Of a DNA stretch of 45,587 nucleotides, positions 1-45,587 are shown one piece after another. Where the stretch lies: IMG/VR virus record IMGVR_UViG_2597489870_000004; one strand, given 5' to 3'. The stretch is from a virus. Taxonomy: Duplodnaviria; Heunggongvirae; Uroviricota; Caudoviricetes. Below the pieces are notes generated by a model, which was given only the letters and a program-made list of their open reading frames with translations, ran no database searches and had not been told where the DNA came from. How positions within the stretch are numbered: the first letter of the stretch is position 1; the number at the start of each line of letters is the position of its first letter. Position numbers and translations under genes: made by a program.

Positions 1-837
1 GTGCAAAAGAATGGCGATACCTTGTCCGGTGGGCTTACTTTTGAAAACGACTCAATCCTTGCCTGGATTCGAAATACTGACTGGGCGAAGATTGGATTTA
101 AAAATGATGCCGACAGCGATACTGATTCATTCATGTGGTTTGAAACAGGCGACAACGGCAATGAATATTTCAAATGGAGAAGCCGCCAGGGCACCACAAC
201 AAAAGACCTGATGACGCTGAAATGGGATGCACTAAATATTCTTGTTAATGCCGTCATTAATGGCAGCCTTGGAGTTGGTACGACGAATGCGTTAGGTGGT
301 AGCTCTATTGTTCTTGGTGATAATGATACCGGATTTAAACAGAATGGAGACGGTATTCTGGATGTTTACGCTAATAGTCAGCGAGTATTCCGCTTTCAGA
401 ATGGAGTGGCTATTGCTTTTAAAAACATTCAGGCAGGTGATAGTAAAAAATTCTCGCTATCCAGCTCCAACAACTCTACGAAGAACGTAAGGTTTAATTT
501 ATGGGGCACTTCATCAAGACCAACTGTTGCAGAGCTTGGTGATGATTCAGGCTGGCATTTCTATAGTCAGCGAAATACAGATAACTCGGTAATATTTTCT
601 GTTAACGGTCAGATACAGCCCAGCAACTGGGGGAATTTTGATTCACGCTATGTAAAAGATGTTCGCCTGGGTACGCGAGTTGTTCAATTGATGGCGCGTG
701 GTGGTCGTTATGAAAAAGCAGGACACGCAATTACCGGATTAAGAATCATTGGTGAAGTAGATGGCGATGATGAAGCCATCTTCAGACCAATACAAAAATA
801 CATCAATGGCACATGGTATAACGTAGCACAGGTGTAA
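1..837 (+). CDS. Alternate side-tail-fibre C-terminal segment (Sv'-like), 5'-partial at window edge; no own start in window
   Basis: ORF open from base 1; N-terminus (QKNGDTLSGG) resembles residues just after the recombination site of the minus-strand stf gene (QKKQNGADIPG); followed directly by a tfa-like gene; convergent with the expressed stf-tfa pair. Confidence 0.55.
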   Translation: MQKNGDTLSGGLTFENDSILAWIRNTDWAKIGFKNDADSDTDSFMWFETGDNGNEYFKWRSRQGTTTKDLMTLKWDALNILVNAVINGSLGVGTTNALGGSSIVLGDNDTGFKQNGDGILDVYANSQRVFRFQNGVAIAFKNIQAGDSKKFSLSSSNNSTKNVRFNLWGTSSRPTVAELGDDSGWHFYSQRNTDNSVIFSVNGQIQPSNWGNFDSRYVKDVRLGTRVVQLMARGGRYEKAGHAITGLRIIGEVDGDDEAIFRPIQKYINGTWYNVAQV

Positions 838-840
838 ATT

Positions 841-1368
841 ATGCAGCATTTAAAAAATATTAAGTCAGGAAATCCAAAAACAAAAGAGCAATATCAGCTA
901 ACAAAGAATTTTGATGTTATCTGGTTATATACAGAAGACGGTAAAAACTGGTATGAGGAAGTAAATAGCTTTCAGGAAGACACCATAAAGATTGTTTACG
1001 ACGAAAATAATATTATTGTTGCCATAACCAAAGATGCCTCAACGCTTAATCCCGAAGGCTTTAGTGTCGTTGAGATTCCAGATATAACAGTCAATCGTCG
1101 TGCCGATGATTCAGGGAAGTGGATGTTTAAGGACGGAACTGTGGTTAAGCGGATTTATACAGCAGACGAACAGCAACAACAGGCCGAATCACAAAAGGCC
1201 GCATTGCTTTCCGAAGCTGAATCAGTCATCCAGCCACTGGAACGCGCTGCCAGGCTGAATATGGCAACAGACGAGGAGCGCACACGACTGGAGTCATGGG
1301 AACGCTACAGTGTTCTGGTCAGCCGTGTGGATACGGCAAATCCTGAATGGCCACAAAAGCCTGAATAA
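841..1368 (+). CDS. tfa: Tail fibre assembly protein (alternate copy, Tfa/U'-like)
   Basis: 175-aa ORF starting [23 protein letters not shown]-terminal signature shared with the minus-strand tfa copy and with phage Tfa proteins. Confidence 0.8.
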
Positions 1369-1394
1369 AAATTAAGGCCCGCTATCGGGCCTTG
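1366..1394 (-). terminator. Hairpin terminator between convergent tfa genes
   Basis: Stem AAGGCCCG / CGGGCCTT (1375-1394) with loop CTAT; T-run follows on the minus strand; lies 3 nt below the stop of the minus-strand tfa and just after the plus-strand tfa. Confidence 0.45.
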
Positions 1395-1396
1395 TC

Positions 1397-1930
1397 TCAT
1401 TCAGGTTGTTCGGGAAACGTTACTGGCAGGCTGGAAGTGTCTGTAGATTCGACTTTCTGCGCAAAGAGTATCCACTCTGTTAATTTTTGTTTACTCTCGT
1501 CGGAAATGATGCCCAGCCGTAGCTGTGAGTCCCATAACTGGGTTTTATCCCTGACAAGTTGCAACAGGCTTTGCTTTTCATTCTCTGCCTGCTGCCTCTG
1601 CTCTTCCCCGGTATAAGTTCGCTTTATCACTACGCCATCTTTGAACATCCATTTACCCGAAATATCAGCCCGGCGATTTGCTGTAATATCAGGTAATTCA
1701 ACGACGCTTGCGCCTTCTGGATTAATTGCTGAAACATCCTTTTCAATACAAATAATAACGCCGTTACGGTCATAGACCATTTTCAACGTATCAGGCTGAA
1801 AGTTCTTTTGTTCCTCATACCAGTTTTTTCCATCATCTGAATAAAGCCATTTGATGTTAAATTGTTTCGTTAGCTGGTATTGCTCTTTTGTTTTAGGGTT
1901 GCCAGCAGTAATGTTTTTTAAGTGCATCAT
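1397..1930 (-). CDS. tfa: Tail fibre assembly protein
   Basis: 177-aa [33 protein letters not shown], immediately downstream of stf; Tfa family signature. Confidence 0.85.
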   Translation of the reverse strand: MMHLKNITAGNPKTKEQYQLTKQFNIKWLYSDDGKNWYEEQKNFQPDTLKMVYDRNGVIICIEKDVSAINPEGASVVELPDITANRRADISGKWMFKDGVVIKRTYTGEEQRQQAENEKQSLLQLVRDKTQLWDSQLRLGIISDESKQKLTEWILFAQKVESTDTSSLPVTFPEQPE

Positions 1931-1932
1931 AA

Positions 1933-4900
1933 TTAAATACTCCCCGCGTTATACCACCTTCCATTAATGCAATACTGAATTGGCCTTGCCTGAGTTGTAT
2001 CAATTAATTCATCACGGTTTCCGTTAACTGAACCCGTAACGACATAACCTGACCTGTCAGACCAGCCGGGACCATTCCATGTCTGAACAGATGACAGACC
2101 GCCCAGGCGAATACCTGTAATAAACCTTGAGTTACATTCTGCCTGCGTATATGCACCAACATCCCCCGCAGAGGGTTTGCGGGTTGTGGTGTAAAACTCT
2201 GACCAGTTAGCTTCAAAGCCATAACCATCACGCGCTGAACGATAAAAGATACCGCCGTTTTTATAATTCACGCGGAACTGTACAGCAGGGCAACTCCCCG
2301 CATTCATATTAAAGTGGAGGATTAATGTCGATGCGCCACTGATATCTGCATCATAAACGCCGCTATTCCAGTTCCAGCCAACAGCTTTATCATTTGCAAC
2401 CCTGCTTCCTGTTTGCCCTAAAGCAAATGCAGGCTGCTGGTTTTTCGTGTTGTAGTCTCGTCGCCAGCCAGGAGCATAAGCATCACCATGATTAATATAG
2501 GTGAATTGAGCGTTAGTAATTCCGCCACCGCTGGATGTACTCGGCGTAGTAACGCGTATGGTCATTGCGCCGCGAGTGCCAATAACTTCCACCACAGCAC
2601 CTGCAAGACAAATATTTCCGCAACCTGTATCTGTAATGACCTTATTGTTTGCATAAGCCCATGAGCCTTTGCACATCCAGTAAGGATGGTTAAATGCCCC
2701 CTGACTCTCCAGCCACGAAATGAATTGTGCGGTTGTCCAGGTCTGACTATCGCCACCAATATTCAGCCATGCGCTATATGCGCGGCAGGCACCAATATTT
2801 TTGGTGAAGGTATCTTTTCCTGGAATATCTGCGCCGTTCTGTTTTTTCTGTAATGCGCCAGAAGCCTGATTTACCGTTTCCTGTAAACCGAGGTATTCGA
2901 TAACAGCGGCAACGGTCGATTTCGCAAGAATATCCCGCCCGACTTTTGTCAGAGTTGCCAGGCTGGCGACATCATTCCCCGTAAAATACGGAAACTTGTC
3001 TGCCGCAGTAGCAAGCCCGGCCAGCGCCGTCAGGGTGGCATCTTTCGGTTGCTTACCCGCAAGCGCTTTAGTCATGGTGGTCGCAAAATTCGGGTCGTTT
3101 CCCAGCGCCGCCGCTAACTCGTTCAACGTATTCAGTGCGTCAGGCGACGAGTCTACAAGTGCGGCAATCGCGGCCATCACATAAGCCGTGCTTGCGATCT
3201 GAGTATTATTAGTCCCTTTTGGCGCAGTTGGCGTTGTTGGCGTTCCGGTCAGTGCAGGACTATTTAAGGGCGCTTTCTTGTTCGTTTCATCCATTACCGC
3301 CTTAACAGCTTTTGGCGTCGCAGCCAGCGTTTCAGATGTGCTGTTAGTGGCGCTACTGAGCTGAACTATCCCTTTTCGTGCCGTCGTTGCGTCCTGAGCG
3401 GTATATTTTGCGTTAGCAAGGTCATATGCTGCCTTTACTGCCTTTGGTGTTGCCGCCAGTGACTCGGAAGTGCTGTTAGTGGCGCTACTGAGCTGAACTA
3501 TCCCTTTTCGTGCCGTCGTTGCGTCCTGAGCGGTATATTTTGCGTTAGCAAGGTCATAGGCTGCTTTTACTGCCTTTGGCGTTGCCGCCAGCGTTTCAGA
3601 CGTGCTGTTGGTCGCACTGCTGAGCTGTACTATCCCCTTTTTCGTCGTGCTCGCATCCTCAAGCGCCACGGCGGATGCAATATCCTCTGCCCGTTTTGCC
3701 GCTGTCTCGGCGCGCGTTGCCGCGGATTCCGCCGTACTTTTGCTCTGAGCTGCCGCCGTCGCACTGCCAGCTGCCTCTGTCGCCTTCGTGGATGCCGTCG
3801 TGGCGCTGCCCTTTGCTGCTGACGCCTGTCTGGTCGCCTCATCTTTTGAAGCAGACGCAGATGATGCCGATGACGCCGCCGAACTGGCGGACGATGCGGC
3901 AGCCGTTTTTGAGGATTCTGCGCTGGTTTCCGACGCTTTCGCGTTCGTCTCGGATGTCTTCGCTGCGGAAGCAGACCTCGCTGCTGCGCTGGCCTGTACA
4001 GCGGCTTCGCCAGCATTCGTTGTGGCTGTTGAAGCGGACGATGCAGCACTTTCTGCCGATTTTCCGGCGGCGGTGGCACTGGCTGAGGCCTGCCCGGCAC
4101 TTGTTGACGCGGCACTGGCAGACGACGCAGCCGCTGTTTTTGAGCCTGCCGCAGCTGAGGCGCTCTGTCCCGCTGCCGTTTCAGAAGACCTGGCGTTCGT
4201 CTCGGACGTTTTTGCCGCCTTCGCAGAATTTGCTGCCGCCGTTGCCGAGGAAGCTGCGCTGCTGGCGCTCGAGGCTGCGTTCGTTTCTGATGATTTTGCC
4301 GCCTCTTTTGAAGCCGACGCATCCCGTGCTGAAGTGGCTGCTTCTGACGCTTTCGTGGTCGCAGTGGATGCAGAAGTGGCTGCTGATTGTTGTGACACTG
4401 CCGCATTCGTTTCTGACGTTTTCGCCGCACCGGCACTGGTAGCCGCCGCGCTTTTTGAGGACTCTGCAGCGGCAGCACTTTTTGATGCCTCAGAGGCTTT
4501 TGCTGATGCCGTTCCTGCGCTGGAAGACGCTGACTGAGCCGACGACGCGGCCTGTCCGGCTGACGTGCTGGCTGCACGTGCTGAGCCTGCAGCATCAGTC
4601 GCATGGGTTGCCGCCTCACGGGCAGATGTGCTGGCATCACTGGCTGACTTCTTCGCGGCTGCCGTGTTCTGTGCCACTGCGGACGCGTTACGCGCCACCT
4701 CTTCCACCATCAGTTCAAAACGTCGCAATGCCTCCGGACGGGCATCATCCTCCGTCATGGCACCGAGAAAATCATTCAGCGTACCGGGTTGAGAATCTTC
4801 ATACACGGTGATGGTCCCGGCATGTGACGGCGGGAATCCCTCCACCAACAGAATAACGCTGTACTGACCGTACTCAACGTCCATGCTGTAACGCCCGGCT

Positions 4901-5034
4901 TCATCCGGATTTTCTGAGGCCAGCGTGTTCACCACCACCGTGGTGCTGTTACGTTTTGCTTTCAGCTGGATTGTGCAGTTCTGTACCGGTTTTCCTGTGC
5001 CGTCTTTCAGTACACCTGAAATCTTTACTGCCAT
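1933..5034 (-). CDS. stf: Side tail fibre protein Stf (lambda Stf-like N-terminal two-thirds, different C-terminal receptor domain)
   Basis: Translation MAVKISGVLKDGTGKPVQNCTIQLKAKRNSTT... matches the remembered lambda Stf N-terminus through the Ala/Ser-rich region; start set at second ATG (5034) with GGGGTG upstream; first ATG is at 5040. Confidence 0.9.
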   Translation of the reverse strand: MAVKISGVLKDGTGKPVQNCTIQLKAKRNSTTVVVNTLASENPDEAGRYSMDVEYGQYSVILLVEGFPPSHAGTITVYEDSQPGTLNDFLGAMTEDDARPEALRRFELMVEEVARNASAVAQNTAAAKKSASDASTSAREAATHATDAAGSARAASTSAGQAASSAQSASSSAGTASAKASEASKSAAAAESSKSAAATSAGAAKTSETNAAVSQQSAATSASTATTKASEAATSARDASASKEAAKSSETNAASSASSAASSATAAANSAKAAKTSETNARSSETAAGQSASAAAGSKTAAASSASAASTSAGQASASATAAGKSAESAASSASTATTNAGEAAVQASAAARSASAAKTSETNAKASETSAESSKTAAASSASSAASSASSASASKDEATRQASAAKGSATTASTKATEAAGSATAAAQSKSTAESAATRAETAAKRAEDIASAVALEDASTTKKGIVQLSSATNSTSETLAATPKAVKAAYDLANAKYTAQDATTARKGIVQLSSATNSTSESLAATPKAVKAAYDLANAKYTAQDATTARKGIVQLSSATNSTSETLAATPKAVKAVMDETNKKAPLNSPALTGTPTTPTAPKGTNNTQIASTAYVMAAIAALVDSSPDALNTLNELAAALGNDPNFATTMTKALAGKQPKDATLTALAGLATAADKFPYFTGNDVASLATLTKVGRDILAKSTVAAVIEYLGLQETVNQASGALQKKQNGADIPGKDTFTKNIGACRAYSAWLNIGGDSQTWTTAQFISWLESQGAFNHPYWMCKGSWAYANNKVITDTGCGNICLAGAVVEVIGTRGAMTIRVTTPSTSSGGGITNAQFTYINHGDAYAPGWRRDYNTKNQQPAFALGQTGSRVANDKAVGWNWNSGVYDADISGASTLILHFNMNAGSCPAVQFRVNYKNGGIFYRSARDGYGFEANWSEFYTTTRKPSAGDVGAYTQAECNSRFITGIRLGGLSSVQTWNGPGWSDRSGYVVTGSVNGNRDELIDTTQARPIQYCINGRWYNAGSI
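2878..2903. other. gix/hix-like 26-bp recombination site for a serine invertase, inside stf
   Basis: Sequence ttcctgtaaaccgaggtattcgataa closely resembles the remembered Mu gixL site (TTCCTGTAAACCGAGGTTTTGGATAA); positioned at the constant/variable boundary of the tail fibre. Confidence 0.55.
3338..3733 (-). repeat. Three tandem in-frame 132-bp repeats (44-aa units) within stf
   Basis: Direct repeat unit starting gtgctgttagtggcgctactgagc at 3338 and 3470 (near identical), third diverged copy from 3602; encodes repeated GIVQLSSATNSTSE(T/S)LAATPKAVKA... modules. Confidence 0.8.
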
Positions 5035-5044
5035 ATTCACCCCA

Positions 5045-5072
5045 CAAAAAAGCCCGCCTGAACCGGCGGGCT
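5045..5072 (-). terminator. Rho-independent terminator downstream of lom
   Basis: Hairpin agcccgcc-tgaacc-ggcgggct (5051-5072) followed on the minus strand by a T6 run. Confidence 0.6.
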
Positions 5073-5098
5073 GTCATAACACTGTGTTACCTGGCTAA

Positions 5099-5698
5099 TC
5101 AGAATTTATAACCAACACCCACGATGAACCCGTCAGTGCGCCAGTCGCCACTACCGGAGCCTTCATAAGCGACATCAATGGCCACGGATTCGGTCGGGTT
5201 AAACTGCACGCCAGCTCCCCACGCCAGAGACGTGTTGCTGTGGCGACCGTCATCACTTCCGGTCAGCACATCGTGCGTTTTCCCCTTGTTGTCAGTTACG
5301 CGGATATAATCTCCGGAGAAAGTCGAAACACGGCTGTAAGCCATACCCGCCATCGCATACGCGCTGAACCATTCATTCACGCGCACAGACGGCCCCGCCA
5401 TCACGCTGAACCAGCGGTTACGCACGAAATCCTCATGCCAGCGGGTATCGCTGTAATGCGTTTTTTGCTCATCTTCAGCGTTGGCATAACTGAATGACGT
5501 AATCAGCCCCAGCGTGTCCGTAAACTCATAACGGTATTTCACGTTAATCCCGTTCAGATTATCGCTGCCGGGAGCGTTCGTACGGGCATGAAGATACCCT
5601 GCGCTCAGTGTGGCCTGCTGCTCAGACGCCCATGCAGGCGCACCGGATACGGCCAGACAGATGGCTGCGGACAAAATGGCTGCACAAACTTTACGCAT
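5099..5698 (-). CDS. lom: Lom outer membrane protein (Ail/PagC/Lom family beta-barrel)
   Basis: 199-aa ORF with signal peptide and C-terminus ...AYEGSGSGDWRTDGFIVGVGYKF identical in style to lambda Lom; located between J and stf as in lambda. Confidence 0.9.
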   Translation of the reverse strand: MRKVCAAILSAAICLAVSGAPAWASEQQATLSAGYLHARTNAPGSDNLNGINVKYRYEFTDTLGLITSFSYANAEDEQKTHYSDTRWHEDFVRNRWFSVMAGPSVRVNEWFSAYAMAGMAYSRVSTFSGDYIRVTDNKGKTHDVLTGSDDGRHSNTSLAWGAGVQFNPTESVAIDVAYEGSGSGDWRTDGFIVGVGYKF

Positions 5699-5721
5699 AA
5701 TTACCTCTCGCTTTTCTGCAA

Positions 5722-5746
5722 TAAAAAAGGCGCCATTTCTGGCGCC
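5722..5746 (-). terminator. Rho-independent terminator downstream of J
   Basis: Hairpin ggcgccatttctggcgcc (5729-5746) followed on the minus strand by a T-run. Confidence 0.55.
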
Positions 5747-5765
5747 CGTATATGGGTTATAAAAT

Positions 5766-8700
5766 TCAGCTGATACTGATGCCTGCGGTGGCTTTCTTCA
5801 TCACCACAACCAGCAAATCGCTGATACTTGCTGTGGGATACCAGTCATTTACCAGCCATGCTGACACCGAAAACTCCAGCGTCATGTGGCCGTGACCAGC
5901 TGGCATATCAATAACACCACTGTAAATCAGCGTATTATCCAGCGCGGTACGGTTATAAATTTCAGCACCATTTTTCTTCACTATCAGGCGGCATGACGAA
6001 TAAATATCGTTATTCTCCCGCTCATGTTTAGCGCCGCAGAATGCCACCGCCGGAATAACAATTTGCCTGTCAAAAGGCTGATCGTCATAAATCCTGACGG
6101 TAATGGTCCCTGATGGCCACCGCTCCGGTGCCCGGGAGTCCCGCGGAAAAGCCTTACCCACTGTTTTGACAATATCGCCTTCAATCTGGTTGGCTGACAG
6201 TTTCCCTTTAATCTGACAGTTCTCATTTATCGTAACGTTGTTGAGCGTCCCGGCGTTAGCATTCACACTGCCACTGATATCCGCATTTTTCGCCGTCAGT
6301 CGCCCGTCCGGTGTCAGGGAAAATGCCGGATGATTACCGCCGCTGGTAATGGTGGGAGCCGTCAGATATTTCAGGAACACTTCATTCATGAATATCTGAT
6401 CACCCTGACCAACAAACATCGGTTTTGTGTTGCCATTTGCAGGATTAATCATCGCAATCCTGTCCGCCGCCAGCAGCACCTGACTCTGCATGCCGTCAGG
6501 GGTGTTCTCAATACCGGCACCAATACCCGCGATATAAAGGCGTCCGTCCTGCATCTGCTGCAGCTTCACAGCCCACATGCTGTTCAGGTTATTATTTGTA
6601 TCAACCTGAACCTTCTGTATCTGCTGAATTGCCGCACTCTGGTCTTCCAGTTTCTTATTGACGGTCTGCGTGATTTCATTGCTGACATCCGTAATGGACG
6701 TCCTGATTTCAGTCAGGTCAGGCGCAAGCTGACCGTTATCAATCTGCGTCCACAGCTCCTGAGCCAGATGGGTTTTCCCTATCTCGCCTTTGAAAAAATC
6801 CAGATAGCCGGATGCATCATCACTCGGCTGACCAACAGCCTCCACGAATGCCGATTTGCCAACGGTGTTCACACTGCGAACGTAAAAATAATAATCATGG
6901 CCCGGTTTGATATTGATACTGGCGGCTATCCAGTACAGCGCCGTACCAAGATAACGCGCGCTGGTTTCAACCTGCCTGATATCAGCAATCCGTTTTTCCG
7001 AGAACCAGAACTCAAACTGTACCGTCGGATCATAAACCGCAAGATGCGGCGTGGCGGTTATCTGAAAATAGCCCGGCGTCAGCTCAATCCGCGACGGTGC
7101 TGCCGGTGCGGCAATCCGGAACAATACCGACGCCGGATCGCCCTGCTGCCCCCAGGCATTTGCCGCCCTGACTGTCAGCCTGTAGTTTCCCAGCGCCAGT
7201 TGCGTGAAGCGGTATGTGGTTTCCGTCGTCCGGGCCGTGCTGACCAGCCGCTCACTGCCGTCGTCTGCTGCCACAGTCAGGCGAAGCATAAAGCTCACCC
7301 CCTTCACCACCTTCGGCGTGTCCCATCGCGCCAGCACCTGATATTCCCCGCTGTCTGCAGTGACTTCGGCGGTCAGATGCTGCACTGCTGACGGCGTGAC
7401 ACCATTCACCGTGCCGCTCTGATCACCGTCAAAGTGCGCCCCGTTATCCACGATGGCCTCTTTCTCCGGCACATGCTGCACGGCAGTGATGGCATACGTG
7501 CCGTCGTCGTTCTCACGGATACTCACGCAGCGGAACAGGCGCTGGCGCAGCGTCGGCAGCTTAAGCCCCCACACGCTGTATTCAGCAACACCGTCAGGAA
7601 CCCGGCTCACTTTTACCTTCACGCCGTCGGTGACGGACTGAACCTCCACGCTGACCGGACTCCCCTGCCCGTCAACCAGGCTTATCAGCGTGGTGCCGGA
7701 GGCTGGCAGCGTGATTTCACGGTCGAGCGTCAGTGTCCGCGTCTGGCTGTTCACCGCCAGCACGCGCCCGCCGGTGCTGATGCCCGCATAGTCATCATCG
7801 CAGATTTCAATGACATCGCCCGGTACATGGCGAAGCCCTTCGGCACCCACGCTGAAGTCCACGGTCTGCGTTTCCAGCAGTTCCGTTTTAATCAGCCACA
7901 GCCCGGCTCGGTGTGCCTGCCCCCGACTGGTACAACCAAAGGCATCCATCTTCGTGACATTACGACCGTAACGGGCAATGGCCTGCGTATCTTCAACAAG
8001 CTCTGTCGCCGTCTCCCAACCGTTGTTCGGGTCAATCCAGTTCACCTCAACGGCATTATGGCGGTCCTTCAGGGCGCTGAAGCTGTAGCGGAACGGCGCG
8101 CCATCATCCGGCATCACCACATTACTGCGGTTATAGGTCCACACCTTATCCGACGGTCGGTCCTGCACGAACGTCAGCGTCTGCCCGTTCCATACCGGCA
8201 TACAGCGCATCGCCGAGCAGAAATCACTGAGCACATCCCACGCCTTGCGCTGTGTGGTCAGGTAAGCGTTACAGGTGATGCGCGGCTCCGTGCCGCCAAA
8301 GCCGTTCGGCACCGACTGGTCGCAATTCTGGCCGATGACATACAGCGCCCATTTATCCACATCCGCCACACCAAGACGTTTCCCCATGCCGTAGCGCGGA
8401 TGGGTCAGCATATCCCACAGACACCAGGCCATGTTGTTGCTGTATGCTGGCTTAAACGTTCCGTCCCAGATACCGCTGTATTGCCGCGTCTGCGGGTTAT
8501 AGTTCGACGGCACCTGCAGAATGCGCCCGCGCAGATGATAATTACGGCTCACCTGCTGGCTGCCGAACTGCTCCGAGTCCACCTGCACGCCGACCAGTGC
8601 CGTGTTCGGGTAGCCCTGTTTCACATCGATGATTTCGGTGTATGACGACCAGAGCGTTTTGTTCTGCAGCTGGTCTGTGGTGCTGTCCGGCGTCATCCTG

Positions 8701-9245
8701 CGCATCCGTATATTGAACGGGCGCGGCGGCAGGTTACCCACCACCACCGAGGCCAGATACTGCGAGGTGGTTTTGCCCTTAATGGTGATGTCTTTTTCCG
8801 TCACCCAGCCACCATTACGCTGGATCTGAACCAGCAGGCGGACTTCCGACGGATTCCGGTCCCCCTTTGAGGTGGTTTCCACCAGTGCCTGCACACCGAA
8901 GGTAAAGCGCAGACGGTCGATGTTTGCAGACGTGATGGTCCGGGTGATCGGCGTGTCGTATTTCACTTCCGTACCCAGCACCGTCTCGGAACCGGAGGAT
9001 TCAAATCCCTCCGGCGGTGTCTGCTCCTGCTCACCTGCCCGGAACACCACCGTGACACCGGAGATGTTGGTATTCCCCTCACTGTCCAGCACCGGTGTAC
9101 TGTTCAGCAGCACGCTTTTTAATCCATCCACCGGACCTTCAATCGGCCCTTCGCTGATGGCATCGATCACACTCAGCAGCTGCGTGGATTTCAGGTTATC
9201 CTTCGCTTCGCGCGGGGTATGCCCCTTACTGCTGCCTTTACCCAT
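5766..9245 (-). CDS. J: Tail tip / host specificity protein J
   Basis: 1159-aa ORF starting [48 protein letters not shown], matching remembered lambda J; position after I. Confidence 0.95.
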
Positions 9246-9305
9246 TCGTCATGCTCCATAAACGACAAAACCGCCCGGAGGCGGTTTCACATAAAACATT
9301 TTGCA

Positions 9306-9977
9306 TCAGCGACCAATCACCACAACCTGACCACCGTCCCCTTCGTCTGCCGTGCTGATCTCCTGAGAAACCACCCGCGACCCCACACGCATTTCACCGT
9401 ACAGAACAGGCAGAACATTGCCCTGAGCAACCATGTTATCCAGTGAGGAAAAATAGGTGTTCTGTTTGCCGTTATCCGTTGTCTGTGTACGGGGAGTTCT
9501 GGCTTTCGGTGCCAGCATCTGCGCCACACCACCGAGCACCATACTGGCACCGAGAGAAAACAGGATGCCGGTCATACCACCGGCCCCAATGGCTGCCCCC
9601 CATGCTGCAAGGGTGGCTCCGGCAGTAAAGAATGATCCGGCAATGGCGGCAGCTCCCAGGACAATCTGGAATACACCACCTGACTTGGCCCCGGCGACTC
9701 TGGGAACAATATGAATCACAGCGCCATCAGGCAGAGTCTCATGTAACTGCGCCGTTAATCCGGACGTGCTGACATCCCGCCCGGCAATCCGTACCTGATA
9801 CCAGCCGTCGCTCAGTTTCTGACGAAACACCGGGAGCTGTGTGGCCAGTGCGCGGATAGCTTCAGCCCCCGTTTTCACACGAAGGTCGATGCGGCGGCCA
9901 AATCGTTGCAAATCCCCGTAAAGGCAGATGCGCGCCATGCCCGGTGACGCCAGAGGGAGTGTGTGCGTCGCTGCCAT
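9306..9977 (-). CDS. I: Tail assembly protein I
   Basis: 223 aa, same length as lambda I; overlaps K 3' end by about 100 nt in another frame as in lambda. Confidence 0.9.
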   Translation of the reverse strand: MAATHTLPLASPGMARICLYGDLQRFGRRIDLRVKTGAEAIRALATQLPVFRQKLSDGWYQVRIAGRDVSTSGLTAQLHETLPDGAVIHIVPRVAGAKSGGVFQIVLGAAAIAGSFFTAGATLAAWGAAIGAGGMTGILFSLGASMVLGGVAQMLAPKARTPRTQTTDNGKQNTYFSSLDNMVAQGNVLPVLYGEMRVGSRVVSQEISTADEGDGGQVVVIGR

Positions 9978-10618
9978 TTGTCGGTATACCTCTCTCGTTT
10001 GCTCAGTTGTTCAGGAATATGGTGCAGCAGCTCGCCATCACCACAGTAAATGGCGGCATGATTCGGCACCGATGAACCAAAACAGCACAGCAGCACATCG
10101 CCCGGCTGCGCCGCTGACAACGGCACCTGATACAGCCCTGTGGCCTCCAGATTATCCAGATAGAGATTCTGACCGTTACGCCACCAGTCATCCCCGCGAT
10201 GAAAATCCGGCATCTCAATTCCCGCCAGATGGTAAGTGTCCCGGAACAGCGTGTAACAGTCCGTTACCCCGTGCTCAAAGCGCCGCCCGGTGAGATGCGG
10301 CACACAGCGGAACTTATGAATCGCCCCCCGGCAGACCAGCCACCACGGCAAATCACTCTGTACCTGCAGCCGCCGGTCGGCCTCACTCAGCCAGGGCAGA
10401 CCACCGGGGTGGCTGTGGACCAGCGCCACAATCTCTCCCTGCATTTCTGCACTCAGCCAGTCCTCCGGCGACATCCGGAAATACTCCTCCGGCTCACCGG
10501 AGATATTCACGCAGGGAAAATATCTTTCCTCCTCCGGCGTTCTCACCACGAAGCCGCACGACTCCGCTGGCGCACATCGCCGGGCGTGCGCCAGAATCGC
10601 TGATTCTGTCTCTGTCAT
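9875..10618 (-). CDS. K: Tail assembly protein K (MPN/JAMM plus NlpC/P60-like); start uncertain (10618 or internal ATG at 10474 giving 199 aa)
   Basis: HSHPGG JAMM-like motif and Cys-containing C-terminal domain; synteny L-K-I; maximal ORF abuts L stop. Confidence 0.85.
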   Translation of the reverse strand: MTETESAILAHARRCAPAESCGFVVRTPEEERYFPCVNISGEPEEYFRMSPEDWLSAEMQGEIVALVHSHPGGLPWLSEADRRLQVQSDLPWWLVCRGAIHKFRCVPHLTGRRFEHGVTDCYTLFRDTYHLAGIEMPDFHRGDDWWRNGQNLYLDNLEATGLYQVPLSAAQPGDVLLCCFGSSVPNHAAIYCGDGELLHHIPEQLSKRERYTDKWQRRTHSLWRHRAWRASAFTGICNDLAAASTFV

Positions 10619-10623
10619 GGGAT

Positions 10624-11322
10624 TTACTGCGAAAGTTTGTTAATGGAAAGGAAGCTGCCAAAGTTGCCGACATTATTGCGAAACTTACAGCCACTCAGGC
10701 ATTTGCTGCATTTATCCTTCGTGATATCGGACGTCGGCTGGTCATATTCATCCGCGACCGCCGGACCGCTATAACCGCACTCATCGCCGCGATAGGTCCA
10801 GGTGCAGGTGTTGGCCAGCATGATACGTCCCGGAAAAACGGCACCGTCCGTTTCCGTCGGCGTGGACAGTACAAAAGAGGCACTGACCGCGCTCAGTTCG
10901 CTGCACTGCTCGATGCGCCAGCGGCTGATCACCTCCTGCTCCGGATCGGCGTCACTGTTTCCGTTGACGAAGTTCACCGCATCCAGAAAACGGGCGTAAA
11001 CCTTACGCCGGACCACCGTTCCGCCGACCAGACTCTGCATATCTTCCGCCATCCCGGTGACCATACCGTACAGGTTAGAAACCGTCAGCGTGGGGCGCGT
11101 ACTGGTGCCTTTGCCATTCAGTTCAAAACCGCTCCCCTGAATGGGATACGGCTGATACTGTCGCCCCTGCCAGGTGACCGGCTCACCTTTTTCGTTCTGC
11201 TCATTACAGAAAAAATAACGTTCTCCACCGACCTCTGTCAGGTCGATTTCCCAGAGCACCACGCTGGCCGACTGCTCCGCACGGGTGCATTCATTCAGTG
11301 TTTCCTGCCGGATATCCTGCAT
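10624..11322 (-). CDS. L: Minor tail protein L
   Basis: 232 aa, lambda L length and sequence character; synteny. Confidence 0.95.
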   Translation of the reverse strand: MQDIRQETLNECTRAEQSASVVLWEIDLTEVGGERYFFCNEQNEKGEPVTWQGRQYQPYPIQGSGFELNGKGTSTRPTLTVSNLYGMVTGMAEDMQSLVGGTVVRRKVYARFLDAVNFVNGNSDADPEQEVISRWRIEQCSELSAVSASFVLSTPTETDGAVFPGRIMLANTCTWTYRGDECGYSGPAVADEYDQPTSDITKDKCSKCLSGCKFRNNVGNFGSFLSINKLSQ

Positions 11323-11651
11323 CAGTTCACCACCTGTTCAAACTCTGCGCTGAACTCAACACGCAACATACTGACCCGCGACGACCATTTTGCGCAGGTC
11401 ACCTTTATCTGCCGCCACTCATAAGGCGGCGTCCACAGAAAGGATTTCCAGCCCCCGTGCTCTTCCAGAAACGACTCCAGTACCGTGGCCTCCTCACGGG
11501 GGACAGAAAGCGTCACGCTGTACGTTTTCAGGTTGGCATTCAGCCCGGCAGGCGCTCGCTGAGAATAGCCATCACCAAAGCGCACCTTTCTTACAGAAGG
11601 GACCGAAGCCACATCCATACCGGGTTTCACTTTCCAGCGGAAGGTCTTCAT
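11322..11651 (-). CDS. M: Minor tail protein M
   Basis: 109 aa, lambda M-like; overlaps L start and H stop. Confidence 0.95.
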   Translation of the reverse strand: MKTFRWKVKPGMDVASVPSVRKVRFGDGYSQRAPAGLNANLKTYSVTLSVPREEATVLESFLEEHGGWKSFLWTPPYEWRQIKVTCAKWSSRVSMLRVEFSAEFEQVVN

Positions 11652-14209
11652 CGTCCACCTCCGGAGAACAGGCCACCATCACGCATCTGTGTCTGAATTT
11701 CATCACGGGCACCCTTGCGGGCCATGTCATACACCGCCTTCAGAGCAGCCGGACCTATCTGACCGTTCGTGCCGTCGTTGTTAATCACCACATGGTTATT
11801 CTGCTCAAACGTCCCGGACGCCTGCGACCGGCTGTCTGCCATGCTGCCCGGTGTACCGACATAACCGCCGGTGGCATAGCCGCGCATCAGCCGGTAAAGA
11901 TTCCCCACGCCAATCCGGCTGGTTGCCTCCTTCGTGAAGACAAATTCACCACGGTGAACAATCCCCGCTGGCTCATATTTGCCGCCGGTTCCCGTAAATC
12001 CTCCGGTTGCAAAATGGAATTTCGCCGCAGCGGCCTGAATGGCTGTACCGCCTGACGCGGATGCGCCGCCACCAACAGCCCCGCCAATGGCGCTGCCGAT
12101 ACTCCCGACAATCCCCACCATTGCCTGCTTAAGCAGAATTTCTGTCATCATGGACAACACGGAACGGGTGAAGCTGCGCCAGTTCTGCTCACTGCCGGTC
12201 AGCATCGCCGCCATATTCTGTGCAATACCATCAAAGGTCTGCGTGGCAGCACTTTTAACCTGCAACATACTGTCCGTGGCGCTCTCTTCCCACTCACTCC
12301 AGCCTGACCTGAGGCCTGCCATCCAGCTCCCGCGAAGCTGGTCTTCAGCCGCCCAGGTCTTTTTCTGCTCTGACATGATGTTATTCAGCGCCAGCGGATT
12401 ATCGCCATACTGTTCCTTCAGGCGCTGTTCCGTGGCTTCCCGTTCTGCCTGCCGGTCAGTCAGCCCCCGGCTTTTCGCATCAATGGCGGCCCGTTTTGCC
12501 CGTTGCTGCTGTGCGAATTTATCCGCCTGCTGCGCCAGCGCGTTCAGGCGCTCCTGATACGTAACCTTGTCGCCAAGTGCAGCCAGCTGGCGTTTGTACT
12601 CCAGCGTCTCATCTTTATGCGCCAGCAGGGATTTCTCCTGTGCAGACAGCTGGCGACGTTGCGCCGCCTCCTCCAGTACCGCGAACTGACTCTCCGCCTT
12701 CCACAAATCCCGGCGCTGCTGGCTGATTTTCTCATTTGCTCCGGCATGCTTCTCCAGCGTCCGGAGTTCTGCCTGAAGCGTCAGCAGGGCAGCATGAGCA
12801 CTGTCTTCCTGACGATCGCCCGCAGACACCTTCACGCCGGACTGTTTCGGCTTTTTCAGCGTCGCTTCATAATCCTTTTTCGCCGCCGCCATCAGCGTGT
12901 TGTAATCCGCCTGCAGGATTTTCCCGTCTTTCAGTGCCTTGTTCAGTTCTTCCTGACGGGCGGTATATTTCTCCAGCGGCGTCTGCAGCCGTTCGTAAGC
13001 CTTCTGCGCCTCTTCGGTATATTTCAGCCGTGACGCTTCGGTATCGCTCTGCTGCTGCGCATTTTTGTCCTGTTGACTCTGCTGCTCAGCCTTCTTTCGG
13101 GCGGCTTCAAGCGCAAGACGGGCCTTTTCACGATCATCCCAGTAACGCGCCCGCGCTTCATCGTTAACAAAATAATCATCCTTGCGCAGATTCCAGATAT
13201 CGTCCGCTTTCTTAAACGCGGCCTCTGCCTTAATCAGCATCTCCTGCGCGGTATCAGGACGACCAATATCCAGCACCGCATCCCACATGGATTTGAATGC
13301 CCGTGCTGTCCTGTCTGCCCAGGTTTCCAGCGTGCCCATGTTCTCTTTCAAGCGTCGGGTCTGGTCATCAAACCCTTTCGTTGCGGCCTCGTTCGCCGCC
13401 TGCAATGCCCCGGCTTCATCGCCGGAACGCTGCAACTGAGCAACATACGCAATCTGCTCCGCCGTCACGTTATGGAACTGGCGTGCCATCGCCGTCAGCC
13501 CCGACGTCGGGTCTGTGGTCAGCTTCCCGAAGGCTTCAGCGACCTTGTCCACCTCCACGCCGGATGCAGAGGAGAAACGCGCCACACTCTGGCTGATGGA
13601 CGCAATCTGAGCCTCACCGCTTACCCCCGCCTTAACCAGTGCGCTGAGTGACTCGCTGGTCTGGTTAAACGTCAGCCCTGCCGCCTGCCCGGCTCTGGAC
13701 AGGACCAGCATACGATCTGCCGTCAGTCCCGCCTGATTGCCGGAAAGGACCAGCGTTTTGTTGAAATCGGACAGGGTTGAGTTGCCCTGATACCAGGCAT
13801 ACGCCAGCGCTCCGGTCGCCACCGCCAGCGAGGTAGCCCCCACCATCGGCAGGGTGATCGCACCGGCAAGCCCCCGGAACATGGGGATCATCCCGCCGAA
13901 GGAGTCCTTCACCTGACCCCCCTGTTGCAGCAGGATCAGCCACGGACTTTGCCCGCCTGCAAGCTGCGTGGCCACGTCAGTGAACTGCGCAGGCAGCATA
14001 CGCATGGCGGCTTTATACTGCCCGACGGAAATTCCCGCTTTCTGTGCAGCCAGCGCCTGCCGGTTCATCGACTGTTCAACGACTGCCGCTGTTTTTTTCG
14101 CATCACTTTCCGTACCGGAAAAATGACGCCTGACTCTGGCCATCTGCTCGTCAAATCTGGCCGCATCCAGACTCAAATCAACGACCAGATCGCCTACCGG
14201 TTCAGCCAT
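11648..14209 (-). CDS. H: Tail tape measure protein H
   Basis: 853 aa (lambda H length), coiled-coil rich, Gly-rich C-terminus; synteny. Confidence 0.95.
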   Translation of the reverse strand: MAEPVGDLVVDLSLDAARFDEQMARVRRHFSGTESDAKKTAAVVEQSMNRQALAAQKAGISVGQYKAAMRMLPAQFTDVATQLAGGQSPWLILLQQGGQVKDSFGGMIPMFRGLAGAITLPMVGATSLAVATGALAYAWYQGNSTLSDFNKTLVLSGNQAGLTADRMLVLSRAGQAAGLTFNQTSESLSALVKAGVSGEAQIASISQSVARFSSASGVEVDKVAEAFGKLTTDPTSGLTAMARQFHNVTAEQIAYVAQLQRSGDEAGALQAANEAATKGFDDQTRRLKENMGTLETWADRTARAFKSMWDAVLDIGRPDTAQEMLIKAEAAFKKADDIWNLRKDDYFVNDEARARYWDDREKARLALEAARKKAEQQSQQDKNAQQQSDTEASRLKYTEEAQKAYERLQTPLEKYTARQEELNKALKDGKILQADYNTLMAAAKKDYEATLKKPKQSGVKVSAGDRQEDSAHAALLTLQAELRTLEKHAGANEKISQQRRDLWKAESQFAVLEEAAQRRQLSAQEKSLLAHKDETLEYKRQLAALGDKVTYQERLNALAQQADKFAQQQRAKRAAIDAKSRGLTDRQAEREATEQRLKEQYGDNPLALNNIMSEQKKTWAAEDQLRGSWMAGLRSGWSEWEESATDSMLQVKSAATQTFDGIAQNMAAMLTGSEQNWRSFTRSVLSMMTEILLKQAMVGIVGSIGSAIGGAVGGGASASGGTAIQAAAAKFHFATGGFTGTGGKYEPAGIVHRGEFVFTKEATSRIGVGNLYRLMRGYATGGYVGTPGSMADSRSQASGTFEQNNHVVINNDGTNGQIGPAALKAVYDMARKGARDEIQTQMRDGGLFSGGGR

Positions 14210-14636
14210 ACCGGACTCCTCCTGCGATCCCTTCTGATACTGTCATCAGCATTACGTCATCCTCCGTCATGTCCGCCACATCCGGGGAAGCGGGGATAAC
14301 TTCATTCCCGTCCGGGCCAAAGCGGACGCCTCCGGCAAGCCCTGCCGCTTTCTGCATCAGCACATCATCTTCAGGCTCTTCGTCAGCCTCGCGCCGGTTC
14401 AGCAGACTGAAATCCAGCGGATGCATATCCGGATCGCTGAAAAACAGGCTGAGTACGGTGTACGTCAGCCCGGAAAAGTGCATATCCAGCAGAACATCAT
14501 GAAAATAATGGGTACTGTAAAAGCGGTGCCAGTCGGCATACTCCGTGGATGACATCCCGGCAAGCATGGCGCGCCAGTCGGGTCGCCCCATCTCACGCGC
14601 CAGTTTCAGGGCAAAACTCAGCTCACCGTCGAACAC
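14202..14636 (-). CDS. T: T portion of the G-T tail assembly chaperone (expressed by -1 frameshift from G)
   Basis: ORF in -1 frame overlapping the 3' end of G; slippery heptamer GGGAAAG at 14636-14642 (minus strand). Confidence 0.85.
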   Translation of the reverse strand: MFDGELSFALKLAREMGRPDWRAMLAGMSSTEYADWHRFYSTHYFHDVLLDMHFSGLTYTVLSLFFSDPDMHPLDFSLLNRREADEEPEDDVLMQKAAGLAGGVRFGPDGNEVIPASPDVADMTEDDVMLMTVSEGIAGGVRYG

Positions 14637-15040
14637 TTTCCCGCAGAAACAGGCTCTGCTGGCCCGGCGTCATCTGCCTGTTCAGGTGCATCATTCACAA
14701 CAAACTCAGACATACCGGACAGACGCATTACCACATTTTCAGCCTGAGCAATTGCCTCTGTGGGCCAGGTGGTAAGCACTTCCTGCTCAATTTGTTTAAC
14801 GGCTTCATTCATGGACGGCATCTTTGTCTTCTGCGGATGGCTATGCCACAGGGACATCGCCACCAGAAAAGCACCGGTTCTGACGAGATCTTCCACGCTC
14901 ACCTGTCGATTGAGACTGGATCCCGCCTGTTCTGCCTGTCGTTTCAGCAGGGCGAGATGCTCAATTCGCTGCAGGGCTGACAGTTCAGAAAGCGTGACGC
15001 TCACACCGTTATATTCAAATGATTCGGTTTTCAGGAACAT
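14618..15040 (-). CDS. G: Tail assembly chaperone G
   Basis: 140 aa MFLKTESFEYNGVSVTLSELSALQRIEHLALLKRQAEQ..., ends ...SAGKCSTVS as remembered for lambda G. Confidence 0.95.
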   Translation of the reverse strand: MFLKTESFEYNGVSVTLSELSALQRIEHLALLKRQAEQAGSSLNRQVSVEDLVRTGAFLVAMSLWHSHPQKTKMPSMNEAVKQIEQEVLTTWPTEAIAQAENVVMRLSGMSEFVVNDAPEQADDAGPAEPVSAGKCSTVS

Positions 15041-15055
15041 CGCTGACTCTCCGGA

Positions 15056-15826
15056 TTAACTGTCGGTGACGGTGATTTCTGCAACCACAGCAAGTTCACC
15101 ATTACCGGATACAACCGGAATGTTGACCTTGCCTGCAGCAACACCTTTCACGGTGATGGTCATACCACTGACCGACACGGTGGCTTTTGTTTTATCCGCA
15201 GACACCGCACGGAAGCTCTTGTCGGTTGCGCCTTCCGGCTGGAATGCCACGGTCAGCGTGGTGCTCTGCCCTTTCACCACCGAAGTGCTGGCAGGCGTCA
15301 CGGTCATGCCGGTTGCCGCTGTTACCGTGCTGCGATCTTCTGCCATCGACGGACGTCTCACGTTGGTGACTTTCACCGTGCGGGTGATCACTTCCTTCGC
15401 CGTCACCGCCTTACCGATACTGCTGACCCAGCCGCGGAACACATCGACCGTGCCGTTCGGGAAGCGGATTTTATAGGCACGGGTATCCCCTTCATTAAAC
15501 CACGCCAGCAGCGCCTGCTGCCCCTGCTCTCCGGGCATCCACGCCAGCGTGAAGCTGGTATCTCCGGCAGATTTCTGCCCCTGCCCGGTCGCAGTCCAGT
15601 CCGCATCTTCATCATCGAGATAGCTGTCGTCATAGGACTCAGCGGTCAGTTCGCCGGGCGTCAGGTCTTTAACTTTAGCCAGACGCGACCAGTCAACGTC
15701 TGAAAGCGGGTTCGCATAAGGGTCACCGTTCCCCTTATAAACCCACAGTGTGGTCCCGGCCCCTTTCACCGGCATTACTGGATTTGGTACAGGTATATCG
15801 TCCTCACATTTCATAGGTAATGACAT
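15056..15826 (-). CDS. V: Major tail protein V (start uncertain; canonical lambda start position reads ATA)
   Basis: ORF contains [44 protein letters not shown]... matching lambda V; C-terminal Ig-like region; maximal ORF reported. Confidence 0.85.
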
Positions 15827-16199
15827 AAGTCAGATCGGCTGAACTCCACAGGCCCGCATCATCGTCGCGCCGGTAGTCATAGCCACTGGCCACCATACTG
15901 GTGATCAAATCTGACAGTGCCGGGATATCGCTCATCACCGGATAAATCCGGGACTCCATCCACGAATCCAGCTCTGAATCCGGCACCTGAGCAGGCAGGA
16001 AAACTTCAATATGCAGCTCCGCCTGCCAGGTATCGCTGTCCAGCTCTTCGCCCGTGTATTCAGCGCCGGTGAGATAAACGGCAACTGCCGGAAAATCCGC
16101 CTCATCAAAAACAGCGGGGCGACCATCAAAAAACGTCGCCCCGGTGTCATGCTTCTCCAGTGCATCCAGTACGGCTGCACGGAGTTCAGTATGTTTCAT
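15804..16199 (-). CDS. U: Tail terminator protein U
   Basis: 131 aa, same as lambda U; synteny. Confidence 0.95.
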
Positions 16200-16774
16200 C
16201 GCTTTATTACCATCCTCAGTTGATGCTGCAGCGCATAGCCCAGCTCTTTCGGAAGACGTTCACGCCGTATCCGCTCAATATTTTGTTTAAACGCCGTGGT
16301 CAGCGGCACCGCCATCGGGATTTTCACCACATCAATGGGGTAACGGTTTTTCCCAGCCACACGCTGCATGACATGCCACCGGCCATTTTTCAGTTGCTGA
16401 ATAAACGCGCCGGGAATACGACGGTTACCCACCACAAGCACGCTGCCGCCACCTTTCAGGGATGAACGCTGCCCCTTTTTACGACGCCTGCGTCGGGACA
16501 GGACAACCCGCGCATTACCCAGCTTGATTACGGGCAAATCCCCCCGGTTAACTTTGATTCTGGCCTGCGGATTTTTGACCGTGGCCCTTTTCAGCCTGGC
16601 CCTTTCCTTTACCAGTTTCCGGCGTACCTTTGTCTCACGGGCAACCTGTGACGCAGACTGCGATATCGCGGATGACGCAACGCGGTTAATGGCCATTACG
16701 GCGGCACCAGGCACCGCCGTTTTGCTGATACGGCTGAGGTTTTCAACGGCCTGCTCAAGACCTTTTATGGCCAT
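16196..16774 (-). CDS. Z: Tail completion protein Z
   Basis: 192 aa, lambda Z length; synteny. Confidence 0.9.
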   Translation of the reverse strand: MAIKGLEQAVENLSRISKTAVPGAAVMAINRVASSAISQSASQVARETKVRRKLVKERARLKRATVKNPQARIKVNRGDLPVIKLGNARVVLSRRRRRKKGQRSSLKGGGSVLVVGNRRIPGAFIQQLKNGRWHVMQRVAGKNRYPIDVVKIPMAVPLTTAFKQNIERIRRERLPKELGYALQHQLRMVIKR

Positions 16775-16785
16775 ACATCCCCCTT

Positions 16786-17139
16786 TCAGCGGCGACGGTT
16801 AACGGCAGGCGGCACGCCACGCCCAAGCCAGAGATGACAGCTTCCGCCATCATCCGGCGAAATCCGGTCCACCCAGAAGTTTTCCTCGCCGATGGTCAGT
16901 GTGTCTCCACGCCGCAGCTGCCGCACATCATCAGTCCGGACAAACAGGGACGGGCTGGAGCCTTCAACGCGCACCCCCTGTCCGGCATAGCTGATATTTT
17001 CAGGGTCATCAAAAACACCACGTATCACAGCACCGGACAGCTCACCGGATGTCATGGTGGCTGACGTTCCCATGTACCCGCGTATCGTTTCATCGGCGCG
17101 GGCAATGGCAGCATCGAACAGGTTATCGGAATCAGCCAC
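16786..17139 (-). CDS. FII: Head-tail connector protein FII
   Basis: 117 aa, lambda FII length; synteny. Confidence 0.9.
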   Translation of the reverse strand: MADSDNLFDAAIARADETIRGYMGTSATMTSGELSGAVIRGVFDDPENISYAGQGVRVEGSSPSLFVRTDDVRQLRRGDTLTIGEENFWVDRISPDDGGSCHLWLGRGVPPAVNRRR

Positions 17140-17150
17140 AGCGCCTCCCG

Positions 17151-17546
17151 TTATTGCATTCTGGCCAGGCCATGTTCTGTCATTTCGGCTGCCACACCGG
17201 CAGAGACACGAAACGCCGTTCCCGGCAGCACAAATGCCACAGGCTCATCCCGCGTGGCGTGAAGTGCATCAGTATGCAGCGTCACCAGTGCCACGACCGT
17301 GACCAGAGCAGCCGTATCAGTCACGGTATCCGGCTGCGCTGATACCACCTCATTTTCATGTCCGGTCAGCGCATTTTCCGGGCTGACAGATGTGTCCTGA
17401 CCGGCAGCGTCATCCGTGTCATCAAGCTCCTCTTCCAGCTCTGCCACACGGAGCACCAGTTCTTCTTTCGTCCCCGTCAGGCTGACATCACGGTTCAGTT
17501 GCTCACCCAGCACCTGAAGACGGGCAATCAGTTCATCTTTCGTCAT
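17151..17546 (-). CDS. FI: DNA packaging protein FI
   Basis: Start set at internal ATG (MTKDELIARLQ...) with GGAGGAG Shine-Dalgarno, giving 132 aa as in lambda; maximal ORF extends to 17585. Confidence 0.9.
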   Translation of the reverse strand: MTKDELIARLQVLGEQLNRDVSLTGTKEELVLRVAELEEELDDTDDAAGQDTSVSPENALTGHENEVVSAQPDTVTDTAALVTVVALVTLHTDALHATRDEPVAFVLPGTAFRVSAGVAAEMTEHGLARMQ

Positions 17547-17587
17547 GGACTCCTCCACAGAGAGAAAATGGCCCCGAAGGGCCATGA

Positions 17588-18560
17588 TTACGCCAGTTGT
17601 ACGGACACGAACGCATCAGGATCAGCCAGCAGCATCAGCGGTGCTGACTGAATCATGGTGAACTCACGCGCCGGATCGCCGGTGGTCACCCAGTTTTTCG
17701 GGTAGCGGGCAGAGGCGTTAATACCTTCGCGCTGTGCGTCCGCATCCTGAATGCAGCCATAGGTGCGCAGACCGCGTGCCTGAGTGTTCCCCAGCACCAT
17801 CGTGTTGTCCGGCAGGAAGTTCTTTTTGACGTCGTTTTCCACGTACTGTCCGGAATACACGACGATCGCCGTATCGCCATACATCCCCTTATAGGACACC
17901 GCTTCGCCCAGGTCTTTTACCGCTGTCTCCAGTTCGGAATGAGAGCCGCGACGGGTATCCAGCTTCTCCCTGACGGCTTTGAAGGAACGGAACAGCGCCC
18001 AGCCTTTCGGATCAAACACGATGATATTCACCACGCCGCTGGCGTTCAGCGCGTAGGCTTCGATATCGTCGGTCGGGTCATACGTGGACTTGTCACGCTT
18101 GCTCCACTCCGTGCCGCCGGACTGCGTGATGTTGTTCGCCGCACTGCGGCCCATATCCACCTCAACCGGATCGAAGGCTTCACCGGTCATGGTGTATTTG
18201 CCCTTGAGCACGGCAGAAACTGCCTGCATCTCTTCGACCTGAGCAATGGCCAGCTCTTCGTCACGCATGTTCTGCAGGATGATGCGACGGCGGCGGTAAG
18301 CCGGGTCCGCCAGATTCTGCGGATCTTCATCCGGCAGGCGACGCAGGGTCATCTGCGGATTCACTTCATGCTTGGGTTTGACATATCCCGGCGTAAATTC
18401 AGAGGTGGAGCCGCCACGGGAACGGATAACCTCACCGGAAACAATCGGCGAAACGTACAGCGCCATGTTTACCAGTCCCGGAATTTGTGAGAGATAGACT
18501 TTCTCCGTAGTGAAGGGATAGCTCTCACGGAAAAAGAGACGCAGAAACAGCGGATCAAAC
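17588..18560 (-). pseudogene. E: Major capsid protein E, 3' fragment (codons about 19-341), separated from its start by an IS insertion
   Basis: Frame reads FDPLFLRLFFRESYPFTTEKVYLSQIPGLVNMALYVSPIVSGEV... to ...FVSVQLA, matching lambda E; upstream boundary is the IS inverted repeat at 18561. Confidence 0.9.
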
Positions 18561-18590
18561 GTAAGCGACTCGTCAGAACCGTATTGATAT

Positions 18591-20162
18591 TTACTGAGAG
18601 CTCAGATCAACTTTCCAGGGCAACAGATCGCGTACCCGGTTTGCCGGCCAATCCTGGATATGTTCAATGACGTAACGCAGCCACTTTTCTGGCTCCACAT
18701 TGTTCAGACGGCATGTGCCGATCAGCGAGTACAACACCGCCGCATGTTCACCACCGCTGTCGGAACCCGCGAACATCCAGTTTTTCCGGCCTACGGCCAC
18801 TCCCCGTAAGGCGTTCTCTGCGATGTTGTTGTCGATTTCCACCCAGCCATTACTGCAGTACACGTTCAGTGCATCCCACTGTTTCAGCAGGTATGCGAAC
18901 GCTTTTGCCGTATCTGAGTGACGCGACAGTGTTTTCATCTGTTGCTGTATCCAGTCATACAGTGACTGCATCAGTGGCGCGGCTCTGGCTTTTCTTGCCG
19001 CCAGACGCTGTTCTGCTGAACAGCCCCGGACCTCTGCCTCGATGGCATACAGTTCACCGATACGCTGCAGGGCTTCCGTGGTGATGTAGGTGGGCGCTCT
19101 TGCATGCACATCGTGGATTTTTCTCCGGGCATGAGCCATACACGCGGCTTCCGTTATTCTGCCGGATTCGTATAACGCCCGGTAACCACCGTAAGCATCG
19201 GCCTGAAGCACACCGCTGTAACCGGCCAGGTGATTTTGTGGATGGATACCTTTCCGGTCCGGACTGTACGCGAACCAGACCGCCGGGGGCATCTGTGAAC
19301 CGGCGTTACGGTCATCACGGACGTAGACCCACAGCCGGGCTGTCCGGGTTTTACCGCTGCCCGGCTCCTGGACCGGGACGGGGATATCATCAGCATGGAC
19401 TTTACCGGGCATCAGCACATACTGGCGCAGGACGTCATACAGCGGCTCCAGCAGTTCAGCAACAGCACCTGTCCAGCGCCCCAGTGTGGCACGGCTCAGC
19501 TCCACTCCCTGACGACGGTATATTTCTGACTGGCGGTATAACGGCAGATGGTCTGCATATTTCCCGGTGACAACATGGGCCAGAAGCCCCGCTCCGGCAT
19601 AACTGCGTGCAATGGGTTTTGAAGGTACTGGTGCCTGCACGATATGGTCGCACCGGCAACAGGCCTGTTTCGGACGTTGTGTTTCGATAACCTTAAAGGC
19701 GCTGCTGATAAGCTCCAGTTGCTCTGACACATCACATCCCAGAGAACTGAGTTCACCACCACAGGCAGGACAGCATTCCTCTTCCGGCCGGATAACCCGG
19801 GTTTCACGGGGAAGTGAGGCCGGTAACGGTTTACGGGCTGAAGACTGGCGCAGGGCGGATGGCAGTACCGGGTCATATTGCTCACCCAGCGTTTCCGCCA
19901 TTTCTTCCTGAAGTGCGCTGATTCGCTCCTGTGCTTCCTGTATCTGCCGTTCGGTTTTTGCACGAAGTTTTTCTGAGCTTTTACCGAACTGCATACGTTG
20001 CAGTTTCGCAACCAGCGCCTTCAGCCGGTTGATTTCGGAAGCATAAGCCGCCACCCGCTGTGAGAGCAGGCGGTTGTATTCAGCCATCTGGCGGATGGTG
20101 TCCTGTTGCGTCTGCAACAGTGCCCGCAGGCGGGCGTTCTCATGAGCAAGTGAGGTGTCCAT
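18591..20162 (-). CDS. tnpC: IS66-family transposase TnpC (orf3)
   Basis: 523 aa; N-terminal leucine-zipper-like region, CxxC...CxxC zinc motif, C-terminal DDE-type region as in IS66 transposases. Confidence 0.85.
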
Positions 20163-20181
20163 ATCCTCACTTTACAACGGG

Positions 20182-20529
20182 TTATATGCGGATTCCAGCG
20201 CGTTCCGTTCGTTTCGGGTGCTTCCAGTTGATACCTTCAAGAAGCATGGATAACTGAGCCGGAGTAAGGTGCACCTTGCCGTCACGGGTGACTGGCCAGA
20301 CGAAGCGGCCCCGCTCCAGGCGTTTGGTGAAGAGGCACAGTCCGTCACTGTCAGCCCACAACACTTTTATCTGGTCACCCCGGCGTCCGCGGAAGATGAA
20401 CAGGTGTCCGGAGAACGGGTCATCCTTCAGGACGTTCTGAACTTTTGATGCCAGGCCGTTAAAGCCATTTCGCATATCGGTGATACCTGCAACCAGCCAG
20501 ATACGCGAACCTGCAGGGAGAGATATCAT
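20182..20529 (-). CDS. tnpB: IS66-family Orf2 (TnpB)
   Basis: 115 aa, MISLPAGSRIWLVAGITDMRNGFNGLA... characteristic of IS66 orf2 proteins. Confidence 0.85.
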   Translation of the reverse strand: MISLPAGSRIWLVAGITDMRNGFNGLASKVQNVLKDDPFSGHLFIFRGRRGDQIKVLWADSDGLCLFTKRLERGRFVWPVTRDGKVHLTPAQLSMLLEGINWKHPKRTERAGIRI

Positions 20530-21206
20530 CAGTGGCTGCTCCCTTTTATTTCGCGGATAAGTGTCTGTAATAACGCCGGCGTCAGTTTACCTTTAAGCCT
20601 GAGAGTTCCGGCCGGCAGAACCAGCTCACAACACAGACTGTCGGACGGTGTATTTATCTGCTCTGGTTCCTGTGCGGGGGCCGGGATTTTATTATCCGGC
20701 TCCGGCGTTAACGTCACGGGAAGCAGTGCCGGCATATTTTTTCCGGAAGGCAGCAGGCCACCTTTCCGGTATTGATGGCGCCAGTTGAAGAGCAGGTTAT
20801 CGTTGATTCCGTTTTCCCGGGCGATCTGCGCCACACAGGCTCCGGGCTGCAGTGACTGCTCCACTAAGGCGATTTTAAACTCATAAGGGAAGTTGGGCCG
20901 CCGGGGACGTTTTTTTACCACGGGGGCTTCGGATATAACGGTGCTTTCAGGACGTACGACTGGTACCGTGGAAAATTGTCCGTAAAGGCAGGCATCAAGT
21001 TCCTGCTCCGACATGCCTGCGGGTAAAGGCCACGAAAGGCCAGCTCTCCGAAAGCGCACGAACATACTACAAACTGTTGATTTTGGTACACCCAGGCGAC
21101 GCCCGGCCACAACCCGGGGTAAATGTTCTTCAAAGTGAAGACGTAAAGCTTCAGTGATCCAGGTCCGGTGTTTCATACGATAGTGTCCATTAAAAATGAT
21201 GGACAT
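20529..21206 (-). CDS. tnpA: IS66-family accessory protein (orf1) with HTH region
   Basis: 225-aa ORF, first of three IS ORFs, contains transposase-type HTH segment (NFPYEFKIALVEQSLQPGACVAQIARENGINDNLLFNWRHQYRKG); true start may be downstream. Confidence 0.6.
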   Translation of the reverse strand: MSIIFNGHYRMKHRTWITEALRLHFEEHLPRVVAGRRLGVPKSTVCSMFVRFRRAGLSWPLPAGMSEQELDACLYGQFSTVPVVRPESTVISEAPVVKKRPRRPNFPYEFKIALVEQSLQPGACVAQIARENGINDNLLFNWRHQYRKGGLLPSGKNMPALLPVTLTPEPDNKIPAPAQEPEQINTPSDSLCCELVLPAGTLRLKGKLTPALLQTLIREIKGSSH

Positions 21207-21260
21207 TATTTTTGTAGAGCCGGAGGAAACAGACCAGACGGTTTAAATGAGCCGGTTACG

Positions 21261-32850: not shown

Positions 32851-33212
32851 TCACTCTCAATTTTGTAAATCTTCACGCCCAGCCGCCCCCCAGGAACGCG
32901 CTGACCGCGCACAATATTGATTTCATCAAACTGCTCGTCGTCTATGAGAAGTCCGGCATGCGTCAGCGCATCCAGTGGTGCTTTCAGGATATTGTCCAGG
33001 TCACGACGACGTTTATCCGGTGGCTCTGCAATAATCTTTATCGCCAGCCTTCCGGACAGGTTTAATTTCAGCCGCTGCTGGCGAACAATAAGCGCCACAT
33101 CACGGCGATAACGCTCACCGGCTTTTGATACAAAATATGTGCTGCCACGACGTCGCCAGTAAGTGTTCACCGTTGGCGGGTAAGGCAAAACAAATTCTAT
33201 GCGTTCAGTCAT
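32847..33212 (-). CDS. rusA: Holliday junction resolvase RusA
   Basis: 121 aa MTERIEFVLPYPPTVNTYWRRRGSTYFVSKAGERYRRD... with conserved DLDN acidic motif. Confidence 0.8.
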   Translation of the reverse strand: MTERIEFVLPYPPTVNTYWRRRGSTYFVSKAGERYRRDVALIVRQQRLKLNLSGRLAIKIIAEPPDKRRRDLDNILKAPLDALTHAGLLIDDEQFDEINIVRGQRVPGGRLGVKIYKIESE

Positions 33213-34271
33213 TCATGCTTTCCACTTCAGGACACCCGAATTTCTCGCGTGCATTAAAAAACGAATCAGCAACAACAGCTGGCTGCCGTGTTTTTCTTCA
33301 AAATCTTTTACCCCGGCGTGTAGTTCGCTATGGCATTTACGGCACAGCGGAATAACAAACAAATCATCAGCCTTTGTTCCCATCCCTCCCAGTCCATGAC
33401 CAATGATGTGATGCGGATCATCTGCCTGATTACCACACGTCATGCATTTCTGCGTTTTTACCCAGCGCGTGTATACAGGCATCTCTTCCCGTCGTGGTTT
33501 CTGGCGCTGGAGATACTGAGCCGGAGACTCCGGATCAACGGCGATGCTTACTAACGTCTTTTCCTGGAGTGGGGGCTGTTGCTGGTGGACGTGAAGTGGC
33601 AGCGCAATATTTTTTGTGCGCTGCTTCAGTATGCTGGTGGCAGTCTGTTCTCCCGGTACGATGTCACTCTCACGGTATACGGAGCGGATTTTTTCCACCG
33701 GTAATCCCAGTGAACGACACAATACAGACTCCGGAAGCGCATCAGCCACCTGATTGCAGACCGCCCACCAGGATAATTCGGCCAGCGATAACTCCCTCTC
33801 CTGCGTACCGCTGATTGCGTGACGGATGACGTCAATCATCCATGCTGACAAGTTTTGGTGAGCAAGTTGCTCAAGTGATTCTGAGGTCTGGTCACACAAC
33901 TGGTTGTCGCAGTGCCAGCACAACACCATTGCGCCGGTACCATAACGGTGAATGACGGTTTCACTGTGGTGATAATCACCGTGTGGCCACTGGCAGGATT
34001 TAATATGGCGCAACAGCCAGTCAGACAGTGCACCAGCGCCGCCAGCAGCACGAATCACACGCTCATTGCTGAAAAATGGCAGTAATGATTTATCCTCCGC
34101 CAGCGGCTGGCGAACGGCAGGGACGACTCCGGATGGCAGGCCGCACATGCTTTTCGGTTCCGGCTCCACCAGCACTCGAGGATTATGAAATATCTGTATG
34201 GATTCACGGCCCGGCTTAAGGACCACCAGCCCAAGCTCAGGCACCAGAACAGGTCTAAGTAATACCCGCAC
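33213..34271 (-). CDS. DUF968-like prophage protein with C-terminal HNH-type Cys/His zinc motif
   Basis: 352 aa; C-terminus CMTCGNQADDPHHIIGHGLGGMGTKADDLFVIPLCRKCHSELH; position equivalent to ydfU of the Qin prophage. Confidence 0.6.
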   Translation of the reverse strand: MRVLLRPVLVPELGLVVLKPGRESIQIFHNPRVLVEPEPKSMCGLPSGVVPAVRQPLAEDKSLLPFFSNERVIRAAGGAGALSDWLLRHIKSCQWPHGDYHHSETVIHRYGTGAMVLCWHCDNQLCDQTSESLEQLAHQNLSAWMIDVIRHAISGTQERELSLAELSWWAVCNQVADALPESVLCRSLGLPVEKIRSVYRESDIVPGEQTATSILKQRTKNIALPLHVHQQQPPLQEKTLVSIAVDPESPAQYLQRQKPRREEMPVYTRWVKTQKCMTCGNQADDPHHIIGHGLGGMGTKADDLFVIPLCRKCHSELHAGVKDFEEKHGSQLLLLIRFLMHARNSGVLKWKA

Positions 34272-34272
34272 G

Positions 34273-34545
34273 TTACCTCCAGATCCGTTGCTGGAAAGTG
34301 CGGGACGGACGTGGTGGGCGTTCGGAATAAGGCAGCCTGACAGAGATTATCCAGTGCCGATAGTCGAGACTGAGAGCTTTCTTAACCTCGAACCCGCGCC
34401 TGCGGTAAGAATGAATCAGCCATTCGGCCTGTTCTTCAGTACATGGTGGGTGTTGGTACCAGTCGGTTTTAAATGCGTGTGAACGCCGCTCATGCCGGAT
34501 GGCAAGGTCGGTATCAGAATTGTGAAATTTGGTTTTGTGCGCCAT
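34273..34545 (-). CDS. Hypothetical protein (position of rem in Qin-like prophages)
   Basis: 90-aa ORF between hok and the DUF968 gene. Confidence 0.45.
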   Translation of the reverse strand: MAHKTKFHNSDTDLAIRHERRSHAFKTDWYQHPPCTEEQAEWLIHSYRRRGFEVKKALSLDYRHWIISVRLPYSERPPRPSRTFQQRIWR

Positions 34546-34615
34546 CTGTTTTCTCTGCTGGCGCAGCAGGTGTCAGGTGTTCAGGCTGACGTGCGAATTG
34601 TAAACCAGAATGCCA

Positions 34616-34644
34616 GGAAAAAACAAAACCCGCCGAAGCGGGTT
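34616..34644 (-). terminator. Rho-independent terminator at 3' end of hok transcript
   Basis: Hairpin aacccgccgaagcgggtt followed on the minus strand by TTTTGTTTTTT. Confidence 0.65.
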
Positions 34645-34712
34645 AAGTGCGGGTGCGTTGAGGATGCCTGACACATCAGAGGTGGCGAGGGATTTCTCCC
34701 CCGCCAGGTCTC

Positions 34713-34868
34713 TTACTCCTCAGGTTCGTAAGCTGTGAAGACAGCGACCTCCGTCTGGCCGGTTCGGATTCGTACCTCGCAGAGGTCTTTCCTCGTTACC
34801 AGTGCCGTCACTATGACGGTTAAACAGATGACGATCAGGGCGATTAACATCGCCTTTTGCTGCTTCAT
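34713..34868 (-). CDS. hok: Hok/Gef family type I toxin (51 aa)
   Basis: Translation MKQQKAMLIALIVICLTVIVTALVTRKDLCEVRIRTGQTEVAVFTAYEPEE, matching the remembered HokD/RelF sequence; below ORF-track cutoff, found by manual translation. Confidence 0.85.
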   Translation of the reverse strand: MKQQKAMLIALIVICLTVIVTALVTRKDLCEVRIRTGQTEVAVFTAYEPEE

Positions 34869-35126
34869 AGCCTGCTTCTCCTTGACCTTTCGGTCCGTAA
34901 GAGGCTAATCTCTATGTGTCGCATAGATATGGCCTCAGATTAATGTTAAGCGTCTTGCAGGACGCGTAATGTTAACTGGGGCTTTTCTCTATCTGCCTTT
35001 TGGTGTTCATGCCTGAGACAGATAGCCTCAAGCACCCGCAGTCATTCTACTTAACTAAGATTTCCCCGCAAACCGTTTTTGTCCGGCACAGTAAATATCC
35101 AACTAAACCAATGGCGTTCGCTGTAT

Positions 35127-35306
35127 TTACCGCCAGTATTCAATGCACATGACCGCCATGAACACCCCTAAAAAAAGGGCATTTATATATCCAAATATTA
35201 ATATCAAAACATCAACTTTTTCCATATACCTTGCTGTGAAGATGATGGGCATACATGATACGAACAACCAAAACGCAACAAACAAAAACTGCAATGCGTT
35301 TTTCAT
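35127..35306 (-). CDS. Small two-TM membrane protein (59 aa), AT-rich codon usage
   Basis: Start at ATG 35306 preceded by GGAGGA; MKNALQFLFVAFWLFVSCMPIIFTARYMEKVDVLILIFGYINALFLGVFMAVMCIEYWR. Confidence 0.55.
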   Translation of the reverse strand: MKNALQFLFVAFWLFVSCMPIIFTARYMEKVDVLILIFGYINALFLGVFMAVMCIEYWR

Positions 35307-35535
35307 TATTCCTCCTACAATCAATGTGCAATTACATTTAAACACACCTCAATTTGGCCGGACATATAAATATCTAAACCAGAAAAAATCACTTACATAG
35401 CGTTACAAACTCTTTAGTCTAAATATTCATCGTAAAACATTCCCCATACTTATCAGCCCGTTCTGCGCTAGGTAGCTCATTGCCTTATCTGGGAATCTGT
35501 AATCAGGTTTCCGGATGCTGGTGGATTTTCGCGTT

Positions 35536-35793
35536 TTAGTTGTTCATAAAAGTGCACAGCTTTAACCAGTTCTTCTGATGTAACCGGGACTGGCGGGGCA
35601 GTGAATAAGGCCTGAATTTCATAGTTCGGCCTGTCGTTACAATCCTCTTTTTTCGGTACATATTTCCAGTCACCAGACCACTACTTCCCCTGAAAGTCCG
35701 TAACGCCTTTTTTTTCACGTAGCGATATCGCCATGCCACTGTTTTTGCTTGCCCCGCCGTTTCATGCCCTTCCTGATAATTAACCTCGCTCAT
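35536..35793 (-). CDS. Hypothetical basic protein (85 aa), coding status uncertain
   Basis: ATG overlaps the stop of the upstream 58-aa ORF (ATGA); composition is R/K-rich and an alternative overlapping frame looks more protein-like. Confidence 0.3.
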   Translation of the reverse strand: MSEVNYQEGHETAGQAKTVAWRYRYVKKKALRTFRGSSGLVTGNMYRKKRIVTTGRTMKFRPYSLPRQSRLHQKNWLKLCTFMNN

Positions 35794-35966
35794 TCATCGC
35801 CCCACTCATCACAATATGCTTCGACCGGAGTTTTTCCTGCTTCATAATCATCACGCCATGCTTCAGCATCAGCAGCACTGCCACCACGTAACTCTGCATA
35901 GTCCATTAACAGTTCATGCCATTCTTCAAAACTGACGTTGTATTTAGTTGAACCAAAATCAGCCAT
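35790..35966 (-). CDS. Hypothetical small acidic protein (58 aa)
   Basis: MADFGSTKYNVSFEEWHELLMDYAELRGGSAADAEAWRDDYEAGKTPVEAYCDEWGDE; start overlaps stop of the upstream acidic ORF. Confidence 0.5.
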   Translation of the reverse strand: MADFGSTKYNVSFEEWHELLMDYAELRGGSAADAEAWRDDYEAGKTPVEAYCDEWGDE

Positions 35967-36141
35967 TTTGTTCTTCCTCTTCGTCTTTTATTTCGTGATA
36001 TGAGTAATTGCAGTAGTTAAAGAAAATATCTTTTTCTTCGTCATGTATTTCATCAGGCATCGCATCATCATCCACTTCGAATTCATCCTCGAAATCTCCA
36101 CCGGCTATTCCCGTTTCAATAATTATTTTAAACTTTCGCAT
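35959..36141 (-). CDS. Hypothetical highly acidic small protein (60 aa)
   Basis: MRKFKIIIETGIAGGDFEDEFEVDDDAMPDEIHDEEKDIFFNYCNYSYHEIKDEEEEQNG; AT-rich; first of three coupled small ORFs. Confidence 0.5.
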   Translation of the reverse strand: MRKFKIIIETGIAGGDFEDEFEVDDDAMPDEIHDEEKDIFFNYCNYSYHEIKDEEEEQNG

Positions 36142-36234
36142 TTAACTACCGCCCTTTCGGGCGGCCTCCTGATGTTCTGAGGGTGCAGAAATCCCTCCGG
36201 TTAAGGATTAAATTTTTAACAGAGCTAAATTTAA

Positions 36235-36591
36235 TTATTCAGTTCTGGATTTTGTCGCCCTGCGTATCCGCGCTTTCGCGTTACGCTCAATCTGAATTAG
36301 CTTTTCTATATTTTTTCGCCTTTCCCGCTCCTCCTGACGCAAGAGCCTTACATCATCTGCCAGTCTGGTTTCTCTTTTCGCCACAGAGAGCATCCAGTCA
36401 AATGGCTCCACAACTGCACCGCAGATTTTACAGCGGACCTGACGCTCTTTTTCGTCAACCCGGACAGAGGCGTGATGACAATATGGTCTTTCCGATGGCT
36501 CATAAAGAAAATTAACCTGATTACGAGGGTCATCCTCTTTTACCGGAAATAAAACGATATTGCTTAACTCATCCTCTGGTTTTATTTCCAT
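36235..36591 (-). CDS. Hypothetical protein with CxxC/HH zinc-ribbon-like motif
   Basis: 118 codons from ATG 36591 with AGGAGAGGAG Shine-Dalgarno; maximal ORF to 36648. Confidence 0.55.
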   Translation of the reverse strand: MEIKPEDELSNIVLFPVKEDDPRNQVNFLYEPSERPYCHHASVRVDEKERQVRCKICGAVVEPFDWMLSVAKRETRLADDVRLLRQEERERRKNIEKLIQIERNAKARIRRATKSRTE

Positions 36592-36648
36592 GCTCCTCTC
36601 CTTTGATGCGAATGCCAGCGGTAATTGAAGCCTGATAGCTAATTTCAC

Positions 36649-37071
36649 TCACAGTACCGCCTCCTGAAAATTACCCTGATAGAAAGCCAGTACACGCTGC
36701 ATAGCTTCACTCTTCCGGCACTCGCGACAGATTATGTTTAGGCGACTGTCGTAGCGACGTATTTCTCCGTCAGGTAACGACCAGATAAGGTCCGGATCAA
36801 CCACAACCGGTTTCTTCAGCTTTGCCCTCGATAATTTTTTGCGGGCATTTTGCCAGTCTTTACGAGCCTGTTCAGACGGGAATAACCCGTAGCCAGAATT
36901 GTATACATCGCCACTGGCAACCAGCTCTCTGGCCAGAACGCTCATCAGATATCTTGTTGCCCCAGTTTTAGCTTCCAGTTGTCGTAACGTCTCGCGCCCA
37001 CTCTGGCGTACGAGTTCAAGAACCTGTCCTTTAATTTTTTCCCGCTCTTCTTGTGTAAAAACTTTTGCCAC
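36649..37071 (-). CDS. Hypothetical protein (140 aa), GTG start
   Basis: ORF downstream of the replication initiator; GGAGGG before GTG. Confidence 0.5.
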   Translation of the reverse strand: MAKVFTQEEREKIKGQVLELVRQSGRETLRQLEAKTGATRYLMSVLARELVASGDVYNSGYGLFPSEQARKDWQNARKKLSRAKLKKPVVVDPDLIWSLPDGEIRRYDSRLNIICRECRKSEAMQRVLAFYQGNFQEAVL

Positions 37072-37111
37072 AAGCCCTCCTGAAAATTACCTCATGACCA
37101 GAAATTAACAC

Positions 37112-38182
37112 TTACCCCCTGAAGCCCGGCGGAATTTCGTTATCCGGTTCAGAAATATGATTCACACAACGCTGGTTGTTCGTGCCGCTTACCGGGAGCA
37201 GCCAGGGGTTTTCAAAATTCCGGTCCGGTCCAAAAAACGTCGTCGCTCGCTGAACAAATTCCGTTCCCGTTTTCCCGGTAGCCGCAAGGTATCTTGCGTA
37301 ACGCCTCACGCCATCCAGCATGGCCTCTGGTGGCACCCCCTCGCGTAATCTGGCTTTCCAGGCACTGAAAGCGGATTTCTTCGGGTTTGCCCCGGCACGC
37401 AACGGGTATTCCCGCCAGACCTGTTCGAACACATCAGGATAATCCACTCGTCCCACAGGCTGCCCGGTGTTTTCCGGGACTACCCGATCGGCTTCCCGCT
37501 GAATGGCGGAATCGGCTTCAGGCTGCTGAAGTTGGTGTGATTGCTCCTGCCTTGCGGTCATCACCTGCTGCACAGCGCCCGAATCGGCTTTCAGCGCATA
37601 CGCTGAATCGGCTTCCGGTGTCGTGCCTGCGGGCTGGCCAGGAGTGACGGTCTGAACATCCCCTGCCTGGTTCGTGGCGTTTTTTACGCCATGGACCATA
37701 GTGTTTTGATCTTCTTGATCTGTATCTTTATCTGTATCTTTATCTGTCGTGACTCGTCGTGACATGTGCGTGACATTTCGTGACTCGCCGTGACAATCGC
37801 CATTTTGTTCCCGCTTTCTTTCCCTCTCTCGCTGCGCCCTCTTGCGCTCTGCCGGAGATTTTGCGGTTTGCAAAATATTGCCGTTGTCCTCTTTCAGCAC
37901 CTGGCGTTTTTCCCATCCAGTGATTAAATCACCATCAAGTACCCGCCCCTGCATCGTCTGCAAAATTGAATCAATTACCTCTTCTGTCACGTCGAGCGCA
38001 CTTGCCAAATCTTCTGTCGTGACATCAATGTGACCTCGCGTGACATTTCGTGACGCGCTCACCAGGAGGTGGATATACACTGCCATCACTGTTGCAATTG
38101 GCTGCCCTGACACCCTGGCAATTGTTCGCCACTTAGGGTCATTTGGCATGTCATGCCATAATCTGAGCCAGGCGTTAGCCAT
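37112..38182 (-). CDS. Replication initiation protein (O-like, iteron-containing)
   Basis: 356 codons from ATG 38182 (GAGGTG upstream); gene contains two clusters of CGTGAC repeats and an adjacent AT-rich tract, as in lambda O/ori. Confidence 0.6.
   Translation of the reverse strand: MANAWLRLWHDMPNDPKWRTIARVSGQPIATVMAVYIHLLVSASRNVTRGHIDVTTEDLASALDVTEEVIDSILQTMQGRVLDGDLITGWEKRQVLKEDNGNILQTAKSPAERKRAQRERERKREQNGDCHGESRNVTHMSRRVTTDKDTDKDTDQEDQNTMVHGVKNATNQAGDVQTVTPGQPAGTTPEADSAYALKADSGAVQQVMTARQEQSHQLQQPEADSAIQREADRVVPENTGQPVGRVDYPDVFEQVWREYPLRAGANPKKSAFSAWKARLREGVPPEAMLDGVRRYARYLAATGKTGTEFVQRATTFFGPDRNFENPWLLPVSGTNNQRCVNHISEPDNEIPPGFRG
37708..37800. repeat. Putative replication origin: five CGTGAC iterons at helical-turn spacing plus adjacent AT-rich tract
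   Basis: cgtgac at 37748, 37758, 37769, 37779, 37790; AT-rich gatcttcttgatctgtatctttatctgtatctttatctgt at 37708-37746. Confidence 0.55.
37986..38056. repeat. Second cluster of (C/T)GTGAC iterons near the 5' end of the initiator gene
   Basis: cgtgac/tgtgac at 38019, 38030, 38040, 38050 plus inverted gtcacg at 37986; shares the 17-mer gcgtgacatttcgtgac with cluster 1. Confidence 0.5.
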
Positions 38183-38253
38183 ACTCACCTCTTCTGATAC
38201 CGAATCTTTTTACTCACGAGTTGCCGGAAGCGATTCGATATGGCTATTGTCAG

Positions 38254-38679
38254 TCAATGTACTGCCACAGCATTTCCTGCCGGGCCACCACGGTTCATCT
38301 GATTGAAACCGGCGATTGCCACTGCGACAAAATCATCAGCGTCTCTCACCAGTCGCTCCCGCGTCTCCACCAGCTCCCGAAAATAAGCTGAACTGTGGCT
38401 GCGCATTCTGGCCACCAGCAAAGGTGGCATTGCCTTTTCGATCGCTGGTAACAACGCCTGAATTTTTTCAACTGCATCAGGGGTGTCTTTCTCTACCCAG
38501 CGGAAAATTTTCTGGGTATTGCGAGCCAGGGCTTCCGGATGGCTGTCGTCATACAGTTCCGGGAACGTCATTCCCAGCTCGAAATACGCTTTGGTAATTT
38601 TCGCAGCCGGTACTTTTTCGCCGTCCGGATGCGCCCAGGCATTCATCGCCATGCGGATGTGTTCATGCTTGATTTTCAT
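38254..38679 (-). CDS. YdaT-like protein (CII-position early regulator candidate)
   Basis: 141 codons from ATG 38679 with AAGGAGGG Shine-Dalgarno; MKIKHEHIRMAMNAWAHPDGEKVPAAKITKAYFELG...; directly downstream of cro-like gene. Confidence 0.5.
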   Translation of the reverse strand: MKIKHEHIRMAMNAWAHPDGEKVPAAKITKAYFELGMTFPELYDDSHPEALARNTQKIFRWVEKDTPDAVEKIQALLPAIEKAMPPLLVARMRSHSSAYFRELVETRERLVRDADDFVAVAIAGFNQMNRGGPAGNAVAVH

Positions 38680-38905
38680 GAATCCCTCCTTGGTTAGAAG
38701 GCGGATTATGATCAGAACCGGGAATGACAACCGTCGGTATGTGTAACTCATATTTGAGCGCCCCGGCAGTGACTGCCTGAATTAGCAACGCCCATTTCCA
38801 CGGAACCTCTTCCCCCCACATGCTGACTGTGGTTTTTGACGTTCCTAGAGCTGCGGCTGTTTTAACAACTCCGCCAAAATAGCCTAATACTTCTGATTTT
38901 TTCAT
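38663..38905 (-). CDS. Cro-like HTH repressor (YdaS-like)
   Basis: 80 codons from ATG 38905; MKKSEVLGYFGGVVKTAAALGTSKTTVSMWGEEVPWKW... HTH; divergent from cI-like gene. Confidence 0.6.
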   Translation of the reverse strand: MKKSEVLGYFGGVVKTAAALGTSKTTVSMWGEEVPWKWALLIQAVTAGALKYELHIPTVVIPGSDHNPPSNQGGIHENQA

Positions 38906-38932
38906 GAGTCGCTCCATAAAACTGAACGTCAA

Positions 38933-38997
38933 AAGTTTAATAATCAAAACCAAAGAAAGTCAAGAAACAAAACCATCTGTGTTTTAAAATCAAAACA
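38933..38997. promoter_or_regulatory. Right operator/promoter region between cI-like and cro-like genes
   Basis: Palindrome TGTTTTaaaatcAAAACA at 38980-38997 (overlaps cI ATG) and degenerate copy AGTTTAataatcAAAACC at 38933-38950. Confidence 0.5.
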
Positions 38998-39635
38998 TGA
39001 GCAAGCAAACTATATCTGAACGCATAACCCAACGTATGCATGCGCTAAACCTGAAAGGCAAAGACCTTGTCAATGGCACTGGCGCATCAAAAGGCTCCGT
39101 AAGTCAATGGATGAACGGTGGAGGAGCGCCGTCCTCGCGTTACATAAGTTCACTGGCAAAAATATTGAAAGTAAACGAAAATTGGCTTCTTAATGGAGGA
39201 GAGTTAAATACAGGTGATTCGCTTGATCTATCTTTACCGCCGATAAAAACGGTTCCGCTACTATCACTTCAGCAGGCAGCAAGCTGGAGTGATTATATGA
39301 AAAATTCCTCAATAACCTCTTGTGTGCAGCTTGTCGGAGAAATCCCGGTCAATACCTTTGCAGTTGTTCTAGAGAGTGACAGTATGTCAACATCTGGTGG
39401 GGGAGTTTCCATCCCAAATGGTTCAACAGTTTTTGTTGATCCCGATCGAACCGTACAACCAGGAAATATTGTCCTTGCCTTACCCAAAGGGACCACAACA
39501 CCTGTCATTCGTAAACTGGAGATAGAAGGGCCGGATATTCTTTTAGTCCCCACGAATCCTCGCTACCCTTCAATTATGCTGGATGATCTATCTTGCATAT
39601 TGGGCGTATGCTTTAAAATTCAACAAGATATTTAA
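38997..39635 (+). CDS. CI-type prophage repressor (N-terminal HTH, C-terminal S24 LexA-like peptidase)
   Basis: 212 aa; HTH segment (SKGSVSQWMNGGGAPSSRYISSLAKIL) and C-terminal autoproteolysis-type domain. Confidence 0.8.
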   Translation: MSKQTISERITQRMHALNLKGKDLVNGTGASKGSVSQWMNGGGAPSSRYISSLAKILKVNENWLLNGGELNTGDSLDLSLPPIKTVPLLSLQQAASWSDYMKNSSITSCVQLVGEIPVNTFAVVLESDSMSTSGGGVSIPNGSTVFVDPDRTVQPGNIVLALPKGTTTPVIRKLEIEGPDILLVPTNPRYPSIMLDDLSCILGVCFKIQQDI

Positions 39636-39701
39636 CCAACCTCATCTATTTGATTAACTGTATGCCATCGTGGTGATGGCTTAACAGCTGCCTGCTTAAA
39701 A

Positions 39702-39748
39702 TGTTTTGATAAAAAAACATTGACCTAAAAAGTTCGTTTTTCTAAACT
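39702..39748 (+). promoter_or_regulatory. PL-like promoter with overlapping operator
   Basis: Operator TGTTTTgataaaAAAACA (39702-39719) abutting -35 TTGACC (39720-39725), 17-nt spacer, -10 TAAACT (39743-39748). Confidence 0.5.
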
Positions 39749-39927
39749 TCATTCATTCCCTCACCCCATCCTACAGAATGCAGGGCAATACTTCGAGTTA
39801 CCAGGCAGTGGTCAGGGGTTAAGTAGCCAGCCCGAGGCGTAAGAACATGACGGCAGGGTTCAACTTTAATAACTATGCAGCAGGTTTTTGTTCCGCTACC
39901 CCGGCGTTAAGGGGAAATGAGGTCAGC

Positions 39928-40080
39928 ATGGATACTATCGATCTTGGCAACAACGAATCTCTGGTGTACGGCGTGTTTCCAAACCAGGACGGCACGTTTA
40001 CCGCGATGGCGTATACCAGAAGCAAAACGTTTAAAACTGAAGCTGGCGCGCGTCGCTGGTTAACCAGAAACACTGACTGA
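39928..40080 (+). CDS. ydfA: DUF1391 small protein (YdfA-like)
   Basis: 50 codons from internal ATG with GAGG upstream; MDTIDLGNNESLVYGVFPNQDGTFTAMAYTRSKTFKTEAGARRWLTRNTD resembles remembered YdfA. Confidence 0.6.
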   Translation: MDTIDLGNNESLVYGVFPNQDGTFTAMAYTRSKTFKTEAGARRWLTRNTD

Positions 40081-40421
40081 TGAGGTTGACGATGGAATTT
40101 AAAGATTTACCAGTACCATTCCAGGAAATGGCATCGAATGTGGTTCGCTCTCAACTGGCGACTCTTGACCTGAGTACCGTAGAAAAAGAAACCATCGACA
40201 ATATATCCGGTAACGTACGCCGAGCCTTTATCGGGCTGTACGAAGAGAAGCAGCTCTCTGATAACCAGGATTTACATGAAAAATACTTTCTGGAATTAAT
40301 GGACATCATTGATAAGGGGTTTGGCTTGTTAATAAAAAAGAAAGGGATTCGAATAGAACCCCTTGAAAATTACCTTGCAACAAAAAGCATTAATTCTTTT
40401 GATTCAAAACAAGAGAATTAA
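40080..40421 (+). CDS. Hypothetical protein (YdfB/YdfC position); start may be ATG at 40092
   Basis: 113-codon ORF following ydfA-like gene in same operon. Confidence 0.5.
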   Translation: MRLTMEFKDLPVPFQEMASNVVRSQLATLDLSTVEKETIDNISGNVRRAFIGLYEEKQLSDNQDLHEKYFLELMDIIDKGFGLLIKKKGIRIEPLENYLATKSINSFDSKQEN

Positions 40422-40664
40422 TTACAGATTTAACATGCTCTTTCTCATGATTGAAGCTCTCATGATTGAAAGTGCCTGGTTGAAGCGAGTCGATATAATC
40501 AACAAGACTCTGTCGTACGACTTCATTTTTATCCATTACAGATGCAAGAAATGAAATTGCTAAAAGAGTTATATCACTACGCGCCGCAGCATGCTGCAAT
40601 GCTTTATCAAAATTATTAATCTGGCGTATCAGGGAGTTAATGATTTCATCATTTTCAGTCGACA
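40390..40664 (-). CDS. Hypothetical protein encoded antisense to the early-left operon
   Basis: 91 codons from ATG 40664 preceded by AGGAGGGTG at 5-nt spacing; contains tandem SFNHE duplication; 3' end overlaps the convergent plus-strand ORF. Confidence 0.45.

Positions 40665-45587: not shown

Follow-up and report, generated by a model that had tools for sequence, protein, structure and literature searches.

A probable orphaned Mu G-type invertible fibre cassette, inverted in trans, in a lambdoid prophage of Escherichia coli H10407

The left end of the DNA analysed here very probably carries an orphaned invertible cassette of the Mu G type, housed in a lambdoid prophage and inverted by an invertase supplied in trans. 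The whole stretch that was analysed, referred to below as the window, is 45,587 nucleotides long (IMG/VR record IMGVR_UViG_2597489870_000004) and is 100% identical to E. coli ETEC H10407, in which the lambdoid prophage lies beside potB. We propose that a Mu G-segment-type cassette of the Gin/Cin/Pin/Hin ('Din') serine-invertase family has been grafted onto a lambdoid stf gene. As assembled, Stf carries a tip of the Mu S'/P1 S type, with a chaperone of the U' type produced alongside it; after inversion the unchanged constant part would read in frame into a tip of the P2 H type, accompanied by a chaperone of the U type. Inversion would depend on a related invertase from another element in the same cell and, judging from the invertase family, would be expected to depend also on host Fis. 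A module of this kind is already known, the precedent being prophage Phi4 of EC958.

The original prediction was that a 26-bp site nearly identical to Mu gix lies inside stf at the junction of its constant and variable parts, and this was borne out on both counts (Table 1). The site matches Mu gix at 24 of 26 positions (both Mu gix sites, taken from the Mu genome, being TTCCTGTAAACCGAGGTTTTGGATAA), and it occurs only once in the window when up to 3 mismatches are allowed, a tolerance at which none of 100 shuffled sequences matched the 26-mer. It is in frame with the 1035-residue stf reading frame, where it is translated as ..IEYLGLQE..; its inner half, TTCCTGTAAACC, is the same as in Mu, its central dinucleotide is GA and its outer half, GGTATTCGATAA, is part of the stf constant region. 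No second site was found within the window using the 26-mer with up to 3 mismatches. Weaker 16-mer matches at 15022 and 23309, with 3 mismatches and a context that does not match, were rejected.

A second crossover site had been predicted just left of base 1, and when the sequence was extended leftward an inverted copy was indeed found there, matching Mu gix at 25 of 26 positions. The two sites are in inverted orientation, have the central GA/TC in common and enclose 2.95 kb, a segment that lies at chromosome positions 1332531-1335483 of H10407 (NC_017633.1). With a repeat finder the pair is recovered as an inverted repeat of 34 nt that is 94% complementary, and the two repeats have a perfect 25-bp run in common.

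Table 1. Features of the invertible cassette and its surroundings; positions are those of the window, with negative numbers to the left of base 1.
Feature	Position	Strand	Remarks
Invertase stub, gin/pin family	-298 to -104 (chromosome 1335538-1335732)	minus	begins some 105 bp to the left of base 1; points away from the segment, like gin in Mu
Left crossover site, inverted	-49 to -24 (L001 5951-5976)		TTCCTGTAAACCGAGGTTTTAGATAA; about 25-50 bp left of base 1, outside the window
Silent alternative fibre C-terminus	1-837	plus	P2 H type; without its own start codon
Silent tail-fibre assembly chaperone (tfa)	841-1368	plus	175 aa; 94% identity to Mu U
Hairpin, terminator-like	1374-1393 (L001 7374-7393)		GC-rich, 8 pairs, T-run on minus strand; between the two convergent cassettes
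Expressed tail-fibre assembly chaperone (tfa)	1397-1930	minus	177 aa; 95% identity to Mu U'
Expressed variable C-terminus of Stf	1933-2877	minus	homology to Mu S' and P7/P1 S
Right crossover site, gix-type	2878-2903		TTCCTGTAAACCGAGGTATTCGATAA; 26 bp, inside the stf ORF, in frame
Stf constant N-terminal part	2904-5040	minus	phage_tail_N domain, Ala/Ser-rich tract, three Phage_fiber_2 repeats
stf ORF	1933-5040	minus	1035 aa

Between the sites, the arrangement that had been expected, namely a variable part of stf with tfa on the minus strand, a hairpin, and a second tfa with a promoterless fibre C-terminus on the plus strand, could be located part by part. The likeness to the Mu G-segment and P1 C-segment architecture also held, the segment showing 92-94% DNA identity to Mu G where the two align. 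The constant part of Stf is cotranscribed with J and lom, and the expressed tip that follows it shares 96% protein identity with the variable region of Mu S' and 97% with the P7/P1 S C-terminus. The silent tip, by comparison, shares 94% of its residues with the C-terminal end of P2 gpH and just 47% with Mu S; its reading frame begins at the left crossover site, outside the window, and the outer half of that site gives an in-frame TAA stop. Both tfa products match the Pfam family Caudo_TAP, with only 55% protein identity between them. When the segment was inverted in silico an intact Stf of 1007 residues was obtained, the last 493 of which are those of the annotated Stf of strain ETEC-2264, so that both orientations give an in-frame fibre. 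The segment contains no unusual promoter or regulatory feature, as promoter-like and terminator-like matches do not exceed the number expected by chance, the central hairpin excepted.

The invertase gene that had been placed just beyond base 1 was there only in part. A gin/pin-family gene does start about 105 bp to the left, but it is a stub of 64 Gin-like codons, ended by a TGA stop (CGA-to-TGA) at codon 65 and followed by about 14 further codons, and beyond about codon 79 the gene gives way entirely to the fused 3' end of a tfa gene. Its first 190 bp are 93.7% identical to Mu gin, and the Pfam Resolvase model is matched at positions 2-73 of 145 only; the remainder of the catalytic domain is absent, and so is the helix-turn-helix DNA-binding domain. 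An assembly error at these chromosome positions is unlikely, since the same stub is present in dozens of independent assemblies, and on its sequence the resident invertase gene is a dead pseudogene. The stub keeps the DNA homologous to the annotated P7 cin enhancer, with one base differing from Mu gin; this DNA corresponds to the recombinational enhancer and would presumably still act as one together with Fis. Because the invertase is a pseudogene stub, the H10407 locus is no self-contained switch but requires an invertase in trans. The opposite explanation, in which inversion is driven by an intact gin/pin gene next to the segment, draws on the position of the recombinase-family gene and on its pointing away from the segment like Mu gin; however, with a reading frame of only 64 codons, a tfa 3' end after about codon 79 and no helix-turn-helix domain, it is refuted by the sequence and we regard it as practically untenable.

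The case for inversion in trans is carried by comparison between genomes. ETEC-2264 has the same prophage at the same insertion site with the same 64-residue stub as H10407, and in it the segment is inverted while the outer half-sites stay with their flanks. The junction of the stub with the silent-tip end was found in 212 E. coli genomes and that with the other end in 135, both counted at a coverage of at least 80%, a cut-off that an intact invertase gene beside the same junction could just reach; spanning of the fusion joint was seen in the 40 matches listed for each junction search. In the near-clonal isolates E8 and E54 the flanks show no difference across 9384 + 405 + 1093 bp (10.9 kb), and within the inverted segment the two isolates differ at 4 bases only, those of the swapped outer half-sites. 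This precise inversion, together with the occurrence of both orientations beside the same stub, implies that an invertase acting in trans flips the segment. Inversions are not mentioned in the paper on the ETEC reference genomes.

It could be argued that these strain inversions arose without a site-specific invertase, through RecA-mediated homologous recombination at the short inverted repeats, as the perfect 25-bp run lies in both repeats and a crossover anywhere inside it would give the same product. Against this, 25 bp lies at the lower limit for RecA-dependent recombination, and the longer inverted tfa genes, only 55% identical in protein, are not where junctions were observed. Moreover, at the homologous locus of EC958 the alternative orientation was abundant enough in one culture to be assembled as a separate contig (PMC4134206). 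We therefore consider the RecA route very improbable.

The EC958 locus is a close parallel to inversion in trans as proposed for H10407. Its prophage Phi4 carries an invertible module with a truncated invertase, for which PacBio contigs were obtained in both orientations and action in trans was proposed (Forde 2014, PMC4134206). The prophage is likewise lambdoid; its stf-side 26-mer (Phi4_5prime in Table 3 of PMC4134206) is identical to the right site of H10407, and the outer half-site on the invertase side is the same. The truncated invertase has the same tfa fusion joint and is followed by the same methyltransferase cargo, with 97.7% identity to the H10407 module over 1429 bp. Phi4 differs in lying at another chromosomal site, near trpA and ompW, in the content of its segment (3106 bp, with tfa genes of about 79% DNA identity to those of H10407) and in the additional stop codons of its stub.

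As for the source of an invertase in H10407, three further places in its chromosome match the 3' half of gin: a chimeric query made of a single-copy anchor and the probe found 4 places, and the anchor on its own found 1. These three are candidate helpers by sequence match. At the sites of the K-12 prophages e14 (icd), Rac (ttcA) and Qin (ydfJ-rspB) H10407 has no prophage, and when the 3' half of Mu gin served as the query H10407 was absent from the best 60 records. The cassette might then be a frozen fossil, once invertible in an ancestor and now locked in the S'-type orientation in H10407 with no acting enzyme in the cell, which would be in keeping with the dead resident invertase, with the lack of an intact helper at the e14, Rac and Qin sites and with the single orientation common to H10407, SEC470 and 90-9280, the latter two being identical to H10407 over the region. 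However, both sites are intact and have GA at their centre, and each half-site has an identical counterpart among those recombining in Mu and in EC958. From the E8/E54 pair and the 212/135 split it is clear that the segment was flipped after the invertase had died, and there remain the three other H10407 places that match the invertase 3' half. We consider such a fossil unlikely; H10407 itself probably still flips the segment, presumably by means of a related invertase from another element.

The cassette can also be set beside other known systems. Compared with the Mu G segment and Gin, the sites agree at 24/26 and 25/26 positions with the same central GA, the order of variable tip, U, U' and variable S' tip is the same, and the chaperones are of 175 and 177 residues in both; the H10407 carrier, unlike Mu, is a lambdoid prophage, its constant part is a lambda-type Stf rather than Mu S, one of its tips is of the P2 H type and its invertase is a pseudogene. 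The P1/P7 C segment has the same logic of constant part, variable part and chaperone, and a tip close to the expressed one, whereas its cix sites differ at 5/26 positions, its cin is intact and on the opposite side, and the segment is larger. In K-12 the defective lambdoid prophage e14 carries an invertible fibre segment, the P segment, on which the invertases of other prophages act in trans; PinQ, PinR and PinE all invert it, and PinE also inverts Mu G (PMC12529663). There, in contrast to H10407, pinE is intact, the H10407 stub having only about 74% DNA identity to it, and the pix sites are more divergent. Finally, P2-like prophages carry a segment with 94-98% DNA identity to positions 1-3000 of the window, and in that of FDAARGOS_1059 the 177-residue Tfa protein is identical to that of H10407; these prophages have an intact adjoining invertase of 195 residues, and their constant part belongs to a fibre of the P2 H type within a myovirus baseplate and tail gene cluster.

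The description of the locus as a host-range switch goes too far for H10407. An IS66-family element splits the major capsid gene of the prophage after about codon 20, which makes infectious particles unlikely. Among the other structural genes, those checked appear to be full length. With the capsid gene broken by this insertion sequence, the switch in H10407 is probably a leftover without present effect on phage host range. It is conceivable, although quite unlikely in our view, that the orphaned segment is retained because it serves the bacterium and not the phage. It persists beside a dead stub and a methyltransferase gene in more than 340 E. coli genomes, including strongly reduced prophages like the one in isolate E54, and continues to be flipped. 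If it did serve the bacterium, a phase-variable fibre or chaperone product could block receptors or hinder incoming phages, as reported for StfE2 of e14, or the segment could provide co-resident phages or tailocins with alternative fibre tips; in both roles the invertases of other prophages would be the regulators.

Beyond annotation the finding is of little importance. In RefSeq H10407 the silent tip is a 'hypothetical protein' and the stub a 'recombinase family protein', with the crossover sites and the invertible segment unmarked, and the locus can produce misassemblies or spurious strain differences in ETEC comparative genomics. For the biology of these elements, it is a further clear case of an invertible segment that outlives its own invertase and remains controlled by other prophages' enzymes, and as such is relevant to recent claims of a host-defence role for such inversions (PMC12529663).

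The tail-fibre end of this prophage carries an invertible segment that measures 2953 bp between two gix-type crossover sites. The right site, TTCCTGTAAACCGAGGTATTCGATAA, occurs once in the window, lies in frame within the stf ORF, where it reads ..IEYLGLQE.., and never arises in shuffled sequence with up to three mismatches allowed. It agrees at 24 of 26 positions with Mu gix, TTCCTGTAAACCGAGGTTTTGGATAA, as read from both copies in the Mu genome, so that the near-identity originally predicted is borne out, and the second site expected just left of the window is indeed there as an inverted copy, TTCCTGTAAACCGAGGTTTTAGATAA. The pair makes up an inverted repeat of 34 nt with 94% complementarity; GA is the central dinucleotide of each site, the inner halves match Mu exactly, and all differences between the two are confined to the outer halves. 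All parts of the predicted layout were likewise found, specifically, a minus-strand cassette continuing stf (the expressed tip and its chaperone, the product of a tail-fibre assembly gene, tfa), a hairpin, and a plus-strand silent tip and chaperone. In-silico inversion of the segment yields an intact 1007-aa Stf, and the outer half-site beside the silent cassette supplies it with an in-frame TAA stop.

Features of the prophage, its left flank and related loci. Positions are those of the window unless marked; L001 is the window locus extended 6 kb leftward, to potB, with position 6001 at window base 1
Feature	Position	Strand	Remarks
Class I SAM-dependent methyltransferase gene	L001 4524-5674 (window -1476 to -326)		to the left of the stub
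Mosaic part of the stub	L001 5650-5706 (window ~-350 to -294)		gin-like to codon 64, pinE/cin-like at codons 66-79
Left crossover site	L001 5951-5976		25-50 bp left of base 1
175-aa tfa gene and fibre C-terminus		plus	fibre part lacks its own start codon
GC-rich hairpin	1374-1393
Variable part of stf and 177-aa tfa gene		minus
Right crossover site	2878-2903
Side-tail-fibre ORF stf, 1035 aa	1933-5040	minus	Prophage tail fibre N-terminal domain and three Phage_fiber_2 repeats
132-bp tandem repeat, 2.6 copies	3299-3641		codes for the Phage_fiber_2 repeats
Long Ala/Ser/Thr-rich low-complexity tract of stf	~3650-4700		precedes the tandem repeat; yields multiple spurious long ORFs on both strands
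Ail/Lom-family outer-membrane protein gene	5099-5698		flanked by J and stf, the arrangement of phage lambda
Pieces of split lambda-E-like major capsid gene	17588-18466 and ~21300
Three-ORF IS66-family insertion sequence	20529-21206, 20182-20529, 18591-20162	minus
tRNA genes Arg(tct), Arg(tcg), Met(cat)	30368-30617		late regulatory region
DNA methyltransferase gene, 349 aa	30667-31716		adjoins the tRNA genes
Segment in FDAARGOS_1059 (L012)	L012 2809-7403		98% DNA-identical to window 1-3000
Segment in TUM9812 (L013)	L013 2809-7667		94.5% DNA-identical to window 1-3000
Deleted prophage of isolate E54 (L008)	L008 3448-7238		deleted between a tape-measure fragment and distal stf; keeps segment (flipped relative to clonal E8), stub and methyltransferase

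Apart from some 540 bp midway through the silent tip, which do not align, the segment is 92-94% identical in DNA to the Mu G segment. The expressed tip is 96% identical to the variable part of Mu S' and 97% to the C-terminus of P7 S, and the expressed and silent chaperones are 95% and 94% identical to Mu U' and U, respectively; the silent tip has 47% identity to Mu S and 94% to the C-terminus of phage P2 gpH. We judge the predicted element class, a Mu G/P1 C-type invertible tail-fibre segment, to be right; this class is already known from Mu G, P1 C and e14 P. Other E. coli strains have the same segment (94-98% DNA identity) in P2-like prophages, beside an intact 195-aa invertase and, in FDAARGOS_1059 and TUM9812, joined to a P2 H-type constant part; the module travels among Mu-like, P1-like, P2-like and lambdoid phages.

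The original prediction also placed a working gin/pin invertase beyond base 1, and here it failed. A gene annotated as 'recombinase family protein' starts about 105 bp left of base 1 and is directed away from the segment, as gin is in Mu, but it is a stub of only 64 codons, with three residue differences from Gin across these 64 and 93.7% identity to Mu gin over its first 190 bp. At codon 65, which is Arg in Gin, Cin and PinE, the stub has TGA; some 14 pinE/cin-like codons follow, leading into the 3' end of a tfa gene. Pfam matched only positions 2-73 of the 145 in the Resolvase model and found no helix-turn-helix domain in the stub. The resident invertase is dead. The stub retains a stretch corresponding by homology to the annotated P7 cin enhancer, which departs from Mu gin by a single base. 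The stub's change from gin-like to pinE/cin-like sequence suggests that two invertase genes recombined long ago, before the deletion that fused the stub to the tfa fragment. The class I methyltransferase gene has 3' tfa fragments on both sides, with a 76-bp repeat common to both; the methyltransferase stretch was matched in 3885 of 5426 E. coli genomes and is thus very common cargo at lambdoid prophage ends.

The window matches the E. coli ETEC H10407 chromosome (NC_017633.1) at 100% identity. ETEC-2264 has the same prophage at the same insertion site with an identical 64-aa stub, yet its segment is oppositely oriented; each outer half-site has stayed with its own flank, the outcome that exchange at the site centres should give. 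Of 5426 complete E. coli genomes searched with two junction probes, 212 reached a coverage of at least 80% for the junction of the stub with the silent-tip end, and 135 did so for that with the other end; for each probe, 40 of 40 among the matches listed spanned the stub-tfa fusion. The strongest single case is that of the Bangladeshi ETEC isolates E8 and E54, whose flanks are identical across 9384, 405 and 1093 bp while the segment is inverted and differs at just four bases, those of the outer half-sites that changed places. These comparisons indicate repeated, recent inversion in lineages whose resident invertase was dead already, so that an enzyme supplied in trans is required.

Cross-activity within the invertase family is established: PinE, PinQ and PinR each invert the e14 P segment, and PinE also inverts Mu G (PMC12529663). 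The 3' invertase half of Mu gin was matched in 3173 of the 5426 genomes. In H10407 a single-copy anchor alone gave one matching place and the anchor plus this 3' half gave four, and three other chromosomal loci therefore carry the part absent from the stub and are candidate sources of the enzyme. The main rival reading is that the segment is now frozen in H10407 specifically, where the sites that hold e14, Rac and Qin in K-12 are empty; with three candidate loci in that chromosome, we regard this as improbable. An orphaned Mu G-type invertible segment, flipped in trans, is the best explanation, and we hold it with considerable confidence. This particular module with a dead invertase is already known too, from EC958 prophage Phi4, with crossover sites TTATCGAATACCTCGGTTTACAGGAA and TTATCTAAAACCTCGGTTTACGAGAA and a severely truncated invertase, where one culture gave PacBio contigs in both orientations and the authors concluded that inversion is the work of a different invertase, supplied in trans (Forde et al., 2014; PMC4134206). 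Phi4 lies at another chromosomal site, but its stub, tfa fragments and methyltransferase cargo are 97.7% identical to those of H10407 over 1429 bp, with the same fusion joint.

The H10407 prophage is lambdoid and extends from the tail fibres, at base 1, as far as an integrase gene on the right edge of the window; its terminase, portal, protease, tape measure, J, replication gene, repressor and integrase are seemingly full length. The major capsid gene, however, is interrupted past about codon 20 by the IS66-family element (~18.5-21.3 kb), which probably prevents head formation; fibre switching in H10407 would then probably have no effect on the host range of particles made by this prophage alone. 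Since heavily deleted prophages, that of E54 among them, still carry the module, and given the precedent of e14 StfE2, a thin case can be made that orphan segments may be kept for a host function, for example phage interference.

Follow-up and report, generated by a model that had tools for sequence, protein, structure and literature searches.

The phage tail fibre repeat, curated in Pfam as PF03406 (Phage_fiber_2), is a module of ~42–44 amino acids with the motif xAxTxxKGIVQLSSxxxSTSExLAATPKAVKxAYD, which is situated inside tail fibre proteins, often in tandem, and is known from lambda Stf, 186 K, P2 H, P1 S and Mu S. A single copy is found in the Stf of the K-12 Rac prophage (StfR), in Mu S (residues 111–153) and in orf-401 of lambda PaPa, which corresponds to the N-terminal portion of Stf and where the copy DADTTRKGIVQLSSATNSTSETLAATPKAVKVVMDETNRKA is followed by VVMDETNRKA. 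This family corresponds to the "Pf2" of Ghosh et al. 2012, who stated that little was known about it (PMC3368898). In the same work, rotary-shadowing images of a related fibre were read as a globular Pf2 bead placed between stalks and not as a stiff shaft (PMC3368898).

Literature searches for an earlier description of copy-number change in the Stf repeat gave nothing specific. Duplications in another fibre gene are reportedly known, since Tetart et al. are said to have described in 1996 host-range duplications in the gene 37 adhesin of T4. Like the event proposed below for the side tail fibre gene of enterotoxigenic Escherichia coli (ETEC) H10407, these are in-frame tandem duplications in which a small module of the fibre was doubled through recombination of short repeated motifs. 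However, they are situated in the receptor-binding tip and change the host range, whereas the H10407 duplication lies in the middle of the fibre and is known from sequence alone.

The window considered here is the whole analysed stretch of DNA, 45,587 nucleotides from a tailed phage of the class Caudoviricetes (IMG/VR record IMGVR_UViG_2597489870_000004). The window agrees at 100% identity with ETEC H10407 (NC_017633.1). Its side tail fibre gene, stf, is a 100% match to positions 1330394–1333501 of that record, in which the product bears the annotation "prophage tail fiber N-terminal domain-containing protein"; the start in RefSeq is the ATG at 5034, which gives 1033 aa. The product begins with the PF08400 domain and the genes follow on the minus strand in the order J – lom – stf – tfa, so that stf occupies the position of lambda stf in a lambdoid late operon. 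The domain, an Ala/Ser-rich rod and this gene order are shared with lambda Stf and K-12 StfR, and the same repeat exit, AVKxVMDETN(K/R)KA, is present in lambda and H10407. Unlike lambda Stf and StfR, the H10407 protein has three repeats instead of one and a C-terminal receptor-binding part similar to Mu S' and P7 Sv. The coordinates of the features are collected in Table 1.

Table 1. Features of the side tail fibre locus, with positions in the 45,587-nucleotide window, strand, and basis or remarks
Feature	Position	Strand	Basis or remarks
stf, side tail fibre gene	1933..5040	-	ORF list and translation; 3,108 nt, 1035 codons from GTG
N-terminal tail-attachment domain PF08400 (phage_tail_N), aa 3-136	4633..5034	-	Pfam E = 9e-72, whole profile matched
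Ala/Ser/Thr-rich low-complexity rod, aa 137-461, loose short repeats	3658..4632	-	translation; short direct-repeat families D2-D6
Phage_fiber_2 unit 1, aa 462-505, DASTTKKGIVQLSSATNSTSETLAATPKAVKAAYDLANAKYTAQ	3526..3657	-	5' 93-99 nt K-12 stfR-like, remainder O114-type
Phage_fiber_2 unit 2 (probable extra unit), aa 506-549, DATTARKGIVQLSSATNSTSESLAATPKAVKAAYDLANAKYTAQ	3394..3525	-	repeat and allele comparison
Phage_fiber_2 unit 3, terminal, aa 550-593, DATTARKGIVQLSSATNSTSETLAATPKAVKAVMDETNKKAPLN	3262..3393	-	lambda-like VMDETN exit
89-bp perfect direct repeat, upstream copy	3470..3558	-	gene nt 1483-1571
89-bp perfect direct repeat, downstream copy	3338..3426	-	gene nt 1615-1703
Conserved distal linker, aa 594-714 (...SPALTGTPT...DSSPDALNTLNELAAALGNDPNFATTM...)	2899..3261	-	sequence match to fibre chains 9d93 gp4, 6v8i gp68
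Variable C-terminal receptor-binding part	1933..2903	-	95-98% nt identity to Mu S' and P7 Sv; 8ju3 S/S' chimera
gix-like invertase crossover site within stf, encodes ..YLGLQETVN..	~2869-2902	-	25/26 match to inverted copy
tfa, tail fibre assembly chaperone	1397..1930	-	PF02413, E = 1e-33
Second tfa, inverted	841-1368	+	silent half of invertible segment
Alternative fibre C-terminus, inverted, promoterless, Mu-S(G+)-like	1-837	+	silent half of invertible segment
Lom homologue	5099-5698	-	upstream of stf
J tip protein	5766-9245	-	upstream of stf

The rod is the counterpart of the region named "PCoil" in related fibres by Ghosh et al. 2012 (PMC3368898) and may likewise be a coiled coil. Both chains matching the distal linker, 9d93 gp4 and 6v8i gp68, belong to solved structures. 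Long plus-strand open reading frames over the same region (e.g., 3675–4442 and 3788–4537) were set aside as probable by-products of GC-rich runs of Ala and Ser codons, judging by their composition.

The repeat array consists of three in-frame units of 132 bp (44 aa) on the minus strand, at 3262–3657 (396 bp in total). On its proximal side is the Ala/Ser-rich rod, and on its distal side is the conserved linker toward the Mu-S'-type receptor-binding end. The GIVQLSS motif recurs at aa 469, 513 and 557 of the product; its 44-aa spacing, together with three PF03406 stretches in the minus-strand frame 5040..1933, bears out the in-frame 44-aa module that had been seen in the initial annotation, and its placement midway along a side tail fibre, with a PF08400 N-terminus and tfa downstream, agrees with the same source. 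A direct-repeat search gave three copies spaced by 132 bp, and Tandem Repeats Finder gave a period of 132 with 2.6 copies and a score of 544 at 3299–3641. When the units are taken in their natural phase, the first one starting from codon 462 with DA(S/T)T..K, they are identical in pairs at 110, 98 and 87 of 132 positions, and random in-frame pairs of blocks from the same gene, used as a control, share 37.8 ± 6.9 of 132 (maximum 76).

Three 132-bp units had thus been rightly recognised earlier, but the interval given for them, 3338–3733, with no strand, is displaced by 76 bp toward the 5' end of the gene, because positions 3658–3733 are not repeated, while a part of the true third copy, 3262–3337, was left out. 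In that phase, the blocks 3338–3469 and 3470–3601 are indeed 93.9% identical, but the block 3602–3733 is only ~51% identical to either of them.

The match to PF03406 scores 182.6 bits against a curated gathering cut-off of 22 and is made up of three stretches, the best being aa 464–504 (profile positions 1–41 of 42). The period of 44 aa falls within the ~40–56 residues of the family, and the protein is a tail fibre, as follows from PF08400 and the downstream Tfa. The H10407 array is a member of this curated repeat family, in a published and annotated genome. In kind it does not differ from other members: against three copies at a 44-aa period in H10407, there is one copy each in lambda, StfR and Mu, and as many as 12 near-identical copies in some proteins. 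A search of 1.84 billion representatives with one 44-aa unit gave 2,449 clusters (50% identity) at E ≤ 0.001. Arrays are common among public tail fibre proteins and contain 2–12 near-identical copies, with 14–17 matched stretches in a few long proteins; in the best 150 representative proteins, a spacing of 44 aa is the most frequent (70 cases) and one of 56 aa is next (34 cases). In the phage collection, 407 records with 569 copies were found among the matches listed, with a maximum of 15 per record; P2-like phages carry 2–4 copies and one P1-like phage carries 15. Three copies are therefore unremarkable within PF03406. Public data already document the family, its occurrence in fibres of the Stf type and the variation in its copy number, so that the array is known in kind.

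The closest allele to the H10407 gene is stf of a prophage in the O114:H49 strain 90-9280 (WP_099483649.1, 989 aa), which has the same tfa arrangement, two units instead of three, and a diverged 5' half; similar two-unit alleles are present in further records, including TW10828. Over the stretch that runs from mid-unit 2 through the stop codon (nt 1564–3108 of the gene; 1,545 nt), the two alleles differ by one mismatch, i.e., they are 99.94% identical, and within nt 1–1500 there are 2–20 differences per 100 nt. Unit 3 of H10407 is identical to unit 2 of the O114 allele at 132 of 132 positions. Unit 2 of H10407 is a hybrid, the first 56 nt of which are the same as the head of unit 3, and from nt 49 of the unit onward it is identical to unit 1 of O114. 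The O114 allele's own two units share only 83 of 132 positions (63%).

At an offset of 132, the longest perfect run is 89 nt in H10407 (the direct repeat of Table 1) versus 19 in A5, 17 in O121, 11 in O114 and 9 in GPEC657. The O114 sequence fits H10407 only if it is placed in register up to nt 1571 of the gene and a second time, with a shift of 132, starting at nt 1564; therefore, the out-of-register junction is confined to 8 nt, gene nt 1564–1571 (window positions 3470–3477). The features of a tandem duplication are thus found together, namely a near-identical sister allele that is one copy short, a junction inside shared sequence and copies arranged head to tail.

The two near-identical blocks differ at eight positions, all of them within nt 1440–1482 of the gene; six of these differences are silent, and the remaining two share a codon, which accounts for one Ser/Thr difference. 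Up to nt ~1476–1482 the H10407 gene is nearly identical to the K-12 stfR, GPEC657 and A5 alleles (stfR shows 96% nt identity over the first 1,488 nt), and from nt 1483 it is of the O114 type. The gene is thus a patchwork, in which nt 1000–1430 are identical to the three-unit alleles of A5 and O121, nt 1431–1482 are stfR-like and the sequence from nt 1483 to the end is O114-like. The part up to nt ~1482 derives from a different allele than the O114-type remainder. Because the sequence is of the stfR type before them and of the O114 type after them, the eight differences mark the end of a separate 5' recombination tract and not mutations that followed the duplication, and the duplicated material itself is undiverged. 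No ancestor was found for the 5' part among complete E. coli genomes, the best match having 96.1% identity.

For comparison of copy number, genes with the same N- and C-terminal ends were sampled from 5,426 complete E. coli genomes. Among the matches listed, about 22 records had genes of ~2,844 bp (one unit), 11 records had genes of 2,976 bp (two units), and the three-unit length of 3,108 bp was confined to H10407 and its duplicate record; the SEC470 record has length and coordinates equal to those of H10407. Related prophages, the comparison of which had been proposed in the initial annotation, thus include alleles with one, two and three units, and three units with both ends the same occur, among the matches listed, in H10407 only. 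Each of the 120 best protein relatives carries one copy or two, and none of them carries three. An exact-protein look-up revealed no independent assembly of the three-unit allele, as the protein is recorded only on FN649414.1 (H10407). Three-unit arrays of the same period are nevertheless present in independent complete genomes, in prophages of the A5, O121 and O157 types, but these alleles carry C-termini different from that of H10407. The single related segment that had been noted in lambda Stf is the one copy in lambda orf-401, as described above.

Taking these data together, we consider it very probable that three PF03406 units in the Stf of this lambda-like prophage reflect a recent, out-of-register gain from two units to three, by which one extra module was added in frame. 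The starting point would be a diverged two-unit array of the O114:H49 90-9280 type, in which an out-of-register homologous exchange of unit 2 with unit 1, by unequal crossing-over or slippage, would add 132 bp, with its junction at the 8 nt mentioned above; the stfR-like 5' part of the gene would have been brought in by a separate recombination. The simplest histories are either a 132-bp duplication in an O114-type two-unit allele with subsequent 5' replacement, or a single unequal crossover of an O114-type allele with some other allele of several units. Since both of them start from an existing and already diverged two-unit array (63% in the O114 allele), to which one unit would then be added, the idea of a triplication, put forward in the initial annotation, does not hold. 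Its suggestion that a copy was gained recently fares better: the two-unit sister allele one base apart over the 3' 1,545 nt, the 89-bp perfect repeat and the confinement of differences to the 5' tract all argue for a recent exchange from two to three. The direction itself is suggested by parsimony and by the lack of divergence between the copies.

As unequal exchange works both ways and alleles with one, two and three units coexist, the three-unit array may be ancestral, the shorter alleles having arisen from it by contraction through the same unequal recombination, and other three-unit alleles (A5 and the O121/O157 type, with different C-termini) are indeed common and older. In our opinion, this is unlikely. 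An old array would be expected to have diverged. This is the case in A5 and O121 (110–113 identical positions in the best 132-nt block, perfect runs of no more than 19 nt), whereas H10407 has the 89-nt run and its duplicated material is that of the O114 allele; moreover, only 1 of ~35 strains with the same architecture has three units among the matches listed. Somewhat less probable still is an older three-unit array made uniform without any new duplication, either through gene conversion (concerted evolution) or through replacement in patches with O114-type sequence. The visible patchwork of short tracts from different alleles speaks for such a course of events, but both near-identical blocks and all the 3' sequence are of the O114 type, and the O114 allele has two units, so that placing its sequence twice needs an out-of-register alignment, which in mechanism amounts to the same event.

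The three-unit allele comes from one assembly, and the fact that no second independent assembly carries it would be in line with false expansion of a two-unit array in the H10407 sequence. We regard such an artefact as very improbable. The reading frame is intact, the eight fixed differences between the blocks correspond to real alleles, the entire array is just 396 bp long, and three-unit arrays of the same period exist in independent complete genomes. The H10407 genome was presumably finished from capillary reads longer than the array, which also counts against an artefact. The recent gain of one unit thus remains the preferred explanation.

According to this explanation, the in-frame gain would add 44 residues per chain to the middle of the fibre, or 132 per trimer if the fibre is trimeric, as is assumed for the class. 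The tail-attachment domain, the distal linker and the receptor-binding end would be left unchanged. The extra unit is presumably one more structural module, which may provide length, as suggested in the initial annotation, a flexible bead or a hinge. When the PDB was searched by sequence and by profile, the repeat was found only in the Mu tail fibre S entries 5yvq, 8ju3 and 9ki1; these are matches of sequence, by which the order of the stretch is not shown, and only "the N-terminus" of gp49 was built according to the Mu cryo-EM paper. An AlphaFold2 monomer model of aa 440–720, obtained with a 32-sequence alignment, had a mean pLDDT of 44.6 and a pTM of 0.25; it was an all-helix guess and was judged meaningless.

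Homology with other fibre genes of E. coli and its phages ends at several places in the array. Among the matches listed, the first set of ends is at gene nt 1476–1488 (stfR, 2H10 and many others), the second at nt 1620–1629 and the third at nt 1730–1749 (O157, O121 and O145 prophages). These places are positions ~83–114 of units 1, 2 and 3, just past the conserved ...PKAVKA core. Judging by inspection of the matches listed, breakpoints of homology between fibre genes appear to group at the 3' edge of the repeat core, which may serve as the stretch of homology for swapping distal parts of fibres between phages. Tail fibre genes are said to have been described as mosaics exchanged at conserved motifs by Haggard-Ljungquist in 1992 and by Sandmeier in 1994, and the positions of the ends fit this long-standing picture. 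More generally, it may be proposed only tentatively, as a rather doubtful possibility, that the units are not just passive spacers but built-in recombination joints, through whose conserved DNA core unrelated phages (lambdoid, P2, P1 and Mu) trade distal receptor-binding cassettes, and that their out-of-register use, by changing the number of units, tunes the reach or flexibility of the fibre to the thickness of the O-antigen or capsule of the host.

The array is followed by another source of fibre variation, an invertible segment, which is a part of the gene context and is separate from the repeats. Between the gix-like site in stf and its inverted partner, situated 15–48 nt past window position 1, there are the C-terminal third of stf, tfa, the opposed second tfa and a promoterless fibre end, so that inverted sites flank two opposed fibre-end cassettes, as in segments of the Gin/Cin/Pin type. 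The Mu G, P1/P7 C and e14 P segments also have gix-like inverted sites, two opposed cassettes of a C-terminus plus tfa, and an adjacent serine recombinase gene. Unlike in those systems, the recombinase gene of H10407 (the recombinase/Resolvase ORF) is only a remnant of 64 codons (64 aa), and switching would therefore need an invertase in trans. The segment is probably of the Mu-G/e14-P type with its own invertase lost.

The importance of these results beyond annotation is small. The H10407 allele represents a cleanly mapped growth of an array, with an 8-nt junction and a sister allele one base apart in 1.5 kb, and it may be noted that miscounting of units is possible in short-read assemblies. 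Breakpoints at the 3' edge of the repeat core are relevant to the design of chimeric Stf proteins for phage-based delivery. If the units do act as recombination joints, the H10407 allele would be a fresh example of cassette exchange and change in the number of units within one gene.

Two starts are possible for the side tail fibre gene stf within window positions 5034-5040: the mechanical open reading frame begins at a GTG at 5040, and the RefSeq annotation at an ATG at 5034 (MAVKISG...). The ATG is favoured, because lambda Stf also opens with MAVKISG.

A region of 325 residues rich in Ala, Ser and Thr is encoded at window 3658-4632 (minus strand) and contains loose repeats in multiples of 7 aa, among which AAKTSETNA recurs. 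Long open reading frames in alternative frames on either strand (3675-4442, plus; 3788-4537, plus; 3630-4640, minus) were also observed here and are probably spurious products of the composition of this region.

The 5' half of stf is also a mosaic, at window 3558-4040 (gene nt ~1000-1482, numbered from the 5' end of stf). Gene nt 1000-1430 are identical to the three-unit alleles of A5/O121 type and gene nt 1431-1476 to K-12 stfR, and from gene nt 1483 onward the gene is of O114 type. No single donor above 96.1% for the 5' half was found among 5,426 complete genomes. The record NZ_CP007594.1, named E. coli SEC470, has exactly the length (5,153,435 bp) and the gene coordinates of ETEC H10407 (NC_017633.1); no feature in the window should be regarded as independently supported by it.

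The window covers a lambdoid prophage in full; its far end (44469-45587) carries a lambda-type integrase. The flank adjoining the tail fibre end (8143-10001 in L005, a sequence reaching past window position 1) contains a methyltransferase gene and pseudogene fragments of tail fibre assembly genes, followed by potB/potA, which suggests that this junction holds leftovers of earlier fibre cassettes. An invertible tail fibre segment of the Mu G, P1 C and e14 P type occupies window 1-2902 and about 50 nt past position 1 (L005 6434-6490). Since the adjoining recombinase reading frame comprises only 64 aa, the segment is probably locked, save for invertase supplied in trans.

Components of the invertible fibre-end segment (window positions)
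Feature	Position	Remarks
gix-like site	~2869-2902	inside stf; inverted partner matches 25/26
Second gix-like site	just past position 1	inverted; 25/26 match to the stf site
Mu-S'-like fibre end and tfa	between the gix-like sites	expressed cassette
Mu-S(G+)-like fibre end	1-837	inverted relative to the expressed cassette; without promoter
Second tfa	841-1368	inverted; paired with the Mu-S(G+)-like end

The C-terminal third of stf (1933-2903, minus strand) shows 95-98% nucleotide identity with the variable portions found in Mu S', D108 S' and P7/P1-like Sv. This part of a lambdoid Stf is a clear case of a receptor-binding end swapped between phage types.

Follow-up and report, generated by a model that had tools for sequence, protein, structure and literature searches.

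The type I toxin-antitoxin modules of the hok/sok family, together with their RNA elements and their mechanism, have been textbook knowledge since the 1990s. In plasmid R1, where the system is plasmid-borne and has a proven role in post-segregational killing, the mok frame overlaps hok out of frame over about 70 codons. A prophage-borne sister system, hokW-sokW (with mokW) of the Stx2 prophage Sp5 / VT2-Sakai / 933W, has been characterized experimentally: HokW, which is about 44% identical to R1 Hok, is toxic and is neutralised by sokW expressed from its own promoter, and mutation of that promoter abolishes antitoxin activity and releases toxicity (PMC8621323). The same study reported northern probing of sokW, a partial dependence on RNase III and Hfq, a contribution of hokW-sokW to lysis and phage release after mitomycin C, and a complementarity of 71 nt between sokW and the hokW leader (PMC8621323). 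Other chromosomal hok/sok loci were negative for post-segregational killing, as later papers citing Pedersen and Gerdes (1999) relate. The third point of reference is hokD (relF) of the Escherichia coli K-12 Qin prophage, which has been described as inactivated by rearrangement (PMC12214031). A 2026 preprint used the HokD peptide as a toxic control (bioRxiv 10.1101/2025.08.07.668861).

Here we describe a locus of this family in a 45,587-nt stretch of tailed-phage DNA (IMG/VR record IMGVR_UViG_2597489870_000004), the whole of which is referred to below as the window. The locus is, with high confidence, a type I module of the hok/sok family whose structure is complete. It belongs to the hokD/hokW clade, a type that lambda-like prophages carry in most E. 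coli genomes, and is itself borne by a Qin-like lambdoid prophage; its mechanism probably follows that of R1 and hokW-sokW.

The toxin gene and its prophage surroundings

The toxin gene, leader ORF, leader elements and terminator, for which the initial annotation gave no strand, all lie on the minus strand, with the predicted Sok and its promoter on the plus strand. The features of the coding and 3' part are as follows.

34868..34713, minus strand: hok (hokD) coding sequence, 51 aa plus stop, MKQQKAMLIALIVICLTVIVTALVTRKDLCEVRIRTGQTEVAVFTAYEPEE, uninterrupted
34878..34883, minus strand: hok Shine-Dalgarno sequence AAGGAG, 9 nt 5' of the hok AUG
34728..34730, minus strand: Tyr47 codon UAC, followed by G
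34617..34644, minus strand: intrinsic terminator of the hok mRNA, stem 34644..34627 (AACCCGC-TTCG-GCGGGTT) followed by a T-run

The encoded product is a small hydrophobic peptide of the Hok/Gef family with the expected length of about 50 aa, matching the Pfam profile HOK_GEF (PF01848) over its full length (positions 1-42 of 42, E=1.2e-23) and PHROG 251, 'MokW-like host killing', at 2.8e-33. Its ORF is nucleotide-identical to K-12 hokD from end to end, the peptide is thus that of K-12 HokD, and hokD is the label given by PGAP to the identical sequence. The hok Shine-Dalgarno sequence is invariant in an alignment of 47 sequences and is also kept in K-12. The window also agrees with K-12 at the Tyr47 codon, a reported site of TadA A-to-I editing at which about 6% of K-12 hokD mRNA is reported to be edited, changing Tyr to Cys (PMC12214031). 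Such a change would provide the second cysteine of the disulfide described for HokB.

The initial annotation had proposed an intact hok/mok type I locus, with an uninterrupted 51-aa Hok ORF, a short upstream ORF whose stop overlaps the hok ATG, a 3' intrinsic terminator, an AT-rich island of small ORFs upstream and no adjacent relBE, and in each of these respects its description was borne out. The upstream flank (35050-35500) has a GC content of 36-37%, against 53-55% downstream, and carries small prophage ORFs (DUF7167, phrog_519 and phrog_1997); no relBE was detected anywhere in the window by blastn and tblastx. The locus lies in the early (nin-like) region of the prophage and has a ydfU homologue, rusA and the Q antiterminator downstream of it, whereas hokW of VT2-Sakai is found near the end of the linear record (57.4 kb of 60.9 kb). 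The window can be recognised as a Qin-like lambdoid prophage by its DicF sRNA (41002-41053, plus strand, 76.7 bits) and by two tRNAs that lie downstream of the Q antiterminator (30371-30444 and 30545-30617, minus strand) and are annotated as Ile and Arg in EC958. The 90-aa ORF adjacent on the downstream side was considered as a candidate for Rem, the K-12 neighbour, and was rejected for lack of any alignment.

Two further small ORFs were observed in this neighbourhood. An unannotated, strongly hydrophobic ORF of 59 aa (MKNALQFLFVAFWLF...; 35127-35306, minus strand) is preceded by an AGGAGG Shine-Dalgarno sequence 6 nt upstream and sits within the stretch of 36-37% GC that immediately precedes the hok promoter. 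Three phage records contain it in identical or almost identical form under the name 'hornerin' or as hypothetical, and it is uncalled in EC958. On the plus strand, a PGAP 'hypothetical protein' of 59 aa (34492-34671; WP_001112736.1 in EC958) runs antisense to the hok 3' untranslated region and terminator, and since it overlaps the fbi and terminator RNA elements it is probably a spurious call.

Leader elements and predicted folding of the hok mRNA

Upstream of the toxin gene, the elements known from other members of the family were located on the minus strand in the expected order.

35044..35071, minus strand: putative hok promoter, -35 TTGCGG (35071..35066), 16-nt spacer, -10 TAGAAT (35049..35044)
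34618..35037, minus strand: predicted full-length hok mRNA (about 420 nt), beginning with the modelled 5' end GGGUGCUUGAGG and extending through the T-run of the terminator
35026..35037, minus strand: tac (translational activator), GGGUGCUUGAGG
34976..34982, minus strand: ucb (upstream complementary box), GCCCCAG
34932..34938, minus strand: mok Shine-Dalgarno region CUGAGGC, with GAGG 8 nt before the mok AUG
34924..34865, minus strand: mok-like leader ORF, 19 codons, MRHIEISLLRTERSRRSRL, with its TGA (34867..34865) overlapping the hok ATG (34868..34866)
34901..34905, minus strand: dcb (downstream complementary box), GCCUC
34651..34663, minus strand: fbi (fold-back inhibition), CCUCAACGCACCC

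The conserved, structured 5' leader was recognised by the Rfam model RF01794 at 35037..34866 (minus strand) over all of its length (model positions 1-157 of 157) with 106.7 bits and E=2.3e-23, the gathering score being 59 bits. Under the same model the R1-type IncFII plasmid locus scored 87.2 bits, hokW of VT2-Sakai 113.5 and phage Rac 442/2 111.1. RF01794 bears the name of the 'sok' antitoxin, yet what it describes is the leader on the hok-sense strand, as far as the hok AUG, so that an antisense RNA whose strand was read off this match would be mislabelled.

The putative hok -10 element ends 6 nt before the modelled +1, and both this element and a AACGGTTTGCGGG stretch are common to hokW of VT2-Sakai. 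A scan of 34400-35500 for sigma-70 consensus promoters returned no site, the hok and Sok promoters both falling below threshold; homology and visual inspection were therefore used to position the two.

Folding of the transcript of about 420 nt (35037..34619) gave a minimum free energy (MFE) of -175.1 kcal/mol (z=-8.5 against shuffled sequences). In this predicted structure the 5' and 3' ends are closed by long-range pairing of tac with fbi, which is complementary to it with one bulge (CCUCAA.CGCACCC), and ucb pairs with the mok Shine-Dalgarno region. The 12 predicted tac-fbi pairs are invariant in all 47 distinct clade sequences, which amounts to conservation rather than covariation, and fbi itself is kept in 105 of the 117 sampled loci, the remainder having failed the regular expression or run off the end of a contig. 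RNAalifold, applied to the 47 distinct sequences, returned a consensus with the same tac-fbi closure and the same pairing of ucb with the mok Shine-Dalgarno region.

An alternative set of pairings is predicted when the 3' end is left out. In the leader folded alone the tac-ucb stem forms without constraint, as it does in the Rfam consensus structure, and the mok Shine-Dalgarno region, covered by ucb in the closed form, is paired with dcb in the hairpin of the open form. This last pairing, between GCCUC of dcb and GAGGC of the mok Shine-Dalgarno region, was recovered in all 22 distinct variants of the hairpin and in the Rfam consensus. Forcing tac to pair with ucb cost 12.4 kcal/mol in the full-length RNA versus 4.6 kcal/mol after removal of fbi; the unconstrained MFE structure of the 3'-truncated mRNA is a different fold, lying 4.6 kcal/mol below the tac-ucb conformer. 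The calculated energies run in the direction that the R1 model requires and lend the switch support that is only qualitative. The upstream translational-activation and fold-back elements on which the initial annotation had made the intactness of the locus depend were thus present, as judged by Rfam, the predicted folds and the alignment: tac, ucb, the mok Shine-Dalgarno region, dcb and fbi, within a full-length RF01794 match.

Plasmid R1 and R1-type IncF loci have their elements arranged in the same order and the Sok promoter in the same place, and belong to the same Rfam leader family and the same peptide family; at the nucleotide level these loci can be aligned to the window in blocks only. 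The block from the promoter to fbi is 91.6% identical in DNA sequence to hokW-sokW of VT2-Sakai (Sp5) and other Stx2 phages, which shares the layout of tac, ucb, mok Shine-Dalgarno region, dcb, fbi and Sok promoter and is likewise prophage-borne, and the HokW peptide differs from the Hok of the window at 4 of 51 residues, all of them C-terminal. Loci in phages Evi, mEp460, Rac 442/2 and vB_EcoS-640R1 share 95-97% identity with this block, and loci of P1-like plasmids about 90%.

The predicted Sok RNA, its target hairpin and the mok frame

Whether a Sok antisense RNA and its promoter accompany the toxin gene had been left undecided in the initial annotation. Sequence and homology point to both: the plus strand carries a conserved promoter and an RNA of Sok shape within the region of close identity to hokW-sokW.

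34882..34911, plus strand: predicted Sok promoter, -35 TTGACC (34882-34887), 18-nt spacer, -10 TAATCT (34906-34911)
34917..34990, plus strand: predicted Sok RNA of about 70 nt, its ends deduced, with a free 5' tail UGUCGCAUAGAUAU, an interrupted hairpin of 25 bp and a U-rich UUUUCUCU tail

The promoter hexamers are conserved across the 117 sampled loci, the commonest form being TTGCCT-17-TAACCT of the hokW clade at the same position, compared with TTGACC-18-TAATCT in the window. The predicted Sok fold has an energy of -30.2 kcal/mol (z=-4.5), with the hairpin alone reaching z=-7.2, and the predicted size agrees with the 71-nt complementarity of sokW. A cis-encoded Sok is accordingly recognisable by its promoter, free 5' tail, terminator hairpin and complementarity to the mok initiation region. 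In a divergent subclade the hairpin has been kept by compensatory changes (alignment pairs 62/100, 64/97 and 65/96). In a subclade of IMG/VR loci (L025, L052, L100 and L115), which have a leader of 147 nt, the Sok terminator hairpin is swapped for a shorter, different one whose arms are themselves kept by compensatory changes, with tac, ucb, dcb and hok unchanged.

The target of the Sok 5' tail is the SDmok-dcb hairpin (34908-34932, minus strand; alignment columns 107-130), which carries the mok AUG. Variability within the 398-column alignment is highest in this hairpin, reaching 0.86 bits per column at columns 111-120 compared with 0.0-0.1 bits in the hok ORF, and a hairpin fold is nevertheless predicted for all 22 sequence variants of the segment. 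Both the Sok 5' tail and the target loop differ between the window and hokW. In the allele of the window the loop (34917-34921, minus strand) reads CGACA; it is 2 nt shorter than that of its relatives and, having no U, cannot hold a YUNR U-turn. Relatives carry CUGA or CUAG at this loop, and some of them lack an obvious YUNR U-turn. In R1 a YUNR U-turn, which may lie in the equivalent loop, is reported to be decisive for the fast binding of Sok (PMC6562991). The variability of the Sok target may reflect a diversification of Sok/hok specificity among the several copies that one genome can hold.

The mok-like ORF was read directly from the sequence, as it falls below the 20-aa limit of the ORF listing. 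Preceded by a Shine-Dalgarno sequence of its own, it runs through the hok Shine-Dalgarno sequence to the hok AUG, where its stop and the hok start overlap as cTATGA (AUGA in RNA). The initial annotation was right that it stops on the hok AUG and likened it to mok; it lacks the extension into hok that characterizes mok of plasmid R1. Its start codon occupies the position of that of the mok/mokW annotated in phage Rac 442/2 and in VT2-Sakai, and its frame differs among relatives. In a sample of 117 hokD-clade loci with a leader, drawn from IMG/VR plus reference loci, three spacings between the mok and hok starts were found.

57 nt, about 90 of 117 loci: mok in frame with hok, giving a 70-aa 'MokW' that ends at the hok stop
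56 nt, about 14 of 117 loci, the window among them: mok of 19 codons that terminates on the hok AUG
58 nt, 5 of 117 loci: mok of 68 aa in a frame different from that of hok, the form annotated in Rac 442/2

Three mok frames therefore coexist among near-identical hokD-type loci; hokW has the 57-nt, in-frame arrangement where the window has 56 nt, and an R1-type IncFII locus (L006) also has mok in frame with hok. The differences in spacing go back to two indels, one in the loop of the SDmok-dcb hairpin and one in a small GAAA-tetraloop hairpin before the hok Shine-Dalgarno sequence, the stem of which has been preserved by compensatory changes.

It has long been held that the translation of mok matters and not its product, and the free variation of the mok frame fits this view. 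One may go further and suppose that the mok frame drifts freely, only ribosome transit and not the Mok peptide being of consequence, and that at the same time Sok/hok recognition is under diversifying selection that insulates from one another the several hokD-type copies carried by most E. coli genomes. The allele of the window, with its AUGA overlap and its 5-nt loop without U, would then represent one distinct type of specificity and coupling. We put this double proposal forward tentatively, as a possibility somewhat short of an even chance. A recent survey of Hok diversity explicitly left Mok and Sok unanalysed, and the pattern of mok frames and Sok targets may thus be untabulated so far.

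Given these elements, the module could operate as follows. A weak promoter would yield the hok mRNA of about 420 nt, which at full length would be inert because its tac is held by the 3' fbi and its mok Shine-Dalgarno sequence is masked by ucb. Gradual trimming from the 3' end would take off fbi, whereupon the 5' end would refold onto ucb and the mok Shine-Dalgarno sequence and AUG would be displayed in the SDmok-dcb hairpin. As long as the short-lived antisense Sok is present it would bind this hairpin through its free 5' tail, leading to cleavage by RNase III. Once Sok has decayed, ribosomes would translate the 19-codon ORF through the hok Shine-Dalgarno sequence and stop at the UGA overlapping the hok AUG, which would allow translation of hok, and the 51-aa Hok membrane peptide would depolarise the inner membrane. 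The ORFs, the RNA elements, their predicted pairings and their conservation among relatives come from the sequences analysed here. For transcription, 3' processing, Sok instability, translational coupling and killing this scheme draws on the homologues, and the activity of the allele and the coupling through its leader ORF are predictions from its sequence.

Relation to K-12 hokD and alternative readings

Aligned to hokD of K-12 Qin, the window matches at 98.9% over 265 nt, a segment comprising the hok Shine-Dalgarno sequence, the ORF, the 3' untranslated region with fbi, and the terminator. The homology sets in with AGGAGAAGCAGGCT, 15 nt ahead of the hok ATG, and reaches as far as the terminator. 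Beyond its upstream limit K-12 has relB-relE where the window has the promoter, tac, ucb, the mok start, dcb and Sok, so that K-12 hokD lacks the last five of these elements while an orphan fbi is kept. The wider neighbourhood is the same in both, with a ydfU homologue (80% amino acid identity between window and K-12) and dicF and dicB further on; the relB-relE-hokD operon arrangement itself is absent from the window.

To place the two arrangements, 5426 complete E. coli genomes were searched. The complete leader (206-nt query of leader plus hok start, coverage of at least 80%) was present in 4297 of them (79%), and the K-12 relE-hokD junction, at coverage of at least 80%, in 1166. The complete locus is hence the norm and the K-12 arrangement a derived minority, which agrees with the published statement that K-12 hokD was inactivated by rearrangement (PMC12214031). 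The initial annotation had singled out the missing relBE as noteworthy; the absence is real, and is the common state in E. coli, K-12 being the exception. Leader copies numbered a median of 2 places per genome, with up to 9-10.

These frequencies also bear on the possibility that the locus looks complete and is physiologically silent, a neutral passenger of the prophage in which the 19-codon ORF is a frameshifted remnant of the 70-aa in-frame or the 68-aa overlapping mok and in which, with a loop lacking the U-turn, hok is uncoupled or mis-regulated. The 56-nt spacing is indeed uncommon (about 14 of 117 loci, 57 nt being found in about 90), the shortened loop sets the allele apart from its relatives, and the reported failure of other chromosomal hok/sok loci in tests of post-segregational killing points the same way. 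Yet the leader ORF still passes the hok Shine-Dalgarno sequence and stops exactly on the hok AUG, which is a standard geometry for coupling, and all other elements are intact. About 1038 genome records carry the leader at an identity to this allele of at least 99%, and a 601-nt segment recurs at 100% identity in many complete genomes, among them those of unrelated lineages (ST131 EC958 and JJ1886, ETEC H10407), which argues against recent decay. As the mok frame varies freely across the clade, no single frame can be called the functional one. We consider a silent locus unlikely.

Less probable still is that hok is expressed mainly by read-through from the upstream early operon of the prophage, as K-12 hokD is from the relBE promoter, with the antisense RNA having no real part. 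The upstream small ORFs are all on the same strand as hok, and no promoter passed the consensus scan; but the block of homology with hokW and Rac 442/2 begins at the -10 element and not upstream of it, the Rfam model starts at the conserved GGGUGC 5' end, and a read-through transcript would bury this end, which must be free for the tac-fbi pairing that all 47 of 47 sequences keep unchanged. Pfam and Rfam E-values of about 1e-23 led us to reject chance or an annotation artefact.

We therefore return to the reading of a structurally complete hok/sok module. The system as such is already known, its sequence and the hokD annotation being present in many complete genomes and a 92%-identical sister locus having been characterized. 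The observations on the mok frame and the Sok target touch a gap that the recent Hok survey left on purpose, and the drift of the mok frame together with the hypervariable Sok target could be the starting point for a small study of cross-talk among hok/sok copies that share a genome. For E. coli more generally, the locus brings to mind that hokD of K-12 is an exception created by rearrangement, the complete and prophage-borne form being the usual one.

Follow-up and report, generated by a model that had tools for sequence, protein, structure and literature searches.

An AT-rich kilobase in the early-right, nin-like operon of a lambdoid Escherichia coli prophage is probably a recombination patchwork of four independently inherited pieces, with no single functional module among them. 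The 4 pieces would be (i) a gene encoding a DUF7167 protein; (ii) a cassette encoding a 58-amino-acid (aa) protein of PHROG 519, which appears to move as a unit among temperate phages, virulent phages, and conjugative plasmids; (iii) the wreck of a longer gene with an Ead/Ea22-like start; and (iv) an unannotated gene for a 59-aa protein, predicted to form a helical hairpin in the inner membrane, which lies immediately upstream of hokD/sok. The low-GC kilobase would be a junction that has gathered small, separately mobile accessory genes plus one wreck. Accumulation of this kind is often seen in the early regions of lambdoid elements.

Setting and composition of the AT-rich stretch

The window (the whole stretch of DNA that was analysed, 45,587 nucleotides) is 100% identical to positions 1289847–1335433 of the chromosome of E. 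coli ETEC H10407, in reverse complement, for which PGAP annotation is available. The prophage is lambdoid and of the Rac/Qin-like type. Its genes are arranged in the order integrase, excisionase, exonuclease, ydfD, dicB, LexA-family repressor, Cro, YdaT, replication initiator, DUF977, zinc-ribbon protein, the AT-rich stretch, hokD, DUF968, RusA, a Q-like DUF1133 protein, lysis genes, head genes, and tail genes, with an IS66 element amid the head genes. All genes of the AT-rich stretch are on the minus strand and belong to the early-right operon, in which they lie between the replication genes and the antiterminator; this position corresponds to that of the nin region of lambda. The features of the stretch and of its neighbour are as follows.

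34713–34868, minus strand: hokD toxin gene (Pfam HOK_GEF, E=1.2e-23; PGAP hokD)
34866–35037, minus strand: hok/sok leader (Rfam sok RF01794, 106.7 bits, E=2.7e-24)
35044–35071, minus strand: putative hok promoter, TTGCGG-N16-TAGAAT, read by eye and below the threshold of the consensus scan
35127–35306, minus strand: probable gene of a c1418-like 59-aa protein with two transmembrane segments, unannotated (ORF, Shine-Dalgarno sequence, paralog)
35311–35316, minus strand: Shine-Dalgarno sequence AGGAGG, 5 nt before the ATG of the 59-aa ORF
35477–35793, minus strand: decayed gene, PGAP pseudogene ("frameshifted; internal stop")
35536–35793, minus strand: 85-aa basic ORF, pI 11.1, an out-of-frame reading of the decayed gene
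35681–35683, minus strand: in-frame TAG inside the decayed gene
35708–35715, minus strand: variable poly-A tract (A8) inside the decayed gene
35790–35966, minus strand: gene of an acidic 58-aa three-helix protein, WP_000753060.1, PHROG 519 (profile match)
35959–36141, minus strand: gene of a very acidic 60-aa protein, DUF7167, WP_001224659.1 (Pfam, PHROG, PGAP)
36148–36165, minus strand: GAAA-loop hairpin with a 7-bp GC-rich stem, immediately ahead of the start of the DUF7167 gene (RNA fold)

The stretch had been singled out from its letters as an AT-rich island of small ORFs, and a sliding-window check bore this out: the GC content of positions 35100–36141 is 0.405, compared with 0.526 for the whole window and with 0.53 (33213–34868) and 0.51 (36235–38188) for the flanks. 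Only 0.2% of the 1042-bp windows have a GC content as low as this, and the others are located at the left end of the window. The 4 ORFs of the stretch (59, 60, 58, and 85 aa) were found on the minus strand at the places and with the lengths reported earlier. A scan of the coding strand found no promoter or terminator that separates the pieces from one another, and for this reason they are presumably transcribed by read-through from the early promoter, together with the rest of the early-right operon on induction.

The hairpin at 36148–36165 is the site of the only Shine-Dalgarno-like bases (GGCGG) before the DUF7167 start. It was considered as an intrinsic terminator and rejected, as no U-run follows it. 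The segment 36147–36214 recurs with 98.5% identity in phage phiSTEC1589-Stx1c, which is devoid of the downstream gene, and the GAAA-loop hairpin, which is stable, is also present in other phages that do not carry the DUF7167 gene.

Two acidic genes and a decayed gene

The 60-aa protein contains 21 D/E and 5 K/R residues (net charge about −16), and the 58-aa protein contains 16 D/E and 4 K/R residues (net charge about −12), in agreement with the acidity first noticed in both. The 60-aa ORF is a real gene. Its product passes the cut-off of Pfam DUF7167 (PF23768; 46.3 bits versus 24.4) with a match that covers profile positions 1–60 of 60, the PGAP name agrees with the Pfam assignment, and phrog_1997 is matched with E=2.6e-27. 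The AF2 model of the protein (pLDDT 76.7) adopts a beta-beta-alpha-beta fold, for which a Foldseek search against viral models returned only uncharacterised phage proteins of 50–60 aa. Relatives of the protein were found in 35 phage records, which include distant ones in Klebsiella Guernseyvirinae and Enterococcus Herelleviridae. An association of DUF7167 with exonucleases was considered on account of annotated "exonuclease" neighbours in these Klebsiella and Enterococcus phages and was rejected, since the neighbours are unrelated by Pfam (DUF2800/PD-(D/E)XK versus DUF3850/ASCH). No mention of DUF7167, of the accession numbers, or of the peptide string was found in the literature searched.

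The 58-aa ORF is also a real gene. Its product matches phrog_519 (E=4.5e-23) only at positions 76–137 of the 143-position profile and therefore corresponds to the C-terminal half of the longer members of the family; Pfam gave no match, even at E≤10. The AF2 model (pLDDT 84.7) is a three-helix bundle, and a structure search with this model returned generic matches only. According to tblastn, the family is present in 202 phage records, which include Ackermannviridae of Salmonella, Klebsiella, and Serratia, a T7-like Koutsourovirus, P22-like phages, in which the gene is located beside Ea22, and lambdoid and Stx phages. Tblastn also recovered 554 plasmid records, 516 of them conjugative, and the carriers include about 400 IncI2 plasmids, mcr-1 carriers among them. 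The 86.7% DNA identity between the 58-aa ORF and an IncI2 plasmid starts and stops exactly at the ORF borders. This confinement of the match argues for a self-contained cassette that recombines at its own edges, with DUF7167 as only one of several upstream neighbours; the upstream gene is a DUF1187 gene in IncI2 and encodes a multi-pass membrane protein in large Klebsiella plasmids, and each time the two genes share the same 8-nt overlap of start and stop.

In IncI2, the 58-aa homolog heads the T4SS operon and follows a CaiF/GrlA-type regulator, a position that suggests an alternative role in transfer regulation. Plasmid anti-defence genes usually cluster in the leading region by the relaxosome. 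A placement of the 58-aa gene in the leading region was rejected for IncI2, given its distance from the relaxosome: in pVT553, the homolog is located at 60.7 kb, and mobC and the relaxosome are located at about 14 kb.

The 60-, 58-, and 85-aa ORFs had been described as 3 translationally coupled small proteins. The overlaps on which this description was based are real, consisting of 8 nt (ATGGCTGA) between the 60-aa and 58-aa ORFs and of 4 nt (ATGA) between the 58-aa and 85-aa ORFs, and both are kept in phage ArgO145, in which the third gene encodes an intact 211-aa Ead/Ea22-like protein. The third member in the prophage, however, is not a protein but a frameshifted pseudogene. Comparison in three frames to ArgO145 gp10/gp13 and to peg46 of phage 18-1-2 revealed its frame changes. 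The first ~28 residues of the 85-aa ORF (MSEVNYQEGHETAGQAKTVAWRYRYVKK) are authentic, as the three-frame translation shows, with an Ea22-like MSEVNYQ start that is followed by AWRYRYVKK. Past the A8 tract, the real frame matches WP_001400256, which is intact and 138 aa long in strain ATCC 43886, in 65 of 71 residues (92%), and the gene of this protein has GAG where the decayed gene has TAG. The C-terminus of ArgO145 gp10 is matched in yet a third frame, by the last 28 codons before 35427.

The same region is variable among close relatives. In 87 close loci, the A-tract consists of 6, 7, or 8 A's, and the ORF that begins at the conserved start has a length of 85, 84, 76, 40, 36, or at least 101 aa; one locus appears intact for the decayed gene. 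The original prediction, which had itself named non-conservation of the reading frames among homologous regions as grounds for its rejection, thus fails for the 85-aa basic protein: the reading frame is not conserved, and the ORF is not a functional protein-coding gene. Because the real frame matches an intact homolog and the frame varies among the loci, the basic composition of the ORF is a by-product of reading the decayed gene in the wrong frame.

The decayed gene would be derived from a longer gene with an Ead/Ea22-like start, which was probably inactivated by the stop codon and then by slippage in the poly-A tract. The 85-aa ORF has no Pfam match at all, Ead_Ea22 (PF13935) included, and blastp aligned it to lambda Ea22 with E=0.038; only its first ~17–23 residues are alike, as judged by eye for ArgO145 gp13. 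Similar to members of the Ead/Ea22 family, the pseudogene keeps the MSE[IV][ND]YQ start seen in ArgO145 gp13 and lambda Ea22, as well as the ATGA overlap with the upstream gene. By contrast, its body matches the unnamed protein WP_001400256 and phage 18-1-2 peg46, and it is disrupted.

The 59-residue membrane protein gene

The original prediction of a two-helix membrane protein with a strong Shine-Dalgarno sequence agrees with what was found at 35127–35306. The AGGAGG is perfect and optimally spaced, and the 59-aa protein (GRAVY 1.31) contains 2 hydrophobic segments with a short polar loop between them. RefSeq (PGAP) has no annotation at these positions in any genome inspected, whereas GenBank submitters have entered the ORF as a hypothetical protein (c1418 in CFT073 is one case). 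The RefSeq pipeline thus omits what appears to be a real gene of a small membrane protein. Of 5426 complete E. coli genomes, 1570 contain the segment, in each case with at least 95% identity, and the genes upstream of it vary among strains. A word-indexed search, an exhaustive HMMER search, and a scan of GTDB species representatives found the family limited to Escherichia/Shigella. It is absent from Qin and Rac of K-12, and K-12 small-protein surveys therefore do not cover it. No family match was obtained in Pfam, PHROGs, NCBIfam, or PADLOC. A different ORF of 85 aa on the plus strand (35143–35400), which is annotated in phage PhiR42_1, was considered and rejected on account of a stop codon in one relative and its low-complexity composition.

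We consider the 59-aa ORF to be, in all appearance, a real protein-coding gene because of the comparison with one old paralog, in which purifying selection and conservation of the frame were observed for this one pair, and because of its lower site variability. The paralog (P0236/P0242), which was detected by the exhaustive HMMER search with E=3.7e-9, is 59 aa long and aligns without gaps from M1 to R59, with the same start and stop. The comparison of the pair revealed that (i) 25 of 59 residues (42%) are identical in the codon alignment, an amino-acid identity above random expectation (P=0.007); (ii) pN is 0.33 and pS is 0.71 (saturated), with a dN/dS of about 0.2; (iii) the differences are distributed over the 3 codon positions as 25/16/31, the third positions being the most diverged; (iv) nucleotide similarity is confined to the ORF, and the flanks are unalignable; and (v) the 59-aa frame is the sole frame that is open in both copies, with a BLOSUM62 score of 156 versus at most 62 in the other 5 frames. 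Under random mutation at the density seen between the paralogs, only 7.7% of trials retain the open frame. The residues conserved in both paralogs (W13, S17-C18, P20-I21-I22, T24, F38-G39, N42-A43-L44, G47-V48-F49, E56, and W58-R59) frame the 2 hydrophobic segments. The paralog, which is also unannotated, is found in 1045 genomes; in strains such as NC101, it is located at the ttcA-uspF site (Rac attachment), where the surrounding DNA is AT-rich and is bordered by a prophage integrase remnant on one side and by a decayed gene for a transporter on the other.

The missing RefSeq annotation would imply instead that the ORF is no gene and that this frame is open by chance in T-rich DNA. PGAP never calls it, and only "none" or neighbouring features are given under the matches; hydrophobic codons are favoured by AT-rich, T-rich DNA; neither a sigma-70 consensus site nor a terminator was found around the ORF on the same strand; and frameshifted copies occur as a minority in the databases. 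In the close lineage, moreover, 8 of the 9 variable sites of the ORF are non-synonymous (conservative) and 1 is synonymous, a pattern that alone shows no purifying selection. A chance frame is nevertheless hard to reconcile with the ungapped paralog and its unalignable flanks, with the Shine-Dalgarno sequence, and with the close loci themselves, all 88 of which carry an intact ORF that is less variable than its surroundings (9/180 variable sites versus 32/261 in the flanks, p=0.012), and we regard it as quite improbable.

The gene adjoins hokD/sok. The Rfam sok match is located downstream of the 59-aa ORF and belongs to hokD, and the putative hok promoter lies ~55 nt past the stop codon of the ORF. 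The hok/sok leader then follows the ORF in 80 of 80 IMG/VR loci, which are close relatives picked by identity to the window sequence, and also in the E. coli genomes inspected. This constant order could be taken to mean that the 59-aa ORF is a functional part of the hokD/sok cassette, either as a second toxin or as a regulator of hok expression. Such a role is very unlikely: the hokD of K-12 is not accompanied by the ORF, in place of which relBE is found, and a linkage among closely related loci may be mere shared descent. The old, diverged paralog, moreover, has neither hok nor sok nearby (the Rfam scan of its locus, L014 2800–5100, was negative). The 59-aa protein itself, judged from its lack of Pfam HOK_GEF similarity and from its 2 hydrophobic segments, appears not to be a Hok/Gef type I toxin.

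Probable patchwork, candidate functions, and known systems

The stretch had been proposed as the best candidate for an accessory module. Part of this proposal stands, in that this part of the prophage early operon is both AT-rich and accessory, but it is not one module, and its pieces occur independently. The idea of one recently acquired module, in which acidic DNA-mimic or anti-defence proteins work together with a membrane toxin or exclusion peptide, would be in keeping with the low GC content, with the location of the genes in an early operon, with the extreme acidity of the 60- and 58-aa proteins, and with the occurrence of the 58-aa family in both phages and conjugative plasmids. In addition, PaCRISPR, a machine-learning method, scored Kuttervirus members of PHROG 519 as candidate anti-CRISPRs (PMC9409062); apart from this prediction, no other published mention of PHROG 519 was found in the literature searched. 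Of the 80 closest IMG/VR loci, 71 contain the pieces together, but this sample was picked by identity and is thus of little weight either way.

Several observations argue against such a module and make it improbable. One of the 4 ORFs is a pseudogene artefact. The other pieces are found separately elsewhere: the DUF7167 and 58-aa families have different phage distributions (35 versus 202 records), and the 59-aa ORF travels with the hok/sok leader and not with the acidic genes. The position of the 58-aa gene in IncI2 is outside the leading region, and neither sequence nor structural similarity to Ocr, ArdA, or other DNA mimics was found. The anatomy of the stretch, the pseudogene status of the third gene of the chain, the coding status of the 3 other genes, and their separate distributions are established here, and the patchwork of independently inherited pieces is the reading that we prefer. 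A false lead is thereby removed, the supposed basic coupled protein being an artefact of a pseudogene and the supposed module a patchwork. The pieces are typical accessory genes of mobile elements and constitute no new kind of biology or system.

DNA-mimic, anti-CRISPR, and toxin functions are conceivable for the small proteins of the stretch, but nothing found here speaks for them directly. PADLOC gave no match for the 59-, 58-, and 60-aa proteins, NCBIfam gave none for the small proteins of the stretch, and PDB profile searches returned nothing meaningful. As a tentative proposal, the acidic proteins might be small soluble domains that bind and block a cellular protein soon after entry or induction. 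More doubtfully, the membrane protein might insert with both of its ends in the cytoplasm and alter a membrane function, either by affecting how other phages enter or, on overproduction, by affecting the integrity of the membrane. It is unlikely that the 58-aa protein is a broad-host counter-defence or host-takeover factor and, separately, that the 59-aa protein is a new toxin or exclusion factor working alongside hokD. The counter-defence reading was prompted by the spread of the 58-aa family over lambdoid, P22-like, T7-like, and Ackermannviridae phages and more than 500 conjugative plasmids. At gene-cassette resolution, this family is an uncharacterised protein common to many phage families and to clinically important conjugative plasmids, and functional screening of it would be reasonable in view of this sharing across phages and plasmids.

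The arrangement of the acidic genes is similar to that of the lambda exo-xis region (orf60a, orf63, orf61, then ea22), in which a chain of overlapping ~60-aa ORFs in an early operon likewise precedes an Ead/Ea22-type gene. In ArgO145, the DUF7167 and 58-aa pair occupies exactly that region, and the DUF7167 gene, the 58-aa gene, and the intact Ea22-like gene are all located in the early-left region. The differences are that (i) the lambda ORFs belong to DUF1317 and DUF1382, whereas the prophage ORFs belong to DUF7167 and PHROG 519, with no similarity to lambda orf60a, orf63, or orf61 detected by blastp (E at least 0.28); and (ii) the genes of the H10407 prophage follow the replication genes and thus belong to the pR side.

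The 59-aa protein resembles Hok/Gef and other type I toxins, as well as small phage membrane proteins such as T4 Imm and class II holins, in being small, very hydrophobic, and prophage-encoded and in having a strong ribosome-binding site; its gene also adjoins a true Hok gene. It differs from Hok in having 2 hydrophobic segments instead of one; from type I toxins in that the searches detected neither an antisense RNA nor a significant leader structure for the ORF, the mRNA fold of which is not significant (z=−1.45); and from holins in that the protein has no charged C-terminal tail and the lysis cassette is about 5 kb away. For the acidic proteins, the small acidic phage-encoded protein inhibitors T7 Gp2, T4 Dmd, AcrIIC3, and AcrIC9 are counted among the closest known systems.

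Relatives of the small genes in other replicons

Two of the genes in the AT-rich stretch (35100–36141) have relatives at the following loci outside the prophage.

NZ_CP072787.1 2367430–2367609 (3829–4008 of locus L014, from E. coli NC101): paralog of the 59-aa membrane protein, diverged and without annotation
NZ_KU870627.1 60746–61130 (1090–1474 of locus L106, from the IncI2 mcr-1 plasmid pVT553): copy of the 58-aa gene, 88% identical

The paralog of the 59-aa membrane protein, which was found in 1045 complete genomes, is in NC101 the sole intact ORF of a 1.2-kb AT-rich stretch at the ttcA-uspF site, and this stretch has an integrase fragment on one side and a decayed metal-transporter gene on the other. 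A terminator-like hairpin lies on the opposite strand approximately 55–100 nt downstream of the paralog (around L014 4063–4110). In pVT553, the copy of the 58-aa gene is located at the head of the T4SS operon, following a CaiF/GrlA-family regulator gene and a DUF1187 gene and preceding the SPFH/NfeD genes, and it retains the 8-nt overlap with its upstream neighbor.

Decay in the prophage and the region upstream of the DUF7167 gene

The pseudogene (35477–35793) contains a homopolymeric A tract (35708–35715) of 6, 7, or 8 A's among close relatives, and a change in the tract length opens a different frame. The TAG stop at 35681–35683 is also found in the copies with 6 A's, in which the ORF is 36 aa; therefore, the stop seems to have arisen before the frameshift.

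Three further features of the prophage are as follows.

18591–21206: IS66-family element with tnpA, tnpB, and the gene of an ISCro1-type transposase, lying between the head decoration gene and the major capsid gene
36147–36214: intergenic segment with 2 hairpins, one of which has a 7-bp GC stem and a GAAA loop
36235–36591: gene of a 118-aa protein of PHROG 1621 (unknown function)

Because the IS66 insertion separates head genes, the H10407 prophage is probably defective in making particles. The intergenic segment is shared with phage phiSTEC1589-Stx1c (98.5% identity) and Rac-SA53 (approximately 95%), neither of which has the DUF7167 gene downstream of it; the segment may be a conserved linker where mosaic recombination takes place, or it may be an element that affects RNA processing or stability. 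The 118-aa protein weakly matched a zinc ribbon of the TFIIB type (21 bits, under the cut-off), and the methyltransferase label carried by its homolog in one phage record had no Pfam support.

In a 247-aa Escherichia albertii protein (P0052), the DUF7167 domain is joined to approximately 190 more residues, which had no confident Pfam match; the two parts may be fused naturally, or the joining may be an artefact of read-through.

The hokD locus and its 3′ end

Just beyond the coordinates of the original prediction lies a type I toxin locus.

34713–35071, minus strand: complete hokD locus with a hok/sok leader (Rfam sok, 106.7 bits)
35044–35071: putative promoter of the locus, TTGCGG-N16-TAGAAT
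34623–34704: segment directly after hokD that weakly matches IsrK, an sRNA of Salmonella prophages

The IsrK match (27.2 bits, E = 0.0065) is below the gathering score of 50 bits and overlaps the sole intrinsic-terminator-like site on the hokD strand (34627–34644); this segment may represent no more than the hok mRNA's 3′ end. K-12 carries the same hokD with relBE upstream of it, in place of the hok/sok leader and the membrane ORF.

Follow-up and report, generated by a model that had tools for sequence, protein, structure and literature searches.

In phage lambda, the iterons and an AT tract lie inside the part of gene O that encodes the linker, and the N-terminal domain and its sites are exchanged as a module; the lactococcal phages TP901-1 and Tuc2009 have in-gene origins too. 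Iteron plasmids of the RepA, π and RepE class carry helically phased direct repeats beside an unwinding element, and their site specificity co-evolves with the initiator. In phage SPP1, oriL lies inside gene 38, where repeats bound by the organizer G38P stand beside an AT-rich unwinding element, which in vitro is both necessary and sufficient (PMC5737612). G38P has been assigned to pfam09524, not to PF09681 (PMC5737612). A second G38P-binding region, oriR, has been proposed to stall replication forks (PMC6316719; PMC3485210).

Our literature search returned no description of the origin of the organizer family studied here, for which the annotation reads only 'hypothetical' or 'replisome organizer', and a paper on the replication units of Stx phages does not mention iterons. 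In this paper, we have analysed a 45,587-nt stretch of DNA from a virus of the class Caudoviricetes (IMG/VR record IMGVR_UViG_2597489870_000004), hereafter called the window. Positions 37668-38056 probably serve a lambdoid-style temperate phage as its replication origin, and lie inside the gene of its single replication protein. The best reading of the locus is an origin composed of iterons and an unwinding element, located in an organizer gene in the manner of SPP1 oriL and comparable by analogy to the lambda ori. Its features are the following.

37112-38188, minus strand: replisome-organizer (replication initiator) gene, 358 aa from a GTG at 38188.
37668-37698, no strand assigned: inverted repeat with 13-nt arms (11/13 paired) and a 5-nt loop, immediately past the AT tract.
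37700-37747, no strand assigned: AT-rich tract of 29% GC, the presumed DNA-unwinding element, abutting array II.
37748-37794, minus strand: array II, five direct GTCACG copies (gene orientation) in the linker, directly adjoining the AT tract.
37986-37991, plus strand: inverted single copy, GTCACG on the plus strand and CGTGAC in gene orientation, encoding D-V-T.
38018-38054, minus strand: array I, four direct GTCAC(G) copies (gene orientation), about 270 bp upstream of array II.

The initial annotation had taken the gene that houses the repeats for a replication initiator gene, and this assignment is borne out, as the product matches phrog_3729 ('replication initiation protein') at E=6e-256 and carries the NCBI name 'phage replisome organizer'; PHROG families named 'replisome organizer' also match it, at 1e-5. 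Since the database homologues are 356 aa long and begin with MAN..., a start at the ATG at 38182 is implied. The N and C halves of the protein match separate PHROGs, and its layout comprises a putative N-terminal DNA-binding domain (~aa 1-128), a disordered linker (~aa 129-245) and a C-terminal domain, which is confidently folded in the AlphaFold2 model and ends in a DnaT-like tail; only the last 24 residues match NF002770, with 19.3 bits against a cut-off of 201, and thus below threshold. PF17948 annotates homologues whose C-terminus differs, but not the window protein, and the full protein has no Pfam match at E<=0.01. Searched by itself, the N-domain matches PF09681 at E=0.01 with 16.3 bits, below the cut-off of 23.3, covering profile positions 1-118 of 121; the same profile matches the N-domains of 9 of 29 relatives (best E=0.0015), and hhalign gives a 94.7% probability to the PF09681-annotated organizer of Enterococcus phage phiEf11. 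These matches suggest that the N-domain is a remote relative of the PF09681 replisome organizers. Its AlphaFold2 model, based on an alignment of 33 sequences, is poor (pLDDT 50-75, mean 56.9); a Foldseek search of the PDB with this model gave nothing at E<2, and a sequence-profile search of the PDB was empty. The organizer gene belongs to an early operon of the cI-cro-cII type and is followed by a DUF977 gene and then a gene for a Zn-ribbon protein; no helicase, loader or P-like gene was found further along the operon.

Two repeat clusters had been noted in this gene, five CGTGAC copies at 10-11 bp spacing beside an AT-rich, GATC-containing tract, and a group of four about 270 bp away sharing an exact 17-mer with the first. 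Both are present, at 37748-37794 (next to the tract at 37700-37747) and 38018-38054, with the amendment that one copy of the second cluster matches at only 5/6 positions. On the plus strand, the CGTGAC copies of array II start at 37748, 37758, 37769, 37779 and 37789 (spacings of 10, 11, 10 and 10), which corresponds to gene nt 389, 399, 409, 420 and 430 in reading frames 1, 2, 0, 2 and 0. Those of array I start at 38018, 38039 and 38049, the fourth, imperfect copy being TGTGAC at 38028-38033; they fall at gene nt 129, 139, 149 and 160 in frames 2, 0, 1 and 0, and encode a loop, SRNVTRGHIDVT, within the N-terminal domain. The inverted copy, at gene nt 192-197 and 27 bp downstream of array I, had been missed before; it is found at the same position in most GTCAC-type loci. 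Thus there are ten motif copies in about 310 bp. Only two sites, 37768 and 38038, carry the 17-mer GCGTGACATTTCGTGAC, at a distance of exactly 270 bp, and the 11-mer TCTGTCGTGAC recurs with the same offset, at 37743 and 38013. Nine same-strand GTGAC cores lie within 320 nt, whereas 0.30 would be expected at the rate of the rest of the window (Poisson P of at least ten, 1.4e-12; hand estimate for at least nine, ~5e-11). Across the whole window CGTGAC is not enriched, with 31 occurrences against 22.75 expected, and the signal is therefore one of clustering. The repeat units are direct repeats of 10-11 bp with a core of 5-6 bp, GTCAC(G), and weakly conserved flanks; among the relatives, 126 of 129 intervals are 10 bp (97 cases) or 11 bp (29 cases). 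DnaA-box-like sites occur at chance frequency only.

As the motif copies occupy all three reading frames, the same hexamer is read as SR, VT or GH. We compared codon usage among 23 GTCAC-type homologues of 61-72% nucleotide identity (one at 90%). The median normalised synonymous codon entropy was 0.00 for the 14 motif codons and 0.86 for 55 other conserved codons (Mann-Whitney p=1.3e-8). Within array I, V47 is GTC, T48 is ACG, G50 is GGT and V54 is GTC in 23/23 sequences each, H51 is CAC in 22/22 and S44 is TCA in 22/23; in the inverted copy the V65 codon is GTG in 20/20 sequences, and H131 (CAC), S134 (TCA) and V137 (GTC) are frozen in array II. At the spacer codon R49, as at other conserved residues, 3-6 different codons are found. 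Since the copies stand in three frames and the codons beneath the motif are frozen, the repeats are DNA-level elements under selection and not protein repeats. It had been observed that a short peptide, SRNVT, is duplicated in the product, and it does occur twice, at residues 46-50 and 136-140 of the 358-aa form; this could mean that the DNA repeats merely reflect a repeated peptide that the protein needs. The codon test and the three reading frames refute that explanation, whose probability we regard as negligible: the 10-11 nt period is no multiple of 3, synonymous positions are fixed, and both SRNVT-bearing segments have low predicted order and tolerate insertions. In the array I loop, pLDDT is below 50 and relatives carry insertions of 7-22 aa. 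The duplicated peptide is thus a by-product of DNA repeats running through three frames. The number of copies changes in steps of 21 nt, i.e. two units or seven codons, which keeps the frame; in E. albertii array I numbers 6 copies, and array II has five in the window, 3 in many relatives and 3-6 over the relatives as a whole. With its frozen synonymous sites, three frames and 21-nt steps, the locus is a clear case of overlapping codes, in which a protein code and a DNA-binding code share the same bases.

The tract next to array II has the lowest GC content in the gene, 29% compared with 52.6% for the whole window, and contains GATC sites at 37708 and 37717. It is purine-rich on the coding strand and made of GATAAA/GATACA units that encode DKDTDKDTDQEDQ, with three 12-nt tandem units on the plus strand at 37713-37747. 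Its A+T content of 71% is moderate, and 1.3% of all 48-nt segments in the 45.6 kb are equally GC-poor, which counts against the origin reading. Nearly all relatives have a low-GC tract (minimum GC 0.15-0.45 over 40 nt) after the final copy of array II, even where their genes have 58-69% GC. Whether the inverted repeat at 37668-37698 belongs to the origin is uncertain. It is common to the window and Stx phage 75/02, as part of their C-terminal module, and a comparable hairpin was not found in divergent relatives by a scan that allowed at most 1 mismatch and that also misses the 11/13 hairpin of the window itself. A scan for promoters and terminators gave consensus-level matches only, one 'terminator' being this inverted repeat on the antisense strand, and an Rfam search of 37000-38800 returned no RNA family.

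Absence of the repeats from closely related functional phages had been proposed as a refutation, but it is not what we find: the phage record Tritos carries them, as do 76 of 80 near-identical viral contigs and the homologues of many genera. The scan of viral contigs yielded only relatives with ~99% protein identity; that of genome contigs was the more useful. Both arrays and the AT tract are present in Pseudomonas and Aeromonas phages, and about 45 of 52 divergent, species-level proteobacterial loci retain them as well. The two arrays agree in motif type, 29 loci being of the GTCAC type, 12 of the GAACG type and 5 of the GTAAC type; the hexamer takes the form GTCACG, GTAACG or CGAACG according to lineage and changes in concert at both arrays. 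Among close relatives, every copy is of the GTAAC form in L105 and L107 and of the GTCAC form in L109. As there are only about three motif classes, this concerted switching rests on few independent events. Pseudomonas has both the GTCAC and GAACG types, and Enterobacterales have both GTCAC and GTAAC; the sequences thus indicate that the motif class follows the organizer protein class rather than the host taxon. One locus, L120, is an exception, being a recombinant in which a GAACG-type N-domain is paired with GTCAC in array II. Candidate specificity determinants in the N-domain are positions 110, 115 and 117 and a 9-aa indel, which track the class except in L109. Apart from the residues near 110-117, no part of the N-domain is as class-specific as the array I loop. 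The three motif classes offer natural variation in specificity for studies of how an initiator co-evolves with sites inside its own coding sequence.

These comparisons also bear on the origin of array I, which the initial annotation had taken for a duplicated iteron block. The exact 17-mer and 11-mer that the two window arrays share at the same 270-bp offset would fit a functionless copy of array II that arose within the gene through duplication or gene conversion. We consider this highly improbable, because 23 lineages, saturated at their other synonymous sites, have array I at identical codons, its codons and the inverted copy are frozen, and the arrays of the relatives have only the core motif in common. 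The proposed duplication is not upheld: the two-array layout is an ancient architecture, found across Gamma- and Betaproteobacteria with its motif changing in concert, and not a recent duplication. Array I is absent or decayed in L111, L113, L123 and L120, and no upstream array is evident in phiEf11, so the family does not strictly require array I. In the relatives, the two arrays lie 219 to 319 bp apart without a common helical phase, and a rigid loop between them was therefore dropped as a model.

The N-domain/iteron cassette has been joined to three different helicase-recruitment modules. In the window, which has no helicase gene, the module is a DnaT-like C-terminus; in phage phita81A it is a Toprim-DnaB protein, and in pAEv1818 a DnaC/IstB-like loader. 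Conversely, Stx phage 75/02 has the same C-terminal module as the window with a different N-domain, and has no GTCAC repeats. The repeats travel with the N-domain, which is their only common neighbour. This bears on whether some other factor, either a host protein or a phage protein such as a CII/YdaT-like regulator, could bind the repeats. A core as short as 5-6 bp would allow it, but the motif is retained in the window, the Pseudomonas phage and the Aeromonas phage although their neighbouring genes are wholly different, its class follows that of the organizer and not the host taxon, and DnaA-box-like sites do not exceed chance; binding by another factor is thus improbable.

Like SPP1 (PMC5737612, PMC6316719), the window has direct repeats and an adjoining AT-rich element within the organizer's own gene, and a second, separate repeat region; both sets of repeats are organizer-bound in SPP1 and putatively so here. 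The second SPP1 site, oriR, lies ~13 kb off and has its own AT-rich region, whereas array I is ~230 bp off in the same gene and has no AT tract; moreover, SPP1 encodes its own loader and helicase, and the window encodes neither. Plasmid iterons measure ~19-22 bp and lie in non-coding DNA, whereas the units here measure 10-11 bp and lie wholly inside an ORF; as in iteron origins generally, the repeated sites are selected as DNA and stand in helical register. In phiEf11, five GTTAC repeats are followed by a DKD-coding tract of ATCTTTATCT repeats at the same linker position, with a different core motif; the proteobacterial subfamily differs from the PF09681 organizers in falling below the Pfam threshold.

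The locus had been described as a lambda-type ori within O. The arrangement itself holds, since array II and then the AT tract fall in the linker that separates the N-domain from the C-terminal recruitment domain, as in lambda, where the N-domain and its sites are also swapped as one module in a cI-cro-cII operon context. The family assignment does not hold. Despite the iterons, AT tract and inverted repeat in the initiator gene of a cI-cro-cII-type early operon, true membership of the lambda O/ori-lambda family is hard to credit: the organizer has no sequence relationship to lambda O, and Phage_rep_O was absent from the matches at E<=1 for 29 N-domains; lambda has four 19-bp dyad-symmetric iterons, whereas the window has head-to-tail repeats of 10-11 bp with a 5-6 bp core, plus an extra array inside the coding region of the N-domain; and the next gene is DUF977, with no P gene or P-type loader.

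For the iteron origin in the organizer gene, we infer that the organizer binds the repeats, that melting takes place within the AT tract, and that host primosome factors are recruited. The N-terminal domain would bind the 5-6 bp core GTCAC(G), and with one core to each helical turn (10 or 11 bp), protomers would be arranged head-to-tail along the same face of the DNA. The five copies of array II would be the core iteron array beside the 48-bp AT-rich unwinding element. Recruitment of the host's helicase-loading machinery would fall to the C-terminal domain and its DnaT-like tail, since neither a helicase nor a loader is encoded in the operon. Array I, with four direct copies and one inverted copy 230-270 bp upstream, is a candidate conserved auxiliary binding array, which may raise the local occupancy of the initiator or bridge to array II.

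Alternatively, array I may bind the organizer without taking part in origin firing, as a barrier or regulatory site like SPP1 oriR: an autoregulatory roadblock in the 5' part of the gene, or a fork barrier for unidirectional replication or a theta-to-sigma switch, as proposed for G38P at oriR. Array I has no AT-rich tract alongside, is missing in some members that retain array II and the AT tract, and is not helically phased with array II across relatives, and a second G38P region proposed to stall forks provides a precedent (PMC6316719; PMC3485210). All this is equally compatible with an origin-enhancing role, however, and array I lies ~230 bp from array II rather than kilobases away as oriR does, with the same copy orientation and spacing as array II. 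We therefore regard a barrier or regulatory role as possible but unlikely. A further idea, which we rate as quite doubtful, is that array I is self-referential, its bases serving both as initiator sites and as the code for a surface loop of the DNA-binding domain that helps to set iteron specificity; the marked class-specificity of this loop would be in keeping with it. If this were true, one mutation would alter both the site and its reader, and so drive the concerted switches among GTCACG, GTAACG and CGAACG; the idea is weakened by the lack of array I in L111, L113 and L123, by the recombinant L120 and by the low predicted order of the loop.

If the auxiliary-array origin model holds, a known origin would allow minimal phage replicons to be built, and together with the motif classes it would offer a handle on predicting replication incompatibility or cross-activation among co-resident prophages. 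The initial annotation had suggested a comparison with oriJ of Rac. The Rac prophage of E. coli K-12 resembles the window in its operon order (racR/ydaS/ydaT, initiator, ydaW (DUF977)). Its initiator gene, ydaU, contains four in-gene repeats A(A/G)CAGATGTTCAA beside a stretch of 30-35% GC, with two more copies upstream; this initiator belongs to an unrelated family (DUF1376), its repeats have another motif and spacing, and a DnaC-like ydaV follows ydaU. The origin/initiator module of the window is itself widespread, occurring in Pseudomonas and Aeromonas phages and in those of many other Proteobacteria, as well as in prophages of ~38% of complete E. coli genomes.

The organizer gene lies on the minus strand in a lambdoid early-right operon, as judged from the ORF list together with Pfam and PHROGs assignments.

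The organizer gene and its setting
38997-39635, plus strand: cI-type repressor
38663-38953, minus strand: P22-Cro-type gene
38254-38679, minus strand: YdaT/CII-like gene
37112-38188, minus strand: organizer ORF, 358 aa from GTG; database homologues begin at the ATG at 38182
36649-37071, minus strand: DUF977 gene (PHROG 'Ren-like'), next after the organizer gene
within 29000-37100: after the DUF977 gene, a Zn-ribbon gene, small ORFs, a phrog_96 HNH-type gene, RusA, Q and a DNA methyltransferase

The operon (window 29000-37100) lacks genes for a helicase, a primase or a helicase loader, and replication must therefore use host loading factors. These are possibly reached via the DnaT-like tail of the organizer, whose last 24 residues are similar to the C-terminus of DnaT, far under the curated threshold. 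The protein, named 'phage replisome organizer' by NCBI, has no Pfam match above threshold, and belongs to phrog_3729 ('replication initiation protein', E=6e-256) in PHROGs, where its N and C halves match separate families, indicating a modular protein. Its N-domain scores below threshold against PF09681 (Phage_rep_org_N), yet spans the whole profile, and a profile of 29 N-domains aligns at 94.7% probability with the organizer of Enterococcus phage phiEf11, which is itself annotated with PF09681. On these profile comparisons the organizer can be counted as a distant member of the replisome-organizer family.

The repeats within this gene are accompanied by an AT-rich tract and a hairpin, as listed here.

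Repeats and associated features in the organizer gene
37748, 37758, 37769, 37779, 37789: array II, starts of CGTGAC read on the plus strand, at spacings of 10, 11, 10 and 10
38018, 38039, 38049: array I, starts of CGTGAC read on the plus strand, plus a 5/6 copy at 38028-38033
37986-37991: single inverted copy, on the strand opposite to the arrays
37700-37747: AT tract, 29% GC vs 52.6% in the window, the GC minimum of the gene
37668-37698: inverted repeat directly past the AT tract, 13-nt arms (11/13 paired), 5-nt loop

The initial annotation, which did not list the inverted copy, is confirmed in its observations: the repeats, the shared 17-mer (GCGTGACATTTCGTGAC, found only at 37768 and 38038), the AT-rich tract with GATC at 37708 and 37717, and the peptide SRNVT at residues 46 and 136 are all in place. 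The tract also holds three tandem 12-nt units, and nine same-strand cores occur in 320 nt vs 0.30 expected. The inverted repeat at 37668-37698 recalls the palindrome flanking the AT tract in ori-lambda, and is also kept in Stx phage 75/02 (about 2035-2070 of locus L138), which has only the C-terminal module in common with the window. A one-mismatch scan detected nothing similar among divergent relatives, but it misses the window's own 11/13 hairpin too.

Read in the direction of the gene, the motif is GTCACG, with copies beginning at gene nt 129, 139, 149 and 160 in array I (reading frames 2, 0, 1, 0) and at 389, 399, 409, 420 and 430 in array II (frames 1, 2, 0, 2, 0). Since the copies are spread over three frames, one hexamer can encode S-R, V-T or G-H. 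The peptide SRNVT, which had been taken for a duplicated segment, is two adjacent units in matching frames, a by-product of the DNA repeats. We compared 52 homologous species-level loci from bacterial genomes, one Pseudomonas phage and one Aeromonas phage, and examined codon usage in 23 GTCAC-type loci with 61-72% DNA identity to the window (one at 90%). While conserved residues off the motif use 3-6 synonymous codons, those under array I are fixed as V47 GTC, T48 ACG, G50 GGT and V54 GTC (each 23/23) and H51 CAC (22/22), with S44 as TCA in 22/23; V65, under the inverted copy, is GTG in 20/20, and H131 CAC, S134 TCA and V137 GTC are fixed under array II. The spacer codon R49 is free to vary. 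Median normalised codon entropy is 0.00 for the 14 motif codons vs 0.86 for the 55 conserved codons elsewhere (Mann-Whitney p=1.3e-8); selection thus acts on the DNA, and the repeats are DNA elements rather than protein repeats. The copies have GTCAC as their core, 86% of them carry G at position 6, and the flanks are weak; units are spaced by 10 bp (97 intervals) or 11 bp (29), that is, one helical turn. In an AlphaFold2 model, residues 6-79 are helical with modest confidence and 246-335 form a confident C-terminal domain, whereas pLDDT falls below 50 over the array I peptide (residues 47-55) and over the linker, 129-245, including the array II peptide; relatives carry insertions of 7-22 aa exactly at the array I loop. 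Both arrays therefore lie in coding segments tolerant of arbitrary peptide sequence.

Both arrays, with an AT-rich tract right after array II and usually the inverted copy, occupy the same positions within the gene in loci from Shigella, E. albertii, Serratia, Rahnella, Pseudomonas, Bordetella, Aquitalea, Chromobacterium, Acidovorax, Gilvimarinus and others. Rather than a duplicated iteron block, as had been proposed, the two arrays are an ancient, selected architecture. All ten copies are retained in 76/80 near-identical viral contigs and in phage record Tritos; the 499-bp module, shared to 98.6-99.8% by six further phage records, is present in 2078/5426 complete E. coli genomes. Copy number changes in steps of 21 nt, or two units; as this equals seven codons, the reading frame is kept. 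E. albertii has six copies in array I, which a few members (L111, L113, L123) lack; array II has five in the window vs three in many relatives.

The motif itself changes in concert: in distant homologues the hexamer is altered identically in both arrays, to GTAACG (n=5 loci) or CGAACG(C) (n=12). Within one close lineage every copy is GTAAC in L105 and L107 and GTCAC in L109, even where the frame imposes an H/N amino-acid change. Motif class goes with organizer class, not host, since GTCAC and GAACG types are both present in Pseudomonas, and GTCAC and GTAAC types in Enterobacterales. An apparent natural recombinant, L120 (Noviherbaspirillum MAG, 1501-2000), has an N-domain nearest that of the CGAACG-type L132, a decayed array I, and three GTCAC copies as array II; its residues 110, 115 and 117 are A, R and Q, as in the GTCAC type, a hint that array II is exchanged together with the basic helix at aa ~107-128 and that this helix may carry specificity. 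At position 117 the GTCAC class has Q, the GAACG class W and the GTAAC class Y/F, except for L109 (GTCAC) with Y.

The AT tract has 1-2 GATC per 80 nt mostly in Enterobacterales and Aeromonas loci (window, L003, L089, L090, L097, L098, L103, L107, L109), and mostly none in Pseudomonas/Betaproteobacteria; this would fit Dam methylation or SeqA use at the unwinding element in hosts that we take to be Dam-positive. In the homologues L126 (Serratia MAG) and L134 (Pantoea), at about 1790-1900, an insertion bearing a GIY-YIG-like signature (YVYYV...GIS.NPWAR) comes after the organizer N-domain, with ACTACG(T) repeats in place of the usual array II and AT tract.

The N-domain and its GTCAC arrays are co-inherited as a cassette, joined to a DnaT-like C-terminus without a helicase gene in the window, to a Toprim-DnaB primase-helicase in phage phita81A, and to a DnaC/IstB-like loader in phage pAEv1818. 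Stx phage 75/02 has the C-terminal module and inverted repeat of the window with a different N-domain, and lacks GTCAC repeats. The unit kept together is N-domain, arrays and AT tract. In the Stx phage initiator gene (L138 2075-2125), a GAACAG/GAACAA hexamer run encoding QEQEQEQE takes the AT-tract position, just ahead of the shared inverted repeat, and a DnaC gene comes next; this alternative N-module may represent a different origin design.

In its working principle the locus is most likely an iteron and unwinding-element origin within the initiator gene, a kind already known from lambda and SPP1. The earlier reading as lambda-type ori-within-O was right in spirit as to an origin inside the initiator gene, but not as to family: the organizer contains no lambda O domain, and membership fails on protein domain, iteron form and P partner. 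SPP1 has its oriL within gene 38, whose product, the organizer G38P, binds repeats beside an AT-rich unwinding element, with a 356-bp fragment necessary and sufficient in vitro (PMC5737612). This layout is shared by the phiEf11 organizer, which has five GTTAC copies next to a ATCTTTATCT(A/G)T repeat tract at the equivalent place in the linker; BLAST aligns this region (L004 1970-2095) with the AT tract plus array II of the window at 80% identity over 63 nt, and thus the DKD-coding AT tract recurs in organizer genes from Firmicutes to Proteobacteria phages. Because of the likeness to SPP1 oriL, we infer that the N-domain would bind the GTCACG arrays head-to-tail along one helix face, that array II would nucleate melting of the adjoining AT tract, and that the C-terminal domain would recruit host factors for helicase loading. 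Array I lacks an AT tract and lies ~230 bp from array II, with no helical phasing between them; it is probably an auxiliary initiator-binding array, which could raise array II occupancy or could instead serve as a barrier or regulatory site, a role that has been proposed for bound G38P at SPP1 oriR (PMC6316719).

In the limited literature that we searched, we found no description of a second, conserved array within the part of the gene that encodes the N-domain, of the inverted copy and one-turn spacing of a 5-6 bp core, or of three motif classes switching in concert, though earlier descriptions are possible. The unrelated DUF1376 initiator gene ydaU of the E. coli K-12 Rac prophage (L137 3620-4477; NC_000913.3 1421119-1421976) also has in-gene repeats, with four copies of A(A/G)CAGATGTTCAA at L137 3972-4063 adjoining a stretch of 30-35% GC, and two more, GCTGATGTT(C/G)AA, about 150-200 bp upstream; a layout of a main array with upstream copies may therefore be more general.

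Follow-up and report, generated by a model that had tools for sequence, protein, structure and literature searches.

Within the window (the whole 45,587-base stretch of E. coli prophage DNA that was analyzed), a cI-like repressor gene of 212 aa (38997-39635, plus strand) and a cro-like gene of 80 aa (38663-38905, minus strand) lie divergently, with start codons 91 bp apart. The repressor joins an HTH N-domain to an S24 peptidase-like C-domain: Pfam returned Peptidase_S24 at E 4.3e-13 and HTH_3 at 20.8 bits, under the curated cutoff of 23 bits, and the lambda repressor (3bdn) matches residues 13-204 with an E-value of 7.5e-10; the N-domains of the 434 and P22 repressors gave hits too. DSM and RKL motifs can be read at the Ser and Lys positions, and the linker PLLSLQQAASWSD (QAAS) places Ala-Ala at the putative cleavage site, where lambda has QAG and is cleaved between Ala and Gly; the equivalent residues are QAVT in L156, the closest outside relative, and VQAGRW in P0031. 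Cro belongs to the P22_Cro/DicC family (PF14549, E 1.1e-15; phrog_409), and its gene has a Shine-Dalgarno sequence, GGAG, at 38915-38912. Judged by eye, residues 23-30 of Cro (SKTTVSMW) resemble residues 31-38 of CI (SKGSVSQW). BLASTP failed to align the N-domain of CI with Cro, and the VSxW portion of the likeness is common among HTH_3 proteins; the helix signatures are kept family-wide, as SKG(T/S)VSQW in CI and SK(S/T)TVS(L/M)W in Cro.

An earlier note on this DNA had claimed an 18-bp palindrome, TGTTTT-N6-AAAACA, at two places in this region, and both copies are exactly where it put them. The final A of the first, TGTTTTAAAATCAAAACA (38980-38997), is the A of the cI-like ATG (38997-38999), bearing out the claimed overlap with the start codon; the second, TGTTTTGATAAAAAAACA (39702-39719), runs directly, again as described, into the -35 of a PL-like promoter on the plus strand (39720-39748; TTGACC at 39720-39725, a 17-nt spacer and TAAACT at 39743-39748; 9/12 in a promoter scan). 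A search of the whole window for additional copies, which the note had proposed, found the exact pattern nowhere else, and dinucleotide-preserving shuffles of the window yielded a mean of 0.01 exact matches, with two copies in none of 100 shuffles. The conserved core turned out to be shorter than the proposed operator consensus, TGTTT-N8-AAACA, for which a single additional match at no more than one mismatch exists in the window, at 31052 and unrelated. Degenerate palindrome matches with up to two mismatches are about 3-fold above expectation in the window. A candidate of this kind at 40394-40411 (TTCTTTTGATTCAAAACA) was rejected as an operator: its half-site spacing is wrong, it falls within chance expectation, and it is part of a strain-specific insert, where two convergent ORFs have their 3' ends. 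Scanning IMG/VR with the idealised palindrome TGTTTTGA-NN-TCAAAACA produced 22 scattered single matches on unrelated contigs, which were judged to be chance, and a motif comparison of the OR and OL regions uncovered no further repeated motif common to both.

Beside the palindrome at the cI start, the degenerate neighbour that had been claimed is real, but there are two of them, AGTTTAATAATCAAAACC and AAGTCAAGAAACAAAACC: OR is three sites, not one and a half. O-a (OR1-like; 38934-38951) matches the core at 8 of 10 positions and covers the -10 and part of the spacer of a PR-like promoter; O-b (OR2-like; 38957-38974), a weak or half site that matches the consensus in its right arm alone, covers the -35 of the same promoter; and O-c (OR3-like), the perfect palindrome at 38980-38997, covers a weak PRM-like -10 together with the first base of cI. 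The three are spaced 23 bp start to start. The PR-like promoter (38934-38963, minus strand), the equivalent of a rightward lytic promoter, consists of TTGACT (38963-38958), an 18-nt spacer and TAAACT (38939-38934), and scored 9/12 in the promoter scan. Relative to a PR start inferred near 38927, the three sites are centred at about -15.5, -38.5 and -61.5, which matches lambda, where the OR sites have their centres at about -17, -41 and -64. It is on the PRM-like element and upstream of PL, and not on the cores of the lytic promoters, that the best palindromes are located. Since operators and promoter hexamers overlap, promoter constraint could account for part of the conservation.

For cI itself, the sequence offers a candidate PRM -10, TAAAAT (38985-38990, plus strand), 6 nt 5' of the A of the ATG, with a poor -35 (AAGAAA), and inspection of the sequence 5' of the ATG revealed no Shine-Dalgarno sequence. 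Every relative has its cI ATG joined to the palindrome, and the spacing TAAAAT-6 nt-ATG and the missing Shine-Dalgarno sequence are conserved as well. The geometry is that of lambda PRM and, with these other features, fits a leaderless cI mRNA, which would probably start at the A of its ATG. The cI start of phage Evi (GATAAT, 6 nt, ATG) has the same geometry, and the first 12 codons of cI differ from those of L003, a diverged E. coli lineage, by four synonymous changes and one conservative change.

On the other side of cI, OL2 (TGTTTTGATAAAAAAACA) is the lone good site at PL, for which a transcript start near 39755 is predicted, and its centre, at about -44.5, is upstream of the -35 and not at a classic occlusion position. 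It overlaps an A-tract that resembles a proximal UP element. Ending in the PL -10, there is a further sequence, AGTTCGTTTTTCTAAACT (39731-39748), that occupies the position of OL1 in relatives (TGTTTGAAnnATTAAACT), is identical at 14 of 18 positions to the OL1 of L156 (AGTTTTGTTATCTAAACT), and reads as a decayed OL1-equivalent whose left arm varies across the E. coli population. Among E. coli loci the PL hexamers are conserved and the spacer is highly polymorphic; the -10 sits 13 nt from the mosaic junction, as it does in Evi. Between cI and OL, RNA folding predicts a hairpin (GCCATC-gtggt-GATGGC; 39664-39680, plus strand) in which all polymorphisms are confined to the loop. It has no U-tract, whereas relatives in other Enterobacterales have a clear rho-independent terminator there. 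Folding of the PL 5'UTR gave no significant structure (z = +1.4), and Rfam returned no match within the immunity region itself. The first gene of the PL operon is ydfA-like (DUF1391; PF07151, E 4.7e-27; 39928-40080, plus strand), and an equivalent ORF is annotated in RefSeq; farther along lies the gene for the DicF sRNA (41002-41053, plus strand), which scores 76.7 bits with Rfam RF00039 (gathering threshold 48; E 2.5e-16). In near-identical loci, ydfABC, dicB and ydfD are found. Since it drives this ydfA...DicF operon, and not an N operon, PL is the analogue of dicBp of Qin.

Of 5426 complete E. coli genomes, 1042 have the module of cI, cro and operators; O157:H7 strains are among them, with a copy that is 97.7% identical. 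RefSeq gene models widely omit the DNA-binding half of the repressor, an annotation error. The cI ORF is intact in 86 of 88 loci compared, and its N-terminal 100 codons are under purifying selection, differing from those of L003 at 26 codons synonymously and at 18 non-synonymously. Where lineages of 82-85% identity were compared, variation affected 3 of 72 operator positions and 51 of the module's 133 other non-coding positions (Fisher p = 1.4e-8). The palindrome arms do not vary in 84 loci, representing 41 OL haplotypes; O-c is present in all 88, with one change of an innermost base in the diverged L086, a lineage in which the innermost left-arm base of OL2 is also changed (39707 T>A); and in 6 of the 88 the A-tract at the centre of OL2 is 1 bp longer or shorter. 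O-b is invariant in all loci. When the diverged lineages L003 and L086 were scored for O-a, the sole change was 38951 C>A, toward the consensus, in L003 (and its near-identical companions L087 and L089). The PR hexamers are likewise invariant in 88 loci, save one with 38934 A>G. The earlier note had named as evidence against itself the absence of the palindromes from phages with the same repressor; they are instead retained wherever this repressor occurs among the loci compared.

All natural variants of the E. coli type keep the same recognition helix, and no covariation of protein and site was seen among them. Word-indexed protein searches recovered only relatives of at least 72% identity and none of intermediate distance with altered helices, and a search for CI in one genome per species had no match. 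In diverged lineages, conserved islands in and after cI (39609-39636 and 39259-39283) were considered as extra sites and rejected, their run lengths being within those obtained by shuffling (95th percentile, 30 bp). A conserved-island candidate, TGCTTTAAAATTCAACA, is operator-like with a spacing 1 bp shorter.

More distant relatives extend the comparison to other Enterobacterales: about 36 distinct immunity regions, including the P0031 type, prophages of Edwardsiella, Scandinavium and Kosakonia, and IMG/VR contigs L116-L159, encode a CI about 40-45% identical to that of the window, with the helix ASKG(T/S)VSQW, and have the same layout and the TGTTT-N8-AAACA core. Their OR aligns gap-free over the roughly 65 nt that lead up to the cI ATG. 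In the position of O-c, TGTTTAA-N4-TTAAACA ends on the cI ATG; an O-a-like AGTTTAATnnTTCAAAC(A/T) is at the same distance from the ATG, ending at -47; the equivalent of O-b, AGTCAAGAAATTAAAC, is conserved; and the PR hexamers are conserved in 21 of these relatives. Past cI, OL2 and OL1 flank TTGACx-16-TAAACT at 64-108 nt after the stop codon, PL in the form TTGACx-16/17-TAAACT being present in 21 of 21, and the palindrome itself comes 64-74 nt past the stop as compared with 67 nt in the window. In L130, OL2 is identical to that region's own O-c. These relatives differ from the window in their half-site (TGTTTAA rather than TGTTTTxx), in having an intact OL1 and a clear terminator after cI, and in an OL2 placed 4-7 nt from the -35.

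Heteroimmune phages mark the borders of the region. On either side, up to 38684-38688 and from 39762 onward, Tritos, vB_EcoS-689R5 and Evi match the window at 94-99% identity, and between these points they carry unrelated cro and cI genes and, at the same places, different palindromes of their own; TGTTTT-N6-AAAACA is entirely missing from all three. With homology stopping and resuming at these points, the operators and regulators form one exchangeable, immunity-specific unit, a mosaic module of cro, OR, cI and OL/PL spanning 38685-39761. The ydaT-like gene, in the position of cII, lies outside this module and is 96-99% identical in the same three phages. Over its start is an inverted repeat, TTGATTTTCATGAATCCC (38669-38686), laid out like the footprinted YdaT-box of Rac, ATGATTCATGAAAATCAA (PMC11879457); this repeat, at the module's edge, does not form part of it and is the site of another regulator. 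The promoter scan also returned a candidate PRE-like reverse promoter inside cro (38862-38891, plus strand; TTAACA, 18 nt, AATACT), about 185 bp from the YdaT-box-like repeat. In Rac, the YdaT-activated promoter PracR4 is about 190 bp from the YdaT-box (PMC11879457), and by analogy it is possible that the promoter inside cro is a YdaT-activated counterpart.

Enrichment, gene context, lambda-like positions, mosaic borders, the conservation footprint, distant relatives and shared helix signatures together make it very probable that a lambda-type CI/Cro bistable switch, of previously uncharacterised specificity, has its operators in these palindromes; a literature search returned nothing for the site sequences and no functional data for the phage records. 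The sequence-level predictions that follow from an immunity region with operators at both promoters, as originally described, all hold. In such a switch, dimers of the 212-aa CI and the 80-aa Cro would recognise 18-bp sites with the core TGTTT-N8-AAACA. CI at O-a (and O-b) would turn off cro along with the ydaT-like and replication genes, and cI would be silenced when Cro, or an excess of CI, occupied O-c. At PL, through OL2 with the decayed site at the -10, CI would keep off a toxic early-left operon that includes ydfA...DicF and exonuclease genes. We infer from sequence the binding itself, the order of occupancy, the leaderless start and whether each site represses or activates.

Other explanations of the palindromes are all improbable. 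The intergenic DNA is AT-rich and matches at up to two mismatches run 3-fold over expectation, as functionless chance symmetry might predict; however, two exact copies compare with 0.01 expected, and the palindromes are conserved in lineages 82% identical and in some 36 distant regions, with fixed distances to the cI start, the cI stop and the promoters, so that the comparative data effectively refute chance. Very unlikely, too, is that the OL palindrome is mainly a UP-like A-tract serving PL, or a part of the cI 3' end or its terminator, and only incidentally resembles OR. Proximal UP subsites read AAAAAARNR, which the GATAAAAAAACA directly 5' of the PL -35 resembles, and RNA folding pairs the palindrome arms into a weak hairpin; but that hairpin is AU-only and has no U-tail, the left arm TGTTTT is conserved as strongly as the A-tract, and relatives have at the same OL position a palindrome of their own operator sequence whose centre is not an A-tract.

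Which protein binds is a separate question. Members of the YdaT family recognise inverted repeats of 18 bp in which 6-bp arms enclose an N6 spacer, and YdaT of Rac footprints three sites between the repressor and cro genes (PMC11879457); O-a and O-c, moreover, contain TTGATT on the minus strand, and the YdaT-like (CII-analogue) protein encoded beside cro, in place of CI and Cro, might thus be the one that binds. We consider this extremely improbable: the YdaT-box consensus is TTGATT-N6-AATCAA, a proper copy of which is found at 38669-38686 over the ydaT start, as in Rac, and the three phages with a nearly identical ydaT-like gene all lack TGTTTT-N6-AAAACA, which implies that the palindromes travel with cro and cI and not with ydaT. 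It is somewhat easier to imagine, if still improbable, that one regulator alone is bound (with O-c and OL2, for example, being sites for Cro only), or that a host protein such as H-NS, Fis or IHF is, and that CI acts elsewhere. Neither perfect palindrome covers a lytic promoter core, AT content is very high, and DicA of Qin bound just one of three sites predicted from sequence (PMC3441716). Against this, OR and OL have no other motif in common, it is the arms and not the AT-rich centres that are conserved, and CI and Cro share a helix signature family-wide. Operators shared by CI and Cro thus remain our preferred reading.

Comparison with the operators of known immunity groups, another check that the earlier note had suggested, found the sites unlike those of lambda, Qin and Rac. 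The architecture resembles that of lambda, which also has divergent cI and cro, a homologous CI with an HTH N-domain and an S24-type C-domain, three partially symmetric sites of about 18 bp some 23 bp apart and one more beyond cI, a cI start formed by a -10, 6 nt and an ATG without a Shine-Dalgarno sequence, and an immunity module that is an exchangeable mosaic unit. However, the lambda operator, TATCACCGCCAGTGGTA, is unrelated to TGTTT-N8-AAACA, and because the PR and PRM starts would be about 70 bp apart in the window, not 82 bp as in lambda, O-b would be at about -31.5 of PRM, whereas the activating site of lambda is at -42. Unlike in the affinity hierarchy of lambda, the most symmetric sites in the window are over PRM and upstream of PL, and the window is without rexAB and N/nut, PL driving the ydfA-DicF operon instead.

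With Qin there are several likenesses: the window's Cro is in the Pfam family of DicC (PF14549) and its gene is annotated as DicC in phage records, the -35 of dicBp is TTGACC as at PL, both promoters drive ydfA...DicF, and both have operator-like palindromes, placed upstream of the -35 as well as across spacer and -10. ChIP-seq peaks of DicC in Qin flank dicA on both sides (PMC11430063), which, with DicF downstream, gives the same topology as in the window, and DicA represses dicBp 22-fold (PMC10448788). But DicA has 135 aa, no S24 domain and TTGTTAG...CTAACAA operators (the Oc site is TTGTTAGTCATAACTAACAA; PMC3441716), in contrast to the 212-aa CI/LexA-type repressor of the window, and the site over the promoter -10 is decayed at the window's PL. 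Rac and CP-933P share the gene order of repressor, cro-like gene, YdaT-family CII analogue and replication genes, as well as a YdaT-box over the ydaT start and, possibly, a YdaT-activated reverse promoter inside cro; their repressor (RacR/PaaR2) and Cro (YdaS) families and their operators differ from those of the window.

A bolder view, which we think unlikely, is that the module is the E. coli branch of an Enterobacterales-wide family of CI/Cro switches with a logic unlike that of lambda. Its most symmetric, and presumably tightest, operator would then lie on the leaderless cI start and the second upstream of PL, with weaker sites over the lytic promoter cores and Ala-Ala replacing Ala-Gly at the cleavage site, and in the E. 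coli branch OL1 would have decayed and OL2 moved to abut the -35. The Ala-Ala site and the arrangement of operators are what suggest that such a module might be non-SOS and strongly autorepressed, and it may have been domesticated for a DicF/DicB-type operon.

As a lambda-type CI/Cro switch, the reading we favor, the system is biologically conventional and would not surprise specialists, although its specificity is undescribed. The mapping of the operators and repressor is in itself a reason to correct the RefSeq models that miss the repressor's DNA-binding half. Roughly one in five complete E. coli genomes has the module, directly upstream of the ydfA...DicF operon (with dicB in many strains), which affects cell division and phage resistance, and a consensus with five mapped sites makes superinfection immunity groups, cross-regulation among co-resident prophages and the control of DicF open to test.

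The two palindromes that the earlier note had read as operators lie where it placed them: TGTTTTAAAATCAAAACA occupies 38980-38997, its last base being the first of the ATG that opens a 212-codon open reading frame, and TGTTTTGATAAAAAAACA occupies 39702-39719 (termed here OL2), followed directly by a PL-like promoter (PL; TTGACC, 17 nt, TAAACT; 39720-39748). A motif search found exact TGTTTT-N6-AAAACA only at these two places in the 45.6-kb window, against a mean expectation of 0.01 matches, and no shuffle out of 100 (dinucleotide-preserving) contained two. The degenerate neighbour ascribed to the start-codon palindrome is real, but a repeat finder returned two such neighbours, not one, at a start-to-start spacing of 23 bp: O-a (38934-38951, AGTTTAATAATCAAAACC), O-b (38957-38974, AAGTCAAGAAACAAAACC) and the perfect site, O-c (38980-38997). 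A promoter scan located a PR-like promoter (PR) on the minus strand, directed at cro (TTGACT at 38963..38958, 18 nt, TAAACT at 38939..38934), such that O-a covers its -10 and part of its spacer and O-b covers its -35. Relative to an inferred PR start near 38927, the site centres fall at about -15.5, -38.5 and -61.5, closely matching the positions of lambda OR1-OR3. O-c itself holds TAAAAT (38985-38990), 6 nt before the A of the cI ATG, the same spacing as in lambda PRM and at the cI of the heteroimmune phage Evi, and no Shine-Dalgarno sequence precedes this ATG.

The cI-like gene (38997-39635, plus strand) has two Pfam matches, HTH_3, which scores under the curated cutoff, and Peptidase_S24; residues 13-204 of its product align with full-length lambda repressor (3bdn, E 7.5e-10), and for the N-domain there are also alignments to the repressors of 434 and P22. 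Divergent from it, a minus-strand cro-like gene begins at 38905 with GGAG ahead and encodes an 80-aa protein of the P22_Cro/DicC family; next on that strand, in the cII position, comes a YdaT-family gene, and then replication genes. Because a ydfA/DUF1391 gene and the DicF sRNA gene (41002-41053, plus strand; Rfam RF00039, 76.7 bits) lie downstream of PL, this promoter is the counterpart of Qin dicBp, whose -35 is the identical TTGACC and which DicA represses 22-fold (PMC10448788). In close relatives, the loci past PL hold ydfABC, dicB, ydfD and an exonuclease gene. Behind DicF, at 41065-41205, is an STnc100-like match that stays below threshold. The stretch 40060-40680, which separates ydfA from the DicF region, is a strain-specific insert (absent in Tritos, 689R5, Evi and Qin) and carries a 109-aa ORF (phrog_6937, of unknown function), a convergent 92-aa ORF without a family match, and an operator-like sequence with two mismatches and the wrong spacing (40394-40411).

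A 901-bp core of the region was present at 80-100% identity in 1042 of 5426 complete E. coli genomes, O157:H7 included, and was not found among representative genomes of other species. Among phage records, the relatives of the repressor are either near-identical or only about 30% identical (mEp460, mEp390, phage 21), which marks a distinct immunity type. Loci with the same repressor keep the palindromes, whose arms are invariant in 84 loci (10 OR and 41 OL haplotypes), across which the PL spacer (39726-39737) and flanks are highly polymorphic. In diverged lineages (82-85% identical; a position counted as variable if changed in locus L003 or L086, with L087 and L089, near-identical to L003, not scored separately), 3 of 72 operator positions vary, versus 51 of 133 in other non-coding DNA of the module (Fisher p = 1.4e-8). 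Of these three, 38951 C>A brings O-a nearer to consensus; the other two strike the innermost arm base (38992, 39707) and suggest TGTTT-N8-AAACA as the effective core. The central A7 run of OL2 (39709-39715) is A6 in five loci and A8 in one, which alters half-site spacing (loci named for this variation: L001, L002, L051, L083, L089); in L001 and L002 the cI linker has also lost 102 bp in frame, which leaves a protein of 178 aa. Such variants may reflect decay of the copies or, alternatively, homopolymer errors in sequencing.

An exhaustive HMMER search with the N-domain as query recovered repressors 50-63% identical in that domain, with the helix ASKG(T/S)VSQW(V/M)NGG kept. Retrieval of the loci of two of them, P0031 and a second such repressor, yielded about 36 different immunity regions, drawn partly from IMG/VR contigs and partly from genomes of Edwardsiella, Scandinavium and Kosakonia; their CI proteins are about 40-45% identical to that of the window. 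In all of these regions, TGTTTAA-N4-TTAAACA ends on the A of a cI ATG that lacks a Shine-Dalgarno sequence. Farther upstream is an O-a-like AGTTTAATnnTTCAAAC(A/T), whose end lies 47 nt before the ATG, against 46 nt in the window, and between these two sites is AGTCAAGAAATTAAAC, which includes the PR -35. The OR of these regions aligns with that of the window without gaps. All likewise have a terminator after cI and a palindrome 64-74 nt past its stop (67 nt in the window), followed by 4-7 nt, TTGACx and a 16-17-nt spacer, the last 12 nt of which form, with the -10 TAAACT, a second palindrome, OL1. At one locus (L130), OL2 is identical to its own O-c. Cro is homologous throughout and reads SK(S/T)TVS(L/M)W where CI reads SKG(T/S)VSQW. 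That motif, positions and paired helix signatures stay linked across this divergence is, footprinting aside, the best evidence for the palindromes being the operators of CI and Cro.

That the palindromes arose by chance has a negligible probability, given the shuffle expectation, the conservation of the operators and the matching sites of distant relatives. It is very unlikely that they serve the YdaT-family protein: such proteins do bind 18-bp inverted repeats, but their box, TTGATT-N6-AATCAA (PMC11879457), differs from the palindromes, a good copy of it lies elsewhere (TTGATTTTCATGAATCCC, 38669-38686, spanning the ydaT-like start codon), and ydaT also occurs in phages without TGTTTT palindromes. 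About 185 bp from this repeat, inside cro, is a plus-strand promoter-like TTAACA, 18 nt, AATACT (38862-38891), an arrangement shared with Rac, where YdaT activates the reverse promoter PracR4, a PRE analogue (PMC11879457); it could supply a second, leadered cI transcript. Reading OL2 purely as an UP-element or terminator does not explain its conserved T-rich arm or the palindromes of relatives at the same position.

Returning to OL2 as a candidate CI/Cro operator, its setting differs from that in relatives: it abuts the -35 with a 0-nt gap rather than lying 4-7 nt away, and is centred at about -44.5. The A-tract that it overlaps resembles a proximal UP subsite. The window's equivalent of OL1 (AGTTCGTTTTTCTAAACT, 39731-39748) is decayed; it agrees with OL1 of L156, the closest outside relative, in 14 of 18 bases, and its left arm varies within the population. 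CI bound at OL2 would disturb the contacts that sigma region 4 and alpha-CTD make, and the OL1 remnant would add a weak contribution; of all steps of the mechanism, this interference is the least certain. The most symmetric sites, in window and relatives alike, sit on PRM/cI and upstream of PL, a placement unlike the affinity hierarchy of lambda; the reason would be either a preference of Cro for these sites, as lambda Cro has for OR3, or strong autorepression by CI.

RefSeq/PGAP models of the repressor begin at an internal ATG (39297), yielding a 112-aa "LexA family protein" (L004, L086-L090) and leaving the HTH half (38997-39296) unannotated or flagged as a partial pseudogene; the truncated model forms its own PHROG of "unknown function" (phrog_8558). 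Starting at 38997, the 212-aa frame is uninterrupted in 86 of 88 loci and evolves under purifying selection, and the start codon without a Shine-Dalgarno sequence is the likely cause of the misannotation. The putative self-cleavage site (residues about 92-98; 39270-39290) reads QQAASW, with Ala-Ala instead of the canonical Ala-Gly, and SOS inducibility is therefore uncertain; its equivalents are QAVTW in L156 and QAGRW in P0031. The DNA here is unusually conserved and holds a hairpin, ATCACTTCAGC/GCTGGAGTGAT (39263-39293). At the 3' end of cI, 28 bp (39609-39636) are invariant even in 82%-identical lineages, a length not significant against shuffles, and include TGCTTTAAAATTCAACA, operator-like with spacing 1 bp shorter. 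Between cI and OL2, a hairpin (GCCATC-gtggt-GATGGC, 39664-39680), in which every population polymorphism falls in the loop, lacks a U-tract, in contrast to the obvious rho-independent terminator that the relatives have at this position.

Tritos, vB_EcoS-689R5 and Evi match the window at 94-99% identity as far as 38684-38688, and the match resumes at 39762; between these junctions they carry unrelated cro and cI genes and other palindromes at equivalent positions, and in all three, as in the window, 11-13 nt separate the PL -10 from the right-hand junction. Because the flanks are shared with heteroimmune phages and the interior is unrelated, the exchangeable unit is cro, OR, cI and PL; all copies of the motif fall within it and the ydaT-like gene does not. 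A bioinformatic survey of prophages is the source of the phage records with the module, and its site sequences were not found in the literature searched. The locus has the sequence-testable features of a lambdoid immunity region save the Ala-Gly cleavage site (QAAS here), and it is not a DicA-type locus, despite its DicC-family Cro and the dicBF-type operon that it drives. Judged from its sequence, it is a predicted lambda/Qin-type switch in function, of practical value because it is abundant, lies upstream of DicF and has a misannotated repressor.
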